The position numbers were made by a program, and so were the translations under genes. Below are positions 1 through 64,000 of a stretch of DNA of 64,000 nt, piece after piece (positions within the stretch are counted from its first letter, which is position 1; each line of letters starts with the position of its first letter). This DNA is from an uncultured Kingella sp. GTDB taxonomy: Bacteria; Pseudomonadota; Gammaproteobacteria; Burkholderiales; Neisseriaceae. Where the stretch lies: NCBI GenBank assembly GCA_963520365.1, contig CAUQQW010000002.1:37-64036 (forward strand). Reading direction: 5' to 3'. The notes beneath the pieces were generated by a model, which was not told where the DNA came from, did not search any database, and was given only the letters and a program-made list of their open reading frames with translations.

Positions 1-26
1 GCGTTGTGGCTAGCGTGATCGCTTAA
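1..26 (+). CDS. tuf: Elongation factor Tu, extreme C-terminus (partial)
   Basis: Reads ...VVASVIA* (stop 24-26) directly upstream of rpsJ, matching the EF-Tu C-terminus and the tuf-rpsJ gene order. Confidence 0.75.
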
Positions 27-43
27 TACAAGGATACAGACTG

Positions 44-355
44 ATGGCTAACCAAAAAATCCGTATCCGCTTGAAAGCGTATGATTACAGCTTGATTGAC
101 CGTTCGGCACAAGAAATCGTTGAAACTGCTAAGCGCACAGGCGCAGTGGTAAAAGGTCCGATTCCTTTGCCTACTAAAATTGAGCGTTTTAACATTTTGC
201 GTTCTCCACACGTGAACAAAACTTCGCGTGAACAATTGGAAATCCGCACGCACTTGCGCTTGATGGACATCGTGGATTGGACTGACAAAACAACCGACGC
301 GCTGATGAAGCTGGACTTGCCAGCAGGCGTGGATGTTGAAATTAAAGTTCAATAA
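44..355 (+). CDS. rpsJ: 30S ribosomal protein S10
   Basis: [22 protein letters not shown]...[18 protein letters not shown]. Confidence 0.99.
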
Positions 356-366
356 TCGCTGAATCC

Positions 367-411
367 AAAGGCAGCCTGAAAACACTTAACCGTTTTCAGG
401 CTGCCTTTTTC
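367..411 (+). terminator. Intrinsic terminator built from an inverted DUS pair
   Basis: AAAGGCAGCCTGAAAAC-N8-GTTTTCAGGCTGCCTTT followed by a T-tract, just after the rpsJ stop; representative of many such DUS hairpins in the window. Confidence 0.85.
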
Positions 412-469
412 TATGCTGTAAACATGGTTAAAATTTTGGGCTGTTGCAACTTTTTAATTGGATGTAAAC

Positions 470-1957
470 ATGGATTTAGATATTTCTTGGGCGCAAGTTT
501 TTCTTTGGCTGCACATTTTGGCGGTGGCGGTGTGCGTGGTGCGCGTGTTGTACAAGCAGCGCAACACGGGCTCGGCATTTGCGTGGCTGATTATTTTGTT
601 TGTGTTTCCTGTGTTTGGCGTGATTGCGTATTTTGTGATTGGCGAGCCACGGCTGGGAACGGCGCGCGCCAAGCGCAGCGAGCAGATGAATGCGTTTTAT
701 CGCGCGTTTGCCGAGCAACATTTGGGCGACGATAATGCCGATGTGAGCAACAAAATGCAGCAGCGGTATCAAGGCATCAGCAATGTTGCCACCAGTGTTA
801 CGGGGCTTGCGCCGAGCGAACACAACGCCATGCGCCTGCTCACGCAAACGGACGAGATTATTGATGCGATGCTGGCTGATATTCAGGCTGCCCAACAAAC
901 GTGCGCGTTGGCGTTTTATATTATTGAACCGCAAGGAAAAATTCAAACGCTGCTCAGCGCGGTGTGCGATGCGGCAAAGCGTGGCGTGGAATGCACGATT
1001 TTGGCGGATGCGGTGGGCAGCGGCGCATTTTTTGGCAGCGAATGGGAAACACAATTGCGTGAAGCGGGCGTGCGGATTGTGCCTGCGCTGCCTGTGGGCG
1101 TGTTCAAAACGTTTTTCGCGCGCAGCGATTTGCGCAATCACCGCAAAATTTTGATTGTGGATAATTTGGTGGCTTACACGGGCAGCTTTAATTTAGTGGA
1201 CCCGCGCTATTTCAAGCAAGGTGCGGGCGTGGGCGAATGGGTGGACGTGATGATGCGTTGTCGCGGCGAAATTGTGCTGGAATTGGCGGCGGTGTTTTAT
1301 GCGGATGTGGCGGTGGAAACCGATGAAAATTTAGCCGAAGTGCAGCAGCAAATTGAGCAAATCAGCGACAAAATCCCCGAATTGCTGACGATTAAACGCC
1401 AATCGGGCGATGCGATTGCCCAAGTGATACCGTCTGCGCCCAACCAATCCGACCCTGTGATTTACGAAACCATTGTGTGTGCCATCCATGCCGCCAAGTC
1501 GCGCGTGATGATTACCACGCCGTATTTTGTGCCCGATGAATTACTGCTGACCGCGCTGACCACCGCCGCCAAGCGCGGCGTGGACGTTACCTTGATTTTG
1601 CCTGCTAAGGTGGATTCGTTGCTCGTGCGCTGGGCTTCGCATGCGTATTATCCTAAGCTGTTGAATGCAGGTGTAAAAATTGCGCTGTTTGACGGCGGCT
1701 TGCTGCACGCCAAAACGCTGACGGTGGACAACGATTACGCGCTGTTTGGCACGGTGAACATGGATATGCGCAGCTTTTTCTTGAACTTGGAAATCAGCCT
1801 TGCCATTTACGATGCGCCCACCACGCAAGCCATCGCGCAGTTGCAGCAGCAATATTTGCGCGACAGCCGCCTGATTTCGCTCACGCATTGGCAGCAGCGC
1901 GATAAGATTTGGGGCTTGGTGGAAAACACGGTGCGCTTGTTTAGCCCGCTGTTGTAG
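470..1957 (+). CDS. cls: Cardiolipin synthase (phospholipase D family)
   Basis: N-terminal TM helices, two HKD motifs (NHRKILIVD, LHAKTLTVD), GTVNMDMRSF. Confidence 0.93.
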   Translation: MDLDISWAQVFLWLHILAVAVCVVRVLYKQRNTGSAFAWLIILFVFPVFGVIAYFVIGEPRLGTARAKRSEQMNAFYRAFAEQHLGDDNADVSNKMQQRYQGISNVATSVTGLAPSEHNAMRLLTQTDEIIDAMLADIQAAQQTCALAFYIIEPQGKIQTLLSAVCDAAKRGVECTILADAVGSGAFFGSEWETQLREAGVRIVPALPVGVFKTFFARSDLRNHRKILIVDNLVAYTGSFNLVDPRYFKQGAGVGEWVDVMMRCRGEIVLELAAVFYADVAVETDENLAEVQQQIEQISDKIPELLTIKRQSGDAIAQVIPSAPNQSDPVIYETIVCAIHAAKSRVMITTPYFVPDELLLTALTTAAKRGVDVTLILPAKVDSLLVRWASHAYYPKLLNAGVKIALFDGGLLHAKTLTVDNDYALFGTVNMDMRSFFLNLEISLAIYDAPTTQAIAQLQQQYLRDSRLISLTHWQQRDKIWGLVENTVRLFSPLL

Positions 1958-2103
1958 TTTTCAGGCTGCCTTTATTTGTAATCAATCGGCAGCCTGAAAA
2001 CCATTTTGCCTACGTTTGCTAAACCAAATTAACTAACGTAAAATATAGCCGTTTTTCTGTAAACAAAAATTAACCACTTTCCAATTCCAATTAGGAGAAA
2101 ACC

Positions 2104-2832
2104 ATGTCTATGTTGAAACAAACCGTACTTGCCGCGCTGATGCTGGCAGCCATCCCCGCCTTTGCCAAAGGTCCCAAAGTGCCGTATGACCACAAAGGCA
2201 TCACTTCCGCCGACATCGTGAAAAGCCCCGATGTGCGCTGGGTAACCGTGGACGAAATCCGCGACAGCATCAAAGATATGCCGCCGATGACTGTGAGCTT
2301 TGACATCGACGACACCGTGCTGGTGTCTTCACAATGCTTCTATTTCGGGCGCAACAAATGGTCGCCTAACGGCTTTGAATACCTGCACAACCAAAAATTC
2401 TGGGACTACGTTGCCGACGGCTGCGATCTGAGCTCCATCCCCAAAGAATCCGCCAAAAAGCTGATTGAAATGCACCAAGCGCGCGGCGATCAGGTGGTGT
2501 TCATCACAGGGCGCACCCCTGCCAAAAAATACAAAGACGGCACCATGGATCAGCTCGCCAAAATCCTAGAACGCACCTTCGGCGTGAAAAACATGAAGCC
2601 GATTAGCTACACGCGCGACACGCCCGTTGCGCCCTATCAATACGACAAAACCGCCTACATCGTAAAAGCCCAATCCAAAATCCACTATGGCGACAGCAAC
2701 GATGATGTGCTCGCCGCGCGCGAAGCTGGCATTCGCGGCATCCGCGTGATTCGCCCATCCGTGAGCACCAACCGCCCCTTACCTGTGAATGGCGGTTATG
2801 GCGAAGAAGTTTTGGTGGATTCGTCTAACTAA
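2104..2832 (+). CDS. aphA: Class B acid phosphatase (HAD family, secreted)
   Basis: Signal peptide; [46 protein letters not shown]. Confidence 0.9.
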
Positions 2833-3073
2833 CGCACGAACGATGCGCCAAGCGTTTTCAGGCTGCCTTAATCACAATAGGCAGCCTGAAAATTTGTAAA
2901 CAAGAGATATCAACATCTTGCGCGTAAAATATCCCACTCGTTTGTCAAAACTGTGGCATAATCCGCGTCTCGTTTTGCTAGCGCGAAACGAATTTCGGAG
3001 TTTGCAAACGGGTGGGCATCTCTACTCGGCAAACTTGTCCGCCGCAAGGCATTATTTTTTTAGGAAAAACAAA

Positions 3074-3340
3074 ATGTTAACCGTAGAACAAAAAGCGCAA
3101 ATTATCAAAGACTTCCAACGCAAAGAAGGCGATACCGGCTCATCAGAAGTGCAAATCGCATTGCTGACTTTCCGCATCAACGATTTGACACCGCACTTCA
3201 AAGCCAATCCCAAAGACAAACACAGCCGCCGCGGCTTGTTGAAAATGGTGAGCGCACGCCGTCGCTTGTTGGCATACTTGCGCCGCACCGATGCGGAAAC
3301 TTACCGCAACGTGATTACCCGCTTAGGTCTGCGTAAATAA
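3074..3340 (+). CDS. rpsO: 30S ribosomal protein S15
   Basis: [23 protein letters not shown]...[13 protein letters not shown] at 3074 after an AGGA RBS. Confidence 0.98.
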
Positions 3341-3565
3341 TAGGTAAAACACATTTTCAGGCTGCCTTGTGAACCATAAGGCAGCCTGATAAAGCATTCA
3401 AAGCGTGCGAAATAAATTTGCTTTGCTAAATAAGCCCCCAAGGCAGTCTGAAAGTGGGTTTCATTGTTTTCAAGCTGTCTCTTGTTGCCAAGGCAACCGC
3501 ATCAGCAAATTGCGGTACAAAAGGAGCAGTTTATATTTTGTGTCTGTAATAAATAGGTGGAATAA

Positions 3566-3910
3566 ATGAAACAATTTTTTTTCATCACTTATACATCTAA
3601 ATTAGATATTAATACTGTTGCAGAAATAATAGAAAAAGAATTTAACATCACTTTTAATAGGAGGGAAAGTTATTTTTTACATGACTATTTAAAATATTCT
3701 GGTGGAATTTTTGATAGGTTAGTAATAAAAAATAATATTTATAGTGATGGGTGCTATATTGATAATGCTGAAATTTGTTCAATAATTGAATTTTCTTTTC
3801 TCTCGGGAAGAAATAAAGATAAAAATAATAATTTTTTAAACGTAAAAGAAAAGCTCGTAGATTGTAGTGAAGTGTTGGAGTTTTATAGTGAGAATATTTT
3901 AATTGAATAA
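3566..3910 (+). CDS. AT-rich hypothetical protein, possibly an orphan immunity protein
   Basis: 114-aa ORF with upstream RBS-like AGGTGGA; far more AT-rich than its flanks. Confidence 0.6.
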   Translation: MKQFFFITYTSKLDINTVAEIIEKEFNITFNRRESYFLHDYLKYSGGIFDRLVIKNNIYSDGCYIDNAEICSIIEFSFLSGRNKDKNNNFLNVKEKLVDCSEVLEFYSENILIE

Positions 3911-3975
3911 AAGCAAGCGTAGCTTAGATTACCAAATCCAGCACAAGGCAGCCTGAAATAGCCTTTTCAGGCTGC

Positions 3976-4605
3976 CTATGTTTTCGCGCCATACTCGCAC
4001 AAATCGTTGATGATGCAGCTTGGGCATTGCGGTTTAAGCGCCTTGCAGGTGTATCGCCCGTGCAAAATCAGCCAATGGTGCGCGTCCATCAAAAATTCTT
4101 TGGGTACATTTTTCATCAATTTATCTTCCACTTCGCGCACTGTTTTGCCGCGTGCTAAGCCTGTGCGGTTGGCAACGCGAAAAATATGCGTGTCCACCGC
4201 CATCACGGGCTGCTTAAACGCCGTGTTCAGCACCACATTCGCCGTTTTGCGCCCCACGCCTGCCAGCGCTTCCAATTCTTCGCGCGTTTGCGGCACTTCG
4301 CCGCCGTGCTGTTCCAGCAGCGCGCGGCAGGTTTGCATGATGTGTTTGGATTTGGTTTGATACAGCCCGATGGTTTTCACATACTCGCGCACGCCGTCCA
4401 GCCCCAAATCTAGCATCGCTTGCGGCGTGTTTGCGACGGCAAACAGCTTTTCGGTGGCTTTGTTTACGCCCTTATCGGTGGCTTGCGCCGACAACAACAC
4501 AGCAATCAGCAATTCAAATGGGCTGCTAAAATTAAGCTCGGTGGTGGGATGGGGATTGGCGGCGCGCAGGCGCTCGAAGATTTCTTGGCGGATATGTTTG
4601 TTCAT
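3976..4605 (-). CDS. nth: Endonuclease III
   Basis: FELLIAVLLSAQATD, HhH GVGRKTANVVL, C-terminal 4Fe-4S motif CKALKPQCPSCIINDLC. Confidence 0.97.
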   Translation of the reverse strand: MNKHIRQEIFERLRAANPHPTTELNFSSPFELLIAVLLSAQATDKGVNKATEKLFAVANTPQAMLDLGLDGVREYVKTIGLYQTKSKHIMQTCRALLEQHGGEVPQTREELEALAGVGRKTANVVLNTAFKQPVMAVDTHIFRVANRTGLARGKTVREVEDKLMKNVPKEFLMDAHHWLILHGRYTCKALKPQCPSCIINDLCEYGAKT

Positions 4606-4678
4606 GGTGGGGAGTGGAAATGGTTTTCAGGCTGCCTGGTGGGGTGAGGCAGCCTGAAAAATGTTACAAGGGAAGGGA

Positions 4679-4999
4679 TTATTGTATTTTTGCAATCCAT
4701 TTGCCTTTGCGCTTAATGATGTGCACATCGGAAACATGGGTTTTTTTGCTGTCGCTGCGATAAAAGAATTCTACTTTGCAAGAAAATACCGCATCTGTCA
4801 TGCCGCCTTTGATTTTTTTGCAAGCCTCTGTGATAGTAAGCAAATTTTTGCGTGTATCTCGCATCTCTGGTTCTACGACACGAATGGCTTCTTTCACATC
4901 GGAATCGGTTGGGGGCAAAATAGTGAAATTATTGGTCTTATACACATGATAAGCCCCATACAAAATCCCGATAGTCACCAAAGTCTTTACAATCTTCAT
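4679..4999 (-). CDS. Small hypothetical protein with N-terminal hydrophobic anchor
   Basis: 106-aa ORF directly downstream of obgE, same strand. Confidence 0.55.
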   Translation of the reverse strand: MKIVKTLVTIGILYGAYHVYKTNNFTILPPTDSDVKEAIRVVEPEMRDTRKNLLTITEACKKIKGGMTDAVFSCKVEFFYRSDSKKTHVSDVHIIKRKGKWIAKIQ

Positions 5000-5025
5000 A
5001 ATCTTTCTCTCACAAAGTTAATCAA

Positions 5026-6174
<1,149 letters not shown>

Positions 6175-6371
6175 TCAAGTTCTCGTGTTTTAGGATGTTT
6201 TAGGCAGCCTGAAAATGGGTTTCAGGCTGCCTGAAAGGAATGGAAAATTGGGCGTATTATAAAGGACTTGCTGCGGTTTTGTCCGAATATTTGCTACAAT
6301 GCACCGTCTCGTTTTCAGGCTGCCACCAGCCATAGGCAGCCTGAAAACGCGTTTTACAAAAAGGAAATGCT

Positions 6372-6845
6372 ATGTCTCGCTCATCGCAAGAGCTTGGCGG
6401 CATCACGCTGCTGGGCAATCAAAAAACGCAATACCTCACCACCTACGCGCCCGAAGTACTGGAAGCGTTTGATAACAAACACCCCGATAACGATTATTTT
6501 GTGAAATTCGTTTGCCCCGAGTTCACCAGCCTTTGCCCGATGACGGGGCAGCCTGATTTTGCCACCATCATCATCCGCTATATTCCCGATGTGAAAATGG
6601 TAGAAAGCAAATCGCTCAAACTGTATTTGTTTAGCTTTCGCAACCACGGCGATTTTCACGAAGATTGCGTGAACATCATCATGAAAGACTTAATCGCGCT
6701 GATGAATCCAAAATACATTGAAGTGTTTGGCGAATTCACCCCGCGCGGCGGAATTGCGATTCATCCCTTTGCCAACTACGGACGGCAGGGAACGGCGTTT
6801 GAAGCGATGGCACGCGAGCGCCTGTTTCAACACGATTGCCAGTAA
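6372..6845 (+). CDS. queF: PreQ1 synthase (7-cyano-7-deazaguanine reductase), short type
   Basis: [46 protein letters not shown]. Confidence 0.96.
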
Positions 6846-6862
6846 GCAAAAGGCAGCCTGAA

Positions 6863-7228
6863 ATGAAATATCGCCTATTTTTCATTGCCTTGCTCGCTGC
6901 CTGTCAACCCACAACGCTCCCGCCTACGCCCATGCCCACCACACTCGTGCTCACCCGCAACACCGCCGAACCCGCCACGCTTCATGCCGTGCAGATTAAC
7001 CACCAGCTCATCGCCATCTACGAAACCGCCGAGCCGCTTGCTGCCACGCAAGCCGTGCAACGAACGTTGTCGCCTACCGATGCGCCGATTCGCGCGGTGG
7101 AATTGGAAGTGCAATACCGCGCGCAAAACATTGTGGCGCGATGCGTGCCGCCCGAAGCATCGTCTGGCTCAACGCTGGCCGTTGTGTTCAATGGCACGGA
7201 GCGGCTGGATTGCCGTTGGCAAGATTGA
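6863..7228 (+). CDS. Hypothetical lipoprotein
   Basis: MKYRLFFIALLAAC lipobox. Confidence 0.65.
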   Translation: MKYRLFFIALLAACQPTTLPPTPMPTTLVLTRNTAEPATLHAVQINHQLIAIYETAEPLAATQAVQRTLSPTDAPIRAVELEVQYRAQNIVARCVPPEASSGSTLAVVFNGTERLDCRWQD

Positions 7229-7363
7229 TTGGGGCGCGGCGAAACAGCGTTTCAGGCTGCCTTGGGCACTCCAAATCAAAGCAAATCTCAACACGCGCAA
7301 GCAAAATTTCCCTATAATCCACCCCCTTTCATCGGCAGCCTGAAAACGGTTGCTCTTTTTTAA

Positions 7364-7482
7364 CCCCGCGCGGTTCGTAACCCTCCCGCGTTGATAATTG
7401 ATAGTTGATTGCAATAAAAATAAGGCGCTGGCAACGCCGTATTATTGTTGTTGAATCAACTATATCAAAACCAAAACTAGGA
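7364..7482 (+). ncRNA. PreQ1-I riboswitch with a long inserted hairpin
   Basis: Stem CGCG / loop GTTCGTAACCCTCC / CGCG, then an ~80-nt hairpin, then AAAACTAGGA overlapping the RBS of yhhQ. Confidence 0.8.
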
Positions 7483-7488
7483 AACCTT

Positions 7489-8169
7489 ATGCAAAACTAT
7501 CTTTTTTCCGACAAACAAAAATCGCAAGCACTCTTTTGGCTGGTGTTGTTCCACATCGCCGTCATCGCATCCAGCAACTATCTGGTGCAATTCCCCTTCA
7601 CCATCACGCTACCCAACGGCTTTGAAGTCCATTCCACATGGGGCGCGCTCACCTTCCCCTTTATCTTTCTCGCCACCGATTTAACCGTCCGCATTTTTGG
7701 GCAGTCGCTTGCCCGCCGCATCATCTTTTTCGTGATGCTGCCTGCGCTATTGCTGTCCTACGCGCTTTCCGTGTTGTTCAGCGAAGGGCATTGGGTGGGC
7801 TGGGATGCGTTGGCGCACTTCAATCTTTTTGTGTTCCGCATCGCGCTGGCGAGCTTTGCCGCCTATGCTTTTGGGCAGATGATGGATATTTTTGTGTTCA
7901 ACAAATTGCGCCAGCTGAAATCTTGGTGGATTGCGCCCACTGCGTCCACATTTGTCGGCAACGCGCTGGATACGCTGCTGTTTTTCGCCATCGCCTTTGC
8001 TGGCAGCGACGATGCCTTTATGGCGGCAAACTGGCAACACATCGCCTTTGTGGATTATCTGTTTAAGCTCACCATTTGTACGCTGTTGTTCGTGCCTGCG
8101 TATGGCGTGGCGTTGAATTATGTGCTGAAAAAATTGGCAGCGAGCGGGCAGCAGTTTCAGGCTGCCTAA
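7489..8169 (+). CDS. yhhQ: Queuosine precursor (preQ0/preQ1) transporter
   Basis: IASSNYLVQFP, TWGALTFPFIFLATDLTVRIFG, RIALASFAAYAFGQMMDIFVF; downstream of the preQ1 riboswitch. Confidence 0.93.
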   Translation: MQNYLFSDKQKSQALFWLVLFHIAVIASSNYLVQFPFTITLPNGFEVHSTWGALTFPFIFLATDLTVRIFGQSLARRIIFFVMLPALLLSYALSVLFSEGHWVGWDALAHFNLFVFRIALASFAAYAFGQMMDIFVFNKLRQLKSWWIAPTASTFVGNALDTLLFFAIAFAGSDDAFMAANWQHIAFVDYLFKLTICTLLFVPAYGVALNYVLKKLAASGQQFQAA

Positions 8170-8332
8170 TCGGCAAAAACATCAGTCGGGTGCGTGCGCC
8201 CGACTTTTTGTTTGCCTGTTGAACTCGCAATATAGGCAGCCTGAAAACACGCAATTCCGTTTTCAGGCTGCCTTAATGGTTTGCCCAATGAAAAACCGCT
8301 TGCGCGGAACACAAGCGGTTGGTTGCTGCTGT

Positions 8333-9502
8333 TTAATCAAATTTCTCTTTCAAACGCTCCCAAAAACTTTTCTGCCGCGGCGTTTGGCTGCGGTCTAGCC
8401 CTGTGGAAATGGTTTCAAACTCTTCTAGCAACTCTTTTTGACGATCGGTCAAGTTAATCGGCGTTTCCACGACCACATGGCAATACAAATCGCCCACTAA
8501 GCTGCTGCGCACGGATTTGACGCCTTTGCCTTTTACGCGCATTTTTTTGCCGTTTTGCGTGCCAGCGGGGATGTTGAGTTTAACTTTGCCATCCAGCGTA
8601 GGCACTTCCACTTCGCCGCCCAGCGCAGCGGTGGCAAAGCTGATGGGCAGCTCGCAATGCAAATCGGTGGGGATTTCGGGGTCGCGCTGGAATATTTTGT
8701 GCGCGGCAACGGAAACGTGAATATACAAATCGCCGTTGGGCGCGCCGTGTGTGCCAGGTTCGCCTTCGCCTGTGAGGCGGATGCGTTGCCCGTCGTCGAT
8801 GCCTGCTGGGATGTTGACTTCCACCGTTTTGCTGGCTTTAACACGCCCTGCGCCGTGGCATTTAAGGCAGGGTTCTTTGATTTCCTTGCCTGTGCCGCCG
8901 CAAGTGGGGCAGGTTTGTTGGATTTGGAAGATGGCTTGGCGAACATGTACCGTGCCTGAGCCGTGGCAAGTGGAGCAGGTGGTGGCTTTGGTGCCTGCTT
9001 TTGCGCCTGAGCCGTGGCAAACGTCGCATTCTTCGTAGGTGGGGATGGTGATTTGGCGTTTTACGCCTGTGGCGGCTTCTTCCAGCGTGATTTCTACGCG
9101 GTAGCTGATGTCTTCGCCTTGATAATTGGGTTGGCGTGAACCGCCTGCGCCGCCAAACATTTGGCTGAAGATGTCGCCAAAATCAAAACCTTGCGCGCCA
9201 CCAAAGCCGCCGCTAAATTCTTCAAAGCCGCCGAATCCACCGCCGCCAAAACCGCCTGCGCCGCCGCCCATGCCTTGCTCAAAGGCAGCATGACCAAATT
9301 GGTCGTAGGCGGCTTTCTTTTGCGGGTCGGATAGGATGTCGTAGGCTTTTTGGATTTCTTTGAATTTTTCCGCCGCTTCTTCGGGGTTGTCCAAATTGCG
9401 GTCGGGGTGATATTGCATGGTGAGTTTGCGGTAGGCTTTTTTGATGTCGCTTTCGCTGGCGCTGCGCGATACGCCGAGTGTTTCGTAAAAATCTTTGCTC
9501 AT
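8333..9502 (-). CDS. dnaJ: Chaperone DnaJ
   Basis: J-domain HPD, G/F-rich linker, four CxxCxGxG repeats. Confidence 0.98.
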
Positions 9503-9542
9503 GTTTTGTGTCTTTAATGTTGGTTAAAACGGATGCGGGGCT

Positions 9543-9570
9543 ATATGGGGGAGACGGGGCAAAAATCAAG
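9543..9570 (-). promoter_or_regulatory. Putative sigma-32 (RpoH) promoter of dnaJ
   Basis: Minus strand CTTGAT-N14-CCCCATAT, close to the CTTGAA-N13/14-CCCCATNT consensus. Confidence 0.7.
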
Positions 9571-9697
9571 GCTGAGGCAGCCTGAAAACGGATAAAGCAT
9601 GCTCGGATGCGCCGTCTGCTTGGCAGATGGGCGGTGCGGCGGTGCTTTATTTGGTTTTCAGGCTGCCTTTTGGTCTTTTGATTTGATTAAACGGCGC

Positions 9698-11620
9698 TCA
9701 GTCGGTTGGTGCTATCTTGTCCTGTTGGCTGCTGTGGCTTTTGCCCGCTTTCCAGTCGCCCGCGCCGATGGCGGCGGGGTCGTATTGGTAGAACTCGTAG
9801 GCGGTGCGGGTGGCGTTGGGCAGGCGGTTCACGCGCAATACGGGGGCGCGGCTGCCCTGCACGACGCCTTTGCCGTCTTCGATGATGACGGCTTTGATGT
9901 CGGTGTCGCCCCGTTCGATCTGCCAGAAAACGGAATTGTAGCTTTTAAGCAGGAGCACGACGGGCTTGCCGCTGCTTGGCAGGGCGGTTTTCAGGCTGCT
10001 GTCGAGCTTGCTGCTTTCGTAAACTTCGGCGCGGATAACGGCGTAGTTCGGATTGTCGACAAGTGCTTGGGCTTCACTGTCGGGGGCGTTGAGCTGTTTG
10101 GGCTGGGGGTGCAGGGCGAAGCCGACGGTGTGCCAGTGGTTGATGTATTCCACTTCAAGCCGATGCGTGCCTTTGCTGAGTGGTAGGTCAAAGCGTTCGG
10201 CTTGGTTCGGATTGCTTTGCTCGTCTTTCACGGTGCGTTCGTGGACGATTTTGCCGTCCACGCGGATGCGCAGGTCCGCCCAGCTTGAATCGTATTGCAT
10301 ATCCATTAGGGTGTCGGTGGGCACGGTGATGTTGCCCACCCACAGGGCGGCGAATTTTTCGGCGTTGATGTTGTGGAAGGTTTCGTAGGGGTAGTTAATG
10401 GCGATGTGGGACACGGTTTCGCTGGCGACGGGCTTGCCGATGCTGTCTTGGGTGAAGTAATAGGCTTTGAAGCCTTGGGCGGGAACGGCTTCGTTCATCC
10501 GGGCAAACCAACTGGGTTTGTCATCGTCGGTTTTCAGGCTGCCTTGGGACGAGGTCAGGGGGTTACGGTCGAAGGTAACGGCTTCGCTGCCGCCGCACTG
10601 TGCCAAGGCTTTTTGGTGTTCGCTGTCGGTGCGTTGTTTGATTGCTTGCATTCGCTCGTTGGCAAACCACTCTTGTTTGAAATAGCGGCTGTGGTAGAAG
10701 TAATCCACGGGTTTGCCAAACAGGGTTTGCGACAGGTTTTGGATGGGTTCGTAGCTGGGCGTTTTGGTGTTGCAGGAGAGATTGATGCCGCCGATGCAAT
10801 GGCAGCCTGCGGTGAAATAGTTGGTGTCCGGCGGCGCGGTGTCAAGGCGGTAAACGGGGGCGTCGCTGCCGCTGATGGTGCCGATGGTAGGTGTGGCGAC
10901 GATGGCTTTGATGCGCGCGCCTTTTTCAGGCTGCATCACCACGTTCACCAGGTCGTAGGAATTGAGCACGATGATTTGCTCTTTGCTGTCGGCGGGAACG
11001 GGCAGGATGGCGTCGTATTCAAGGTTGCTGTCGATGGGAAAGCCACGCTCGTCGGAAGCGACTGTGTGGTAAACCGTGGCGAAGCGGACGATGTCTTTGC
11101 TTTCGGCTTTGATGTCGGCGGCAAGGGCTTCGGGTGTGCGAGCTTTTTCGCTGGCGGGCAGGAAATTGACGACAACCGAGCCGGCGTGCCACGAAGGTTC
11201 GTAATCCACGCTGACGCTGTGTTCGCCCTTAGACAGGGTGTGCTGCGGGTTGTGGGCGAGGTTTTTTCGGAAATCGAATTCCACATCGTCGATTTTCAGG
11301 CGCACGGGCGCGGCAGTTTGGATGATGACGGCTTCTTCCCGCGACAGGTTAATCTTGCCCTGCCAATGCAGTTGCAGGTTTTCGCCTTGGATTTCTTCGT
11401 ATCCGTAAACAAAGTTAAAGGCGATTTGCGGCACTTCGCCGCCGCTGCGGACGTTTTCAGGCTGCCTTTTATCGGCGTAGCTGAATTGGAACGGCCCGGT
11501 TCGGATAACGGGCGGACGGCTTTTAACGGGTGGACGGTTTTTTTCGCCGCACGATGCGGTAAACAAGACGGCGGCGAGGAGAATGGCGGCGAGGAGAATG
11601 GCGGAGAGCGGTGTTTTCAT
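9698..11620 (-). CDS. Large lipoprotein with two PA14-like modules
   Basis: Lipobox FTASC; FKAYYF...FAALWVGNI...RIRVDGKIV...LSKGTHRLEVEY resembles PA14, with a similar segment in the N-terminal half. Confidence 0.7.
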   Translation of the reverse strand: MKTPLSAILLAAILLAAVLFTASCGEKNRPPVKSRPPVIRTGPFQFSYADKRQPENVRSGGEVPQIAFNFVYGYEEIQGENLQLHWQGKINLSREEAVIIQTAAPVRLKIDDVEFDFRKNLAHNPQHTLSKGEHSVSVDYEPSWHAGSVVVNFLPASEKARTPEALAADIKAESKDIVRFATVYHTVASDERGFPIDSNLEYDAILPVPADSKEQIIVLNSYDLVNVVMQPEKGARIKAIVATPTIGTISGSDAPVYRLDTAPPDTNYFTAGCHCIGGINLSCNTKTPSYEPIQNLSQTLFGKPVDYFYHSRYFKQEWFANERMQAIKQRTDSEHQKALAQCGGSEAVTFDRNPLTSSQGSLKTDDDKPSWFARMNEAVPAQGFKAYYFTQDSIGKPVASETVSHIAINYPYETFHNINAEKFAALWVGNITVPTDTLMDMQYDSSWADLRIRVDGKIVHERTVKDEQSNPNQAERFDLPLSKGTHRLEVEYINHWHTVGFALHPQPKQLNAPDSEAQALVDNPNYAVIRAEVYESSKLDSSLKTALPSSGKPVVLLLKSYNSVFWQIERGDTDIKAVIIEDGKGVVQGSRAPVLRVNRLPNATRTAYEFYQYDPAAIGAGDWKAGKSHSSQQDKIAPTD

Positions 11621-11709
11621 GATGGAACCTTTCGCGGAAAGAAGAGGGGAGGCAGCCTGAAAAAGCGCGGCGGAGGGGGTAAAACGAAAATGATTGGGCA
11701 GCCTGAAAA

Positions 11710-12189
11710 CTATCGCGCGGCAAGCAACACAATCGCCTGCGCTTCAATTGCTTCTTCGCGCCCAAGGTAGCCGAGTTTTTCGTTGGTTTTACCTTTGATG
11801 TTGACGCAGTTTTCAGGCAGCCCTAAATCGGCGGCGATGTTGGCACGCATGGCGGCGATGTGGGGGCGCAGCTTGGGCTGTTGGGCAATCAGGGTGCTGT
11901 CCACATTGACCACGCGCCAGCCTGCTTGTTGCACTATGGCATAGGCTTGGCGCAGCAAATCGCGGCTGTTGGCGTTTTTGTGTTCGGCGGCGGTGTCGGG
12001 GAAATGTGCGCCGATGTCGTTTAACGCGGCGGCGCCAAGCAGGGCATCGGTGATGGCGTGCAGCAGGGCATCGGCATCGGAGTGTCCTTGCAGGCCTTTG
12101 GGATGGGGGATGTGTACGCCACCGAGAATCAGCGGGCGATTGGGCACGAGTGCGTGAACGTCGTAGCCTTGTCCGATGCGTAGGGTCAT
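11710..12189 (-). CDS. ispF: 2-C-methyl-D-erythritol 2,4-cyclodiphosphate synthase
   Basis: [38 protein letters not shown]. Confidence 0.97.
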
Positions 12190-12418
12190 GGGGTGTCCTT
12201 TGTGGTGGGTGGGTTGAGGCAGCCTGACAATGAGTAAAGCTAGAATGGTAAAACGGTTTTCAGGCTGCCTATTTGGGATGCGAATCGGGCGTGCAAAGGC
12301 AGCCTGAAAAGCCATTTAATGCGCAAACGGCAACGCTACACAGCGTGGGTGTGGCGGCGCAACGCCACGCAATGGCGCTCATATCGCGCGGGCAAGGGTG
12401 CAAGCGATTTCAGGCTGC

Positions 12419-12832
12419 CTATTTTGACTGCTCGCTTGCCAACCGCCCCGCCCAAATTCTATCCGCCGCGTCAATCGCATCCGCATCGCGCAACACGCCG
12501 TTGCCAAACCAAACCAGCGCAGGGGCGTTGCTGCTATCGTGTCGCTTGCACACGCGCTGTTCCGCGCCGTTTTCCAGCCATTGTGCGCACCAATGCGTGC
12601 TGCCCGAAACAGGGGTATGCCCGCTTTGCCATTGGTTGCGATGCGCCGCGAGCCAGTTGCGCCAAGCGGTTTGGCGTTTTTCGCCTGCGCGGCGGGCGAT
12701 GGGCAAGGTGCGATTGCCCAAGCTATCGTGGTAGATAATGAGTTGCAGATTTTGCGCGGTGAAGGTTTCGGGTAAGTTAGCTTGGCAAGCGGTGAGTAAC
12801 AATAAAGCAAATAGGGCAGGGCGGTTCATCAT
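12419..12832 (-). CDS. Hypothetical lipoprotein
   Basis: MMNRPALFALLLLTAC lipobox. Confidence 0.6.
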   Translation of the reverse strand: MMNRPALFALLLLTACQANLPETFTAQNLQLIIYHDSLGNRTLPIARRAGEKRQTAWRNWLAAHRNQWQSGHTPVSGSTHWCAQWLENGAEQRVCKRHDSSNAPALVWFGNGVLRDADAIDAADRIWAGRLASEQSK

Positions 12833-12920
12833 GTTTTCAGCGATACGAAATTTACGAAATATAACATACAGCCAGAAAAGGCAGCCTGAAAAAAAGCAAC
12901 GGAAAAAAGCAGGATGCGGA

Positions 12921-12957
12921 TTGAAACAATGTTTCAAATAAGATTGACGTGGCACAA
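12921..12957. promoter_or_regulatory. Candidate operators upstream of ldh
   Basis: Perfect palindrome TTGAAACA-A-TGTTTCAA (12921-12937) and an imperfect FNR-like box TTGAC-N4-CACAA (12944-12957). Confidence 0.4.
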
Positions 12958-13047
12958 GCAAATCACAAAAAATGCGCTTGAAACAGCAAGATAAGCGTAT
13001 CATAATCGCATGATAAATTTTCTCAACAACTTTAAGGATGTAATAAA

Positions 13048-14004
13048 ATGGCAAACAAAGTGAGCAATAAAGTGGTGGTGATTGGCACAGGCGCGGTGGG
13101 AGTGAGTTATGCTTATGCCGCGCTCAACCAAGGCATTGTGGACGAATTGGTGCTGATTGATATTAACGAAAAACGCGTGGAAGCCGAAGCCTATGATTTG
13201 AGCCATGGCGTGTTCAATGGTCCTACTTCAACCGTTGTTAAAGCAGGCAGCTATGCCGATTGTGCCGATGCCGACATCGTTACCATTTGCGCAGGCGTGC
13301 CACAAAAACCAGGCGAAACGCGCTTGCAATTGATTGATAACAACTTAAACGTGTTCAACAAAATTGTTGGCGAAGTGGTGAAAACAGGCTTTAAAGGCAT
13401 TTTCTTGCTGGCGGCTAACCCCGTGGACGTGTTGTCGTATGCCACTTACAAATTCTCAGGCTTCCCCAAAGAGCGCGTTATCGGCTCGGGCACGGTGTTG
13501 GACACCGCGCGTTTGTGCGACGAGTTGTCCAAAGAGTTCAACGTTGCGCCACACAACATCAACGCCTTTATGGTCGGCGAACACGGCGACAGCATTTTAG
13601 CCGCTTGGAGCACCGCCACCATCGCAGGGCAATCCATCAAAGCCTATTTTGATGCGCAACCCAATGGCAAAGAGCGCATGGAACAAATCCGCTACGATGT
13701 AATGCGCGCCGCCTACAAAATCATCGAAGGCAAAGGCGCAACCTACTACGGCATCGGCATGGGCTTGGCACGCATTACCCGCGCCATCTTGCGCAACGAA
13801 CGCGCCATTTTGCCGATTTCTGCATTGGTGGAAGGCGAATACGGCGAGCAAGATGTGTTCATCGGCACGCCTGCGGTAATCGGCAGCAGCGGCATTGTTC
13901 GCATCATTGAACAACCTTTGGATGCCGAAGAAAAACAAAAATTTGCCGATTCCGCTAACGTATTGCGTGGCTACCAAGAAAAAGTTCACGAATACTTGAA
14001 ATAA
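13048..14004 (+). CDS. ldh: NAD-dependent L-lactate dehydrogenase
   Basis: IGTGAVG, AGVPQKPGETRLQL, ANPVD, GSGTVLDTAR, GEHGDS, KGATYYGIG. Confidence 0.95.
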   Translation: MANKVSNKVVVIGTGAVGVSYAYAALNQGIVDELVLIDINEKRVEAEAYDLSHGVFNGPTSTVVKAGSYADCADADIVTICAGVPQKPGETRLQLIDNNLNVFNKIVGEVVKTGFKGIFLLAANPVDVLSYATYKFSGFPKERVIGSGTVLDTARLCDELSKEFNVAPHNINAFMVGEHGDSILAAWSTATIAGQSIKAYFDAQPNGKERMEQIRYDVMRAAYKIIEGKGATYYGIGMGLARITRAILRNERAILPISALVEGEYGEQDVFIGTPAVIGSSGIVRIIEQPLDAEEKQKFADSANVLRGYQEKVHEYLK

Positions 14005-14015
14005 TCAAAACACAA

Positions 14016-14046
14016 AAAACCGCTTGGGCGATACCAAGCGGTTTTC
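14016..14046 (+). terminator. Intrinsic terminator after ldh
   Basis: AACCGCTTGG-GCGATA-CCAAGCGGTT followed by Ts. Confidence 0.75.
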
Positions 14047-14059
14047 TTATTTTCAGGCT

Positions 14060-14212
14060 GAAACCTTTGCAAAACCTACAACCGATGGAACGTCGGCGAC
14101 TCGCCGACATTTTGATAAATCAGTAACACTCTGTTTAATCAGATATTTTTCAGTAAACTCCCGCCTTTTCGTTTTGGATTTCAGACTGCTGTTGGGGTTT
14201 TGCAAAGGTTTC
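14060..14212. mobile_element. MITE-like element with IS1106/IS5-like ends, containing a REP-like palindrome
   Basis: 17-bp terminal inverted repeat GAAACCTTTGCAAAACC ... GGTTTTGCAAAGGTTTC; no transposase. Confidence 0.65.
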
Positions 14213-14266
14213 AGGCTGCCTTTTTTCAGGCTGCTTTGATGCACAACAAAATAGCCAGCGACAATG

Positions 14267-15121
14267 CTATACACCAAACGTATTGCATTGGTTAATATCG
14301 CCCGTTTGCAAACCGCGTTGTAACCACTTTTTGCGCTCGGCAGAAGTGCCATGCGTGTAAGTATGCGGCACAGTATAGCCTTGCGCACGTTTTTGCAAAG
14401 TATCATCGCCCACCGCTTCCGCCGCAACATAAGCTTCTTCAATATCCCCATCTTCAAACAAACCATCTTTTTGCGCGTAATGCCCCCACACTCCTGCATA
14501 GCAATCCGCTTGCAATTCCAGTTTCACCGACAACGCATTGGCTTCTGTTTTGCTCACTTGCTGCTGCATACTGTGCACCTTACCAATCGTGCCCAACATG
14601 GTTTGCACATGATGTCCCACTTCATGCGCAATCACATAAGCAAACGCCGCGTCGCCTTCCGCGCCAAGCTGATTTTTCATCGTGTTGTAAAACGATAAAT
14701 CAATGTATAACTTGTTATCCGCAGGGCAATAAAATGGGCCTGCGCTGGCTTGCCCCGTGCCGCAGCCCGTTTGCGTAGAACCAGAATAGATGCGTAGCAC
14801 AGGCTCTTGATACGTTTTGCCCATTTTCTGGAAATACGCGCCCCATACTTTTTCCGTTTCACGCAATACAACCGCGCTCAGTTTATACAACTGCTGCTCT
14901 TGTTGAGAATATTGCGGACGCTGCGTTTGTTGCTGCTGCGTATTACCAAGCTGGTTCGCCCCACCAACCAAGCCACTCAAATCCACCCCATTATAAGCAC
15001 CAATCAGCAAAATAATGAAACCAATAATACCAAGTGGTTTGCCACCGCCCATGCCGCCCCCACCCGAGCTGCCGCGCGCGTCTTCAATATTGTTGCTGCC
15101 TTCCCTGTTTTGCCAACGCAT
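14267..15121 (-). CDS. Neutral zinc metallopeptidase, YpfJ family
   Basis: MRWQNREGSNNIEDARG; GPFYCPADNKLYIDL; AYVIAHEVGHHVQ; ELQADCYAG; THGTS. Confidence 0.92.
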   Translation of the reverse strand: MRWQNREGSNNIEDARGSSGGGGMGGGKPLGIIGFIILLIGAYNGVDLSGLVGGANQLGNTQQQQTQRPQYSQQEQQLYKLSAVVLRETEKVWGAYFQKMGKTYQEPVLRIYSGSTQTGCGTGQASAGPFYCPADNKLYIDLSFYNTMKNQLGAEGDAAFAYVIAHEVGHHVQTMLGTIGKVHSMQQQVSKTEANALSVKLELQADCYAGVWGHYAQKDGLFEDGDIEEAYVAAEAVGDDTLQKRAQGYTVPHTYTHGTSAERKKWLQRGLQTGDINQCNTFGV

Positions 15122-15178
15122 AAACACTCCATTCAAGAATAAACGAAAAGCCCAAACAAAAGTTTGGGCTTAAATATT

Positions 15179-15254
15179 TGGTGGCCAGAGGCAGGATCGA
15201 ACTGCCGACACACGGATTTTCAATCCGTTGCTCTACCGACTGAGCTATCTGGCC
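15179..15254 (-). tRNA. tRNA-Phe (GAA)
   Basis: GGCCAGATAGCTCAGTCGGTAGAGCAACGGATTGAAAATCCGTGTGTCGGCAGTTCGATCCTGCCTCTGGCCACCA; cloverleaf with encoded CCA. Confidence 0.97.
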
Positions 15255-15319
15255 AAGTAAGCTGCATATTAGAACACAATAAAACTAGGCTGTCAAACGA
15301 ATAAAGAAGCCAAACCTAA

Positions 15320-15685
15320 TTATTTCGTGATGTCCACAATTGCACGCGCTGCGCGACGCGCATCCAGCAGAATCAAGCCCAGTTTCGCACTTTCTTTGGC
15401 TGTTAAGCACAACACATTAGTGCCACCAGCCTGAATCAGCAAGGTGTAGCCCAGCTTGCCTTTAACAATAACTTGTTCCAATTCGCCGCAAGCCAATTCT
15501 TGCGTAGTGCGATTACCCAACGCCAACAATGCAGCAGACATAGCGCCAACGCGATCGGGGTCAATGTTGGCAGGTAAGAGATGCGCGATAGGCAAACCAT
15601 CGGTAGAAATAACGGCAGATGCAGTAATATCAACGGAAGAACTGTTTAAGTCGCTCAGTACGGAAGTTAAAAGTTGTTCATGCAT
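15320..15685 (-). CDS. Roadblock/LC7 (MglB-like) protein
   Basis: SAVISTDGLPIA...DRVGAMSAALLALG...GELEQVIVKGKLGY...LGLILLD. Confidence 0.9.
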   Translation of the reverse strand: MHEQLLTSVLSDLNSSSVDITASAVISTDGLPIAHLLPANIDPDRVGAMSAALLALGNRTTQELACGELEQVIVKGKLGYTLLIQAGGTNVLCLTAKESAKLGLILLDARRAARAIVDITK

Positions 15686-15708
15686 TTTATATTAGTCCAA
15701 TTCAAATT

Positions 15709-16368
15709 TTAAAAATCAACGCCCAAATTATTAGCTGCTTCAACCGTTTTATAAAGTGCGCGCACCAAAGTTACAAAGGCTTCTTTGTGTAATTGTGGTG
15801 TGCCACCTGTTACCAAAATGTATTTGGTTTCGTTTATATAGATGGGGAAGAAGGTTAATTCGCTTTGCCCTGTTGGGTCGCATAAACCCCATGCGTTTTG
15901 ATAAATGTTCAGATTATTCTTAATCAAAAGAGCATGGCGTTCAGACAAACGAATAGCTTCGCTGGCTAAAATAGCAACTTCTTCTGCTGCTTCATGGTTA
16001 AAACCAGAGTTGGCGAAATAGAAGCCATCATGGTCAATCAACAATGCTTTTTGGCTATCGGACAAGTGCGGCAATAAATTTGCCAAAGTATCATCTTGTA
16101 GCTCAAAGTTTTCTTCTGGCGTATCGCCACCATACAAAAATTCAAGACGTTGCAAGCGATAAAGCAAATTCAATGCCGATTCCACATCATGCGTTTCAGA
16201 CCATTCCAATAATTTTTCTTGGGTAATGGGTTGCTGACTATCTGCTCTTAAAATATTAGAGAGCAATGTGCGACTGGCACTCACACTTTTGTTGGCAATC
16301 GCATAGAATGCGCCAGCGGGTGTGATGTGTGGGTATAAATTTGTTTGTAATGAAAGAGTCGATTCCAT
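15709..16368 (-). CDS. Hypothetical protein with a probable C-terminal roadblock-like domain
   Basis: ALLIDHDGFYFANSGF..EEVAILASE resembles the roadblock beta-hairpin/helix; coupled to the GTPase gene (1-nt gap). Confidence 0.65.
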   Translation of the reverse strand: MESTLSLQTNLYPHITPAGAFYAIANKSVSASRTLLSNILRADSQQPITQEKLLEWSETHDVESALNLLYRLQRLEFLYGGDTPEENFELQDDTLANLLPHLSDSQKALLIDHDGFYFANSGFNHEAAEEVAILASEAIRLSERHALLIKNNLNIYQNAWGLCDPTGQSELTFFPIYINETKYILVTGGTPQLHKEAFVTLVRALYKTVEAANNLGVDF

Positions 16369-16369
16369 G

Positions 16370-16909
16370 TTACACCTCTAAACCTGGGTCAATTTGAAAG
16401 AGCATAGCCGTAACAAGTTGTTTTACATCTTCTTCGTTACGCGCATCAACTTCAAATACAGGCACATTGAAACCATTTTGTGCCAAGTATTTTTGGTAAA
16501 CATCAATACCAGGTACGGCGCGAATATCCATTTTGGTTACACCAACCACCAAGGGGGCGGTTTTCAGCAAATCTGCAAAAGAATCTAGAAAGAATTTCAA
16601 ATCTTTTAATGGGTTACCACGGGTATTATCCAGCAGCAAAATCAAGCCCATACTACCCTGGCTTAGAATGTCCCACATAAAGTCAAATCGTTCTTGCCCA
16701 GGTGTACCGTATAAATGGATTTTGGTATTTTCATCTAATTGAATTAAACCATAGTCCATGGCAACAGTAGTATAGCCTTTGCGTACGGCTGTCATATCGG
16801 ATGCGCTAGCATCTGTTTGGATGGGTGGTTCATCGGATAAGGCAGCGATGGCGGTTGTTTTGCCAACGCCTACGGGGCCTGTAAAGATGATTTTATTTTC
16901 TATCAGCAT
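16370..16909 (-). CDS. Small Ras-like GTPase, MglA/CvnD-like
   Basis: G1 GPVGVGKTT, TTVAMDYG, G3 YGTPGQERF, G4 TKMD, G5-like DAR. Confidence 0.92.
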   Translation of the reverse strand: MLIENKIIFTGPVGVGKTTAIAALSDEPPIQTDASASDMTAVRKGYTTVAMDYGLIQLDENTKIHLYGTPGQERFDFMWDILSQGSMGLILLLDNTRGNPLKDLKFFLDSFADLLKTAPLVVGVTKMDIRAVPGIDVYQKYLAQNGFNVPVFEVDARNEEDVKQLVTAMLFQIDPGLEV

Positions 16910-16925
16910 AGTAATCCCTCATTCA

Positions 16926-18059
16926 TTATTTATTCAGCAATTTTTTCATGAGACGGCTCAATAGACCGCCTGTTTTTTGCTGTGTATGTGCTTCGTTTGC
17001 GCGCGCAGCACGTATTTGTTCTGGACGTGGTGTTGCAGATGTGTTCACAGTTGCGCGAGTGGCAGATTGTGCACTTGGCGCTTCATTCACTTGTTGCGTA
17101 ATTTCCAAATAATCTGTCAGATACGTTGCGGCGATATAGTTCAAAATATCCGCCATATCCAAAGGCATCAATTTATAAAGCATATTTAAACTAACCGATG
17201 TTTTGGTTAAGAATGCTGATAAACGCATGGCTTCTGGCAAGGGCGTTAGACGCGTTAAATTGGGCCAGCTTTTTAATTTGAAAACAGTATTGGGATTGAT
17301 TGGATGCACCAGACGTCCGTTCGCTGTCCATAATGCTACTTGCCACATGGTAGATGTAACCGTTGCATTGGCGCGGTCTTGGATGTTGTTTTCATCTGGG
17401 ATGTTTTTGAGTTTGATATTGGGACGCTCTTGGCGGCATAAATCGCGCAGTTGCTCAGGAGGAACGGCAATCCACACGCGCTGCGTAGAAGGGAATATCG
17501 CCAAAATAGGCTTTTCATCAACCAAAAGAGCGGTATTGCGTTGATGCGCCAAAATTTCTCTGAATGAGCCCAAGATACCAACACGAGGATCAAAGCGAGG
17601 AATGGTTACTTCGCTGGAACGATTAGCCGAAGCTGAACGATTAGGTTGCGTTTGCGTGCTAACATTATGCGAAGGCGCTGCTGTTCCTGTGTTTGCCATA
17701 TTGGGGCGAACAACCCAAATGCCATTACCTTGCAATAGATTGCGCAGATTCAAAAAGAGTGAATCAAATTTAATGGGCTTGGGAAGATAGGGAGCTGTTA
17801 CAGCAGGTGGAGATTTTGAGAAAAACACCACAACGCTGCCTGAAAAGTCGTTTTTCGCTTTTTGCCAAGTCGCCAAACCATTTGCACCATCACCATCTAC
17901 GATAACCAGCTCAGGTTTTTCACCAGAATTTGCGCTGATTACTTCGTAGTTGGTTGTGTTGTGCATTTTAAATGCCATCTTGAACATGGCTTGTTGCTGG
18001 TCGTCCATAGCTACAAACAACAACTTCACCGTTTTTACGTGGGGTAAGTCATGATTCAT
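16926..18059 (-). CDS. Receiver-like domain protein with uncharacterised C-terminal domain
   Basis: N-terminal REC-like fold (PELVIVDGDG...YLPKPI), low-complexity linker, WPNLTRL segment, C-terminal LLSRLMKKLL amphipathic helix. Confidence 0.65.
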   Translation of the reverse strand: MNHDLPHVKTVKLLFVAMDDQQQAMFKMAFKMHNTTNYEVISANSGEKPELVIVDGDGANGLATWQKAKNDFSGSVVVFFSKSPPAVTAPYLPKPIKFDSLFLNLRNLLQGNGIWVVRPNMANTGTAAPSHNVSTQTQPNRSASANRSSEVTIPRFDPRVGILGSFREILAHQRNTALLVDEKPILAIFPSTQRVWIAVPPEQLRDLCRQERPNIKLKNIPDENNIQDRANATVTSTMWQVALWTANGRLVHPINPNTVFKLKSWPNLTRLTPLPEAMRLSAFLTKTSVSLNMLYKLMPLDMADILNYIAATYLTDYLEITQQVNEAPSAQSATRATVNTSATPRPEQIRAARANEAHTQQKTGGLLSRLMKKLLNK

Positions 18060-18063
18060 TTTA

Positions 18064-19488
18064 TTAATGTCCGAATGAGCCGTTACTAAATCGTTGTAGC
18101 AGTTGGCTCATTGCCAACACTACTTCCTCAGGTAATGTTTGAACTTTTGGACGCAATTCTTGCAAGAGATTTTCCAAGCGAGTCCATTCTTCTGCGCGTT
18201 CATACAAGTCAAACAAGGTGATATAAAGCTGTGATTCTTGCGGATACTCAACAATGGCGTTTTCCAGCAATTCCATTGAGTTGTCTAATTGACCATACAT
18301 CAACAAGGATTCTGCTTCTTTCAAGATGCGCTCAGTAGCGGTTCTTGGTTCGGCATTGACATCTGCTTTTTCGGTTACAAGAGCTTGGTAACGCGCTTTT
18401 TTCAGGCTGCCTCCATCAATCCATCCTTGTTGGATGCCCAAATCGCGTAAAGCAGCTTCATTGGGTGCGGCTTCTAGGCGGTCAAACACGGGGTGTTGTC
18501 CTAATGTATAACCCCAGCCAAGCATGCGTTCTTTCACTTGGCGGCCATATTGTCCTAAGCTGTAATATAGATTCCACAAATGTCCTGCGAAACCGTTGAT
18601 ATTTTTGGCGCGATAATCCAGCGATAACGCATCAATCAACAAAGAAGCAGGTTTATCTGATTTGCGGATGGCTTTATTCATGTATTTAACCGCTGCATCG
18701 TAGCTTAAAACGTTTTTCAATAGTTTTACGCTTTGCTCGGGTTCCATAAATGCCAATACCGCACCTTTTTCATCAGTGCTTACGCCTGAAATCACGCCGC
18801 GCCCAGCAACCAAAGGTTTGTGTGGTCGTTTTTTCTCGGTTTCTGCTTCTTTTTTCTTGCTGCGAACAGGTTGAACGGGTTTGGCTTCTTCCAAGCCCAA
18901 ACCTGTTTTTTCGCCAATCTCTTCGGCGGTTTTCTTAACGCTCCAGCCCAGTTTGTTTTCAGCCAATACGCGCAAACCTAGGTGATTTTCGTCAATCGCC
19001 AAGCCTTCTTTAACAAATTGCGTAATTTGTTCTTCAGAAAGCGTGTCTTGATATTGCGTTAAGGCTTCAGTGGCGGCATCAACATTTTTGGCTTGTAGCC
19101 ATAGTTCAACAAGTTCGCCAGCCAGTTCGGGGTCGCGTTTAGGCGTTTTAGCAAGGTAGGCAGAAAGTGATTCCGCGGCTTTGTCAAAATAACCGAATTG
19201 TTTGTATACATTGAACTCGGTAAGCGCGTCCACGTCTTGCACGGAAACTTTGGTGTCGTCCACAACATTGGTTGTGGCAACGGTGTCCCAATCCATGTTG
19301 TCGTGTTCCGTGGTTTCTGCCGAATCGTCGTCTTCGTCATCCGCCTCTGCGTGGCGGCTGCTGCGTGCGCTGCTTGATTTTCTGCCTTTCTTGTCTGCTT
19401 GCGGTTTTTGCTTGCCTTTCAAGAAAACGATGCCAAGCACCGCCAATACTGCCACGGCAATAATACCGAGCATTATTGGATCATCCAT
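18064..19488 (-). CDS. Membrane-anchored TPR protein with FimV-like motifs
   Basis: N-terminal TM helix, acidic linker, VDALTEFNVYKQFGYFDKAAESL and ILKEAESLLMYGQLDNSMELLE resemble FimV cytoplasmic TPR motifs. Confidence 0.65.
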   Translation of the reverse strand: MDDPIMLGIIAVAVLAVLGIVFLKGKQKPQADKKGRKSSSARSSRHAEADDEDDDSAETTEHDNMDWDTVATTNVVDDTKVSVQDVDALTEFNVYKQFGYFDKAAESLSAYLAKTPKRDPELAGELVELWLQAKNVDAATEALTQYQDTLSEEQITQFVKEGLAIDENHLGLRVLAENKLGWSVKKTAEEIGEKTGLGLEEAKPVQPVRSKKKEAETEKKRPHKPLVAGRGVISGVSTDEKGAVLAFMEPEQSVKLLKNVLSYDAAVKYMNKAIRKSDKPASLLIDALSLDYRAKNINGFAGHLWNLYYSLGQYGRQVKERMLGWGYTLGQHPVFDRLEAAPNEAALRDLGIQQGWIDGGSLKKARYQALVTEKADVNAEPRTATERILKEAESLLMYGQLDNSMELLENAIVEYPQESQLYITLFDLYERAEEWTRLENLLQELRPKVQTLPEEVVLAMSQLLQRFSNGSFGH

Positions 19489-19679
19489 AGCGACTCCTTG
19501 CTTCTAATTTTAATTTTAAGTAAAAATTCATCCCCGCTAATAGCAGGGAAACTGATACACTTTAACAGATAACGCCTTGCAGCTGCAATATTTTCACGTT
19601 TGTTCTGTTTAGCTGTTGTAATTTTATCATGATTTTATGTATTCTCACGTTTTCGCCTTTTTAATAGGAAAACTTAACC

Positions 19680-20012
19680 ATGATGCTAAAACGATTGCGC
19701 TGTTGGCAGCCAGAAGCTAGCGAAGAGCAGCTATCTGCGTTTATTCAAGAACATGGGATGTTGTTAGAGCTGCTGGATGAGAGCTGGCAAAAGTTTGTAA
19801 AACAGCGCGCGGAGCTTTTTCAGGCTGCCGAACCTGTTTACGAAAGCCATTATGCTGAAGGTTTTTCAGTGGATGATTTGCGCCACGAGCCTGTTAGCAA
19901 TGCGGAATTGATGGCGTTTTTGAATACGTTTGACCGTGAGCGTACCCATAATGATCGCCCCTTTGGCGACCATGTTGAATACACGGAACAAGATTGGGAA
20001 ATTGAAGAATAG
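19680..20012 (+). CDS. Hypothetical acidic protein
   Basis: 110-aa ORF with AGGA RBS, divergent from the GTPase operon. Confidence 0.55.
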   Translation: MMLKRLRCWQPEASEEQLSAFIQEHGMLLELLDESWQKFVKQRAELFQAAEPVYESHYAEGFSVDDLRHEPVSNAELMAFLNTFDRERTHNDRPFGDHVEYTEQDWEIEE

Positions 20013-20140
20013 TTTTTAGGCTGCCCAAGTTAGTTTTTATCGCTGCGCTGGTTTTGTTTGGCGCAGCATTGCAACCGTTTTCAGGCTGCCTCACCCCAAA
20101 GGCAGCCTGAAAATAATTTACTCACATTAGGAGACAAACC

Positions 20141-21052
20141 ATGACCACATTAAGCAAACTCACACTCGCCAGCGCAATCGCCTTTGCCTTGGCGGCTTGC
20201 GGACAAGGTGGCAACTCTGCGCCTGCTTCATCCGCATCAGGCTCAGCCGCGCCTGCCGCAGAAAAAAGAGAAATCAAATTTGGCACTACGCCTGGCGATT
20301 TCGGCACGATGGTTACCGATAAAATCAAACCCATGCTGGAAAAACAGGGCTACAAAGTTACGCTCACCGAATTCCCCGATTATGTTACGCCAAACAAAGC
20401 ACTTGCCGAAGGCGCGATTGACATCAACGTTTTCCAGCACAAGCCTTATTTGGATGGCTTTAAAGCCGAGCACAATTTGGATTTAACCGAAGTGTTCCAA
20501 GTGCCGACTGCGCCTTTGGGCTTGTATTCAGGCAAACTAACGGCGATTGATCAAGTTAAAAACGGCAGCACTGTTTCTGTGCCTGATGATCCGTCTAACT
20601 TTGCCCGCGCTTTGGTGATGTTGAACGAATTGGGCTGGATTAAGTTGAAAGACAATATTGACCCGCTCAAAGCATCCAAAGCCGACATTGCGGAAAATAC
20701 TAAGAATATTAAATTAGTAGAAATGGAAGCGGCGAACTTGCCGCGCAGTCGTCAAGATGTTGATTTTGCTATTGTAAATGGCAACTACGCTGTTTCAAGC
20801 GGTATGAATTTAACCGAAGCCTTGTTCCAAGAGCCTAGCTTCGCTTATGTGAACTGGTCTGCCGTGCGCACGGCTGATAAAGACAGCAAATGGGTGCAAG
20901 ATGTAACCGCTGCTTACAATTCAGACGAATTCAAACAATATGCAGCGCAACGTTTTGCTGGTTACAAATACCCTGCCGTTTGGGGTGATAACGCCGCGCA
21001 AAATGCCATGAAAGAAGCCTCTGCTGCTTCTGCTGCATCAGCCGCTAAATAA
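20141..21052 (+). CDS. metQ: MetQ/NlpA family ABC substrate-binding lipoprotein
   Basis: Lipobox LAAC; DYVTPNKALAEGAIDINVFQHKPYL; PDDPSNFARAL; VNGNYA. Confidence 0.9.
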   Translation: MTTLSKLTLASAIAFALAACGQGGNSAPASSASGSAAPAAEKREIKFGTTPGDFGTMVTDKIKPMLEKQGYKVTLTEFPDYVTPNKALAEGAIDINVFQHKPYLDGFKAEHNLDLTEVFQVPTAPLGLYSGKLTAIDQVKNGSTVSVPDDPSNFARALVMLNELGWIKLKDNIDPLKASKADIAENTKNIKLVEMEAANLPRSRQDVDFAIVNGNYAVSSGMNLTEALFQEPSFAYVNWSAVRTADKDSKWVQDVTAAYNSDEFKQYAAQRFAGYKYPAVWGDNAAQNAMKEASAASAASAAK

Positions 21053-21199
21053 TCGGCACAATCCATTTTCAGGCTGCCTCTGTTGTTTAGATGCAGCCTG
21101 AAAAACCATCATTACACATACACACGATTTGTTAATTCAGCTTGACACTTCTTCGCGATTTGATTACATTTCGCCGCTGTGAAACGCAATGGGAAAAGT

Positions 21200-22681
<1,482 letters not shown>

Positions 22682-22729
22682 TAAACGCGACCGATTTGTT
22701 TGATTAACCCCTACAAGAGGGCAGGTAAA

Positions 22730-23200
22730 GTGAATTTAAATGCAACCTTAATTGCGCAAGTCATTGTCTTTTTGCTTTTATGTTGGTTTACCATGAAATT
22801 TGTGTGGCCGCCGATTGCAAAAGCATTGGATGAACGCGCTGATAAAATCGCCGAGGGCTTGGCTGCTGCTGAGCGCGGAAAAAGCGATTTTGAGCAGGCT
22901 GAAAAGAAAGTTGCAGAGCTCTTAACCGAAGGTCGCAATCAAGTCTCTGAAATCGTAGCCAACGCAGAAAAGCGTGCTGCACAAATTGTGGAAGATGCCA
23001 AAGCGCAAGCCCTAACCGAAGCAGCAAATATCACAGAGCAAGCAAAAGCAAACGCTGAGCAAGAAATCAATCGTGCGCGCGAAGCATTGCGCGAGCAGGT
23101 GGCTGCTTTGGCTGTTAAAGGTGCTGAATCTATTTTGCGTCGCGAAGTGGATGAGAAACAGCATGCTCAAATGTTGGGTGCCTTAAAACAGGAGCTGTAA
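22730..23200 (+). CDS. atpF: ATP synthase F0 subunit b (GTG start)
   Basis: NLNATLIAQ...[26 protein letters not shown]. Confidence 0.96.
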
Positions 23201-23204
23201 CCTT

Positions 23205-23753
23205 ATGATAGAGTATGCAACTGTTGCTCGCCCTTATGCAAAAGCCGTGTTTGAATTGGCTCAAGAAAAAGGGCAATTTGAATTGTGGTTAAGCGGGTTA
23301 GAACAGCTGGCTTGGCTGGTTCAGCAACCCAAAGTAGCTAGCTTAATTGGTTCAGTTGATTTAAGCGATTCTGAAAAAGCATTGCAACTGATTAAATTGT
23401 TAACTGGTTGCGAGGCAGTGAAAAACGCAGAGTTTAAGAATTTTATTGATGTGGTTGCAGTTGAAAGACGATTGACTGTGTTGCCTGAAATTTTTGAACA
23501 GTACAAAACGCTTTTTTTGGCAAAAAACAATACCAAACAAGCGATTGTTTACACTGCTTATGATGTTAAGAGCGAAGGTCAGCGTGCCAAAATCATTAGT
23601 GATTTAGAGCAGCATTTTCATGTTGGTTTGCAAGCCACATTTGTTACCGAACCAGAATTGATTGGTGGTGTAAAAGTGGTTGTGGGCGACAAAATATTAG
23701 ATTTGTCTATACAGGGTAAATTGCAAAATCTGTATACGACTCTGACAAATTAG
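23205..23753 (+). CDS. atpH: ATP synthase F1 subunit delta
   Basis: TVARPYAKAVF...PELIGGVKVVVGDKILDLS. Confidence 0.96.
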   Translation: MIEYATVARPYAKAVFELAQEKGQFELWLSGLEQLAWLVQQPKVASLIGSVDLSDSEKALQLIKLLTGCEAVKNAEFKNFIDVVAVERRLTVLPEIFEQYKTLFLAKNNTKQAIVYTAYDVKSEGQRAKIISDLEQHFHVGLQATFVTEPELIGGVKVVVGDKILDLSIQGKLQNLYTTLTN

Positions 23754-23762
23754 GAGGATTTC

Positions 23763-25310
23763 ATGCAGATTAATCCTGCTGAAATCAGCGATTTGCTGAA
23801 AGCTAAAATTGAAAAATTGAATACGCGCGCTGAAGAAAAAACGCGCGGTACAGTTATTTCAGTTACTGACGGTATCGTGCGCGTTTATGGCTTATCAGAT
23901 GTGATGCAAGGGGAAATGTTGGAGTTCCCCAATAATACATTTGGTTTGGCGATGAACTTGGAGCGCGATTCGGTTGGTGCTGTTGTACTGGGCGAATACG
24001 AGCACATCAAAGAAGGTGATGAAGTGAAATGCACAGGTCGCATCTTGGAAGTGCCGATTGGTCGCGGGTTGGTAGGTCGCGTTGTCAATGCGTTGGGTCA
24101 GCCCATTGATGGCAAAGGGCCGATTAACGCAACATTGACTGCGCCAATTGAAAAAATTGCACCAGGTGTGATTGCGCGTAAATCTGTTGATCAGCCTATG
24201 CAAACGGGTTTGAAAGCCATTGATTCCATGGTGCCTATTGGTCGTGGCCAGCGCGAATTGATTATTGGCGACCGTCAAACAGGTAAAACAGCTGTTGCGC
24301 TAGATGCGATTGTGAACCAAAAAGGTACCGGCGTTATTTGTATTTATGTGGCAGTAGGTCAAAAAGCATCTTCTGTTGCCAACGTTGTGCGTCAGTTGGA
24401 ACAACATGGCGCAATGGAACATACGATTGTTGTGGCGGCAACCGCATCGGAAGCAGCAGCATTGCAATACATCGCACCTTATTCAGGCTGCACCATGGGC
24501 GAATATTTCCGCGACCGTGGCGAAGATGCTTTGATTATTTATGATGATTTGTCTAAGCAAGCTGTTGCTTATCGCCAAATTTCTTTGCTGCTACGCCGTC
24601 CGCCTGGTCGCGAAGCTTACCCTGGCGATGTGTTCTATTTGCACTCTCGCTTATTGGAACGCGCTGCGCGTATCAATGCCGATGAGGTTGAAAAGCTGAC
24701 TAACGGCGAAGTAAAAGGCAAAACAGGTTCTTTAACTGCCTTGCCTATTATTGAAACGCAGGCGGGGGATGTATCTGCATTCGTGCCAACTAACGTAATT
24801 TCCATTACCGATGGTCAGATTTTCTTGGAAACTGACTTGTTTAACTCGGGTATTCGCCCCGCTATTAACGCAGGTATTTCGGTATCTCGTGTAGGCGGTG
24901 CAGCGCAAACTAAAGTCATCAAAAAACTGGGTGGCGGTATTCGTTTGGCATTGGCTCAATATCGTGAATTGGCGGCGTTTGCTCAATTTGCTTCCGATCT
25001 GGATGAGGCAACGCGTAAGCAGTTGCAACATGGCGAAGTGGTTACTGAATTGATGAAACAAAAACAATTCAATACATTGAGCACGGCAGAAATGGCTTTG
25101 ACTTTGTGGGCAATTAACAATGGCTCATATTCAGATGTTCCTGTTAGCAAAGCATTGGCTTTTGAGGCGGAATTTTTGAACTATGTTCGCACACAACATC
25201 CTGATACATTAAACACAATCAATGAATCAGGTGCGTTGTCTGACGAGAGCGAACAAGTTTTGGAAGGTGCAATGAAAACTTTCAAAACGTCATATAGCTA
25301 TGCAGCCTGA
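23763..25310 (+). CDS. atpA: ATP synthase F1 subunit alpha
   Basis: [33 protein letters not shown]. Confidence 0.99.
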
Positions 25311-25336
25311 AAATAGAGTAAAGAGGGAGTCTTAAA

Positions 25337-26209
25337 ATGGCAGTTGGAAAAGAGATTCTTACCAAAATTCGCAGTGTGCAAAATACGCAAAAAATCACAC
25401 GCGCGATGCAAATGGTATCAACCTCTAAAATGCGGAAGACTCAAGAACGTATGCGCCTTGCGCGTCCTTATGCGGATACGGTTCGTTTGGTAATGAATCG
25501 CTTGGCGCAAACGCAGGCAGATCATGGCATTAAATTGTTGGAAGAACATAAAATCAAACAACGTGTTGGCTTTATTTTGATTACAACAGACAAGGGTTTG
25601 TGCGGTGGTTTGAATGCGAACGTTCTGAAAAAATTCTTTGCACAGGTTCAGAAATATCAAGAGCAAAACATTGATGTTGAGATTGTATGTCTAGGCAGCA
25701 AGGGTTTGTTGGCTTGCCAGCGCGTCGGCTTGAATGTGATTGCTAGCGTAACCAATTTGGGCGACACGCCTAAAATGGAAACCATGCTGGGTGCATTAAC
25801 GGAAATTTTCCAGCGTTATGAGCAGCATCAATTGGATGTGATTCATTTGGTAAGCTCTCATTTTGTGAACACCATGAAACAAGAGCCACGCTCAGAGATT
25901 TTGTTGCCCATTGGCGAATCTGTGTTTCATGAAGATGATAGCAAGCAGCGAAATTGGGATTATCACTATGAACCAAGCCCAATTGCTGTGTTGGAATATT
26001 TGGTTAGACGCTATTTAGAGTCTGTGGTTTATGAGGCATTAAGCGAGAACATGGCGGCAGAACAAGCTGCGCGAATGGTGGCAATGAAAGCCGCTACCGA
26101 TAACGCAGGCAACGCCATTAAAGAGCTTCGCTTGGTGTACAACAAATCGCGTCAAGCAGCGATTACTACAGAATTGTCAGAAATTGTGGCAGGTGCAGCA
26201 GCCGTATAA
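25337..26209 (+). CDS. atpG: ATP synthase F1 subunit gamma
   Basis: TQKITRAMQMVS, DKGLCGGLN, RQAAITTELSEIVAGA. Confidence 0.98.
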   Translation: MAVGKEILTKIRSVQNTQKITRAMQMVSTSKMRKTQERMRLARPYADTVRLVMNRLAQTQADHGIKLLEEHKIKQRVGFILITTDKGLCGGLNANVLKKFFAQVQKYQEQNIDVEIVCLGSKGLLACQRVGLNVIASVTNLGDTPKMETMLGALTEIFQRYEQHQLDVIHLVSSHFVNTMKQEPRSEILLPIGESVFHEDDSKQRNWDYHYEPSPIAVLEYLVRRYLESVVYEALSENMAAEQAARMVAMKAATDNAGNAIKELRLVYNKSRQAAITTELSEIVAGAAAV

Positions 26210-26239
26210 GGCAGCCTGAAAATGCCCAAACAAGGTTAG

Positions 26240-27646
<1,407 letters not shown>

Positions 27647-27656
27647 GGAGATGGGC

Positions 27657-28088
27657 ATGAGTGTCATGCGCGTAGAAGTAGTCAGCAATGAAGAGCATAT
27701 CTACTCAGGCGAAGCCAGTTTTGTGGTTGTGCCAACAGTGAGTGGTGAGCTTGGCATTTATCCGCGACATGAGCCAATTATGAGCTTAGTTCGTCCAGGT
27801 GCTTTGCGTTTAACTGTGCCCAATTCTAGCGAAGAAGTGTTGGTGGCTGTATCAGGCGGTGTATTGGAAGTGCAGCCTGATAAGGTAATGGTGCTGGCGG
27901 ATATTGCTGTTCGCAGCACCGAGCTGGATACGGCTCGCGCAGAAGAGGCAAAACGTGCAGCGCAAGAATGCTTGGCGAGTGCGAAGCAATCTAACGATAG
28001 CGAGGCACAAGCCAAGGCGCATGCGGCATTAGCGGCTGCGATTGCGGAGTTGAAAACATTGGATTATTTGCGAATCCATAAAAAATGA
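27657..28088 (+). CDS. atpC: ATP synthase F1 subunit epsilon
   Basis: GELGIYPRHEP, VSGGVLEVQP. Confidence 0.96.
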   Translation: MSVMRVEVVSNEEHIYSGEASFVVVPTVSGELGIYPRHEPIMSLVRPGALRLTVPNSSEEVLVAVSGGVLEVQPDKVMVLADIAVRSTELDTARAEEAKRAAQECLASAKQSNDSEAQAKAHAALAAAIAELKTLDYLRIHKK

Positions 28089-28099
28089 TTCAAGAATAA

Positions 28100-28127
28100 A
28101 AAGCCACCCGTTAAGGGTGGTTTTTTT
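28100..28127 (+). terminator. Intrinsic terminator of the atp operon
   Basis: GCCACCC-GTTAA-GGGTGGT followed by a T-tract. Confidence 0.75.
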
Positions 28128-28316
28128 GTGGGCTATCATTTGAGGCAGCCTGAAAACCAGTTCAAGCTCGTCATGCAAGCAGACTACAATTCCCCTATCT
28201 ATCAAAGTACAAAACAAATAAAGCTCCCAAGAAAATCTTGGGAGCCTATTCCATTTTCAGGCTGCCTTAGCACAAGCAATATAGGCAGCCTGAAAACCAT
28301 CAACAGCTTGATTGGC

Positions 28317-31061
28317 TTACACCAATCGTCCGTGGCATTGTTTGTATTTTAAGCCGCTGCCGCAAGGGCAGGGGTCGTTGCGGTGGGTGGTGATGCCACG
28401 TGCTTCCAACGCATCGGGGAAGTATTGTTTGTCTTCTTCAGTTGGGTTGGCGGGGTCAAATGCACCATTTTCCACGTTTGACCATGCTTGGGGCGCAGCG
28501 TTTTCAGGCTGCCTGATGGTTTCTGGCTCGGGTTGGTGCGGCTGGATTTGCGCGCTCACCAAAATGGATGTGGCGTTGTATTGGATGTTGTTCCATAGAT
28601 TTTGGAACATGGCAAAGGCTTCGCGCTTGTATTCCTGTTTGGGGTCTTTTTGCGCGTAGCCCCGCAAGCCGATGCCTTGGCGCAAATAATCCATCGCTGC
28701 CAAGTGTTCGCGCCATTGTGTGTCTACCACTTGCAACACCACGCTGCGCTCAAAATTGCTAAATATTTCATCGCCCACCAAGTCTTTTTTGGCTTGGTAT
28801 TCAGCATCCACTTGTGCCAACACGCGCTCTTTCACGTCTTCGTTTTCCAGCGTGTTGTCTTCTTTGAGCCAGCCTGAAACGTCCACATGAACATTAAACT
28901 CGCCTGCCAATTTTGCCATCATGGCGGGAATGTCCCATTGCTCTTCCATGCTGTCGGCAGGCATATACATATCTACGATGCCGCCAATCACGGTGGCACG
29001 CCATTCTTTCACCAATTCGCTGATGTCTTTGCTGCCCAAAATTTCGTTGCGTTGGTGGTACAACACGCGGCGTTGGTCGTTGGCTACGTCGTCGTATTCC
29101 AACACTTGCTTACGCATATCAAAGTTGCGCCCTTCCACTTTGCGTTGGGCGTTTTCAATTTGGCGCGTCAAAATGTTGGCTTCAATTGCCACCCCCGGTT
29201 CAGGTGCAAGGCGATTGAGAATAGCAGCGGCGCGGTCAAGTGCGAATAGGCGCAATAGCGGGTCTTCAAACGATAGATAGAATCGGCTTGACCCTGGGTC
29301 GCCTTGTCGCCCTGCGCGTCCGCGCAATTGGTTGTCAATGCGGCGACTTTCGTGGCGTTCTGTGCCGATGATGTGCAAACCACCTGCTTCCACCACGGCT
29401 TTGTGTTCAGCTTCCCACGAATCTTCCAAGGCTTGAATTTGCGCTTGTTTTTGTTCATCGGTGAGCGTTTCATCGGCGCGAATGGCATCGGCTTGGTGTT
29501 GCACATTGCCGCCCAACACGATGTCGGTGCCGCGACCTGCCATGTTGGTGGCGACGGTAATCATTTTGGGTTTGCCTGCTTGGGCAACGATTAGGGCTTC
29601 GCGCTCGTGTTCTTTGGCGTTCAACACGTTGTGTGGCAAGCCTTCGCGTTTGAGCAAATGCGACACCAGTTCGGAGTTTTCAATCGTGGTTGTGCCCACC
29701 AACACGGGTTGCCCGCGCTCGTAGCAGTCTTTGATGTCTTTGATAACGGCTTCGTATTTTTCTTCGGCGGTGCGGAAGATTTGGTCGTTGAAGTCTTTGC
29801 GCTGGATGGGTTTGTTGGTGGGGATGATGACGGTTTCCAAGCCATAAATGGATTGGAATTCGTAGGCTTCGGTGTCTGCCGTGCCTGTCATGCCCGAGAG
29901 TTTGGTGTAGAGGCGGAAGTAGTTTTGGAAGGTGATGCTGGCAAGGGTTTGGTTTTCCTTTTGCACTTCCACGCCTTCTTTGGCCTCTACCGCTTGGTGC
30001 AAGCCGTCTGACCAGCGGCGCCCGTCCATCAAGCGTCCTGTGTGTTCGTCCACAATCACGATTTCAGGCTGCCCTTCTTCGTTGGGTTTCACTACATAAT
30101 GTTGATCACGATGGAATAGGGTGTGGGCGCGCAATGCTGCCATCAGATGATGCATCAGCATGATGTTGTTTGAGGCGTAAAGCGATTCGTTTTCTTGCAG
30201 CAAGCCCAGTTGGGTGAGAATTTGCTCGGCGTGTTCGTGCCCTTGCTCGGATAACACGACTTGCATATTTTTCTCGTCCACCCAGTAATCGCCTTCGGGA
30301 CTGTCTTCTTTTTCTTGCGGCGTGAGATGGGCGGGCACTTGGTTCATGATTTGGTACAGCTCAATGTTGTCATCGGCTTGCCCTGAAATGATGAGCGGCG
30401 TGCGCGCTTCGTCAATCAGGATGCTGTCCACTTCGTCCACCACGGCGAAGTTAAGCTCGCGTTGGACTTTGTTGTAGATGTCATCCACCATGTTGTCGCG
30501 CAGGTAGTCAAAGCCAAATTCGTTGTTGGTGCCGTAGGTGATGTCGCTGCCGTAGGCTTGTTGACGGTGGAATGAATCCATATTGCTCAAAATAACGCCC
30601 ACGCTCAATCCGAGGAAGTTGTACAGCGGGCGCATGATGCCTGCGTCGCGCTCGGCGAGGTAGTCGTTCACGGTTACAACGTGCGCACCTTTGCCTGACA
30701 GGGCGTTCAGGTAAACGGGCAGCGTGCCAACAAGGGTTTTGCCTTCTCCTGTGCGCATTTCGGCGATTTTGCCGTCGTGCAGCACCATGCCGCCGATGAG
30801 TTGGACATCAAAATGGCGCATGCCCAGGATGCGCGATGAGGCTTCGCGGCAAACGGCGAATGCTTCGGGAAGGATGTCGTCTAGGGTTTCGCCGTTAGCG
30901 AGACGTTGTTTGAATTCTGCGGTTTTGGCTTGCAGTTGTTCGTCGCTGAGTGCTTTGATTTGGTCTTCCAGGCTGTTGATTTTGGAGACGATTTTTCGGT
31001 AATGTTTGAGCAGGCGGTCGTTGCGGCTGCCGAAGATTTTTTTGGCGATTTTGGTTAGCAT
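28317..31061 (-). CDS. secA: Preprotein translocase ATPase SecA
   Basis: [38 protein letters not shown]-terminal [14 protein letters not shown]. Confidence 0.99.
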
Positions 31062-31359
31062 TAGATGGGTTTCCTTTGTTGCGCTTTTGTGCGCTGATTT
31101 GCGACAAATGGGGCGGATTCTATCACATTTAGGCTGCCCATTTGGGGGCAGGTAAAATGGGTTTAAAGCAAATGGGATGCAGAAATGGTGGGTTTAACGT
31201 TTCTTTACGCGTAGGGGGGGGAGGCAGCCTGAAAACGGGAAATGCTTTTTAGCTACGCAACTTCGCTACGCGGTCTGCCTTTGGGCGGCGATGTTGATTG
31301 TAAGCAGGATAAATCATGCGCTGCGCGTGGCGTGGTGGTGCAAATGAAACGTGAAAATA

Positions 31360-31521
31360 AGAACCTGCATTCACTATTTTCATAGGCATCTTTTATGACA
31401 TAAAAACGCGGCTACTACGTTAAAAATGCTCGCAAGGTGTTCAACCTTGCTGTGCTTTTTGCCTTGTATCCACGCTTTTATGTCATAAAAGATGCCTATG
31501 AAAATAGTGAATGCAGGTTCT
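31360..31521. mobile_element. 162-bp MITE-like element with 46-bp perfect terminal inverted repeats
   Basis: AGAACCTGCATTCACTATTTTCATAGGCATCTTTTATGACATAAAA (31360-31405) is the exact reverse complement of 31476-31521. Confidence 0.75.
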
Positions 31522-31746
31522 AAAGCCAATGGGAACACGCATAGGCAGCCTGAAAAGCGAAAAAGCGTTTTCAGGCTGCCTTGAAGTGTTGTTTTATGGG
31601 ACGGCTGGGCAGTTTTTTTGTTGTATTTTTGCGCTGGCGCAAATTTTTTTGGGCTTTGGGGTAACTTGGTTTGTTAGTTTTCGTTAAAATGAGATTGTAG
31701 TGATGTGTAGTTTTTTTGTTTAACCATTTTTGTAAGGAGTTTCGTT

Positions 31747-32667
31747 ATGCCTGTTAGCCATCAATTGCAACCGTTTGAGCAAGTGGATTTGGGGGATAAA
31801 AAAGATAGTTTGAAAGTGTTTGAAGAGGCAGTAATGAAATATCGGGGAGCGGTGTCGCAAGAGGATAACGACCGCGCGCCGTTGCCTGCGGATTATCCTT
31901 ATGATGAGCGGATGAGTCGCCGCGTGTATGAAACACAAAAAGAGAAATTGCAGATTGAGCTGTTGAAAGTGCAAAGCTGGGTGAAAGACAGCGGGCAGCG
32001 GATTGTGAGCTTGTTTGAAGGGCGCGATGCGGCAGGTAAGGGCGGCACGATTAAGCGGTTTATGGAGCATTTGAACCCGCGCGGCGCGCGTATTGTGGCG
32101 TTGGAAAAACCTACGGAAGTGGAACGTGGGCAATGGTATTTTCAGCGTTATATTCAAAATTTGCCCACGGCGGGCGAGATGGTGTTTTTTGACCGCTCTT
32201 GGTACAACCGCGCAGGGGTGGAGCGCGTGATGGGATTTTGCACGCCACAGGAATATTTGCTGTTTATGCGGCAAACGCCCGAATTGGAACGGATGCTGAT
32301 TGATAGCGGCGTGCATCTGTTTAAATTTTGGTTTTCGGTGTCGCGGGAAGAACAACTGCGGCGGTTTGTGTCGCGCTATTCCGACCCATTGAAACATTGG
32401 AAATTGTCGCCTGTGGACGTGCAATCGCTGGACCGCTGGGATGCCTACACGGAAGCAAAAAACGCCATGTTCTTCCACACGCATAATAAAAACTCGCCTT
32501 GGGTGATTATTAAATCGGACGACAAAAAACGGGCGCGGCTCAATTGCATTCGCTATTTCTTGTATGCGCTGGATTATCCAAACAAAGATTGGGACGCGAT
32601 TGGCGAGCTGGACGAACTTTTGGTTACGCAGCCTGATATGAATGCGGTGGCGCAGGAGCGGGGGTAG
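31747..32667 (+). CDS. ppk2: Polyphosphate kinase 2
   Basis: FEGRDAAGKGGTIKR, FDRSWYNRAGVERVMGF, DKKRARLN. Confidence 0.96.
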   Translation: MPVSHQLQPFEQVDLGDKKDSLKVFEEAVMKYRGAVSQEDNDRAPLPADYPYDERMSRRVYETQKEKLQIELLKVQSWVKDSGQRIVSLFEGRDAAGKGGTIKRFMEHLNPRGARIVALEKPTEVERGQWYFQRYIQNLPTAGEMVFFDRSWYNRAGVERVMGFCTPQEYLLFMRQTPELERMLIDSGVHLFKFWFSVSREEQLRRFVSRYSDPLKHWKLSPVDVQSLDRWDAYTEAKNAMFFHTHNKNSPWVIIKSDDKKRARLNCIRYFLYALDYPNKDWDAIGELDELLVTQPDMNAVAQERG

Positions 32668-32890
32668 TTTGAAAGAGAAAGGCTGCCTGAAAATGTGGTG
32701 AATCTGTTTTAGCTTCGCTGAAACTCGTTCCGCCCGTTTTCAGGCTGCCTTTTGGGTATTGGTAACACAGTGGCGGTAAACTTTATTTTGCAAGGCTTTA
32801 AGTATCGCCGAATAACCATTGTGCAAATAAATAGGCAGCCTGAAAACGCCATAAACTCGTTTTCAGGCTGCCTAATTTAATGGTTCACAA

Positions 32891-34180
32891 CTACACGCGC
32901 TGTTTCAACCCAGCCACCGCCGCCATTGCCAACAGCAATACAATCGCCGAGCCAAAATACAATTGATTTTTTTGCCAACCTGCATCCAGCAGCATTCCCA
33001 CCAACACAGGCGAAGTCATAGAGCCAATCCGCCCCACGCCAATCGCCACGGAAACGCCCGTGCTGCGAAAATCCGCTTCCCACAGCGCAGGGTTAATGGT
33101 GTACAAGCCCGCGATGCAGCCATTGGACAACGCGCCCAACACCACCGCCAGCACTAAAGCCAGCGACAAATTCGCCGTGGCGGGTACAAATGCACATACC
33201 GCAGCCGCTGCTAAGCCTGCAAACGCTATCAACATCGTGCGTGCGCCCCAGCGGCTCACCAAAAAGCCAAACAGCAGCGAACCCGCCGCGCCGCCAATGG
33301 AAATTGCCATGCCCACAGTTTGGCTTTTTGCCTTGCTCATGCCTGCTTCTTCCAGCAGCGCAGGTGTCCACGAGCTGATGAAGTAATACGCTGCAGTAAC
33401 CGTGATAAATGCTAACCAAATCAACAACGTGGTACGCAAATAATCCGCCTGAAACAAGCGCAACACCGACACGCCGCCCGCGCGATGATTTTGCTCGGGA
33501 AACGCCCAATCGCCATGCAAGCCCATTTTTGCCGCAATCGCATCTAGCCGCGCTTTGGCGTTGGCAGGACGGCGGTTGAGCAAATAATCCACGCTTTCAG
33601 GCAGCAGCGCCACCAGTGCCACAAACGCAATCGCCGTTAGCAGCGCGCCCACCAAAAACACCGAGCGCCAACCATACTGCGTTTGCAGCATCACCGCCGA
33701 CATCCCGCCCACCATCGCGCCGATGCCAAAGCCCGACGCATAAATCGCAATCGCCAAGCCATGCCATTTTTTGTTGGCATACTCGCTTACCAACACATTG
33801 GTGCAAGGCAAAATGCCGCCCACGCCAAAGCCCGTCAGCAAGCGCGAAACCGCCAGCCATTCAATAGAATGTGACCACACCGTTAGCAGCATCCCAGCCG
33901 CCGACAGCAAAACCGACAGCATCAACACAGGGCGTCGCCCCAATTTATCCGCCAACGGTCCAAGCAGTAGCGAACCCACCGTCATCCCCACAAAACCCGC
34001 GCTCATCAGCGAGCCAATCTGCCCGCCCGTTAAGCCCAGCTCGCTTTTAATGCTTTTGGCAGTAAACGCCACCGCCAGCACATCAAAACCATCCAGCATA
34101 TTCAGCACCACCGCCAAAATCACCACCAGCCATTGAAAGCTCGTCATCGGGCGTTGTTGGATTTGTTGTTTTAAATTCAT
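32891..34180 (-). CDS. MFS transporter, aromatic acid:H+ symporter-like (PcaK/BenK family)
   Basis: LDGFDVLA, GPLADKLGRRPVL, VSEYA, WTPALL; 12-TM pattern. Confidence 0.82.
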   Translation of the reverse strand: MNLKQQIQQRPMTSFQWLVVILAVVLNMLDGFDVLAVAFTAKSIKSELGLTGGQIGSLMSAGFVGMTVGSLLLGPLADKLGRRPVLMLSVLLSAAGMLLTVWSHSIEWLAVSRLLTGFGVGGILPCTNVLVSEYANKKWHGLAIAIYASGFGIGAMVGGMSAVMLQTQYGWRSVFLVGALLTAIAFVALVALLPESVDYLLNRRPANAKARLDAIAAKMGLHGDWAFPEQNHRAGGVSVLRLFQADYLRTTLLIWLAFITVTAAYYFISSWTPALLEEAGMSKAKSQTVGMAISIGGAAGSLLFGFLVSRWGARTMLIAFAGLAAAAVCAFVPATANLSLALVLAVVLGALSNGCIAGLYTINPALWEADFRSTGVSVAIGVGRIGSMTSPVLVGMLLDAGWQKNQLYFGSAIVLLLAMAAVAGLKQRV

Positions 34181-34471
34181 TTGTATTCCTCTTGATTACG
34201 ATTCGGCTGCCTGAAAAACCTTATCATCAGGCAGCCTGAAAGCCATATTAACAAAACTAAACAAACTATAACCAAGCCGCAACAAAAACACAAATCCGAA
34301 AAATACGCATCAGCCATGAAAACAATTCATACGCAAAGCCATCAGGTAGCCTGAAAAGGCATTACAATTTGCCCGCTTGGCGTTTTCATCATTCGCCAAG
34401 CAAACATTTATTCATACAAAACCCCTTTTCAGGCTGCCCATCGCCGCCCAAACCACAAAGCCCCACATCCC

Positions 34472-34894
34472 ATGATTAACCTGCTTATCATCGCCCACGA
34501 AACACTCGGCAGCGCCTACACCGCCCTTGCACAACACATCCTGCCCAACAGCCATTTTGACCACATCCATCAACTGCACGTTCAGCCCGATGACGACCAC
34601 GCCAGCATCATCCAACACGCCCAAGCGCATCTGGCGCACACCCACGCCCCACACGGCACGCTCATTCTCACCGACATCTTCGGCGCAACCCCATGCAACG
34701 CCGCATTAAAACTAGTCGTTCCGCAGCAAACCAGCATGATTACAGGGCTCAACGCCCCCATGCTCATCAAAGCGCTTGCCTATTCCGAGCGCAGCACCGA
34801 CCTCGCCAGCTTCACCGAAACAGTCAAACAAGCAGGCATCAATGGCATACTTGCGTTTAGCGAAACGCCCAATGGTTGCATTAAGGCAGCCTGA
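34472..34894 (+). CDS. PTS EIIA component, mannose/fructose type
   Basis: LLIIAHE, LILTDIFGATPCN, GLNAPML. Confidence 0.9.
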   Translation: MINLLIIAHETLGSAYTALAQHILPNSHFDHIHQLHVQPDDDHASIIQHAQAHLAHTHAPHGTLILTDIFGATPCNAALKLVVPQQTSMITGLNAPMLIKALAYSERSTDLASFTETVKQAGINGILAFSETPNGCIKAA

Positions 34895-35028
34895 AAACAG
34901 CAATCGCGTTTCAGGCTGCCATTTAGTGCATCCAAAGGCAGCCTGAAAACCCGTCCCAGTCATTTTCAGGCTGCCTGATTAGCCAAGCAGTCTGAAACGC
35001 ACGCCCACACATTCACACAGAAAGCCCC

Positions 35029-35298
35029 ATGCAAACCCAAACCCTCACCATCATCAACAAACTTGGCTTGCACGCTCGCGCATCCAGCAAATTCGTTCAA
35101 ACCGCCGTCCAATACCAAAGCGAAATCTGGGTGAGCAAAGGCGAAAAACGCATCAACGGCAAAAGCATCATGGGCTTGATGATGCTCGCCGCCGCCCAAG
35201 GCAGCGAAATCCAAATTGAAGCCAATGGCGCAGACGAAGCGCAAGCTATTCAAGCGCTCGCCGCGTTGATTAACGACTATTTTGGCGAAGGAGAATAA
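35029..35298 (+). CDS. ptsH: Phosphocarrier HPr
   Basis: NKLGLHARASS, NGKSIMGLMMLAA. Confidence 0.93.
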   Translation: MQTQTLTIINKLGLHARASSKFVQTAVQYQSEIWVSKGEKRINGKSIMGLMMLAAAQGSEIQIEANGADEAQAIQALAALINDYFGEGE

Positions 35299-35300
35299 GC

Positions 35301-37049
35301 ATGCTCGTTATCCACGGCTATTCGGCAGGCAGCGGCATCGCCATTGGGCGCGCCCACCTGATCCGCCGCAACACATCCGAAGTCTCGCAAAACGGCTTAG
35401 ACGAAGCCGAAATCCCCGCCGAAGTCGCCCGCTTTGAAGCCGCCATCAAAACCACCCGCAAGCAGCTAGAACAAATCCGCAGCAACATCCCCGAAAACGC
35501 CCCCACCGAGTTGGGCGCGTTTATTTCGCTACACCTGATGCTGCTTACCGATGTCACGCTATCGCGTGAACCCATTGATATTATTGAAGAACAACACATC
35601 AACGCCGAATGGGCACTCAAAATCCAAACCGAACGGCTCGCCCAACAATTTGACGAAATCGACGACGAATACCTGCGCCAGCGTAAACAAGATATGCTGC
35701 AAGTGGTGGAGCGCATTCAAAAAAATCTAATCGGGCAAAGCACCGAACTCAACCTAGAAGGCACGCTGCTGGACGACATCATTCTCATCGCCCACGACCT
35801 ATCCGCCGCCGACACCATCCATTTCAAAGACCAACGCATTGAAGGCTTTGTAACCGACATGGGCGGACCCACCAGCCACACCGCCATACTCGGGCGCAGT
35901 CTCAACATCCCATCTGTGATTGGGCTGGGCGCAGCGCGGCGGCTTATCCGCGAACACGAATGGGTGATTGTGGACGGCATCAGCGGCACACTCATCATCG
36001 CCCCTGATGAACTGGTGCTTGCTCAATATCGCCATCAACAAAAAAGCTACCGCAGCCAACAACGCGCGCTCAACAAGCTCAAAAAAACCGCCGCCCAAAC
36101 CCAAGACAACGAAGAAATTGAACTGCTTGCCAACATAGAAAGCAGCGAAGACATCAAAGCCCTGCACCAATTTGGCGCCGACGGCGTGGGCTTGCTGCGC
36201 AGCGAATTTCTGTTTCTCAACCGCGATGCCCCGCCCAGCGAAGACGAGCAATATCAGTTCTACGCCGACATCATCAAAAAACTCAAAGGCAAACCGCTCA
36301 CCATCCGCACCGTTGATTTAGGCGTGGACAAAAATCCACGCTGGTTTGGCAGCAACAGCAGCCCCAACGCCAGCCTAAACCCTGCGCTCGGGCTAACTGG
36401 CATCCGTTTGAGCCATGCCGAGCCCATCGTGTTTCGCACCCAACTGCGCGCCATTCTTCGCGCCGCTGTTCACGGCAAAATCAAAATCATGTTCCCCATG
36501 GTCGCCAGCCTGTCCGAACTCAAACAAAGCCTGATTCATCTGGACACCGCCAAAAAACAACTCACCGAGCGCAACGAAGCCTACGGCAGCCCCGACATCG
36601 GCTGCATGATAGAAATCCCCTCCGCCGCGCTTACCGTGTCCAGCCTGCTCAAACACGCCGATTTCATCTCCATCGGCAGCAACGACCTCATCCAATACAC
36701 CCTTTCCGTGGACAGAAACGACGACAGCGTCAGCTACCTATACCAGCCCGCCCACCCCGCCGTGCTCAAACTACTCGCCCACATCATCCGCACCGCCAAC
36801 CGCCTAGGCAAACCCGTCTCACTCTGCGGCGAAATGGCAGGCGACCCCAGCTTCACACGGCTACTGCTCGGGCTAGGGCTACGCACCTTCTCCATGAACA
36901 CCGTCAATCTGCTCGCCATCAAAGACATCATCCTACGCAGCCACATCGAACAGCTAGAAAACGACATCCAACGCCTGATGCGCAACGAAGACCCTGACAA
37001 ATCCGAAGCCCTGCTCAAAAAACTCAACGCCATCGCATACAGCGAATAA
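35301..37049 (+). CDS. ptsI: Phosphoenolpyruvate-protein phosphotransferase (enzyme I)
   Basis: GGPTSHTAILGR, GVGLLRSEFLF, SIGSNDLIQY, LCGEMAGD. Confidence 0.95.
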   Translation: MLVIHGYSAGSGIAIGRAHLIRRNTSEVSQNGLDEAEIPAEVARFEAAIKTTRKQLEQIRSNIPENAPTELGAFISLHLMLLTDVTLSREPIDIIEEQHINAEWALKIQTERLAQQFDEIDDEYLRQRKQDMLQVVERIQKNLIGQSTELNLEGTLLDDIILIAHDLSAADTIHFKDQRIEGFVTDMGGPTSHTAILGRSLNIPSVIGLGAARRLIREHEWVIVDGISGTLIIAPDELVLAQYRHQQKSYRSQQRALNKLKKTAAQTQDNEEIELLANIESSEDIKALHQFGADGVGLLRSEFLFLNRDAPPSEDEQYQFYADIIKKLKGKPLTIRTVDLGVDKNPRWFGSNSSPNASLNPALGLTGIRLSHAEPIVFRTQLRAILRAAVHGKIKIMFPMVASLSELKQSLIHLDTAKKQLTERNEAYGSPDIGCMIEIPSAALTVSSLLKHADFISIGSNDLIQYTLSVDRNDDSVSYLYQPAHPAVLKLLAHIIRTANRLGKPVSLCGEMAGDPSFTRLLLGLGLRTFSMNTVNLLAIKDIILRSHIEQLENDIQRLMRNEDPDKSEALLKKLNAIAYSE

Positions 37050-37200
37050 CAACAAGGCAGCCTGAAAACCGAATTTAGGTTTTCAGGCTGCCGAACCATT
37101 TTCAGGCTGCCTAATAATTTCCCCATTTATTCACAAAAGGCAGCCTGAAAACCAAAAAAAGGACAACCCCAAAGGCTGTCCTTTTTCATCAAACCAAAAA

Positions 37201-37572
37201 TTACGCTTCTTGTTTACGAGCAGGCAATTTTTCTTTAATACGCGCTGCTTTACCGGTCAAGCCACGCAAGTAATACAATTTCGCACGGCGCACATCACCG
37301 CGACGTTTCACTTCAATTTTTTCCACATTAGGCGAGTACAGTTGGAAAGTACGCTCAACGCCTTCGCCGCTAGAAATTTTGCGGACGATAAAGTTGCTGT
37401 TCAAGCCACGGTTGCGACGCGCAATCACCACGCCTTCATACGCTTGCAAACGGCTGCGGTTGCCTTCCACCACGCGCACAGATACCACAACGGTGTCGCC
37501 AGGTGCAAATTCAGGGATTTCTTTGTTCAAACGAGCAATTTCTTCTTGCTCTAATTGTTGGATTAAATTCAT
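37201..37572 (-). CDS. rplS: 50S ribosomal protein L19
   Basis: EFAPGDTV...GVERTF...[10 protein letters not shown]. Confidence 0.99.
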
Positions 37573-37596
37573 GATTTTTCCTTAATATAATATGGA

Positions 37597-38346
37597 TTAC
37601 GCCTGTTGCTCTTGTTCCAAACGGATTTTCTGCAAGAGACGGGCTTCCTGTGGGAGTAAACAACGCGCATCCAAAAGCTCGGGACGGCGTTTTAAAGTGC
37701 GGCGCAGCGATTGTTCTAATCGCCATTCCGCTATCAGCGCATGATTGCCCGATCTCAATACATCGGGAACGCTCATGCCCTGAAATTCTGTGGGGCGCGT
37801 GTAGTGCGGACAATCCAGCAAACCATTAGCAAATGAATCTTGCTCTGCCGAAGCCATGTCGCCCAACACATCGGGCACAAAACGCAAAACAGCATCCATC
37901 AACATCATGGCGGGCAACTCGCCCCCCGAAACCACAAAATCGCCAATGGAAATTTCTTCATCTACGCTGTGCATCAACACGCGCTCATCAATGCCTTCAT
38001 AACGCCCACACAATAAAATCAAGCTGTCGTATTGGGATAAAGAAAGCACCTTTTGGTGCGTAAGCGGTGTGCCTTGTGGGCTTAAATAGATCACGCGGTG
38101 ATTGGGCGTGGGGCTTTGCGCTTTGGTGACATCAATGGCAGCCTGAATCGGCGGTGCCATCATAATCATGCCAGGACCGCCGCCAAAGGGGCGATCGTCA
38201 ATATAACCGAGTTTATTATCAGCGAATTGGCGTGGATTGATGGCAGCAAATTGCCACAGATTCTGCTTTAATGCACGCCCTGTTACGCCGTATTCGGTGA
38301 TGCTGGCAAACATCTCGGGAAATAGCGTAATGGCTTGAATAAACAT
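37597..38346 (-). CDS. trmD: tRNA (guanine37-N1)-methyltransferase
   Basis: [33 protein letters not shown]. Confidence 0.98.
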
Positions 38347-38855
38347 CAGTAATCCAAACCCCAGTCGCAAGTGATTTGGCGATTTTCGTTATCCACGTTG
38401 TCAATAAATTGCTCAACGAATGGAATGAGTTTTTCGCCGTACTCGCCGCGCACGATTAAAATATCGTGTGCGCCTGTTTCCATGAGATTGACGACTTCGC
38501 CAAGGCTGATGCCGTCGCGGTTTTTGACTACCATGCCGACTAAATCTGCCCAGTAGTATTCGCCATCTTCGGTGGGTTCAAACTGGCTGCGAGAGACTTC
38601 TATGGTGTAGCCACGCAAGAGAGCGGCTGCATCGCGGTCGTTGATGTGGGCGAGTTTGACTTGCAATTCGTCGCCTGCAATTTTGCCGCTTTCTACTTCG
38701 GCGAGAATGTGCTCTTCGCCTTTGCTTAAACGCCATTGTGGGTAGTCTAATAGGCTATCGGTGTATTCGGTGTCGGATTGGACTTTTATCCAGCCTTTGA
38801 TGCCGAATGCGCCTTTGATGTAGCCCATTGCTACCCAGTTTTGCGTGTGGCTCAT
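38346..38855 (-). CDS. rimM: Ribosome maturation factor RimM
   Basis: [33 protein letters not shown]. Confidence 0.97.
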
Positions 38856-38865
38856 GGCGTGGAAA

Positions 38866-39114
38866 TTAGGCGGCGGCTTTTTGTTCTGCTACCAATTTGG
38901 CAACGGCATCGCTCACTTGTGCGCCGTTGGTAACCCAGTGGTTCAGGCGGTCGGCGTGGATGCGGATACGCTCTTGTTTTTCGTTGGCAACGGGGTTGTA
39001 GAAGCCTACGCGTTCAATAAAGCGACCATCGCGGCGAGCTTGTTTGTCGGCTGCAACGATGTAGAAAAATGGGCGTTTTTTTGAGCCACCACGGGCTAAA
39101 CGGATTACTACCAT
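38866..39114 (-). CDS. rpsP: 30S ribosomal protein S16
   Basis: [16 protein letters not shown]...[14 protein letters not shown]. Confidence 0.99.
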
Positions 39115-39266
39115 GTTTGGGATTCCTTGTTTGGGAAAGTTGTGAATATGGAAAACCGCGCATTCTAGTGGATTTTCTTGGGTTTAGGCAAGTGTTTATT
39201 TTGGATGTTGGGGGGCAGTATAATGCGGGTTTTATTGTTTTCAGACTGCCTGAAAGGGGTTTGGTT

Positions 39267-40340
39267 ATGCGTCCGTTGGTGTGCGAAATTCGGTTGAATC
39301 ATTTGCGCGATAATTACAAGTTTTTAAAATCGTTGCATGGGGGGAAATTGCTGGCGGTGGTGAAGGCGAATGCTTATGGGCATGGTGCGGTGCCGTGTGC
39401 GCGGGCGTTGCATAATGTGGCGGATGGCTTTGCGGTGGCGTTTTTGGAAGAGGCGATTGAGCTGCGCGAGGCGGGGGTTACTAAGCCGATTGTGTTGTTG
39501 GAGGGGGTGTTTCAGGCTGCTGATTATGCGGTGGTGCAGGAGTATCGTTTGTGGCCGGTGGTGCATTGTCAGGCGCAGTTGGAGAGTTTGCTGGCGTTTG
39601 ATTGGCGTGAGCCTGCGACGGTGTGGCTGAAAATGGATAGTGGCATGCACCGCGTGGGCTTTTTTCCGCACAATTATGCGGCGGCGTTTGCGGCGTTGCG
39701 CCAGAGCGATAAGGTGGGGGAGATTGTGAAGATGTCGCATTTTGCCTGCGCGGATGAAGCGGACGATGGAATCACGCAGATGCAGTTGGAAGCGTTTGAT
39801 TTGGCGTGCGAAGGGCTGGAAGGCGCGGAGAGTTTGGCGAATTCGGCGGCGGTGATGGCGCATCCTGCGGCGCGGCGCGATTGGGGGCGGGCGGGGTTGG
39901 CGCTGTATGGGGTAGATCCGTTTGGGGCGTTTTCAGGCAGCCTGAAACCTGTTATGCGGTTGAAAAGCCAAGTGTTTTCGGAGCGGGTGTTGCAGCCGCA
40001 TGAGCCGATTGGCTATGGGGCTTCGTTTTATACCAAGCGTTCCACGCGGGTGGGCTTGGTGGCGGGGGGGTATGCGGATGGTTATCCGCGCCGCGCAGGG
40101 AACGATACGCCCGTGGCGATTGGTGGGGTGCGCAGTCGTTTGATTGGGCGGATTTCTATGGATATGCTAACGGTGGATTTGCAGCAGGCGAATATGGGCG
40201 TGGGCAGCGAAGTGGAATTGTTTGGCGATGTGGTGAATGTGAACGAAGTGGCGGCGGCAGCGGGGACGGTGGCTTATGAGATTTTGTGCAATGTGAAGCG
40301 GGCGAGAAAGATTTATTTGGGCGGCGAGCTGAAAGGCTGA
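39267..40340 (+). CDS. alr: Alanine racemase
   Basis: AVVKANAYGHG, KMDSGMHRVG, GYADGYPR, GRISMD. Confidence 0.96.
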   Translation: MRPLVCEIRLNHLRDNYKFLKSLHGGKLLAVVKANAYGHGAVPCARALHNVADGFAVAFLEEAIELREAGVTKPIVLLEGVFQAADYAVVQEYRLWPVVHCQAQLESLLAFDWREPATVWLKMDSGMHRVGFFPHNYAAAFAALRQSDKVGEIVKMSHFACADEADDGITQMQLEAFDLACEGLEGAESLANSAAVMAHPAARRDWGRAGLALYGVDPFGAFSGSLKPVMRLKSQVFSERVLQPHEPIGYGASFYTKRSTRVGLVAGGYADGYPRRAGNDTPVAIGGVRSRLIGRISMDMLTVDLQQANMGVGSEVELFGDVVNVNEVAAAAGTVAYEILCNVKRARKIYLGGELKG

Positions 40341-40572
40341 AACAGGTTTTCAGGCTGCCTTTGGTGGCGCACGCAAGGCAGCCTGCGTAGCGAAGCGGAG
40401 TTGCGAAGCTAAAATGGGTGACGGCTTGGCGAGCGGATAAAGATGGGGCGAAACAACGTCTTGCATTCGCGTTTATTGGGCAATCATGGCACAATGTGCT
40501 GTTTTCAGGCTGCCTTTGGGAGCAGTTTGCCAATAATCGGCAGCCTGAAAACAATTTCAAAGGATTTAAACC

Positions 40573-41031
40573 ATGCTTAAACATTCTTTTCTTGCCGTTG
40601 CCATGCTGATTTTGCTTGCCGCTTGCGCGAGCGATGGCGGTTCTAAAAACCCCGCGATGAAAGCCATCGGCAGCTGGAAAGAAATCGGCAAAATCAACGA
40701 TGGCAATATTGATGTTTCCTACGACACAGGCAGCCTGAAACGGCAGGGCAACACCGCCACGCTCACCGATCGCAAATATGTTCACAAGCCGAGCAAAGAA
40801 AATTACCGCAACACGCCTGAATATAAATACGTTATCAGCCAATGGTCGTTTCAATGCGATTCGCGCCATTTTCGCGTAACACAAGCGCAGTTTTTTAACG
40901 ACAAAGGCGCATCGCTTGCCAAGCATCAATATTCTGCCAGCCAAACGCGCTATGAAAGCGCATTGCCCGACACCCCCGCCGCCAGTTTGTTGAACATCGC
41001 TTGCGCCCCGCAAACCGCTGCGAAGAAATAA
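40573..41031 (+). CDS. Lipoprotein, possibly surface-adhesin E-like family
   Basis: Lipobox [15 protein letters not shown]...WSFQCDSR...IAC pattern. Confidence 0.55.
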
Positions 41032-41131
41032 CCAAACACCCATAGGCAGCCTGAAACGCCGTATCCGTTTTCAGGCTGCCCTTGTTATCCTTTTTATCCT
41101 TTTTACCCTTTTGTTCACATTGAGAACCATC

Positions 41132-42556
41132 ATGTCCAACCTAATTGTTTACAACACACTCACCCGCCAAAAAGAACCGTTTACTCCGCTCAACCCCGAA
41201 AACGTGCGCATGTATGTTTGCGGCATGACCGTGTATGACTACTGCCACCTCGGGCACGCCCGCGTGCTGGTGGTGTTTGACATGATTGCCCGCTGGCTGC
41301 GCCAACACGGCTACCCGCTCACCTATGTGCGCAACATCACCGACATCGATGACAAAATCATCGCCCGCGCCAACGAAAACGGCGAAACCATCGGGCAGCT
41401 CACCGCTCGCTTCATCCAAGCCATGAACGAAGATTCCGACGCGCTGGGCGTGCAGCGCCCCGATGTTGAGCCCAAGGCCACCGAACACATCGCCCAAATG
41501 ATTGCCATGATTGAGCAGCTGATTGCCAACGGCAAGGCCTATGCCGCCGACAACGGTGATGTTTACTACGCCGTGCGCGAATTCCCCGCCTATGGGCAGC
41601 TATCGGGCAAATCGCTGGATGACTTACGCGCAGGTGAGCGCGTGGAAGTGGATGGTTTTAAGCGCGATCCTTTGGATTTTGTGCTGTGGAAAGCTGCCAA
41701 GCCCGAAGAGCCGCATTGGCAAAGCCCGTGGGGCAACGGACGACCAGGCTGGCACATTGAATGCTCCGCGATGGGCGGCGAACTGTTTGGCGACACGTTT
41801 GACATCCACGGCGGCGGCGCAGATTTGCAATTCCCCCACCACGAAAACGAAATCGCCCAAAGCTGCGGCGCACACCACGGCATTTGCGGCGAACACGCGC
41901 CACACGTTGCCAACAAAATCATTGACAGCCATGTGAAATACTGGCTGCACAACGGCTTTATCCGAGTGGACAACGAAAAAATGTCCAAATCGCTGGGCAA
42001 TTTCTTTACCATCCGCGACGTGCTGAAAAAATACGATGCCGAAGTGGTGCGCTTTTTCATTTTGCGCGCGCACTACCGCAGCCCGCTCAATTATTCCGAT
42101 GCGCATTTGGACGATGCCAAACACTCGCTCACCAGCTTGTATAACGCCTTGGGCAATGTCGCCCCTGCCGCCTTCGCATTAAGCGAAAACGCCAACGATT
42201 ACACCCGACGCTTTTATGCCGCAATGGACGACGATTTTGACACGGTCAAAGCCGTTGCCGTGTTGTTTGAATTGGCGAAAGAAATCAACAAAACCCAGTC
42301 TGCCGAACTTTCAGGCTGCCTGAAAGCGCTGGCAGGCGTGTTGGGCTTGCTGCAACGCGAACCGAGCGCATTCTTGCAAGGCGGCGCGCCTGCCGATGGC
42401 TTGACGGCGGAAGCGATTGAAGCGCTGATTGCCCAACGCAACCGAGCGCGCGCCGACAAAAACTGGGCGGAATCCGACCGCATCCGCGATGAACTTGCCG
42501 CACAAGGCGTGGTGTTGCGCGATGCAGGTGGCGAAACGACGTGGACGCGCGAATAG
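41132..42556 (+). CDS. cysS: Cysteine--tRNA ligase
   Basis: [32 protein letters not shown]. Confidence 0.99.
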
Positions 42557-42819
42557 GGTAGGGTGGCAATGGCGTGAACCGAACCGCTTTCGCGCCATTG
42601 CCCATCACACGCAATACGCCATAAAGGCAGCCTGAAACGGATGATGCGGTTTCAGGCTGCCTTTGGTGTTGTGGGTGGCAAAGCGGTGGGAGAATTTCAG
42701 CTTATGCTGTGGCGTGGTGATGGCTCGTTGCCAGATGGTTGGTATAAGATATTTCAGGCTGCCTGAACAATCCAAGGCAGCCTGAAATGTCTTATTGCGG
42801 GTAAAACGTGAATGCTTGA

Positions 42820-43659
42820 TTATTTCGCCGCCGCAGCCGATGCTTCCGCCGCTTGCTCAGGCATAGAAGATTTGAACCATTTTTGGTAAATCTTATCAAA
42901 CGTGCCATCTGCTTTCACTTGCTCTATGCCTGCATTGAGTTTTTTGAGCAATTCAGGCTTGCCCTTGGCAACCGCCAACGCGTAATAATCTTTGGGCAAT
43001 GATGGGTCAATAATCACGCGCAGTTTTCGGTCTTTGTAGTTATTGGCGTAATAAGTGAGCGGCGCGACATCAGTAAATGCAGCATCCACTTCTTTACGCA
43101 TTACTTGCTGCACCGCAGCCCATACGCTGGTATTGTGTACAATAGAGCCGTTGCCTGCTTGTATCTTCGATAGCATATCTTCGCCCACGGAGCCTTCTAC
43201 GATAGCAACTTTTTTGCCTTTTAAATCGTTGACTGTTGTGATGGTGCTGCCTTCGGGTACCAATAATGCCTGTGAGCTTTCAAAGTGCGAATTGGTAAAA
43301 TCCACCAAGGCTCTACGCTCATCCGTAATAGAAATCGCCGATACCGCCATATCCGCCCCTTTGCCCAAGTCTTCCAGCATACCTGTGAAATCATGCGGAA
43401 TAAAATTGGGACGGAAGCCTTGTTTGTCGCCAATGGCGGTAACAATATCAATACCAAAGCCAGAAGGGCGGTTATCCGCATCCGCCATCACAAACGGGGC
43501 GATGCCGTTGATGTCAAAGTAAACGTTATACACAGGGCGGCTATCGGTGATGGCGACATCAGATGCCACTTTGGGTTCAGCAACTTTTTTCACTTCGGAT
43601 TGCCCGCAGCCAAACAATGCTAATGCGGCAACCAAGGGAATTAAACGTGTCATTTTCAT
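42820..43659 (-). CDS. Polar amino-acid ABC substrate-binding lipoprotein (SBP family 3)
   Basis: Lipobox LFGC; GFGIDI, SAISITDERRALVDFT, DGTFDKIYQKWF. Confidence 0.88.
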   Translation of the reverse strand: MKMTRLIPLVAALALFGCGQSEVKKVAEPKVASDVAITDSRPVYNVYFDINGIAPFVMADADNRPSGFGIDIVTAIGDKQGFRPNFIPHDFTGMLEDLGKGADMAVSAISITDERRALVDFTNSHFESSQALLVPEGSTITTVNDLKGKKVAIVEGSVGEDMLSKIQAGNGSIVHNTSVWAAVQQVMRKEVDAAFTDVAPLTYYANNYKDRKLRVIIDPSLPKDYYALAVAKGKPELLKKLNAGIEQVKADGTFDKIYQKWFKSSMPEQAAEASAAAAK

Positions 43660-43692
43660 AATTTGTCTTTCGCGTTTTCAGGCTGGCTAAGA

Positions 43693-44145
43693 TTATTTGC
43701 GCAAGCTAATCACAATTGCTGCGCTGCGGTTGCGCCAAGTGATGGGAATCACAAACGAGCGGTCTTTGCGCGGGAGCAAGATTTCATCGGGTGCGCCGCG
43801 CAATACGATAGGCACGGAAATTTCAAATTCTTCGCCAAATTCGCTGCGGGCATTACCGGCAATGGTGTTGGCAACCTCGCCCACCAAGTCCACCATTAAG
43901 GCTTCGCTGGTGTCTTTTTCACCAATCAATACCAACAAGCGTTCCAGCAATTCTTTGGGCGCGGTGAAATACACCACGCCTTGGTTTTTGCCAGAAATGG
44001 CGATTACGCCTGTGAAATCTTTTGCCGATGGGATTTTGTTTTCAATCAAATAAGGTGTGCCAACCACCAATTCTTCGCCCGCAATCATTTGGGCAAAATA
44101 TTTTTGCACGCCATCCAAAAAGACTTGTAATTTTTCTTCTTTCAT
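43693..44145 (-). CDS. cheX: CheX-family phosphatase
   Basis: FTGVIAISG...DLVGEVANTIAGNAR (ExxN)...ISVPIV. Confidence 0.88.
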   Translation of the reverse strand: MKEEKLQVFLDGVQKYFAQMIAGEELVVGTPYLIENKIPSAKDFTGVIAISGKNQGVVYFTAPKELLERLLVLIGEKDTSEALMVDLVGEVANTIAGNARSEFGEEFEISVPIVLRGAPDEILLPRKDRSFVIPITWRNRSAAIVISLRK

Positions 44146-44226
44146 AATCAGTTCCTTAGATTTAAAAATGGGTTTTCAGGCTGCCTTGCCGCCTAATCTT
44201 TAATGAGGCAGCCTGAAAAAGGAGGG

Positions 44227-44592
44227 TTAATCTTCCAACATCTCGTTTAGTGCTTGAAACAACTCTTCATCTGAAAAAGGTTTGTAAAGAAAGCCGCGTG
44301 CGCCCAATTGCAAGGCTTTGATGCCTGTTGCTTTGTCGGAAAGGGCGGAAACCACGAGAATGTTGGCGTCTTCATCCATGCTGGTAATTTGGTAGATACA
44401 TTCCAAGCCATCCATTTTGGGCATGGTTAAATCCATGGTAACCACATCGGGGCGATATTGACGATAGAGCGCGATGGCTTCTTCGCCATTGGATGCGGAG
44501 GCGACTACTTCAAAATCCATAGAGCCAGAACCGCGCGAAATACGATTTCTAATAACGTTTGAGTCATCAACAATCATGATGCGTTTAGACAT
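44227..44592 (-). CDS. Single-domain response regulator (CheY-like)
   Basis: IVDDS, TMDLTMPKMDG, VSA, KPF. Confidence 0.92.
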   Translation of the reverse strand: MSKRIMIVDDSNVIRNRISRGSGSMDFEVVASASNGEEAIALYRQYRPDVVTMDLTMPKMDGLECIYQITSMDEDANILVVSALSDKATGIKALQLGARGFLYKPFSDEELFQALNEMLED

Positions 44593-44604
44593 AAAATCAA
44601 ATCC

Positions 44605-46704
44605 TTATCTTAATTTTGGCAGCGTGAAGCTGAAGCGAGTGTAGCCATGCAGACGGCTTGCCACGTTTACCGTGCCGCCCAGCGATACGATGCGGTCTTT
44701 AATAATATCCAAGCCCACGCCTCTGCCTGCGTCTTCGGTGCTGTTTTCGGCGGTGGAGAAACCTGGGCTAAACAGCAGGGAAATCAGCGCACGTTTATCC
44801 AACTTAGTGGCTTCTTCGGCGGTGTATTTGCCCAGAGCTACGGCTTTTTGCGCGATGGCTGAGTAGTCAATGCCATTGCCGTCGTCTTCAAAAGTCAGCA
44901 AGAATTTGTCGCCTTGGTCTTTCAGGCTCATGTGAACGTGTCCAATCGGCAATTTGCCACGTTGGTTGCGTACTTCGGGCGTTTCAATGCCATGCACCAC
45001 TGAGTTGCGCAAGAGTTGGATGGCAACTTCGTTTACTACGCCGTCCACTTTGTTGTTGCCCGTGGTTTCCACGCCGCTGAATGTGAACGCGGCTTGTTTG
45101 TGGTTGCGCGCGGCGATGTCGGCGATAAATTTGGCATAGCGTGCGCTGAGGGTTTGTGGCGCAGCAGGCTGTTCAGCGCCATGCAAGGTAACAGGCGCAT
45201 TGCCGCCAATTTTGGCAAGCAAATCTTCAATGGTGTGATTCAAGCGAATCAACTCTTCCAATTGCACTGCCAAGCCTAGGAAGTTTTCGCCTGATAGCTT
45301 GGGCATTTGTTTCAAACGGTTCAGGCTGGCTTCAAAGTTTTCTGCCATGGTGGTGAAACCGCCCAATTTCAACGCAGAAGATTCACCTTTCATACTGTGC
45401 ACTTCGCGATAAATGGCGTTCACTTTTTCATGCAGCGAGCTGGTGTTGTCGCTTTGTGATTTCAATATGCTGTTGATGTTTTGAATGTGCTGGTTGGTGT
45501 TGTCAATAAAGTCGTTTAGCAAACTACGATCTGCTTGCAAAATATTGCTCAACATTTCCAATTGAACATCGTTTTGCTCGCGTTCTTGCTCCATTTTTTC
45601 TTCCAGCAATACGGCGTTGGTTACATCTTCCACGTTCACCAATACGCGGGTAATGTCTTTGCCGTGATATACGCGGTGGAAGTTAAAATCTAAGAAGCGT
45701 TCTTTGTCGTCAATTTTTACTTTTTGGCGCACCAATGGGTTCAAAGAGGCAATCAAACGTTCTTTGGTACGGGCGTTATAGAGCTGTCCTACGAAATCGT
45801 TGGTGGTGTTCAAGTCGTTTGCATTAATCAAGTTGCTCAATACATCCAGCAAGTTTTTGCCGCCAACATTTTTTTGACCAATCAGGCTTTCCAGTTGTTT
45901 TGAGTATTGCGAACCAATAGTCAAATCTTTATCCAGCAGGAATAGCCCCGTGGTTACGGTATCCATAATCTCGGTGGTTTCCTTGCGCGCGTCATCCGCC
46001 AATTTATCGGCGATGAGCAGTTTGCGGATGAAGTAGAACAAGAATAGGGCAAGGTATAAAACCGCACCTGTAATACCAAAAATCTCTACTTGTTTTAATT
46101 GATTGGAGCGTTCCGCTAATTTATCGCGTCTATACGCCTGCAAGTAGTTGGTGATTTCAGAAAATCGGGCATTGTTATTTTGAAGACTCAAAGCCGCAGA
46201 ATCCAATAATGCGCTACTGATTTCAGGGTCGTTGGCGCTTTTGAGATAGGCATTTAATGGAACTTGGATGTCTTTCCATTTTTTAACCATTTCTTCCATC
46301 AAATGTTTTCTTACACCTTTGTTTGAGGCATCCACATTGTAGTGTGTGCCATCGGCGGTTACATAATCACCGCCTACTGCTGTGGCTTTGAGCGAGCGCG
46401 CAAATATGTCTTGCGCTTCTTTGGTGCGTTTTAATGCACCTTGCACCAAGGGACTTTGCGGGTCTTGGTGGGTGTTTAATTTAAGCAGCTGGATATTTTC
46501 TACCAACTCGCCATACGAGTTTGCCATCTCACTGGTTACGAAACTTTGAATGGAATCTTCCTCAATTTCGCTAGAAATGTTGCTGGCGTAAGCCAATAAG
46601 ACGGCCAGCAATACAACAAAGAAACCAATGGAGATAATCATCCCTTGATACCGACGTAAACCAACAACGGGCAAACCAGTTTGGGGCGTAGTGTTGTCGC
46701 TCAT
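44605..46704 (-). CDS. Membrane-bound CheA-like histidine kinase without CheW domain (class III-type)
   Basis: Two TMs around a periplasmic helical sensor, PAS-like region, HPt REVHSMKGES, CheA-type HATPase (LLRNSVVHGIE, DDGNG, LFSPGFST, GRGVGLD); the protein ends with the HATPase. Confidence 0.85.
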   Translation of the reverse strand: MSDNTTPQTGLPVVGLRRYQGMIISIGFFVVLLAVLLAYASNISSEIEEDSIQSFVTSEMANSYGELVENIQLLKLNTHQDPQSPLVQGALKRTKEAQDIFARSLKATAVGGDYVTADGTHYNVDASNKGVRKHLMEEMVKKWKDIQVPLNAYLKSANDPEISSALLDSAALSLQNNNARFSEITNYLQAYRRDKLAERSNQLKQVEIFGITGAVLYLALFLFYFIRKLLIADKLADDARKETTEIMDTVTTGLFLLDKDLTIGSQYSKQLESLIGQKNVGGKNLLDVLSNLINANDLNTTNDFVGQLYNARTKERLIASLNPLVRQKVKIDDKERFLDFNFHRVYHGKDITRVLVNVEDVTNAVLLEEKMEQEREQNDVQLEMLSNILQADRSLLNDFIDNTNQHIQNINSILKSQSDNTSSLHEKVNAIYREVHSMKGESSALKLGGFTTMAENFEASLNRLKQMPKLSGENFLGLAVQLEELIRLNHTIEDLLAKIGGNAPVTLHGAEQPAAPQTLSARYAKFIADIAARNHKQAAFTFSGVETTGNNKVDGVVNEVAIQLLRNSVVHGIETPEVRNQRGKLPIGHVHMSLKDQGDKFLLTFEDDGNGIDYSAIAQKAVALGKYTAEEATKLDKRALISLLFSPGFSTAENSTEDAGRGVGLDIIKDRIVSLGGTVNVASRLHGYTRFSFTLPKLR

Positions 46705-47074
46705 GGATTTTCCTTTATAGAAACGTATTTTCAGGCTGCTGAAAACAGCAGGCTAAATAAACAGAATGATGCTAATCCAAAACTCAAATACTGCTAGCTG
46801 GGTTTGATGGATTGGTGGGGTGCTTGAAGCGGCATATTGTCAATATGCGGCATTTTGCCTTATCAAAAGTTTGCAAATTATTACAGAAAGCCTTGCTGGA
46901 AACAAGGTTAGGCAAGAGTTTGCTGCTGAAATATTTGTTTTTTTGAATGGGGTGGTTATTTTGCAAGCAATATGCGTGCTTATTTGTGGGGTGTGGGGAT
47001 GTTTTACATGGACTTTGTGCGGTCGGGCTTGGGGTGGCTGGCTGTTATAATTTGTTTTTTGTTTACGGGATTGG

Positions 47075-47647
47075 ATGATGGATTGTGTTGAACGGGATGA
47101 TTGGTACAATGGGCGCTGGCAAGGCGCGCAACAGATGCAGTCGCCTAATTGTTGCCCGCGCCCTGCTGGGGAAAGGGTGAGCCTGGTGGTGTTGCACAAT
47201 ATTTCGTTGCCGCCGTTTGAATATGGCACGGGGGCGGTGCAAAAATTGTTTACCAACCAGATTCAGGCTGCCGAGCATCCGTTTTTTTCGTTGCTGACGG
47301 ATTTGCGCGTGTCCAGCCATTTTTTTGTGGAACGCACGGGGACGGTGGTGCAGTTTGTGTCGTGCGATGAGATGGCGTATCACGCGGGAGTGTCGGCGTT
47401 TCGTGGGCGGGAGAAATGCAATGCGTTTTCGGTTGGCATTGAGCTGGAAGGCTGTGACTTTGATCCGTTTACGGCGGAGCAATATGCGGCGCTGGCACGC
47501 TTGTTGCCTGCGATTGCGGCGCGTTATCCGATTGAAGTGGTTACGGGGCATCAGGATATTGCGCCAAGCCGCAAGACTGACCCTGGGCATTTTTTTGATT
47601 GGGATGCGGTGCGGGCGATGGGTTTGAATGTGGATAGGAATGGGTAG
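47075..47647 (+). CDS. ampD: 1,6-anhydro-N-acetylmuramyl-L-alanine amidase
   Basis: VLHNISLPP, LRVSSHF, AYHAGVS, GIELEG, GHQDIAPSRKTDPG. Confidence 0.96.
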   Translation: MMDCVERDDWYNGRWQGAQQMQSPNCCPRPAGERVSLVVLHNISLPPFEYGTGAVQKLFTNQIQAAEHPFFSLLTDLRVSSHFFVERTGTVVQFVSCDEMAYHAGVSAFRGREKCNAFSVGIELEGCDFDPFTAEQYAALARLLPAIAARYPIEVVTGHQDIAPSRKTDPGHFFDWDAVRAMGLNVDRNG

Positions 47648-48082
47648 TTTGGGGTTTCAGGCTGCCTTTGTGGTTAAACGGGGATGGAATGTTGGTGGTT
47701 TGCCAATGCTTGTAAACTTGTAAACAGTTGGGTGCGATGGGATGCGCTATTGGGCAATGAGTTTTTGATGCTTTTGAAAATATTTTCTTTCGAAAAGACT
47801 TCCAAACCCTTGCAGACTAAAAATGCTATCTAGCCGCTTCTTTTTGTCCTGTAATAAAGGAAATAAAGTAAGGTCGGGCCGATAAACCTACTAGGGCGGG
47901 AGGAGATGTTTGTAAGTTTTCGAGATGAATATGCAAGAGCAACCTGCTCTGCGATAAGAAACGTGGCTTCGTCTAGCTCTCCTTTTGAGCATTACAGCTG
48001 GTAGATGAGAAGCTATAACCTGTTTGGCAAAGGGTTACGTATGATTTTACTAATTAACTAGCAGAGAAGAAAACGGTAAGGC

Positions 48083-48478
48083 ATGGAAGAGATATTTATT
48101 AATGGAAATGCGGAAGAAACTCAAGTTGAAATTTCAGGGACAATTCTGTCCCTGACGACTTTAGGAGATATTTTAACTCAAACTACCACCACAACAACAC
48201 TAAATCTCCAGACTTGTTCAGATAAATTCTATCCAAGAAATTTTGAGTCTTTGCAGATAATTTATCAGGAAGACCAAACTAATAGAGTTTCTGTCCAAAT
48301 CAAGGGCAACAAGTTTATTATTAAAGGAAACAGCATAGCATTGAGCATACTAGGAGATTCGTTAAATAATTTTTTCGATAAAGAGAGTAAAAAATATGAC
48401 CATTTCCATATAGATTATTATGATGGGAATGATGTTCTTAACCCAACTAATATCTCATTGATTTTTATGTGTTTATAG
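48083..48478 (+). CDS. AT-rich hypothetical protein, Imm32-like putative immunity protein
   Basis: AT-rich ORF; IKGNSIALSILGD...DHFHIDY pattern recalls the Imm32 HxH motif. Confidence 0.5.
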   Translation: MEEIFINGNAEETQVEISGTILSLTTLGDILTQTTTTTTLNLQTCSDKFYPRNFESLQIIYQEDQTNRVSVQIKGNKFIIKGNSIALSILGDSLNNFFDKESKKYDHFHIDYYDGNDVLNPTNISLIFMCL

Positions 48479-48506
48479 ATAAGGGCCGTTCGATAAGGAT
48501 TTAAGT

Positions 48507-48740
48507 ATGGAAATTAAAAACCGTGATGATTTTTTAATCTTCTTACAGAATTTTATTAATGAAACGGATGCAGGAGAGTTTGAAAATAATACTTTGAGCG
48601 GATTCTTGGAAGCTATGAGATACTGGATTAAAGATATGGACGGGTACTACAAAAATGTAGGTAAAGAAGAAAACTTTGATGAAAACATAAAGTGGAGCGT
48701 TTTGGCAGATATTTTTGAAGCAGCACGGATATACGAATAG
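48507..48740 (+). CDS. Small acidic protein of a family commonly found after polymorphic toxins
   Basis: FENNTLSGFLEAMRYWIKDMDGYYKN...W..LADIFEAARIYE; RBS AAGGA. Confidence 0.6.
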   Translation: MEIKNRDDFLIFLQNFINETDAGEFENNTLSGFLEAMRYWIKDMDGYYKNVGKEENFDENIKWSVLADIFEAARIYE

Positions 48741-48942
48741 CGCTTTAAAGGTAAAACAATACTTATGGAAACGATTGTTGTTAATGCTTGGCAAAAATGG
48801 CAGAGTACAATAAAACTCTCGACTGTGTTCAGGCTGCTTTAATCGTTGTTAATCGGCAGCCTGAAAGCCATTTTGTTGAAGCCTATGTTTTCAGGCTGCC
48901 TTTGGATGATAGGGCAGCCTGAAAACGTTTTTGCGTGCAAGG

Positions 48943-49380
48943 TTAGGATTGTTCAAACGCGCTGATTTCGTGCACTTTGGGCGCGTAGTTGCTTTGCGGG
49001 TCGTGGCGCAGATTGAGCCAGATGTCCACCAGCGCCCATGCGGCGGGGGCGGCGATGATGTTTTGCCCCATGCACAAGATTTGCGCGTCGTAGTTTTCTA
49101 CTGCGCCGCGCACGCTGGTTAAATCGTGGGCGCTGGCGGCGCGGATGCCTGCGACTTTGTTGGCGGCAATGGCGGTGCCGATGCCTGTGCCGCAAATCAG
49201 GATGGCGCGATCGGCTTCGCCTGCGGCGATGGCTTGGGCAACTGCAAACGAGATTTGCGGATAGCTGGCATCGGTGGACATATCGCGCAGGCTGCTGATG
49301 CGCGAATCGGCGGCAAGCTGGGCGTGCAGGGCGTTTTTGAGTTCGGTGCCGTTGGCGGGGGCGGCGATGATGAGTTTCAT
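48943..49380 (-). CDS. RpiB/LacA/LacB family sugar-phosphate isomerase
   Basis: DRAILICGTGIGTAIAANKVAGIRAA, AQILCMG. Confidence 0.88.
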   Translation of the reverse strand: MKLIIAAPANGTELKNALHAQLAADSRISSLRDMSTDASYPQISFAVAQAIAAGEADRAILICGTGIGTAIAANKVAGIRAASAHDLTSVRGAVENYDAQILCMGQNIIAAPAAWALVDIWLNLRHDPQSNYAPKVHEISAFEQS

Positions 49381-49491
49381 AGCGTGTCCTTTTTTGTGGT
49401 TGCAAAGAGTGTTTTCAGGCTGCCTGTGGGCGATTGGGATGGCTTAAAGGCAGCCTGAAAACGGGGTGAAGCTATTTTCAGGCTGCCTGAG

Positions 49492-50472
49492 TTAGTCTTT
49501 TAGGCTCAATTCCAAATGCGTGTTTTCTGCTGCGTCATACGCTTCCACGATTTTTTGCACCAGCGGGTGTCGCACCACGTCTTCGCTGGTAAACGTGTGG
49601 AAATATAAGCCGTCTACATCGCGCAGTTTTTCTTTGGCATCGCGCAGCCCTGATTTGATGTTGCGCGGCAAATCCACTTGGCTTAAATCGCCTGTAATCA
49701 CGGCTTTTGCGCCAAAGCCGATGCGGGTTAGAAACATTTTCATCTGCTCGGGCGTGGTGTTTTGCGCTTCATCCAAAATCACATACGCACCGTTGAGCGT
49801 GCGCCCGCGCATATAGGCGAGCGGGGCGATTTCTATCAAGCCTTTTTCCATCAGCTTGGTTACGCGGTTAAAGCCCATCAGGTCATACAGCGCGTCATAC
49901 AGCGGGCGCAGGTAGGGGTCTACTTTTTGCGCCAAATCGCCCGGCAAGAAGCCCAGTTTTTCGCCCGCTTCCACAGCGGGGCGCACCAACACGATGCGTT
50001 CGATTTGGTGTTTTTCCATCGCGTCCACGGCGGCGGCAACGGCAAGATAGGTTTTGCCCGTGCCCGCAGGCCCGAGCCCGAATACGACATCGTGGTTGAG
50101 CAGGGCGCGGATATAGCCGTTTTGGCGCGGGGTGCGCCCGCCGATGTTGCCGCGCTTGGTGTGGAAATGGTAGGCGTGGTTGTCGTTATTGCGCTCAACG
50201 TGTTGCGCATCGGCGGTTTTGGCTTCCACGGCGGCGAGTTGGATGTCTTCGGGGGTTAAATCGCGGCTTTGCGCGGTGTCGGCAAGGGCGAGCAGGGCGC
50301 GGCGGGCGGCGTGGGCGTTGTCGCCGATAAAGGTGAAATCGGCGAAGCGGCGGCTGGTTTGCACGGAAAGGGCTTTGCCCAGCGTGGCAAGGTTTTCGTC
50401 TAACGCACCGCACAGGCGTTGCAGGGTGGTGTTGTCGATGTCGTCAAATTTTAGGCGGACGGTGTGGGTCAT
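49492..50472 (-). CDS. PhoH family ATPase (YbeZ-like)
   Basis: GPAGTGKTYLA, RPAVEAGEKLGFLPGD, YMRGRTL, DEAQN, VVRHPLV. Confidence 0.96.
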   Translation of the reverse strand: MTHTVRLKFDDIDNTTLQRLCGALDENLATLGKALSVQTSRRFADFTFIGDNAHAARRALLALADTAQSRDLTPEDIQLAAVEAKTADAQHVERNNDNHAYHFHTKRGNIGGRTPRQNGYIRALLNHDVVFGLGPAGTGKTYLAVAAAVDAMEKHQIERIVLVRPAVEAGEKLGFLPGDLAQKVDPYLRPLYDALYDLMGFNRVTKLMEKGLIEIAPLAYMRGRTLNGAYVILDEAQNTTPEQMKMFLTRIGFGAKAVITGDLSQVDLPRNIKSGLRDAKEKLRDVDGLYFHTFTSEDVVRHPLVQKIVEAYDAAENTHLELSLKD

Positions 50473-50579
50473 GGGGTTTCCTTTGTTTGGCGTTTTGCTG
50501 ATTGGATTTTGCGCTTTTTTTGGGGCTGGGGAAAGGGTGGATTGGGCAGCCTGAAACCTTTGCGAAACTTGCAACCGAT

Positions 50580-50662
50580 GGAGCGTCGGCGGCTCGCCGA
50601 CATTTTTCCAATCAGTAAAGCCCTGTTGAGCCAAACATTTGGCGACGAGCCGTCGCCGTTCC
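50580..50662. repeat. REPIN-like element (inverted REP doublet)
   Basis: GGAGCGTCGGCGGCTCGCCGAC ... GGCGACGAGCCGTCGCCGTTCC. Confidence 0.7.
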
Positions 50663-50859
50663 ATTTTGGTTTTCAGGCTGCCTTGATGGTTGAGGCAGCC
50701 TGAAATGCGATGTGCGTTGGTGTGTTGGCGGTATGGGAGCAATCCGAAAATGCAGCATAGTTTGCTACATCATGTTCAATTTAACGTGCGCCTTGGCAAT
50801 AAGCCGTTGCTGTTCTTTTGAGGCAGCCTGAAAAGGGCTAAAACCTATTTTCAGGCTGC

Positions 50860-51582
50860 CTATTGTGCTGCGGCTTGCCCTGCGAGAAAGCCGCGTAGGG
50901 CGAAGGATTTTAGGTTTTCGGCGGCAAGTAGGGTTAGGCAGACGAGTTCGTCGCCTTGTTGGTAGTGGGGATTTTTTTCGGCGAAGAATTGGGTTTCGGG
51001 GTTGCGGCTGCTGGTGTTGTTGTGCCATTGGGCTTTGAGATGCCCTTGCGATTGGGGGTAGTGGACGATGCCGCGCTGGGGTTGGTAGTGCGCGCCAAAG
51101 CGTTCGTTGGCGAGTTGGTTGATGAGGCTTTGGATTGTGGGCGGGGTGGGGGTTTTGCGGTTGGGGTAGTATTGTTTGCTGAATACGTTGAGATAGCGGT
51201 AGGTGCGGTCGCCTTTGACGATGAGCAGCCAGTAAAGTGGGATGTGTGGCTGCTGGGCTTGGATTTTGCCAACCAGTTCGCACCATGCCAGCGGCAGGGT
51301 TTGGCTGCCCCAGTATTGGTGGTGGATGATGGTGTCGCCTGAGAATATGGCGCGGATGGGTTGGTTTTGATGCTGGCTGTGGATGATTTTGAGCGTGGTG
51401 AAGCCGATGGGGGTTTGGTTGTCTTGCAAAATGAGAATTTGGTCTTTTTCTTGCAAATCGCGGCGGAACAGCTCGGGTGTGGTGCCGCCGTAGTAGGTTT
51501 GGTATAGGGCGTAGAGTTGGGCGATTTGAGCTTCGCTTAGGGTTTGCGGGGTTTGGGTGTGGGTGGTTAGGGGGTTAGTCAT
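50860..51582 (-). CDS. GNAT-like hypothetical protein
   Basis: PIGFTTL...AIFSGDTIIHHQYWGSQ resembles GNAT beta4/motif A; YWLLIVKGDRTYRYL. Confidence 0.65.
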   Translation of the reverse strand: MTNPLTTHTQTPQTLSEAQIAQLYALYQTYYGGTTPELFRRDLQEKDQILILQDNQTPIGFTTLKIIHSQHQNQPIRAIFSGDTIIHHQYWGSQTLPLAWCELVGKIQAQQPHIPLYWLLIVKGDRTYRYLNVFSKQYYPNRKTPTPPTIQSLINQLANERFGAHYQPQRGIVHYPQSQGHLKAQWHNNTSSRNPETQFFAEKNPHYQQGDELVCLTLLAAENLKSFALRGFLAGQAAAQ

Positions 51583-52201
51583 GTTGGTTGAGCCATTGGT
51601 CTATGCGGTAAAGCCATTTTAGCAGGATGACTTCGCAGGCGAGGGTGAAAATGAGATTGGGCAGGTGTTCGCTTTGCCAGTTGATGAACCAGAGTTGGGC
51701 GTGGGGTTGGTTGGCGTTGAAGTGGGAGATGTAGTAGGCAAACAGGGCTTCGCACAGGAACATGGTGGCGATGATGTTCATGTGTTTGATTTCGGGCGGT
51801 GGGTGTTTGGAGTTTTGACTACGCTGAAACTCGCTGTGTTCGTTTTCAGGCTGCCTTTGGGCGTGGCGGGCGCCGATGTAGAGTAGGGCGGCGGAAAAGA
51901 GATCGTGGGCGATGCCGTAGCTGTATTTCCATTGGTGCGCGCCGTAGAGTAGCCATAGCTCGGCGCTGGCGCGGATGAGCATGATTGCCCAGAAGAGTCG
52001 CCAGATGGTTTGGGCGCGGGGATTGCGGCTGCGGCGGATGATGAGCGGGGGTTGCAGCAGCCAGCAATAGAGCGTGAGTCCGAGCCAGATGGTTTTGGGC
52101 AGGGCGATGCTGCCGCCGTGTGGGGCGAGGTGGTTTTGCCAGAGGTGGAAAGTTAGGGTGGTAATAAGGGTGAGAAGGGCTAGGAGGCGGTTGGGGGGCA
52201 T
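51575..52201 (-). CDS. Hypothetical polytopic membrane protein
   Basis: Several hydrophobic helices; GGSIALPKTIWL, WKYSYGIAHD; overlaps the next gene by 8 nt. Confidence 0.65.
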   Translation of the reverse strand: MPPNRLLALLTLITTLTFHLWQNHLAPHGGSIALPKTIWLGLTLYCWLLQPPLIIRRSRNPRAQTIWRLFWAIMLIRASAELWLLYGAHQWKYSYGIAHDLFSAALLYIGARHAQRQPENEHSEFQRSQNSKHPPPEIKHMNIIATMFLCEALFAYYISHFNANQPHAQLWFINWQSEHLPNLIFTLACEVILLKWLYRIDQWLNQHD

Positions 52202-52248
52202 GGGGGTGTTGGGGTGGGCTGAAAGGGGGGTAGGTTGGGTTTTGGGTT

Positions 52249-52341
52249 GGAGCGGCGACGGCTCGTTGCCATAGAGCGGTTGATGTAAACATGAATTGCT
52301 GCGCTGCGGTTGCCGAAATGTCGGCGAGCCGCCGACGCTCC
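52249..52341. repeat. REPIN-like element
   Basis: GGAGCGGCGACGGCTCGTTGCC ... GTCGGCGAGCCGCCGACGCTCC. Confidence 0.7.
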
Positions 52342-52394
52342 ATCCATTAGGCAGCCTGAAAACAGTCAAACTCTTTTTCAGGCTGCCTTCGTTT

Positions 52395-53330
52395 TCAAGC
52401 CTTATTGTTTTCAGGCTGCCGATGATGCGGCTGGATGGGATAGGTAGGAATCTGCGGCAGTTTGTCGTGCGGCTTCGGTCCGGTAATGCAATGTCGCCAG
52501 ATTGTCCAAAAATGTGCGCCGCGTTGGGCGTATTGCGGCAGCTGTGTCCACGGCACTTGCGGATGTTGGTGGTGGGCAAGGTGGTAGTGGTAGTTCAAGA
52601 AAAACAGGCGGATGGGCTTGGGTACGATGAGATTCCATGCGCCGTTGTGCGCGTCTAGCGGCGAGAAGGCGTGGTCGGTGTATTGCAGGTTGCTCCATTG
52701 CCAGCCAAACACAGCGTAGCACAGCAGCCATCCACCCCAGTTCAAATCCAGCAGCGCGAATAGGGCAGCCTGAAACAATAATGCGCCCCACACTTCCATT
52801 TTGGCGGCAAGCGGCAGGGCGTTGAGCGCGCCGATGTAGCTTTCTGCGCCTGTTTGCTCGCCGCCTTGTTTGCCGAATGCTTGGCGCACGGCGTTGCCAA
52901 CGATGCGCGGGGTGAGCGCGAAAAGGATTGCGCCCAGCATAACGGTGAACCAATAAACGCCTGTATAGATGGCATACCATTGAGCGTATTTGAGCCAGCG
53001 GATGTCTTGCGGATGGATGATGTCAAATTGTTCGGATGGGCTGCGGTTGTTGCGGTGGTGCACCAGATGGAAAGTTTTTTGCAGCGCGTAGCCAGTGGGA
53101 AACCATGCGGCGGCGTAGCGCCCTGCCCAGCGGTTTAAGGTGGGATTGCGCGCGAAAATGCCGTGCACGCATTCGTGCAGCAGGGCAAAAATTGTGTTGT
53201 TGCTCAACGAAAACAGCAACGCGGCGGGCAGGGCGAAATACCATGCGGCGTGTGCGGCGGTATAGAGCGCGAGCAGGTTAGCAAGGCTGGCGGCAATCAG
53301 CAGGGCAATGTTCAGGCGCGTGGGGGGCAT
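52395..53330 (-). CDS. Membrane fatty acid desaturase family protein
   Basis: His boxes HECVH, HLVHH and YHLAHH, plus QYTDH; TM segments. Confidence 0.9.
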   Translation of the reverse strand: MPPTRLNIALLIAASLANLLALYTAAHAAWYFALPAALLFSLSNNTIFALLHECVHGIFARNPTLNRWAGRYAAAWFPTGYALQKTFHLVHHRNNRSPSEQFDIIHPQDIRWLKYAQWYAIYTGVYWFTVMLGAILFALTPRIVGNAVRQAFGKQGGEQTGAESYIGALNALPLAAKMEVWGALLFQAALFALLDLNWGGWLLCYAVFGWQWSNLQYTDHAFSPLDAHNGAWNLIVPKPIRLFFLNYHYHLAHHQHPQVPWTQLPQYAQRGAHFWTIWRHCITGPKPHDKLPQIPTYPIQPHHRQPENNKA

Positions 53331-53470
53331 GGGGATTCCTTGTGAGCGGTGGTGATGGGCTTGGTGGGTGTTTCAGGCTGCATAAGAAAGAAACGGCATT
53401 GCGGTGTGGATTTATTTGCGAACGGCTGAAAACCGTTTTTCAGGCTGCATCAACAAATAGCCATCGGGCT

Positions 53471-54568
53471 TTATATCGTCGCGGCATCAATATACGGCAC
53501 GCGATCATCCAGCGGATAGGGTTGGCGGTCAAATTGCACGGTAAACAGTTTGCCGCCGCTGGGGATGCTGGTGTAATCGGCGAGCGCAGCGCACAAGGGG
53601 TGGTGCTCGTGCAAGGCGGCGATTAGGTAATGCAGCCCTGTGCCGTGGCTGGCGCGGTAGGCATGGCGCAGCAGGGCGCGGAAGATGGCTAAATCATCGT
53701 TTTGCACGGCAATCAGCGAGAGATAGGCGTATTTTAACGCTGCGCCAGCATCAGGCAGCGCGGCAAGCGGGGTGAAGCGGGCTAGGGCGTTGTAAACAGG
53801 GCGAATCAAGCGCCATGCGCCGTGGTAGGCATCCACATGAATTTGGCGAAACGCGCTTTGTTGCCAGATGGCAAGCGTGCCAACGATTTCACCGTTTGCT
53901 TCGGCGATTAAGATGTTTTCAGGCTGCAAGCCACGCAGTCGCCCGTTGTGCAAATCGCTTTCGTGGTAAACAGGGGCGAATTGGTAACGGGCGTTTTCGC
54001 GGTTTAAAAACGCCACAATGGCAGACCAATCGGCAAGGCTGGCGCGGCGGATGGCGCAAGCAGCGGCGATGGCGGGCTTTTGCCAGCCCAATAAAATCAG
54101 CGGCGTGTGGATAATGCCTTGATGATGATAGGGCGGCAGACCTGCGCGTTGGGCGGCGATGGTGTCCAATGCGGCGCGGTTATCTTGCAAAATCATGCTG
54201 GTGTACACGGCGGCAGGCGCTTCGGCATGGCGTTGGCGCAGAAATTGATAGGCGCGGCGCAAGTGGATGCTGTTGCGATAGCGGTTTGCCACGCGCAAAT
54301 CGGCAAGGTAAATAATATCTTGCGCTTGCCCATTCAGATAAGCAGGAAAACGATAACGCGCACCCACGCCTGCCAGCGCACCTGTTTGGCTATCACGCCC
54401 AATAAACACTTCCGCGCTTTGCCCCAGCACGCGGCAGGCGGCAAAATAGGATGGCTCGCGACGAAAGGACAGCGTGAACCCGCCTTGCTGCATGGGGTTA
54501 TCGCGCAAGAGTTGGCGCAAATCGGCATCGTCGGCGGCTGTGGCAGCCTGAAAATGAACTTGGGGCAT
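53471..54568 (-). CDS. Tandem GNAT-like acyltransferase
   Basis: ATAADDADLRQL, FRREPSYF, YLADLRVANRYRN; second GNAT-like half starting IRRASLADWSAIVAFL. Confidence 0.65.
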   Translation of the reverse strand: MPQVHFQAATAADDADLRQLLRDNPMQQGGFTLSFRREPSYFAACRVLGQSAEVFIGRDSQTGALAGVGARYRFPAYLNGQAQDIIYLADLRVANRYRNSIHLRRAYQFLRQRHAEAPAAVYTSMILQDNRAALDTIAAQRAGLPPYHHQGIIHTPLILLGWQKPAIAAACAIRRASLADWSAIVAFLNRENARYQFAPVYHESDLHNGRLRGLQPENILIAEANGEIVGTLAIWQQSAFRQIHVDAYHGAWRLIRPVYNALARFTPLAALPDAGAALKYAYLSLIAVQNDDLAIFRALLRHAYRASHGTGLHYLIAALHEHHPLCAALADYTSIPSGGKLFTVQFDRQPYPLDDRVPYIDAATI

Positions 54569-54633
54569 GGTGGGTGGGGTGGGGTGTAAAGTGGGTATAA
54601 TTGTACGCGTAAACTTGTTTTCAGGCTGCCGTT

Positions 54634-54927
54634 ATGTTCTCTAATCCTTCCCACGACGCTCGCCGTTATCAAGGCAAAAACGGCATCATCGGCGATGTTT
54701 TGATTACTGCCACAGGCAACCAGCGCATGAAACTCGCCGCCAAACTGATGCGCCAACACCAGCTTACGCGCGCGCAAGCACTCAACGCCGTTAAAAAACC
54801 GCCGATATGGTGGTGCGCAGGCTATTGGGCGGATGTGCAAGACGAATTTGCCCAACTGCAAAGCTGGGGGCTGGTTGTGCGCTTTGTGCCACATAACCCG
54901 CAGCCCGAACCGCATTGGGCAGCCTGA
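54634..54927 (+). CDS. Hypothetical protein
   Basis: 97-aa ORF upstream of the methyltransferase; its stop codon lies in a DUS. Confidence 0.4.
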   Translation: MFSNPSHDARRYQGKNGIIGDVLITATGNQRMKLAAKLMRQHQLTRAQALNAVKKPPIWWCAGYWADVQDEFAQLQSWGLVVRFVPHNPQPEPHWAA

Positions 54928-54968
54928 AACGCTGCTCCACGCCATCGCAACCCTTACCCCAAACAACC

Positions 54969-55556
54969 ATGTTCTCCACGCTCAAATCCATTTGGCAAGG
55001 CTTAACCCAAAAGGGCACGGTCTTCCCCCATCAGCTCGCGTTCACCCTGCTTATCCCGCTGCGCAATCTTGCCCTATCGCCACGTCAAGTGGTGGAACGG
55101 CTGCATTTGTCGCCACAACATCGCGTGCTGGAAGTGGGCTGCGGCGCGGGTTATTTCAGCCCTGCGCTGGCGCAAGCTGTGCCACAAGGGGAGCTGGTGT
55201 TGGCAGACATTCAGCCAGAAATGCTTGCCTACGCGCAAAAGCGGCTGGCAAAACGCGGCATCGGCAATGCGCAATATTATCTATGCCACGGCACGCAGTT
55301 TGACTTTCCCAGCCGCAGCTTTGACCGCATCGTGTTGATTACCGTGCTGGGCGAAATTGCCGACCAAGCTGCCTATTTGCAAGAATTCCACCGCCTGCTG
55401 CGCCCCAATGGCATCGTTTCCATCTCCGAAACCGCAGGCGACCCCGATAAATTATCCCGCGCCGAATTAACCGCGCTGATGCAGTCGCACCAATTTGCCC
55501 TTGCCCAAAGCTACGGCACGGAAAAGAACTACACGCTTAATTTTCAGGCTGCCTAA
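54969..55556 (+). CDS. Class I SAM-dependent methyltransferase
   Basis: VLEVGCGAGYF, ADIQPEML, SFDRI, RLLRPNG. Confidence 0.9.
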   Translation: MFSTLKSIWQGLTQKGTVFPHQLAFTLLIPLRNLALSPRQVVERLHLSPQHRVLEVGCGAGYFSPALAQAVPQGELVLADIQPEMLAYAQKRLAKRGIGNAQYYLCHGTQFDFPSRSFDRIVLITVLGEIADQAAYLQEFHRLLRPNGIVSISETAGDPDKLSRAELTALMQSHQFALAQSYGTEKNYTLNFQAA

Positions 55557-55681
55557 TCGTTATCGTTTTGGCTGCGCTCAATCTGGTAAACATACTTTCA
55601 GGCTGCCTGAAAACCCATTTTGCCAACTGCACCACCATCCCGTCGCCCAAAAAACAACCACGCCCCAACAAGGAACACTCC

Positions 55682-56689
55682 ATGTCGCTCAAAAACCATT
55701 GGTACATCGCCACCACCGAAGCCGCCGTGCGCAAAAAGCCCCAAGCCGTGCAAATCTTCGGGCAACACTACGTCGTCTTCCACACCCAAAACAACCAATA
55801 CGCCGCCTTGCTGGATTGCTGCCCGCACCGCAACGTGCCGCTATCAGGTGGCAAAGCCATCAGCGGCAACATAGAATGCCCCTACCACGGCTGGCAATTT
55901 GACGGTGCAGGCAAGCTCGCCCACATCCCCGCCACGCCCAGCTGCTGCCATGACGTTCGCATCCCCACCGCCCGCGCCATCGCCCAAGACGGCTATGTTT
56001 GGCTCTGCATCGGCGAGCCGGCCAACGAAAAACCCCTGCCCTTCCCGCATTGCAACGAAGCAGGCTGGACCACCTTCCGCATGAACAAACACTTCCACGC
56101 CCCCGTTGCCCAATGCTTGGAAAACTTCCTAGACTGCCCGCACGCCGTGTATGTGCACCGCGGCTTGTTTCGCAGCCCCACCCGCCAAGTGATGCAAGCC
56201 GAGCTGCGCTATCTGGATGACGGCGCCGAAGTGGAATACCACGGCGAGCCCCGCCAAAAAAGCGTGGTGTGGGACACCTTGCAAAACAGCCAAACCCAAA
56301 TGCGCCACACCGACCGCTTCATCGCCCCCAACACATCGCGCGTGGACTACATCTTCTCCGACAGCAAGCACTACATCATCACATCATCCTGTACGCCAAT
56401 TAACGACAACGAAACCCAAGTGCACACCGTAATCAGCTATAAATACGGCAAACTCGCCCCACTGATTCGCCTGTTTTTCCAGCCCCTATCGCACATCATC
56501 ATCGGGCAAGACATCAAAATGCTCAAACGCCAGCACGACACCATCCAACGCTTCGGCGGCAAACCGCGCTTCTACCGCAGCCACGCCGATTTGCTGCTGC
56601 CCGCCATAGAAGCATGGCGCAAAGCCCTAGACGAAAACACCGCCCCACCCGAAGCAGGCAAAAGCGAAATGCGCGAGTTGTTTTTGTGA
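55682..56689 (+). CDS. Rieske non-heme iron oxygenase (VanA/KshA/CAO-like)
   Basis: CPHRNVPLS...CPYHGWQF Rieske motif; ENFLDCPHAVYVH mononuclear Fe motif; GQD. Confidence 0.9.
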   Translation: MSLKNHWYIATTEAAVRKKPQAVQIFGQHYVVFHTQNNQYAALLDCCPHRNVPLSGGKAISGNIECPYHGWQFDGAGKLAHIPATPSCCHDVRIPTARAIAQDGYVWLCIGEPANEKPLPFPHCNEAGWTTFRMNKHFHAPVAQCLENFLDCPHAVYVHRGLFRSPTRQVMQAELRYLDDGAEVEYHGEPRQKSVVWDTLQNSQTQMRHTDRFIAPNTSRVDYIFSDSKHYIITSSCTPINDNETQVHTVISYKYGKLAPLIRLFFQPLSHIIIGQDIKMLKRQHDTIQRFGGKPRFYRSHADLLLPAIEAWRKALDENTAPPEAGKSEMRELFL

Positions 56690-56771
56690 ACAAGATCGCG
56701 GGCGGATAGGCAAACGCCAAAGGCAGCCTGAAACGAAGTTTGCGCACTTGTTTTCAGGCTGCCTAATGGAT

Positions 56772-56865
56772 GGAGCGTCGGCGGCTCGCCAACATAATTA
56801 GCAACCACGCCATAGCAATTCATGTTTACATCAACCGCCCTATGGCAACAAGCCATCGCCACGCC
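56772..56865. repeat. REPIN-like element, inverted copy of 52249-52341
   Basis: GGAGCGTCGGCGGCTCGCCAAC ... GGCAACAAGCCATCGCCACGCC with the shared spacer CAATTCATGTTTACATCAACCGC. Confidence 0.7.
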
Positions 56866-56978
56866 AAAAGGCAGCCTGAAAAACGCCGCAAATTTGTTTT
56901 AGCTTTGTAACTCCGCTTCGCTAAGCAGGCTGCCTGAATGCTAAAATCGCCCCCTTTGCAAAAGCCCATCCGCGCCCC

Positions 56979-58784
56979 ATGACCACCGCCCAACAAATCC
57001 TTCAAGACACCTTCGGCTACCCCAATTTTCGCGGCAACCAAGCCCAAATCATTGACACCATCGCCCAAGGCAACAGCGCCTTCGTGTTGATGCCCACAGG
57101 CGGCGGCAAATCCCTGTGCTACCAAATCCCCGCCCTGATGCGCGAAGGCGTTGCCATCATCGTCTCACCGCTGATTGCGCTGATGGACGACCAAGTCGCC
57201 AACGCCCGCGCCGTTGGTATCCACGCCGCCGCCGTGCACAGCGGCACTGCGCCCGACACCGTGCGCCAAATCGCCGAAGACATCGATTCAGGCAGCCTGA
57301 AACTGCTCTACGTTTCCCCCGAACGCCTTACCACCGAAAAATTCCTGCGCTTTTTAGACCACACCACCGTTAGCCTATTCGCCATCGACGAAGCCCATTG
57401 CGTGAGCCAATGGGGGCACGACTTTCGCCCCGAATACCAACAGCTCAGCATCCTAGCCACGCGCTATCCGCATATCCCCCGCATCGCCCTCACCGCCACC
57501 GCCGATGCCCAAACTCGGCTAGACATCAAACACTATTTGCAGCTAAACGACGCTGCCGAATTCATATCCAGCTTTGACCGCCCCAACATCCATTATCAAG
57601 TGATAGAACGGCAAAACGGCAAAAAGCAACTGCTGGATTTCATCCAAAAACAAGCCGCAGGGCAAAGCGGCATCGTCTATTGCCTAAGCCGCAAAAGCGT
57701 GGAAGACATCGCGCAATACCTGTGCGACAGTGGGCTCAACGCCTTGCCCTACCACGCAGGCTTGTCCATCCAAACCCGCAGCCAAAACCAACACCGCTTC
57801 ACGCACGAAGAAAACATCATCATCGTCGCCACCGTCGCTTTCGGCATGGGCATAGACAAGCCCGACGTGCGCTATGTCGCCCATTTGGATATGCCGCAAA
57901 GCATTGAGCATTTTTACCAAGAAAGCGGCAGGGCAGGGCGCGATGGCTTGCCCGCCACCAGCTGGCTGTGCTACGGTATGAACAATCTGATGCTGCTGCG
58001 CGAGCGCATCCAAGAAAGCACCGTCAGCGAGCAGCAAAAGCAGATTGAGCTGCAAAAGCTCCACGCCATGTTTGACATCTGCGAAACCGCCGATTGCCGC
58101 CGCGTGTTGCTGTTGCGCCATTTTGGCGAAGAAAGCCAGCCCTGCGGCAATTGCGACAACTGCCAGCATCCGCCCATCCGCTTTGATGCCACGGAGCTGG
58201 TGCAAAAGCTGTTGAGCTGCATTTACCGCGTGGGGCAGCAATACGCCGCAGGCTATGTGATTAACGTGTTGCGCGGCAAGGCAGACGATTGGATTACCCG
58301 CAACGGACACGAGCAATTAAGCACCTTCGGCATCGGCGCAGGCTTAACCGACAAAAACTGGCGCAACATCATCCGCCAATGCATCGGGCAAAACATCATC
58401 ACCGCCGATGTAAACCACCACCAAGCCCTGATGCTCACCCCCGCCGCCCGCCCCATACTAAAAGGCGAGCAAAGCGTGATGCTGCGCCCGCTGCAACGCA
58501 AAAAAGCCGCCACCCAATCAGGCAGCCTGAAAAGCCAATGGCTGCGCACCGAGCGCGAAGAGCGCATCTGGCAAGCCCTGCGCCAATGGCGGCTGGATCA
58601 AGCCAAGAGCGAAAACGTGCCCGCCTATGTGATTTGCGGCGACAAAACGCTGCAAGAAATCGTGCAACAGCAGCCGCAAAGTCTTGCCGATTTGCCCAAC
58701 ATCTACGGCTTGGGCGATGCCAAAATCGCCAAATATGGGCAAGCGATATTGGATGTTTATTTGCCGCTGCATGGGCAGGAATAG
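56979..58784 (+). CDS. recQ: DNA helicase RecQ (single HRDC)
   Basis: MPTGGGKSLCYQ, DEAHCVSQWGHDFRPEY, QESGRAGRDG, RQC CGNCDNC, HRDC. Confidence 0.98.
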   Translation: MTTAQQILQDTFGYPNFRGNQAQIIDTIAQGNSAFVLMPTGGGKSLCYQIPALMREGVAIIVSPLIALMDDQVANARAVGIHAAAVHSGTAPDTVRQIAEDIDSGSLKLLYVSPERLTTEKFLRFLDHTTVSLFAIDEAHCVSQWGHDFRPEYQQLSILATRYPHIPRIALTATADAQTRLDIKHYLQLNDAAEFISSFDRPNIHYQVIERQNGKKQLLDFIQKQAAGQSGIVYCLSRKSVEDIAQYLCDSGLNALPYHAGLSIQTRSQNQHRFTHEENIIIVATVAFGMGIDKPDVRYVAHLDMPQSIEHFYQESGRAGRDGLPATSWLCYGMNNLMLLRERIQESTVSEQQKQIELQKLHAMFDICETADCRRVLLLRHFGEESQPCGNCDNCQHPPIRFDATELVQKLLSCIYRVGQQYAAGYVINVLRGKADDWITRNGHEQLSTFGIGAGLTDKNWRNIIRQCIGQNIITADVNHHQALMLTPAARPILKGEQSVMLRPLQRKKAATQSGSLKSQWLRTEREERIWQALRQWRLDQAKSENVPAYVICGDKTLQEIVQQQPQSLADLPNIYGLGDAKIAKYGQAILDVYLPLHGQE

Positions 58785-58847
58785 GGCGCGCTTAGGCAGC
58801 CTGAAAGCGAGCAACGCGAGCTTCTGCGAAGCTAAAACCACCCCAAT

Positions 58848-58928
58848 GGAGCGTCGGCGGCTCGCCGACATTTTGGTAAACCAACCATGCTCTGTTTGAA
58901 GCTGTTGGCGACGAGCCATCGCCGCTCC
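58848..58928. repeat. REPIN-like element
   Basis: GGAGCGTCGGCGGCTCGCCGAC ... GGCGACGAGCCATCGCCGCTCC. Confidence 0.7.
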
Positions 58929-59051
58929 ACTCTGTTTCAGGCTGCCTGTTAGTCCACAAAAATAAAGTCAGCAATAAATTGCCCACCCCCGAAAAGGCAG
59001 CCTGAAAACTATTTTTCCCCTTTTCACAACCCCAAACCACCCACACCCACC

Positions 59052-60044
59052 ATGACCCCCAACTGGAAACACTACCCCCAAACCTGGTACGCCGTCGCCA
59101 TCGCCCACCAGCTCAAACCCAAACAAATCCTATCAGGGCAACTGGGCGGCTTGCATTATGTTGTTTACCGCAGCGAAACAGGCAGCCTGAAAGCCGCCGA
59201 CGCCTTCTGCCCGCACATGGGCGCGCACCTAAAAGGCGGCAAAGTCGTGCAAGATGCCATCGCCTGCGGGCTGCACGGCTGCCACATCATCCCGCAAAAC
59301 CAAAACGCCGCCGCCCCGCCCGTAACCCAAGCCGTGCAACAAGGCTGCTGCATCGCCACCCGCGCATGGCACGTGATAGAACGCTTCGGGCTGGTGTGGC
59401 TCTATCCGCCCACGCCAGAAGCCCCCAGCATCCCCCCGTTTAACATGGTGGACGAATCCGCCCACATCTGGGCGCACACCAGCCGCCTAATCTCCGCCGA
59501 CTGGCGCGCCATGATTTGCAACGGCTTTGATATTTCCCACATGCAAACCGTGCACCAACGGCAAATCGTCGGCGAGCCACAGTTTTTCAGGCTGCCCGAT
59601 GGCGACAACCGCCCGCAAGGCTTTTATATGGACTACCAAAGCCGCGTGCTGGAACACGGCGACTGGTCAAGCGCCGTGATTCAAAAACTATCAGGCGGAA
59701 CGCTCAAACTGCGCCACACCTGCATCGGCACCGCCGTGATGGTGGAAAGCACCGTCGGCGCGTTTCAAACCATCGGCATCTTCGCCACCCTGCCGCAAGA
59801 TATGCCCAACACACCGCCCGAACAGCGCCAAACCCGCGCCTTTGCCGCCATCGCCATCCCCAAAACCGCACCCTATGCCCGCGCCCAACTCTTTGCCGCG
59901 CGCATGTTGTATCTCGCCTTTTTGCGCAAAGATTTCACCGTAGTGGAACACATGAGAATGCGGCTGGACGGCGTGGAAGACATCGGCGTGCGCACGGTGA
60001 GCGCGTTTCAATCGGAATTAGCAGAAATCCAACCCGAGCCGTAA
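59052..60044 (+). CDS. Rieske non-heme iron oxygenase (divergent)
   Basis: FCPHMGAHL...ACGLHG; NGFDISHMQTVH. Confidence 0.85.
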   Translation: MTPNWKHYPQTWYAVAIAHQLKPKQILSGQLGGLHYVVYRSETGSLKAADAFCPHMGAHLKGGKVVQDAIACGLHGCHIIPQNQNAAAPPVTQAVQQGCCIATRAWHVIERFGLVWLYPPTPEAPSIPPFNMVDESAHIWAHTSRLISADWRAMICNGFDISHMQTVHQRQIVGEPQFFRLPDGDNRPQGFYMDYQSRVLEHGDWSSAVIQKLSGGTLKLRHTCIGTAVMVESTVGAFQTIGIFATLPQDMPNTPPEQRQTRAFAAIAIPKTAPYARAQLFAARMLYLAFLRKDFTVVEHMRMRLDGVEDIGVRTVSAFQSELAEIQPEP

Positions 60045-60111
60045 AAACCGTTTTCAGGCTGCCTTATCGCCAGAGGCAGCCTGAAAACCTTGGAACCCGA
60101 AAGACATCATT

Positions 60112-60510
60112 ATGAGAACCAGCGTAACCTTCCGCTCCAAAGCCTTCCCAGCCGTAGCCAACGACACCATCAACGCCCCCACGCGCTACGGCAAAAAACT
60201 CGCCCAATGGCTTGTCGCCGAATTGCCCAAGCATGGCTTAGTCGTAAACGATTATTACGATGAAGACTGGGGCTGGGAAATTGAATTGGCAAACGCCGAC
60301 TTCCCACTGCATCTGGGCTGCGGCAATATGGACGGCGAAGAGGGCGCATTCTGCTGCTTTATCACGCCCAACCGCCCCACCCTCCGTCCCATCAAACGTC
60401 TGTTTCGCGCTATAGATACACGCCCTGCTGTGGACAAACTTGCTGCTGCACTGGATGCCGTGTTGCGCGCGCATCCACAAATCAGCGATATTGAATGGGA
60501 AGACGAATAG
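60112..60510 (+). CDS. Hypothetical protein
   Basis: 132-aa ORF; GKKLAQWL...EDWGW pattern. Confidence 0.65.
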   Translation: MRTSVTFRSKAFPAVANDTINAPTRYGKKLAQWLVAELPKHGLVVNDYYDEDWGWEIELANADFPLHLGCGNMDGEEGAFCCFITPNRPTLRPIKRLFRAIDTRPAVDKLAAALDAVLRAHPQISDIEWEDE

Positions 60511-60579
60511 GCAGCCTGAAACCGCGTTATCCCCCATTTTCAGGCTGCCTTTAAACTCTTTAAACCACAAGAAACCTCC

Positions 60580-60966
60580 ATGACCCAAAACACCCAATCC
60601 CTCAACACCCGCCAGCAAAAACGCATCGCCGCCCTTCGCGCCCGCAAAGTTTCGCTAATGAACAACAGCAAATGGGCGCGACTATTTAACACACTTTGGC
60701 ACGCCACAGGCTTGCAATACGCTCAAGCCAAACCCCTAGACAGCGACCAGCTATACGACATAGAACTAGAAATCTACTCCGACCAACATCGCGGCTACAC
60801 CAGCGATTGCACCGCGCCACCTATCGCGCTGGTGGAAATTGAATACATCATCATACCGCTGCCCCAAACCGTCTGCCGCCAAACCCTTGCCGCCGCGCTG
60901 GCAAAAAGCGGGCAGTATGAAACCGAGTGGCTTGCAGGCAGCCTGAAAGTGTATGGCTACCGCTAA
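60580..60966 (+). CDS. Hypothetical protein
   Basis: 128-aa ORF; SLMNNSKWARL...IEYI...KVYGYR. Confidence 0.65.
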   Translation: MTQNTQSLNTRQQKRIAALRARKVSLMNNSKWARLFNTLWHATGLQYAQAKPLDSDQLYDIELEIYSDQHRGYTSDCTAPPIALVEIEYIIIPLPQTVCRQTLAAALAKSGQYETEWLAGSLKVYGYR

Positions 60967-61044
60967 TCCGCGCGTCACGCCCTTTCAGAAGGCATCAAGG
61001 CAGCCTGAAAAGCCGTTCTGCCACTCCGCCGCAAAGGAACCCCT

Positions 61045-61548
61045 ATGCACCCCGAAACCCTGTTTCCCAAAAAATCCACTCCTGACGCCACGCCGCCCGA
61101 ACTTGCCGCTTTCAACAGTCCAAGCTATACAAACGCCCTTGCCGCCTTGGATTTAGCCTGCGAAACCTACGGCGACGCATCCCTGTTTAACACCGCCGAA
61201 GCCGTGCGCACCAACCGCTATTTATGGCAGGAATATCCCGAACTGCGCGGACAGTATTGGCAAATCGGCAGCTCGGGGCAGGGCGATTTCTGGCTGTTGC
61301 ACCGCGACGGCAACATCTGCTGGTACGACCACGATTTAGGCGAAATCACGTCCGCTGCCGTCGCTAATTTCGGCATCACCTTTGAACAGTTTTTGGAACT
61401 GTCCTGCTATCTCAACCAAACATGGCAAGCCATCGATGCCAACGAACACCATTTCGCCGTCTCCGCGCGCAGGCAGGATTTCGCCAACACGCTCAACCGC
61501 ATCGCGCCGAACTTGTTTGACCGCTATCCCTACCGCTATTTTGATTGA
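61045..61548 (+). CDS. Hypothetical protein, possibly SMI1/KNR4 (SUKH)-like
   Basis: YWQIGSSGQGDFWLL...ICWYDHD...TFEQFL; RBS AAGGA. Confidence 0.55.
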   Translation: MHPETLFPKKSTPDATPPELAAFNSPSYTNALAALDLACETYGDASLFNTAEAVRTNRYLWQEYPELRGQYWQIGSSGQGDFWLLHRDGNICWYDHDLGEITSAAVANFGITFEQFLELSCYLNQTWQAIDANEHHFAVSARRQDFANTLNRIAPNLFDRYPYRYFD

Positions 61549-61630
61549 CCGCTTTCAGGCTGCCCTTCAAACGGCATCAAAGCAGCCTGAAAAAACACAC
61601 CTTTCAGGCTGCCCAATCCATCATCCACCC

Positions 61631-62119
61631 ATGCAAAAATTCATTCTCCTACGCGGGCACGAAGGTGCAGGCAAAACCACCTACGCCGCCCAGCTCATCG
61701 CCCAATTCCAGCAAAACCACCCCCAAGCCCATATTGTCTATATAGACAACGACCAAGCGCTCACCGATGCGCAAGGCAATTACCATTTTGATTTTGAACA
61801 ATTTGCCGCCGCCCATCACCAAAACCAAGCCCGCCAGCAAGCCGCATTTGCCTACGGCAAAGCCCATCCGCAAGCGGATGTGCTCATCATCAACGCCAAT
61901 CCCAACCAAAAACGCAAAACCTGCGAAACCATGCTCGCCGCCGCCCGCGACCACGGCTTTATCACCGAAACCTACCGCCTGCACCACTTCTATCCCAATG
62001 TGCACAACGTATCGCCCGAAGATGTGGCAAAAAGCTACGAACGGCTTAATGCCAACCCTGTAGCAGGCGAAATCCACATCGGAAAAGTGGACGAAAAATC
62101 AACAAATTGCTATGATTAG
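61631..62119 (+). CDS. P-loop kinase/ATPase (AAA_33-like)
   Basis: ILLRGHEGAGKTT Walker A; HNVSPEDV. Confidence 0.75.
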   Translation: MQKFILLRGHEGAGKTTYAAQLIAQFQQNHPQAHIVYIDNDQALTDAQGNYHFDFEQFAAAHHQNQARQQAAFAYGKAHPQADVLIINANPNQKRKTCETMLAAARDHGFITETYRLHHFYPNVHNVSPEDVAKSYERLNANPVAGEIHIGKVDEKSTNCYD

Positions 62120-62177
62120 GCAGCCTGAAAACGCAGCAAAAATTTGATAAACCCTACCTTAAACTCAAAGGCGTAAT

Positions 62178-62594
62178 ATGCAGCCTAAAAACCCCATCAT
62201 CTTTACTTATATTGAATCAGAAGAGGAACAACTCATGCGTAATCTCAACACCCTGATGCACCGCATTTTCATGGACATCGAAGGCGTAACCGACTCCGCG
62301 CTGGTGGATGGCGCCGCAGGCAAATTGATGAAACACGAAGGCACGCACACCGATTTTGACAGCCTAACCCACGGCATCGTCGCCATCTACAACTTCAAAA
62401 CCCGCATCTCACGCGCCCTGCAAACCAAAGAGCCGATGGAATATTTCTGGGTAACGCTGCACAGCCAGCACCACATTTTCTACCCCATCCCCATGCGCCC
62501 GCATATGTTTATCTACATCGCCGTAGATAAAACCAGCACCATGCCCACCAACGTTATCACCAAGCTCAAACAGCTCACCCTGCCCACCGACTAA
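62178..62594 (+). CDS. Roadblock/LC7-like protein (orphan)
   Basis: IEGVTDSALVDGAAGKLM...EYFWVTLHSQHHIFYP...FIYIAVDK fits a roadblock-fold pattern; the true start may be the ATG at 62235. Confidence 0.6.
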   Translation: MQPKNPIIFTYIESEEEQLMRNLNTLMHRIFMDIEGVTDSALVDGAAGKLMKHEGTHTDFDSLTHGIVAIYNFKTRISRALQTKEPMEYFWVTLHSQHHIFYPIPMRPHMFIYIAVDKTSTMPTNVITKLKQLTLPTD

Positions 62595-62687
62595 TCCCAT
62601 GCCAATGCAGTAAGCCAGTTTTCCGATTGGCGATCCCCATTTTCAGGCTGCCTCACGCCGCACAGCATCCATCAAGCAGCCTGAAAA

Positions 62688-62715
62688 CTTGAAAACTCCG
62701 CCCACCGCCCCTAAT
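62688..62715 (+). promoter_or_regulatory. Putative sigma-32 (RpoH) promoter of grpE
   Basis: CTTGAA-N14-CCCCTAAT. Confidence 0.65.
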
Positions 62716-62761
62716 TAAAGGCACCAACATGAAATACAACCCATTCAAAAAAGGCAAAAAA

Positions 62762-63292
62762 ATGACCGAAACCACTCAAAACACCGAACTAGACACACAA
62801 GCCCAACCCCAAACCGAGCCGGCCGAGCAGCCCACATTAGAATCCCTGCAAGAGCGCATCGCCGAGCTAGAAGGGCAGCTTAAAGATGAGCAACTGCGCG
62901 GCTTGGCAAATGAGCAAAACTTGCGCCGCCGTCATCAAGACGAAATTCAGGCTGCCCATAAATTTGCTGCGCAAAAATTCGCCGCCGAAATGCTCATCGT
63001 TAAAGACTACTTAGAAATGGCGCTGCAAGACCAAAGCGGCAATTTTGAAGCAATGAAAATGGGCGTTAGCATGACGCTCAACGAGCTCAACAAAGCCTTT
63101 GATACTACCCAAATCAAAGAAATCGCCGCCGAAAAAGGCAGTAAACTAGACCCCCATCAACACCAAGCCATGCAAGAAGTGGATGCGCCCGAGCAAGAAG
63201 CGGGCACCATCGTCGGCACACTCAAAAAAGGCTACACCCTACACGAGCGCGTATTGCGCCCCGCAATGGTAACCGTAGCCAAAGCCGCCTAA
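62762..63292 (+). CDS. grpE: Nucleotide exchange factor GrpE
   Basis: LRGLANEQNLRRR, DPHQHQAM, KGYTLHERVLRPAMVTV. Confidence 0.97.
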   Translation: MTETTQNTELDTQAQPQTEPAEQPTLESLQERIAELEGQLKDEQLRGLANEQNLRRRHQDEIQAAHKFAAQKFAAEMLIVKDYLEMALQDQSGNFEAMKMGVSMTLNELNKAFDTTQIKEIAAEKGSKLDPHQHQAMQEVDAPEQEAGTIVGTLKKGYTLHERVLRPAMVTVAKAA

Positions 63293-63476
63293 TTGGCAAG
63301 CCAAAGGCAGCCTGAAAACCACCATCCGTTTTCAGGCTGCCTTTGCACAATACCGCGCCATCCCATAACACCGTTTCAGGCTGCCCCAATCAAGCAAATC
63401 CGCTATAATTCCACCCTTTCGCGCATTAGGCGCATCGCTCTATTTCCACCAATATTCACCACGGAACAATAACAAC

Positions 63477-64000
63477 ATGAATATTCTCCTGCTCGTTATC
63501 GTATTGCTCGTTGTCCTGATTGCCGTTGTTGCTTACAACATGCACCAAGAAAACCAATATCGCCAAAAAATCCGCAGCCAATTCGGACACGCCGACAGCG
63601 ATGCCCTGCTCAACGCCAGCCACAAATCCACCCGCGACGGGCAAACATTCAGCGAAACAGGCAAACGCCTGCGCCGCAGCCCAGCCAAATCCGAATCGCA
63701 AACCACACCCATTGCCGAAGCCAATCACAGCGAATCCACCCCCCAAAGGCAGCCTGAAAACGAGCACAGCGCGTTTCGGCGTAGCCAAAACTCCAAAACC
63801 GAATTGCCACAAAGCAAACCAACAGAAAAAACCATCACACAACCTGATACCAGCGAAATCAGCATCACCATCGGAGAAAAAACTGAGCCAGCCGCCGATA
63901 AAGAAATTTCCGTCAATCTAACGCCCACTGCGCCGGCCCCAGCCAAACCCAAAATCAACCCCAATCAATCCGAGCTACAATTTGACCGCGCCGAACAACC
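63477..64000 (+). CDS. zipA: Cell division protein ZipA (5' part, runs off the window)
   Basis: Manual translation MNILLLVIVLLVVLIAVVAYNMHQENQYRQKIRSQFGHADSDALL matches the Neisseriaceae ZipA N-terminus; open to the window end, so absent from the ORF track. Confidence 0.85.
   Translation, partial: MNILLLVIVLLVVLIAVVAYNMHQENQYRQKIRSQFGHADSDALLNASHKSTRDGQTFSETGKRLRRSPAKSESQTTPIAEANHSESTPQRQPENEHSAFRRSQNSKTELPQSKPTEKTITQPDTSEISITIGEKTEPAADKEISVNLTPTAPAPAKPKINPNQSELQFDRAEQ

Follow-up and report, generated by a model that had tools for sequence, protein, structure and literature searches.

The question raised by this locus is whether five packed genes in a Kingella genome form a working small-GTPase switch, and what such a switch would act on. 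The window, meaning the whole stretch of DNA analysed, comprises 64,000 nucleotides from an uncultured Kingella sp., and the genes concerned are the following:

18064..19488, minus strand, TPR protein gene (474 aa)
16926..18059, minus strand, receiver-like protein gene (377 aa)
16370..16909, minus strand, MglA-family GTPase gene (179 aa)
15709..16368, minus strand, RB1, divergent roadblock gene (219 aa)
15320..15685, minus strand, RB2, canonical roadblock (MglB) gene (121 aa)
15179..15254, minus strand, tRNA-Phe(GAA), 65 nt downstream of the operon

The five co-oriented frames of the initial annotation were re-derived on the minus strand with the same gaps of 4, 16, 1 and 23 nt. The tRNA gene, with a terminator-like hairpin 3' of it at 15171-15148, is the 3' boundary marker and stands outside the conserved module; a promoter and terminator scan gave a total of sites no higher than in shuffled sequence, which is chance level. 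Among the five products only the 474-aa protein has a hydrophobic helix, at residues 5-23 (Kyte-Doolittle 3.1, the other four at most 1.3).

The GTPase matches ATP_bind_1 (E 1e-14) and carries G1 GPVGVGKT, G2 TT, G3 GTPGQ, G4 TKMD and G5 DAR, which confirms the complete G1, G3 and G4 motifs first noted. T47, T48 and G68-T-P-G-Q72 are found in 54/54 homologues, as are D155 and R157 of G5 (A156 in 42/54), and the G4 lysine, retained here, is K in 37/54. Thr occupies the position at which Group 1 has its intrinsic arginine finger, so that the GTPase is of the Group 3 type; with Thr47 and GTPGQ instead of an arginine finger and TVPGQ, identity with the Group 1 MglA of Myxococcus is rejected. Of the two roadblock proteins, RB2 scores above the Robl_LC7 cut-off, the sole such match in the genome, and has the Asp29-Gly30 pair in 48/48 homologues, a feature of Group 3 coupled MglB. 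RB1 is a weak roadblock (18 bits, cut-off 23) whose homologues match Robl_LC7 at E <= 0.05 in 33 of 51 cases, and its N-terminal domain of 88 aa has no family assigned. The original distinction between a canonical and a roadblock-like protein therefore holds.

Group 3 of the beta- and gamma-proteobacteria was defined by Wuichet & Søgaard-Andersen in 2015, who predicted the fold of its DUF protein as a receiver plus a winged helix and tabulated the group for N. meningitidis and N. lactamica, with the MC58 entry NMB0476 given as 'DUF>MglA>MglB>MglB' (PMC4316618). Our locus shows the neighbourhood DUF>MglA>MglB(>MglB), the DUF having an N-terminal receiver fold; it has in common with the published group its four genes and their order, a GTPase of 178-179 aa and the G2, G3 and G5 motifs, and its GTPase is 78-80% identical to those of loci matching the tabulated Neisseria type. 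The receiver-like protein, the GTPase and the two roadblocks are thus a Group 3 MglA system. The published gene strings differ in lacking the TPR gene and the ODP, PAS and PhnD-fold accessories (PMC4316618). The arrangement is not as uncharacterised as had been thought, because four of its genes are tabulated as Group 3 and all five have been deleted in a meningococcal screen. In the literature searched, from which subscription journals were largely missing, no Group 3 operon has been studied mechanistically, the TPR gene is nowhere assigned to such an operon and ODP is not connected with the GTPase.

The five-gene set is a real, widely conserved bacterial G-protein switch. All five genes occur in 73/80 named loci, which extend to Methylomonas, Thiothrix and Acidithiobacillus; six of the seven incomplete loci (L071, L078, L100, L114, L122 and L129) end at a contig edge, and in the seventh, L128, receiver and GTPase are read as a single merged frame. 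The genes are kept together beyond chance, and the proposal of a self-contained MglA/roadblock module is supported. In most Neisseriaceae the GTPase keeps 80-100% identity; it was found in 68/73 genomes belonging to the largest genus, and complete operons occur in loci of the coccoid species N. subflava, N. mucosa and N. sicca. The operon is accordingly not confined to rods, and the named loci give no support to a link with cell shape. In a named N. gonorrhoeae record the operon is in fragments, with ORF sizes equal to those in genome G125, and decay is also seen in G104, G053 and G145.

The receiver-like protein is divided as follows:

Residues 8-116, receiver domain, with D55, K94 and P95 invariant
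Residues 148-325, alpha/beta plus winged-helix-like domain after a linker
Residues 366-377, basic amphipathic C-terminal helix

A Pfam search of the 377-aa protein, receiver region included, gave no match. The receiver fold of residues 8-116 was recovered in two fold searches (best Z 8.9, rmsd 3.7, 100 aligned; Z 9.2, rmsd 2.7, 95 aligned), and the C-terminal helix has a moment of 0.77 and in 39/51 homologues ranks among the top 2% of windows, in agreement with the earlier description of a REC-like protein ending in an amphipathic helix. Asp55 and Lys94 are each present in 51/51 homologues and S/T81 in 44/51, and the acidic pair after beta-1 is shifted and partial (D19 in 34/51). As Asp55 and Lys94 are invariant, this need not be a pseudo-receiver. 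The matches in the fold searches were taken up by the receiver domain and not by the C-terminal half, for which the Atlas returned nothing at or above 0.8. The domain at residues 148-325 is probably a distant relative of PATAN and CvnC, the PATAN link being weak: hhalign against PATAN/DUF4388 gave E 0.03-0.06 in a setting where it failed to pair even RB1 with RB2, rank enrichment was weak (E 0.03, 0.12), Pfam gave no PF14332 match for this region and DUF4388 was found in 0/201 genomes of the class. In the loci tested its best relatives (top 5 of 468 frames) are the PATAN/DUF4388 and DUF742 genes that neighbour further GTPases of the MglA family and probably encode adaptors.

These features bear on the transcriptional output that was proposed for Group 3 (PMC4316618). 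Here the GTPase would control DNA binding by the receiver/winged-helix protein, perhaps also by RB1, in an output linked to transcription or the nucleoid. Such a role would suit the published DUF fold prediction, the helix-helix-helix-strand at 277-322 in our model, which is consistent with a winged helix, and the invariance of Asp55 and Lys94 in the receiver. The meningococcal orthologue of RB1, furthermore, gave a DNA-binding signal in a South-western blot (PMC2885667), but a signal obtained after denaturation is weak support. The adaptor-like relatives of residues 148-325, the membrane-type helix at the end of the receiver protein and the lack of a cognate kinase in the operon speak against this reading, and we consider it quite unlikely. 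No kinase family was found in the five genes or in the neighbour clusters checked.

The TPR protein has the following parts:

Residues 4-24, N-terminal membrane anchor, predicted N-out/C-in
After the anchor, linker, first basic and then acidic
About residues 80-190, TPR module 1
About residues 230-355, core helical repeat
About residues 384-468, TPR module 3

The protein scores above the TPR_19 cut-off in a Pfam search, and the helix, acidic linker and TPRs described in the initial annotation are all present. A FimV inner-TPR profile matches it twice (E 5e-8, 9e-8); the profile also matched 49/49 members of the TPR family and 0/1736 background ORFs, and 20/20 long cross-matches checked were FimV/HubP by curated cut-off, the FimV sequences having been chosen with our own profile, which biases the comparison toward a match. 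By this sequence comparison the cytoplasmic inner TPR pair of FimV has homologues in modules 1 and 3, and the FimV-type layout, in which a TM helix is followed by an acidic linker and then by the inner TPR pair, is present when judged against the same profile-picked set. FimV, HubP and TspA share these elements, the Kingella protein having the inner pair twice, but they also have the LysM/core and TIGR03504 regions, both absent from the Kingella protein, which is half as long. FimV_core/LysM (TIGR03505) gave no match in the 474-aa protein and is not among the 25 families listed for the 49 members; FimV_Cterm (TIGR03504) gave no match either and is found in only 2/49 members (best E 0.02). The TM helix begins at residue 5 and leaves no room for a periplasmic domain, and the genome has a separate TspA/FimV gene. 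The protein is therefore not FimV. It is the periplasmic LysM/core region that sends FimV homologues to the septum or pole, so the TPR protein cannot localise by that route: the suggestion of a FimV-like anchor stands as to resemblance and falls as to FimV-style localisation. In many gammaproteobacterial versions the membrane anchor is missing altogether.

A fold search with the TPR protein model, itself of low confidence (pTM 0.30), gave generic TPR and helical repeats only; neither FimV nor SgmX is among the fold matches listed, which excludes nothing. SgmX, which binds MglA and the FrzS pseudo-receiver via its TPRs, is a generic TPR match for 3/49 family members (best E 0.0012). Two other identities were rejected. 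TfpC (NGO0783) of N. gonorrhoeae, which stabilises pili in Neisseria, also has an N-terminal TM helix, but is a 147-aa periplasmic coiled-coil protein, and is set apart on the paper's description, not by sequence comparison (PMC7593972). The database labels '23S rRNA methyltransferase' and 'alpha-glucan phosphorylase' have no such family matches; a true methyltransferase gene is the upstream neighbour of the operon in many Neisseria.

The strong form of the original proposal was a master polarity oscillator as in Myxococcus, with a FimV-equivalent pole anchor, needed for polar piliation. The cast is indeed the same as that of MglA/MglB/RomR, SgmX and FrzS (GTPase, two roadblocks, receiver protein, TPR protein, with type IV pili as the target in Myxococcus), and no Pil-Chp components were found in the genome, so that no known polarity controller is present. 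Group 1 differs, though, in its catalytic motifs (intrinsic arginine finger, TVPGQ), its scattered partner genes and its essential motility role, and the TPR protein lacks the LysM/core and FimV_Cterm regions next to a separate TspA/FimV. Meningococcal deletions are moreover silent for aggregation and twitching, cocci retain the operon, and the gonococcal copy is broken. This reading is very improbable.

A further comparison is with the actinobacterial Group 2 conservons, CvnABCD. Common to both are the GTPGQ/DAR motif class, a roadblock and, immediately ahead of the GTPase, a gene for a putative winged-helix protein; the histidine-kinase-like CvnA is missing from the present operon, which instead has a pair of roadblocks, a receiver domain and a TPR anchor. 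The idea that the TPR protein replaces the conservon kinase as input is unsupported, and the linked sensors, where present, are ODP or PAS proteins. An ODP gene, for a presumed oxygen or iron sensor, lies directly upstream in 12/17 of those long-form loci in the range L090-L130 whose flank is sufficient, and a PAS gene directly downstream in 12/15 short-form loci; the two never occur in one locus. ODP is found in 13/151 Neisseriaceae and not in this genome, and crown Neisseriaceae have neither sensor gene.

From these sensors it could be argued that the operon is an oxygen or redox switch with a non-pilus output (envelope, division, aggregation or a second messenger), and that co-occurrence with pilus motors reflects lifestyle and genome size. 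The positions and mutual exclusion of ODP and PAS fit this account, as do the protoglobin genes in a Thermus MglA-family operon and the meningococcal screens without a pilus phenotype. Against it, ODP is confined to those few Neisseriaceae, yet the GTPase is highly conserved across most of the family, and the FimV-type TPRs and a Snodgrassella phenotype point to pili. We regard it as unlikely.

A link to type IV pili has evidence on both sides. The genome, 92% complete, has type IV pilus genes and gave no match for flagellin, CheW or MCP, which bears out the idea of a non-flagellated, pilus-bearing host. A single PilT-family motor was seen in 11/14 Neisseriaceae without the GTPase and in 0/26 hand-picked carriers. 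Six of the 14 are reduced genomes of 1.2-1.8 Mb that have lost many genes; pilM is split in one of the 14 and was not found in four others, and it was also unmatched in three GTPase-positive drafts and split in one. At least two PilT-family genes were present in 24/24 genomes of the class with strong GTPase and TPR matches compared with 31/56 controls, and after matching for genome size in 24/24 compared with 24/29 (Fisher p 0.056, kin not being independent). No pilus gene family recurs near the 80 loci, whose neighbour clusters were identified in part. Loss of the operon does not equal total loss of pili, as pilQ is intact in 5/5 GTPase-negative genomes tested.

In Snodgrassella a point allele in an orphan mglB alters soft-agar spreading, and all three mglB genes were reported beneficial in gut Tn-seq (PMC11112851). 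That orphan mglB is absent from the Kingella genome. Single deletions of NMV_0522 to NMV_0526 in N. meningitidis 8013 left aggregation and twitching positive in a qualitative screen in which a pilU deletion scored likewise, and a meningococcal null of the RB1 orthologue had wild-type pili and was competent (PMC2885667). The orthologue itself lacks a TM helix and yet came from an inner-membrane fraction of the meningococcus, which favours a membrane-associated switch (PMC2885667). N. gonorrhoeae, the model species for twitching, is one in which the operon is broken.

What we observed are the domains of the proteins, a gene order conserved over all five genes and the patterns of co-occurrence; the explanation that we favour, at about even chances, is that a non-essential, membrane-associated or tethered Group 3 MglA switch tunes type IV pilus dynamics, that is, where and how often pili extend and retract in surface movement, and is dispensable for pilus building. 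The TPR protein would be anchored in the inner membrane, its cytoplasmic TPRs serving as scaffold or effector for the GTPase, as SgmX does for MglA in Myxococcus. The receiver protein may dock on the membrane via its basic amphipathic tail, the state of Asp55 could gate the switch, and the winged-helix half is a possible exchange factor or adaptor, as proposed for the CvnC-type gene in the same position. Having no intrinsic arginine finger, the GTPase would depend for turnover on the roadblocks, with RB2 acting alone or together with RB1. The ancestral input may have come from a sensor of oxygen/iron or redox state (an ODP or an Aer-type PAS protein) that crown Neisseriaceae have since lost; in genomes of the Kingella type among them the switch would then respond to some other external signal or to none. 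Of the whole mechanism, the step from the switch to the pilus motors is the least certain.

To the Group 3 system catalogued in 2015 we add a conserved fifth gene whose product has TPRs of the FimV type, the swap and loss of sensors, a joint loss of the operon and the second retraction motor, and the decay of the gonococcal copy; these are refinements and do not constitute a new kind of system. On a wider and fairly unlikely view, Group 3 MglA and two roadblocks would form a circuit of five proteins, gated by oxygen or redox state, that sets the polarity of type IV pili without Pil-Chp, with the FimV inner TPR recruited as scaffold and ODP or PAS as sensor, giving aerotaxis by twitching in non-flagellated beta- and gamma-proteobacteria; oral Neisseriaceae would have lost the sensor and retained the switch as the sole means of steering their pili, and the gonococcus would have let it decay. 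This matters for a genome with no detected controller of pilus placement or direction (no CheW or MCP match), and for Group 3 as a large MglA class on which the literature searched holds no biochemical or cell-biological work. The locus is a single-copy, very highly conserved Group 3 version in genetically tractable commensals, and together with the existing meningococcal deletions this makes the function of the Group 3 GTPase directly testable.

The five ORFs of the initial annotation, with their lengths and their gaps of 4, 16, 1 and 23 nt, were borne out, all on the minus strand, and every operon gene is present once in the source genome. The best named relatives of the window GTPase, which lie in Kingella assemblies, are 99-100% identical to it. 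The region is laid out as follows.

15320..19488, minus strand: operon of a TPR protein (474 aa), a receiver protein (377 aa), an MglA-family GTPase (179 aa) and two roadblock proteins, RB1 (219 aa) and RB2 (121 aa)
65 nt downstream of the operon: tRNA-Phe
19680-20012, divergent, starting at 19680: 110-aa ORF of no family, whose place beside the operon is conserved in just 7 Kingella loci
14000-26000: operon and ATP synthase genes, where GC drops to 43-46% (genome mean 53%)
9698-11620: lipoprotein-like 640-aa ORF with a weak CBM60 match only, inside a 57% GC stretch

The low GC of 14000-26000 is probably no sign of recent transfer, because the stretch includes core genes. The source genome is of Kingella type and holds 3541 copies of the Kingella uptake sequence.

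All 54 GTPase homologues carry Thr47-Thr48 (G2), GTPGQ (G3) and Asp-x-Arg (G5), the Group 2/3 signatures given by Wuichet & Søgaard-Andersen (PMC4316618), whose supplementary table has Group 3 entries of 178 aa, 'DUF>MglA>MglB>MglB', for N. meningitidis and N. lactamica. RB2 is a canonical roadblock; RB1, a divergent member, has an additional N-terminal domain. At residues 8-116 the 377-aa protein adopts a receiver fold, in which D55, K94 and P95 are invariant across 51 sequences and the acidic pocket is degenerate; its C-terminus is a basic amphipathic helix. When 468 frames were ranked with a profile of its second domain, the five highest were genes directly upstream of other MglA-family GTPases (one Ralstonia, two Deinococcus, a Thermus DUF4388 and a Micromonospora DUF742), the first alone being significant; hhalign gave a marginal result for this domain. 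The conservon protein MfpC is reported as a GEF (PMC11343762), and we infer that it is the counterpart of the receiver protein's putative winged-helix half.

The TPR protein is predicted to have a TM helix joined by a disordered linker to three blocks of helical repeats. The FimV likeness first proposed for it stands for the inner TPR, where the resemblance is real, and fails on the curated FimV models, neither of which matches, and on the LysM motif; this motif, needed for septal targeting of FimV according to bioRxiv 10.1101/116954, is present in FimV but absent from the operon protein. Across the class, the TPR-family profile also picks out long proteins, which it matches over a TM-linker-TPR segment, and all 20 of the best-scoring long proteins fetched are FimV/HubP by the curated cut-off. 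An inner-TPR profile built from 19 of these 20 segments, whose selection with our own profile favours a match, hit the window protein twice (80-155 and 388-451) and recovered 49/49 TPR-family members against 0/1736 background ORFs. The 15 aligned gammaproteobacterial members are only 232-273 aa long and have no TM helix; what is conserved as the core is therefore the C-terminal half, with the membrane anchor as an add-on. The source genome also encodes a separate 952-aa TspA/FimV-like protein (G000:C84, L131:970 onward) with a weak FimV_core match and a post-periplasmic TM, which has no significant match to the inner-TPR profile where the operon protein has two; FimV modules are possibly divided between these two genes. 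Stand-alone proteins of ~200 aa comprising the TM and first TPR module only (L035:5011-5616, L036:4909-5535, L037:4666-5352, L038:4415-5041) are retained even in reduced genomes lacking the GTPase.

The reading that we favour, and to which we give an even chance, is that of a switch, tethered to the membrane, by which pilus dynamics are tuned. A single PilT-family motor was found in 11/14 GTPase-negative Neisseriaceae versus 0/26 hand-chosen carriers. Among the same 14 negatives pilM was not found in four and split in one, and in carrier drafts it was missing in three and split in one; pilQ was intact in 5/5 negatives tested, and pili therefore look reduced, not absent. Across the class, at least two PilT-family genes occur in 24/24 carriers, which were selected (GTPase and TPR genes lie at most 3 kb apart in 22), versus 31/56 controls (GTPase-negative genomes G151-G215, minus three small genomes, one unpublished genome and 11 more); with controls restricted to at least 2.4 Mb the comparison is 24/24 versus 24/29 (p 0.056). 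An orphan mglB allele in Snodgrassella is described as altering spreading on 0.5% agar (PMC11112851). In Myxococcus, MglA and a pseudo-receiver are reported to be bound by the TPR protein SgmX (PMC11580455). Searches of the source genome (92% complete) for CheW, MCP and flagellin found none. In the pilus-tuning switch, the TPR protein would serve as effector or scaffold; the receiver protein, docked on the membrane, would be a gate or an exchange factor; and the roadblocks would be turnover factors of the GTPase, all interactions among these proteins being ones that we infer. Among the rival readings, a redox switch with an output other than pili seems unlikely, a transcriptional output distinctly unlikely and a master polarity oscillator improbable.

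Evidence against an essential role comes from the meningococcus, in which NMV_0522-0526 were equated with the operon by order, lengths and upstream bioC (as in the related locus L046) and not by sequence. In a deletion library, mutants of each of these genes are reported still to aggregate and twitch, as is a pilU mutant (PMC7606547). NMB0478, which we take as the RB1 orthologue from one primer read by eye, is described as recovered in the inner-membrane fraction and as binding DNA on a blot, and its null mutant as piliated and competent (PMC2885667). The meningococcal operon mRNA is reported to be expressed and Hfq-bound (PMC5449619), and NMB0475, probably the TPR gene, to increase without Hfq (PMC5458458). 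In a named gonococcal record, with ORF sizes identical to genome G125, the frames for the TPR protein, the receiver protein, the GTPase and RB1 are fragmented. The 2.17 Mb N. gonorrhoeae sequence NZ_CP119140.1 (L153) is filed as a plasmid and looks like a chromosome. Decay elsewhere includes a receiver gene that carries an IS200/IS605 element (G053), a remnant (G145) and a truncated GTPase (G104). In the clade that L046-L048 represent, the GTPase evolves faster, its identity to the window protein being 78-80% versus 83-85% in ten other Neisseria.

Of 151 Neisseriaceae genomes, 137 have the GTPase and 144 the TPR gene (six of the 144, from one genus, count by a short paralogue only); the full five-gene set occurs in 73/80 named loci, and GTPase relatives in 56/350 class genomes. 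ODP is a sensor of oxygen and iron. Among loci L090-L130, its gene lies immediately upstream in 12/17 long-form loci with a flank of at least 1.5 kb, and 12/15 short-form loci have a PAS gene immediately downstream, with a PhnD-fold gene after it; both ODP and PAS genes are absent from 39/39 loci L051-L089. ODP is present in 13/151 Neisseriaceae, operon-adjacent in 8, and was not found in the source genome, where an ancestral oxygen/redox input would have been lost. Between or after the two roadblock genes, some loci (L122:2553-3797, L127:8102-8566, L106:7335-8084) have extra PhnD-fold genes and, in L122 and L127, a gene of ~150 aa. A Thermus brockianus plasmid operon (L157:2845-7369) encoding a DUF4388 protein, an MglA-family GTPase, two protoglobins, a roadblock and an EAL protein is a parallel case of this switch type paired with gas sensors. 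In deep-branching Neisseriaceae, extra GTPase paralogues (~50% identity) adjoin a histidine kinase, at some loci with an Hpt domain, a CheY-like receiver and CheX, and form a GTPase-kinase module distinct from the operon:

L039:4861-8391, paralogue-kinase locus
L042:4485-8927, paralogue-kinase locus
L043:3372-5613, paralogue-kinase locus
L044:750-4321, paralogue-kinase locus
L041:4869-7189, paralogue-kinase locus

The operon of the window belongs to an already catalogued class and has been silent in screens so far; it is real, conserved and easy to test.
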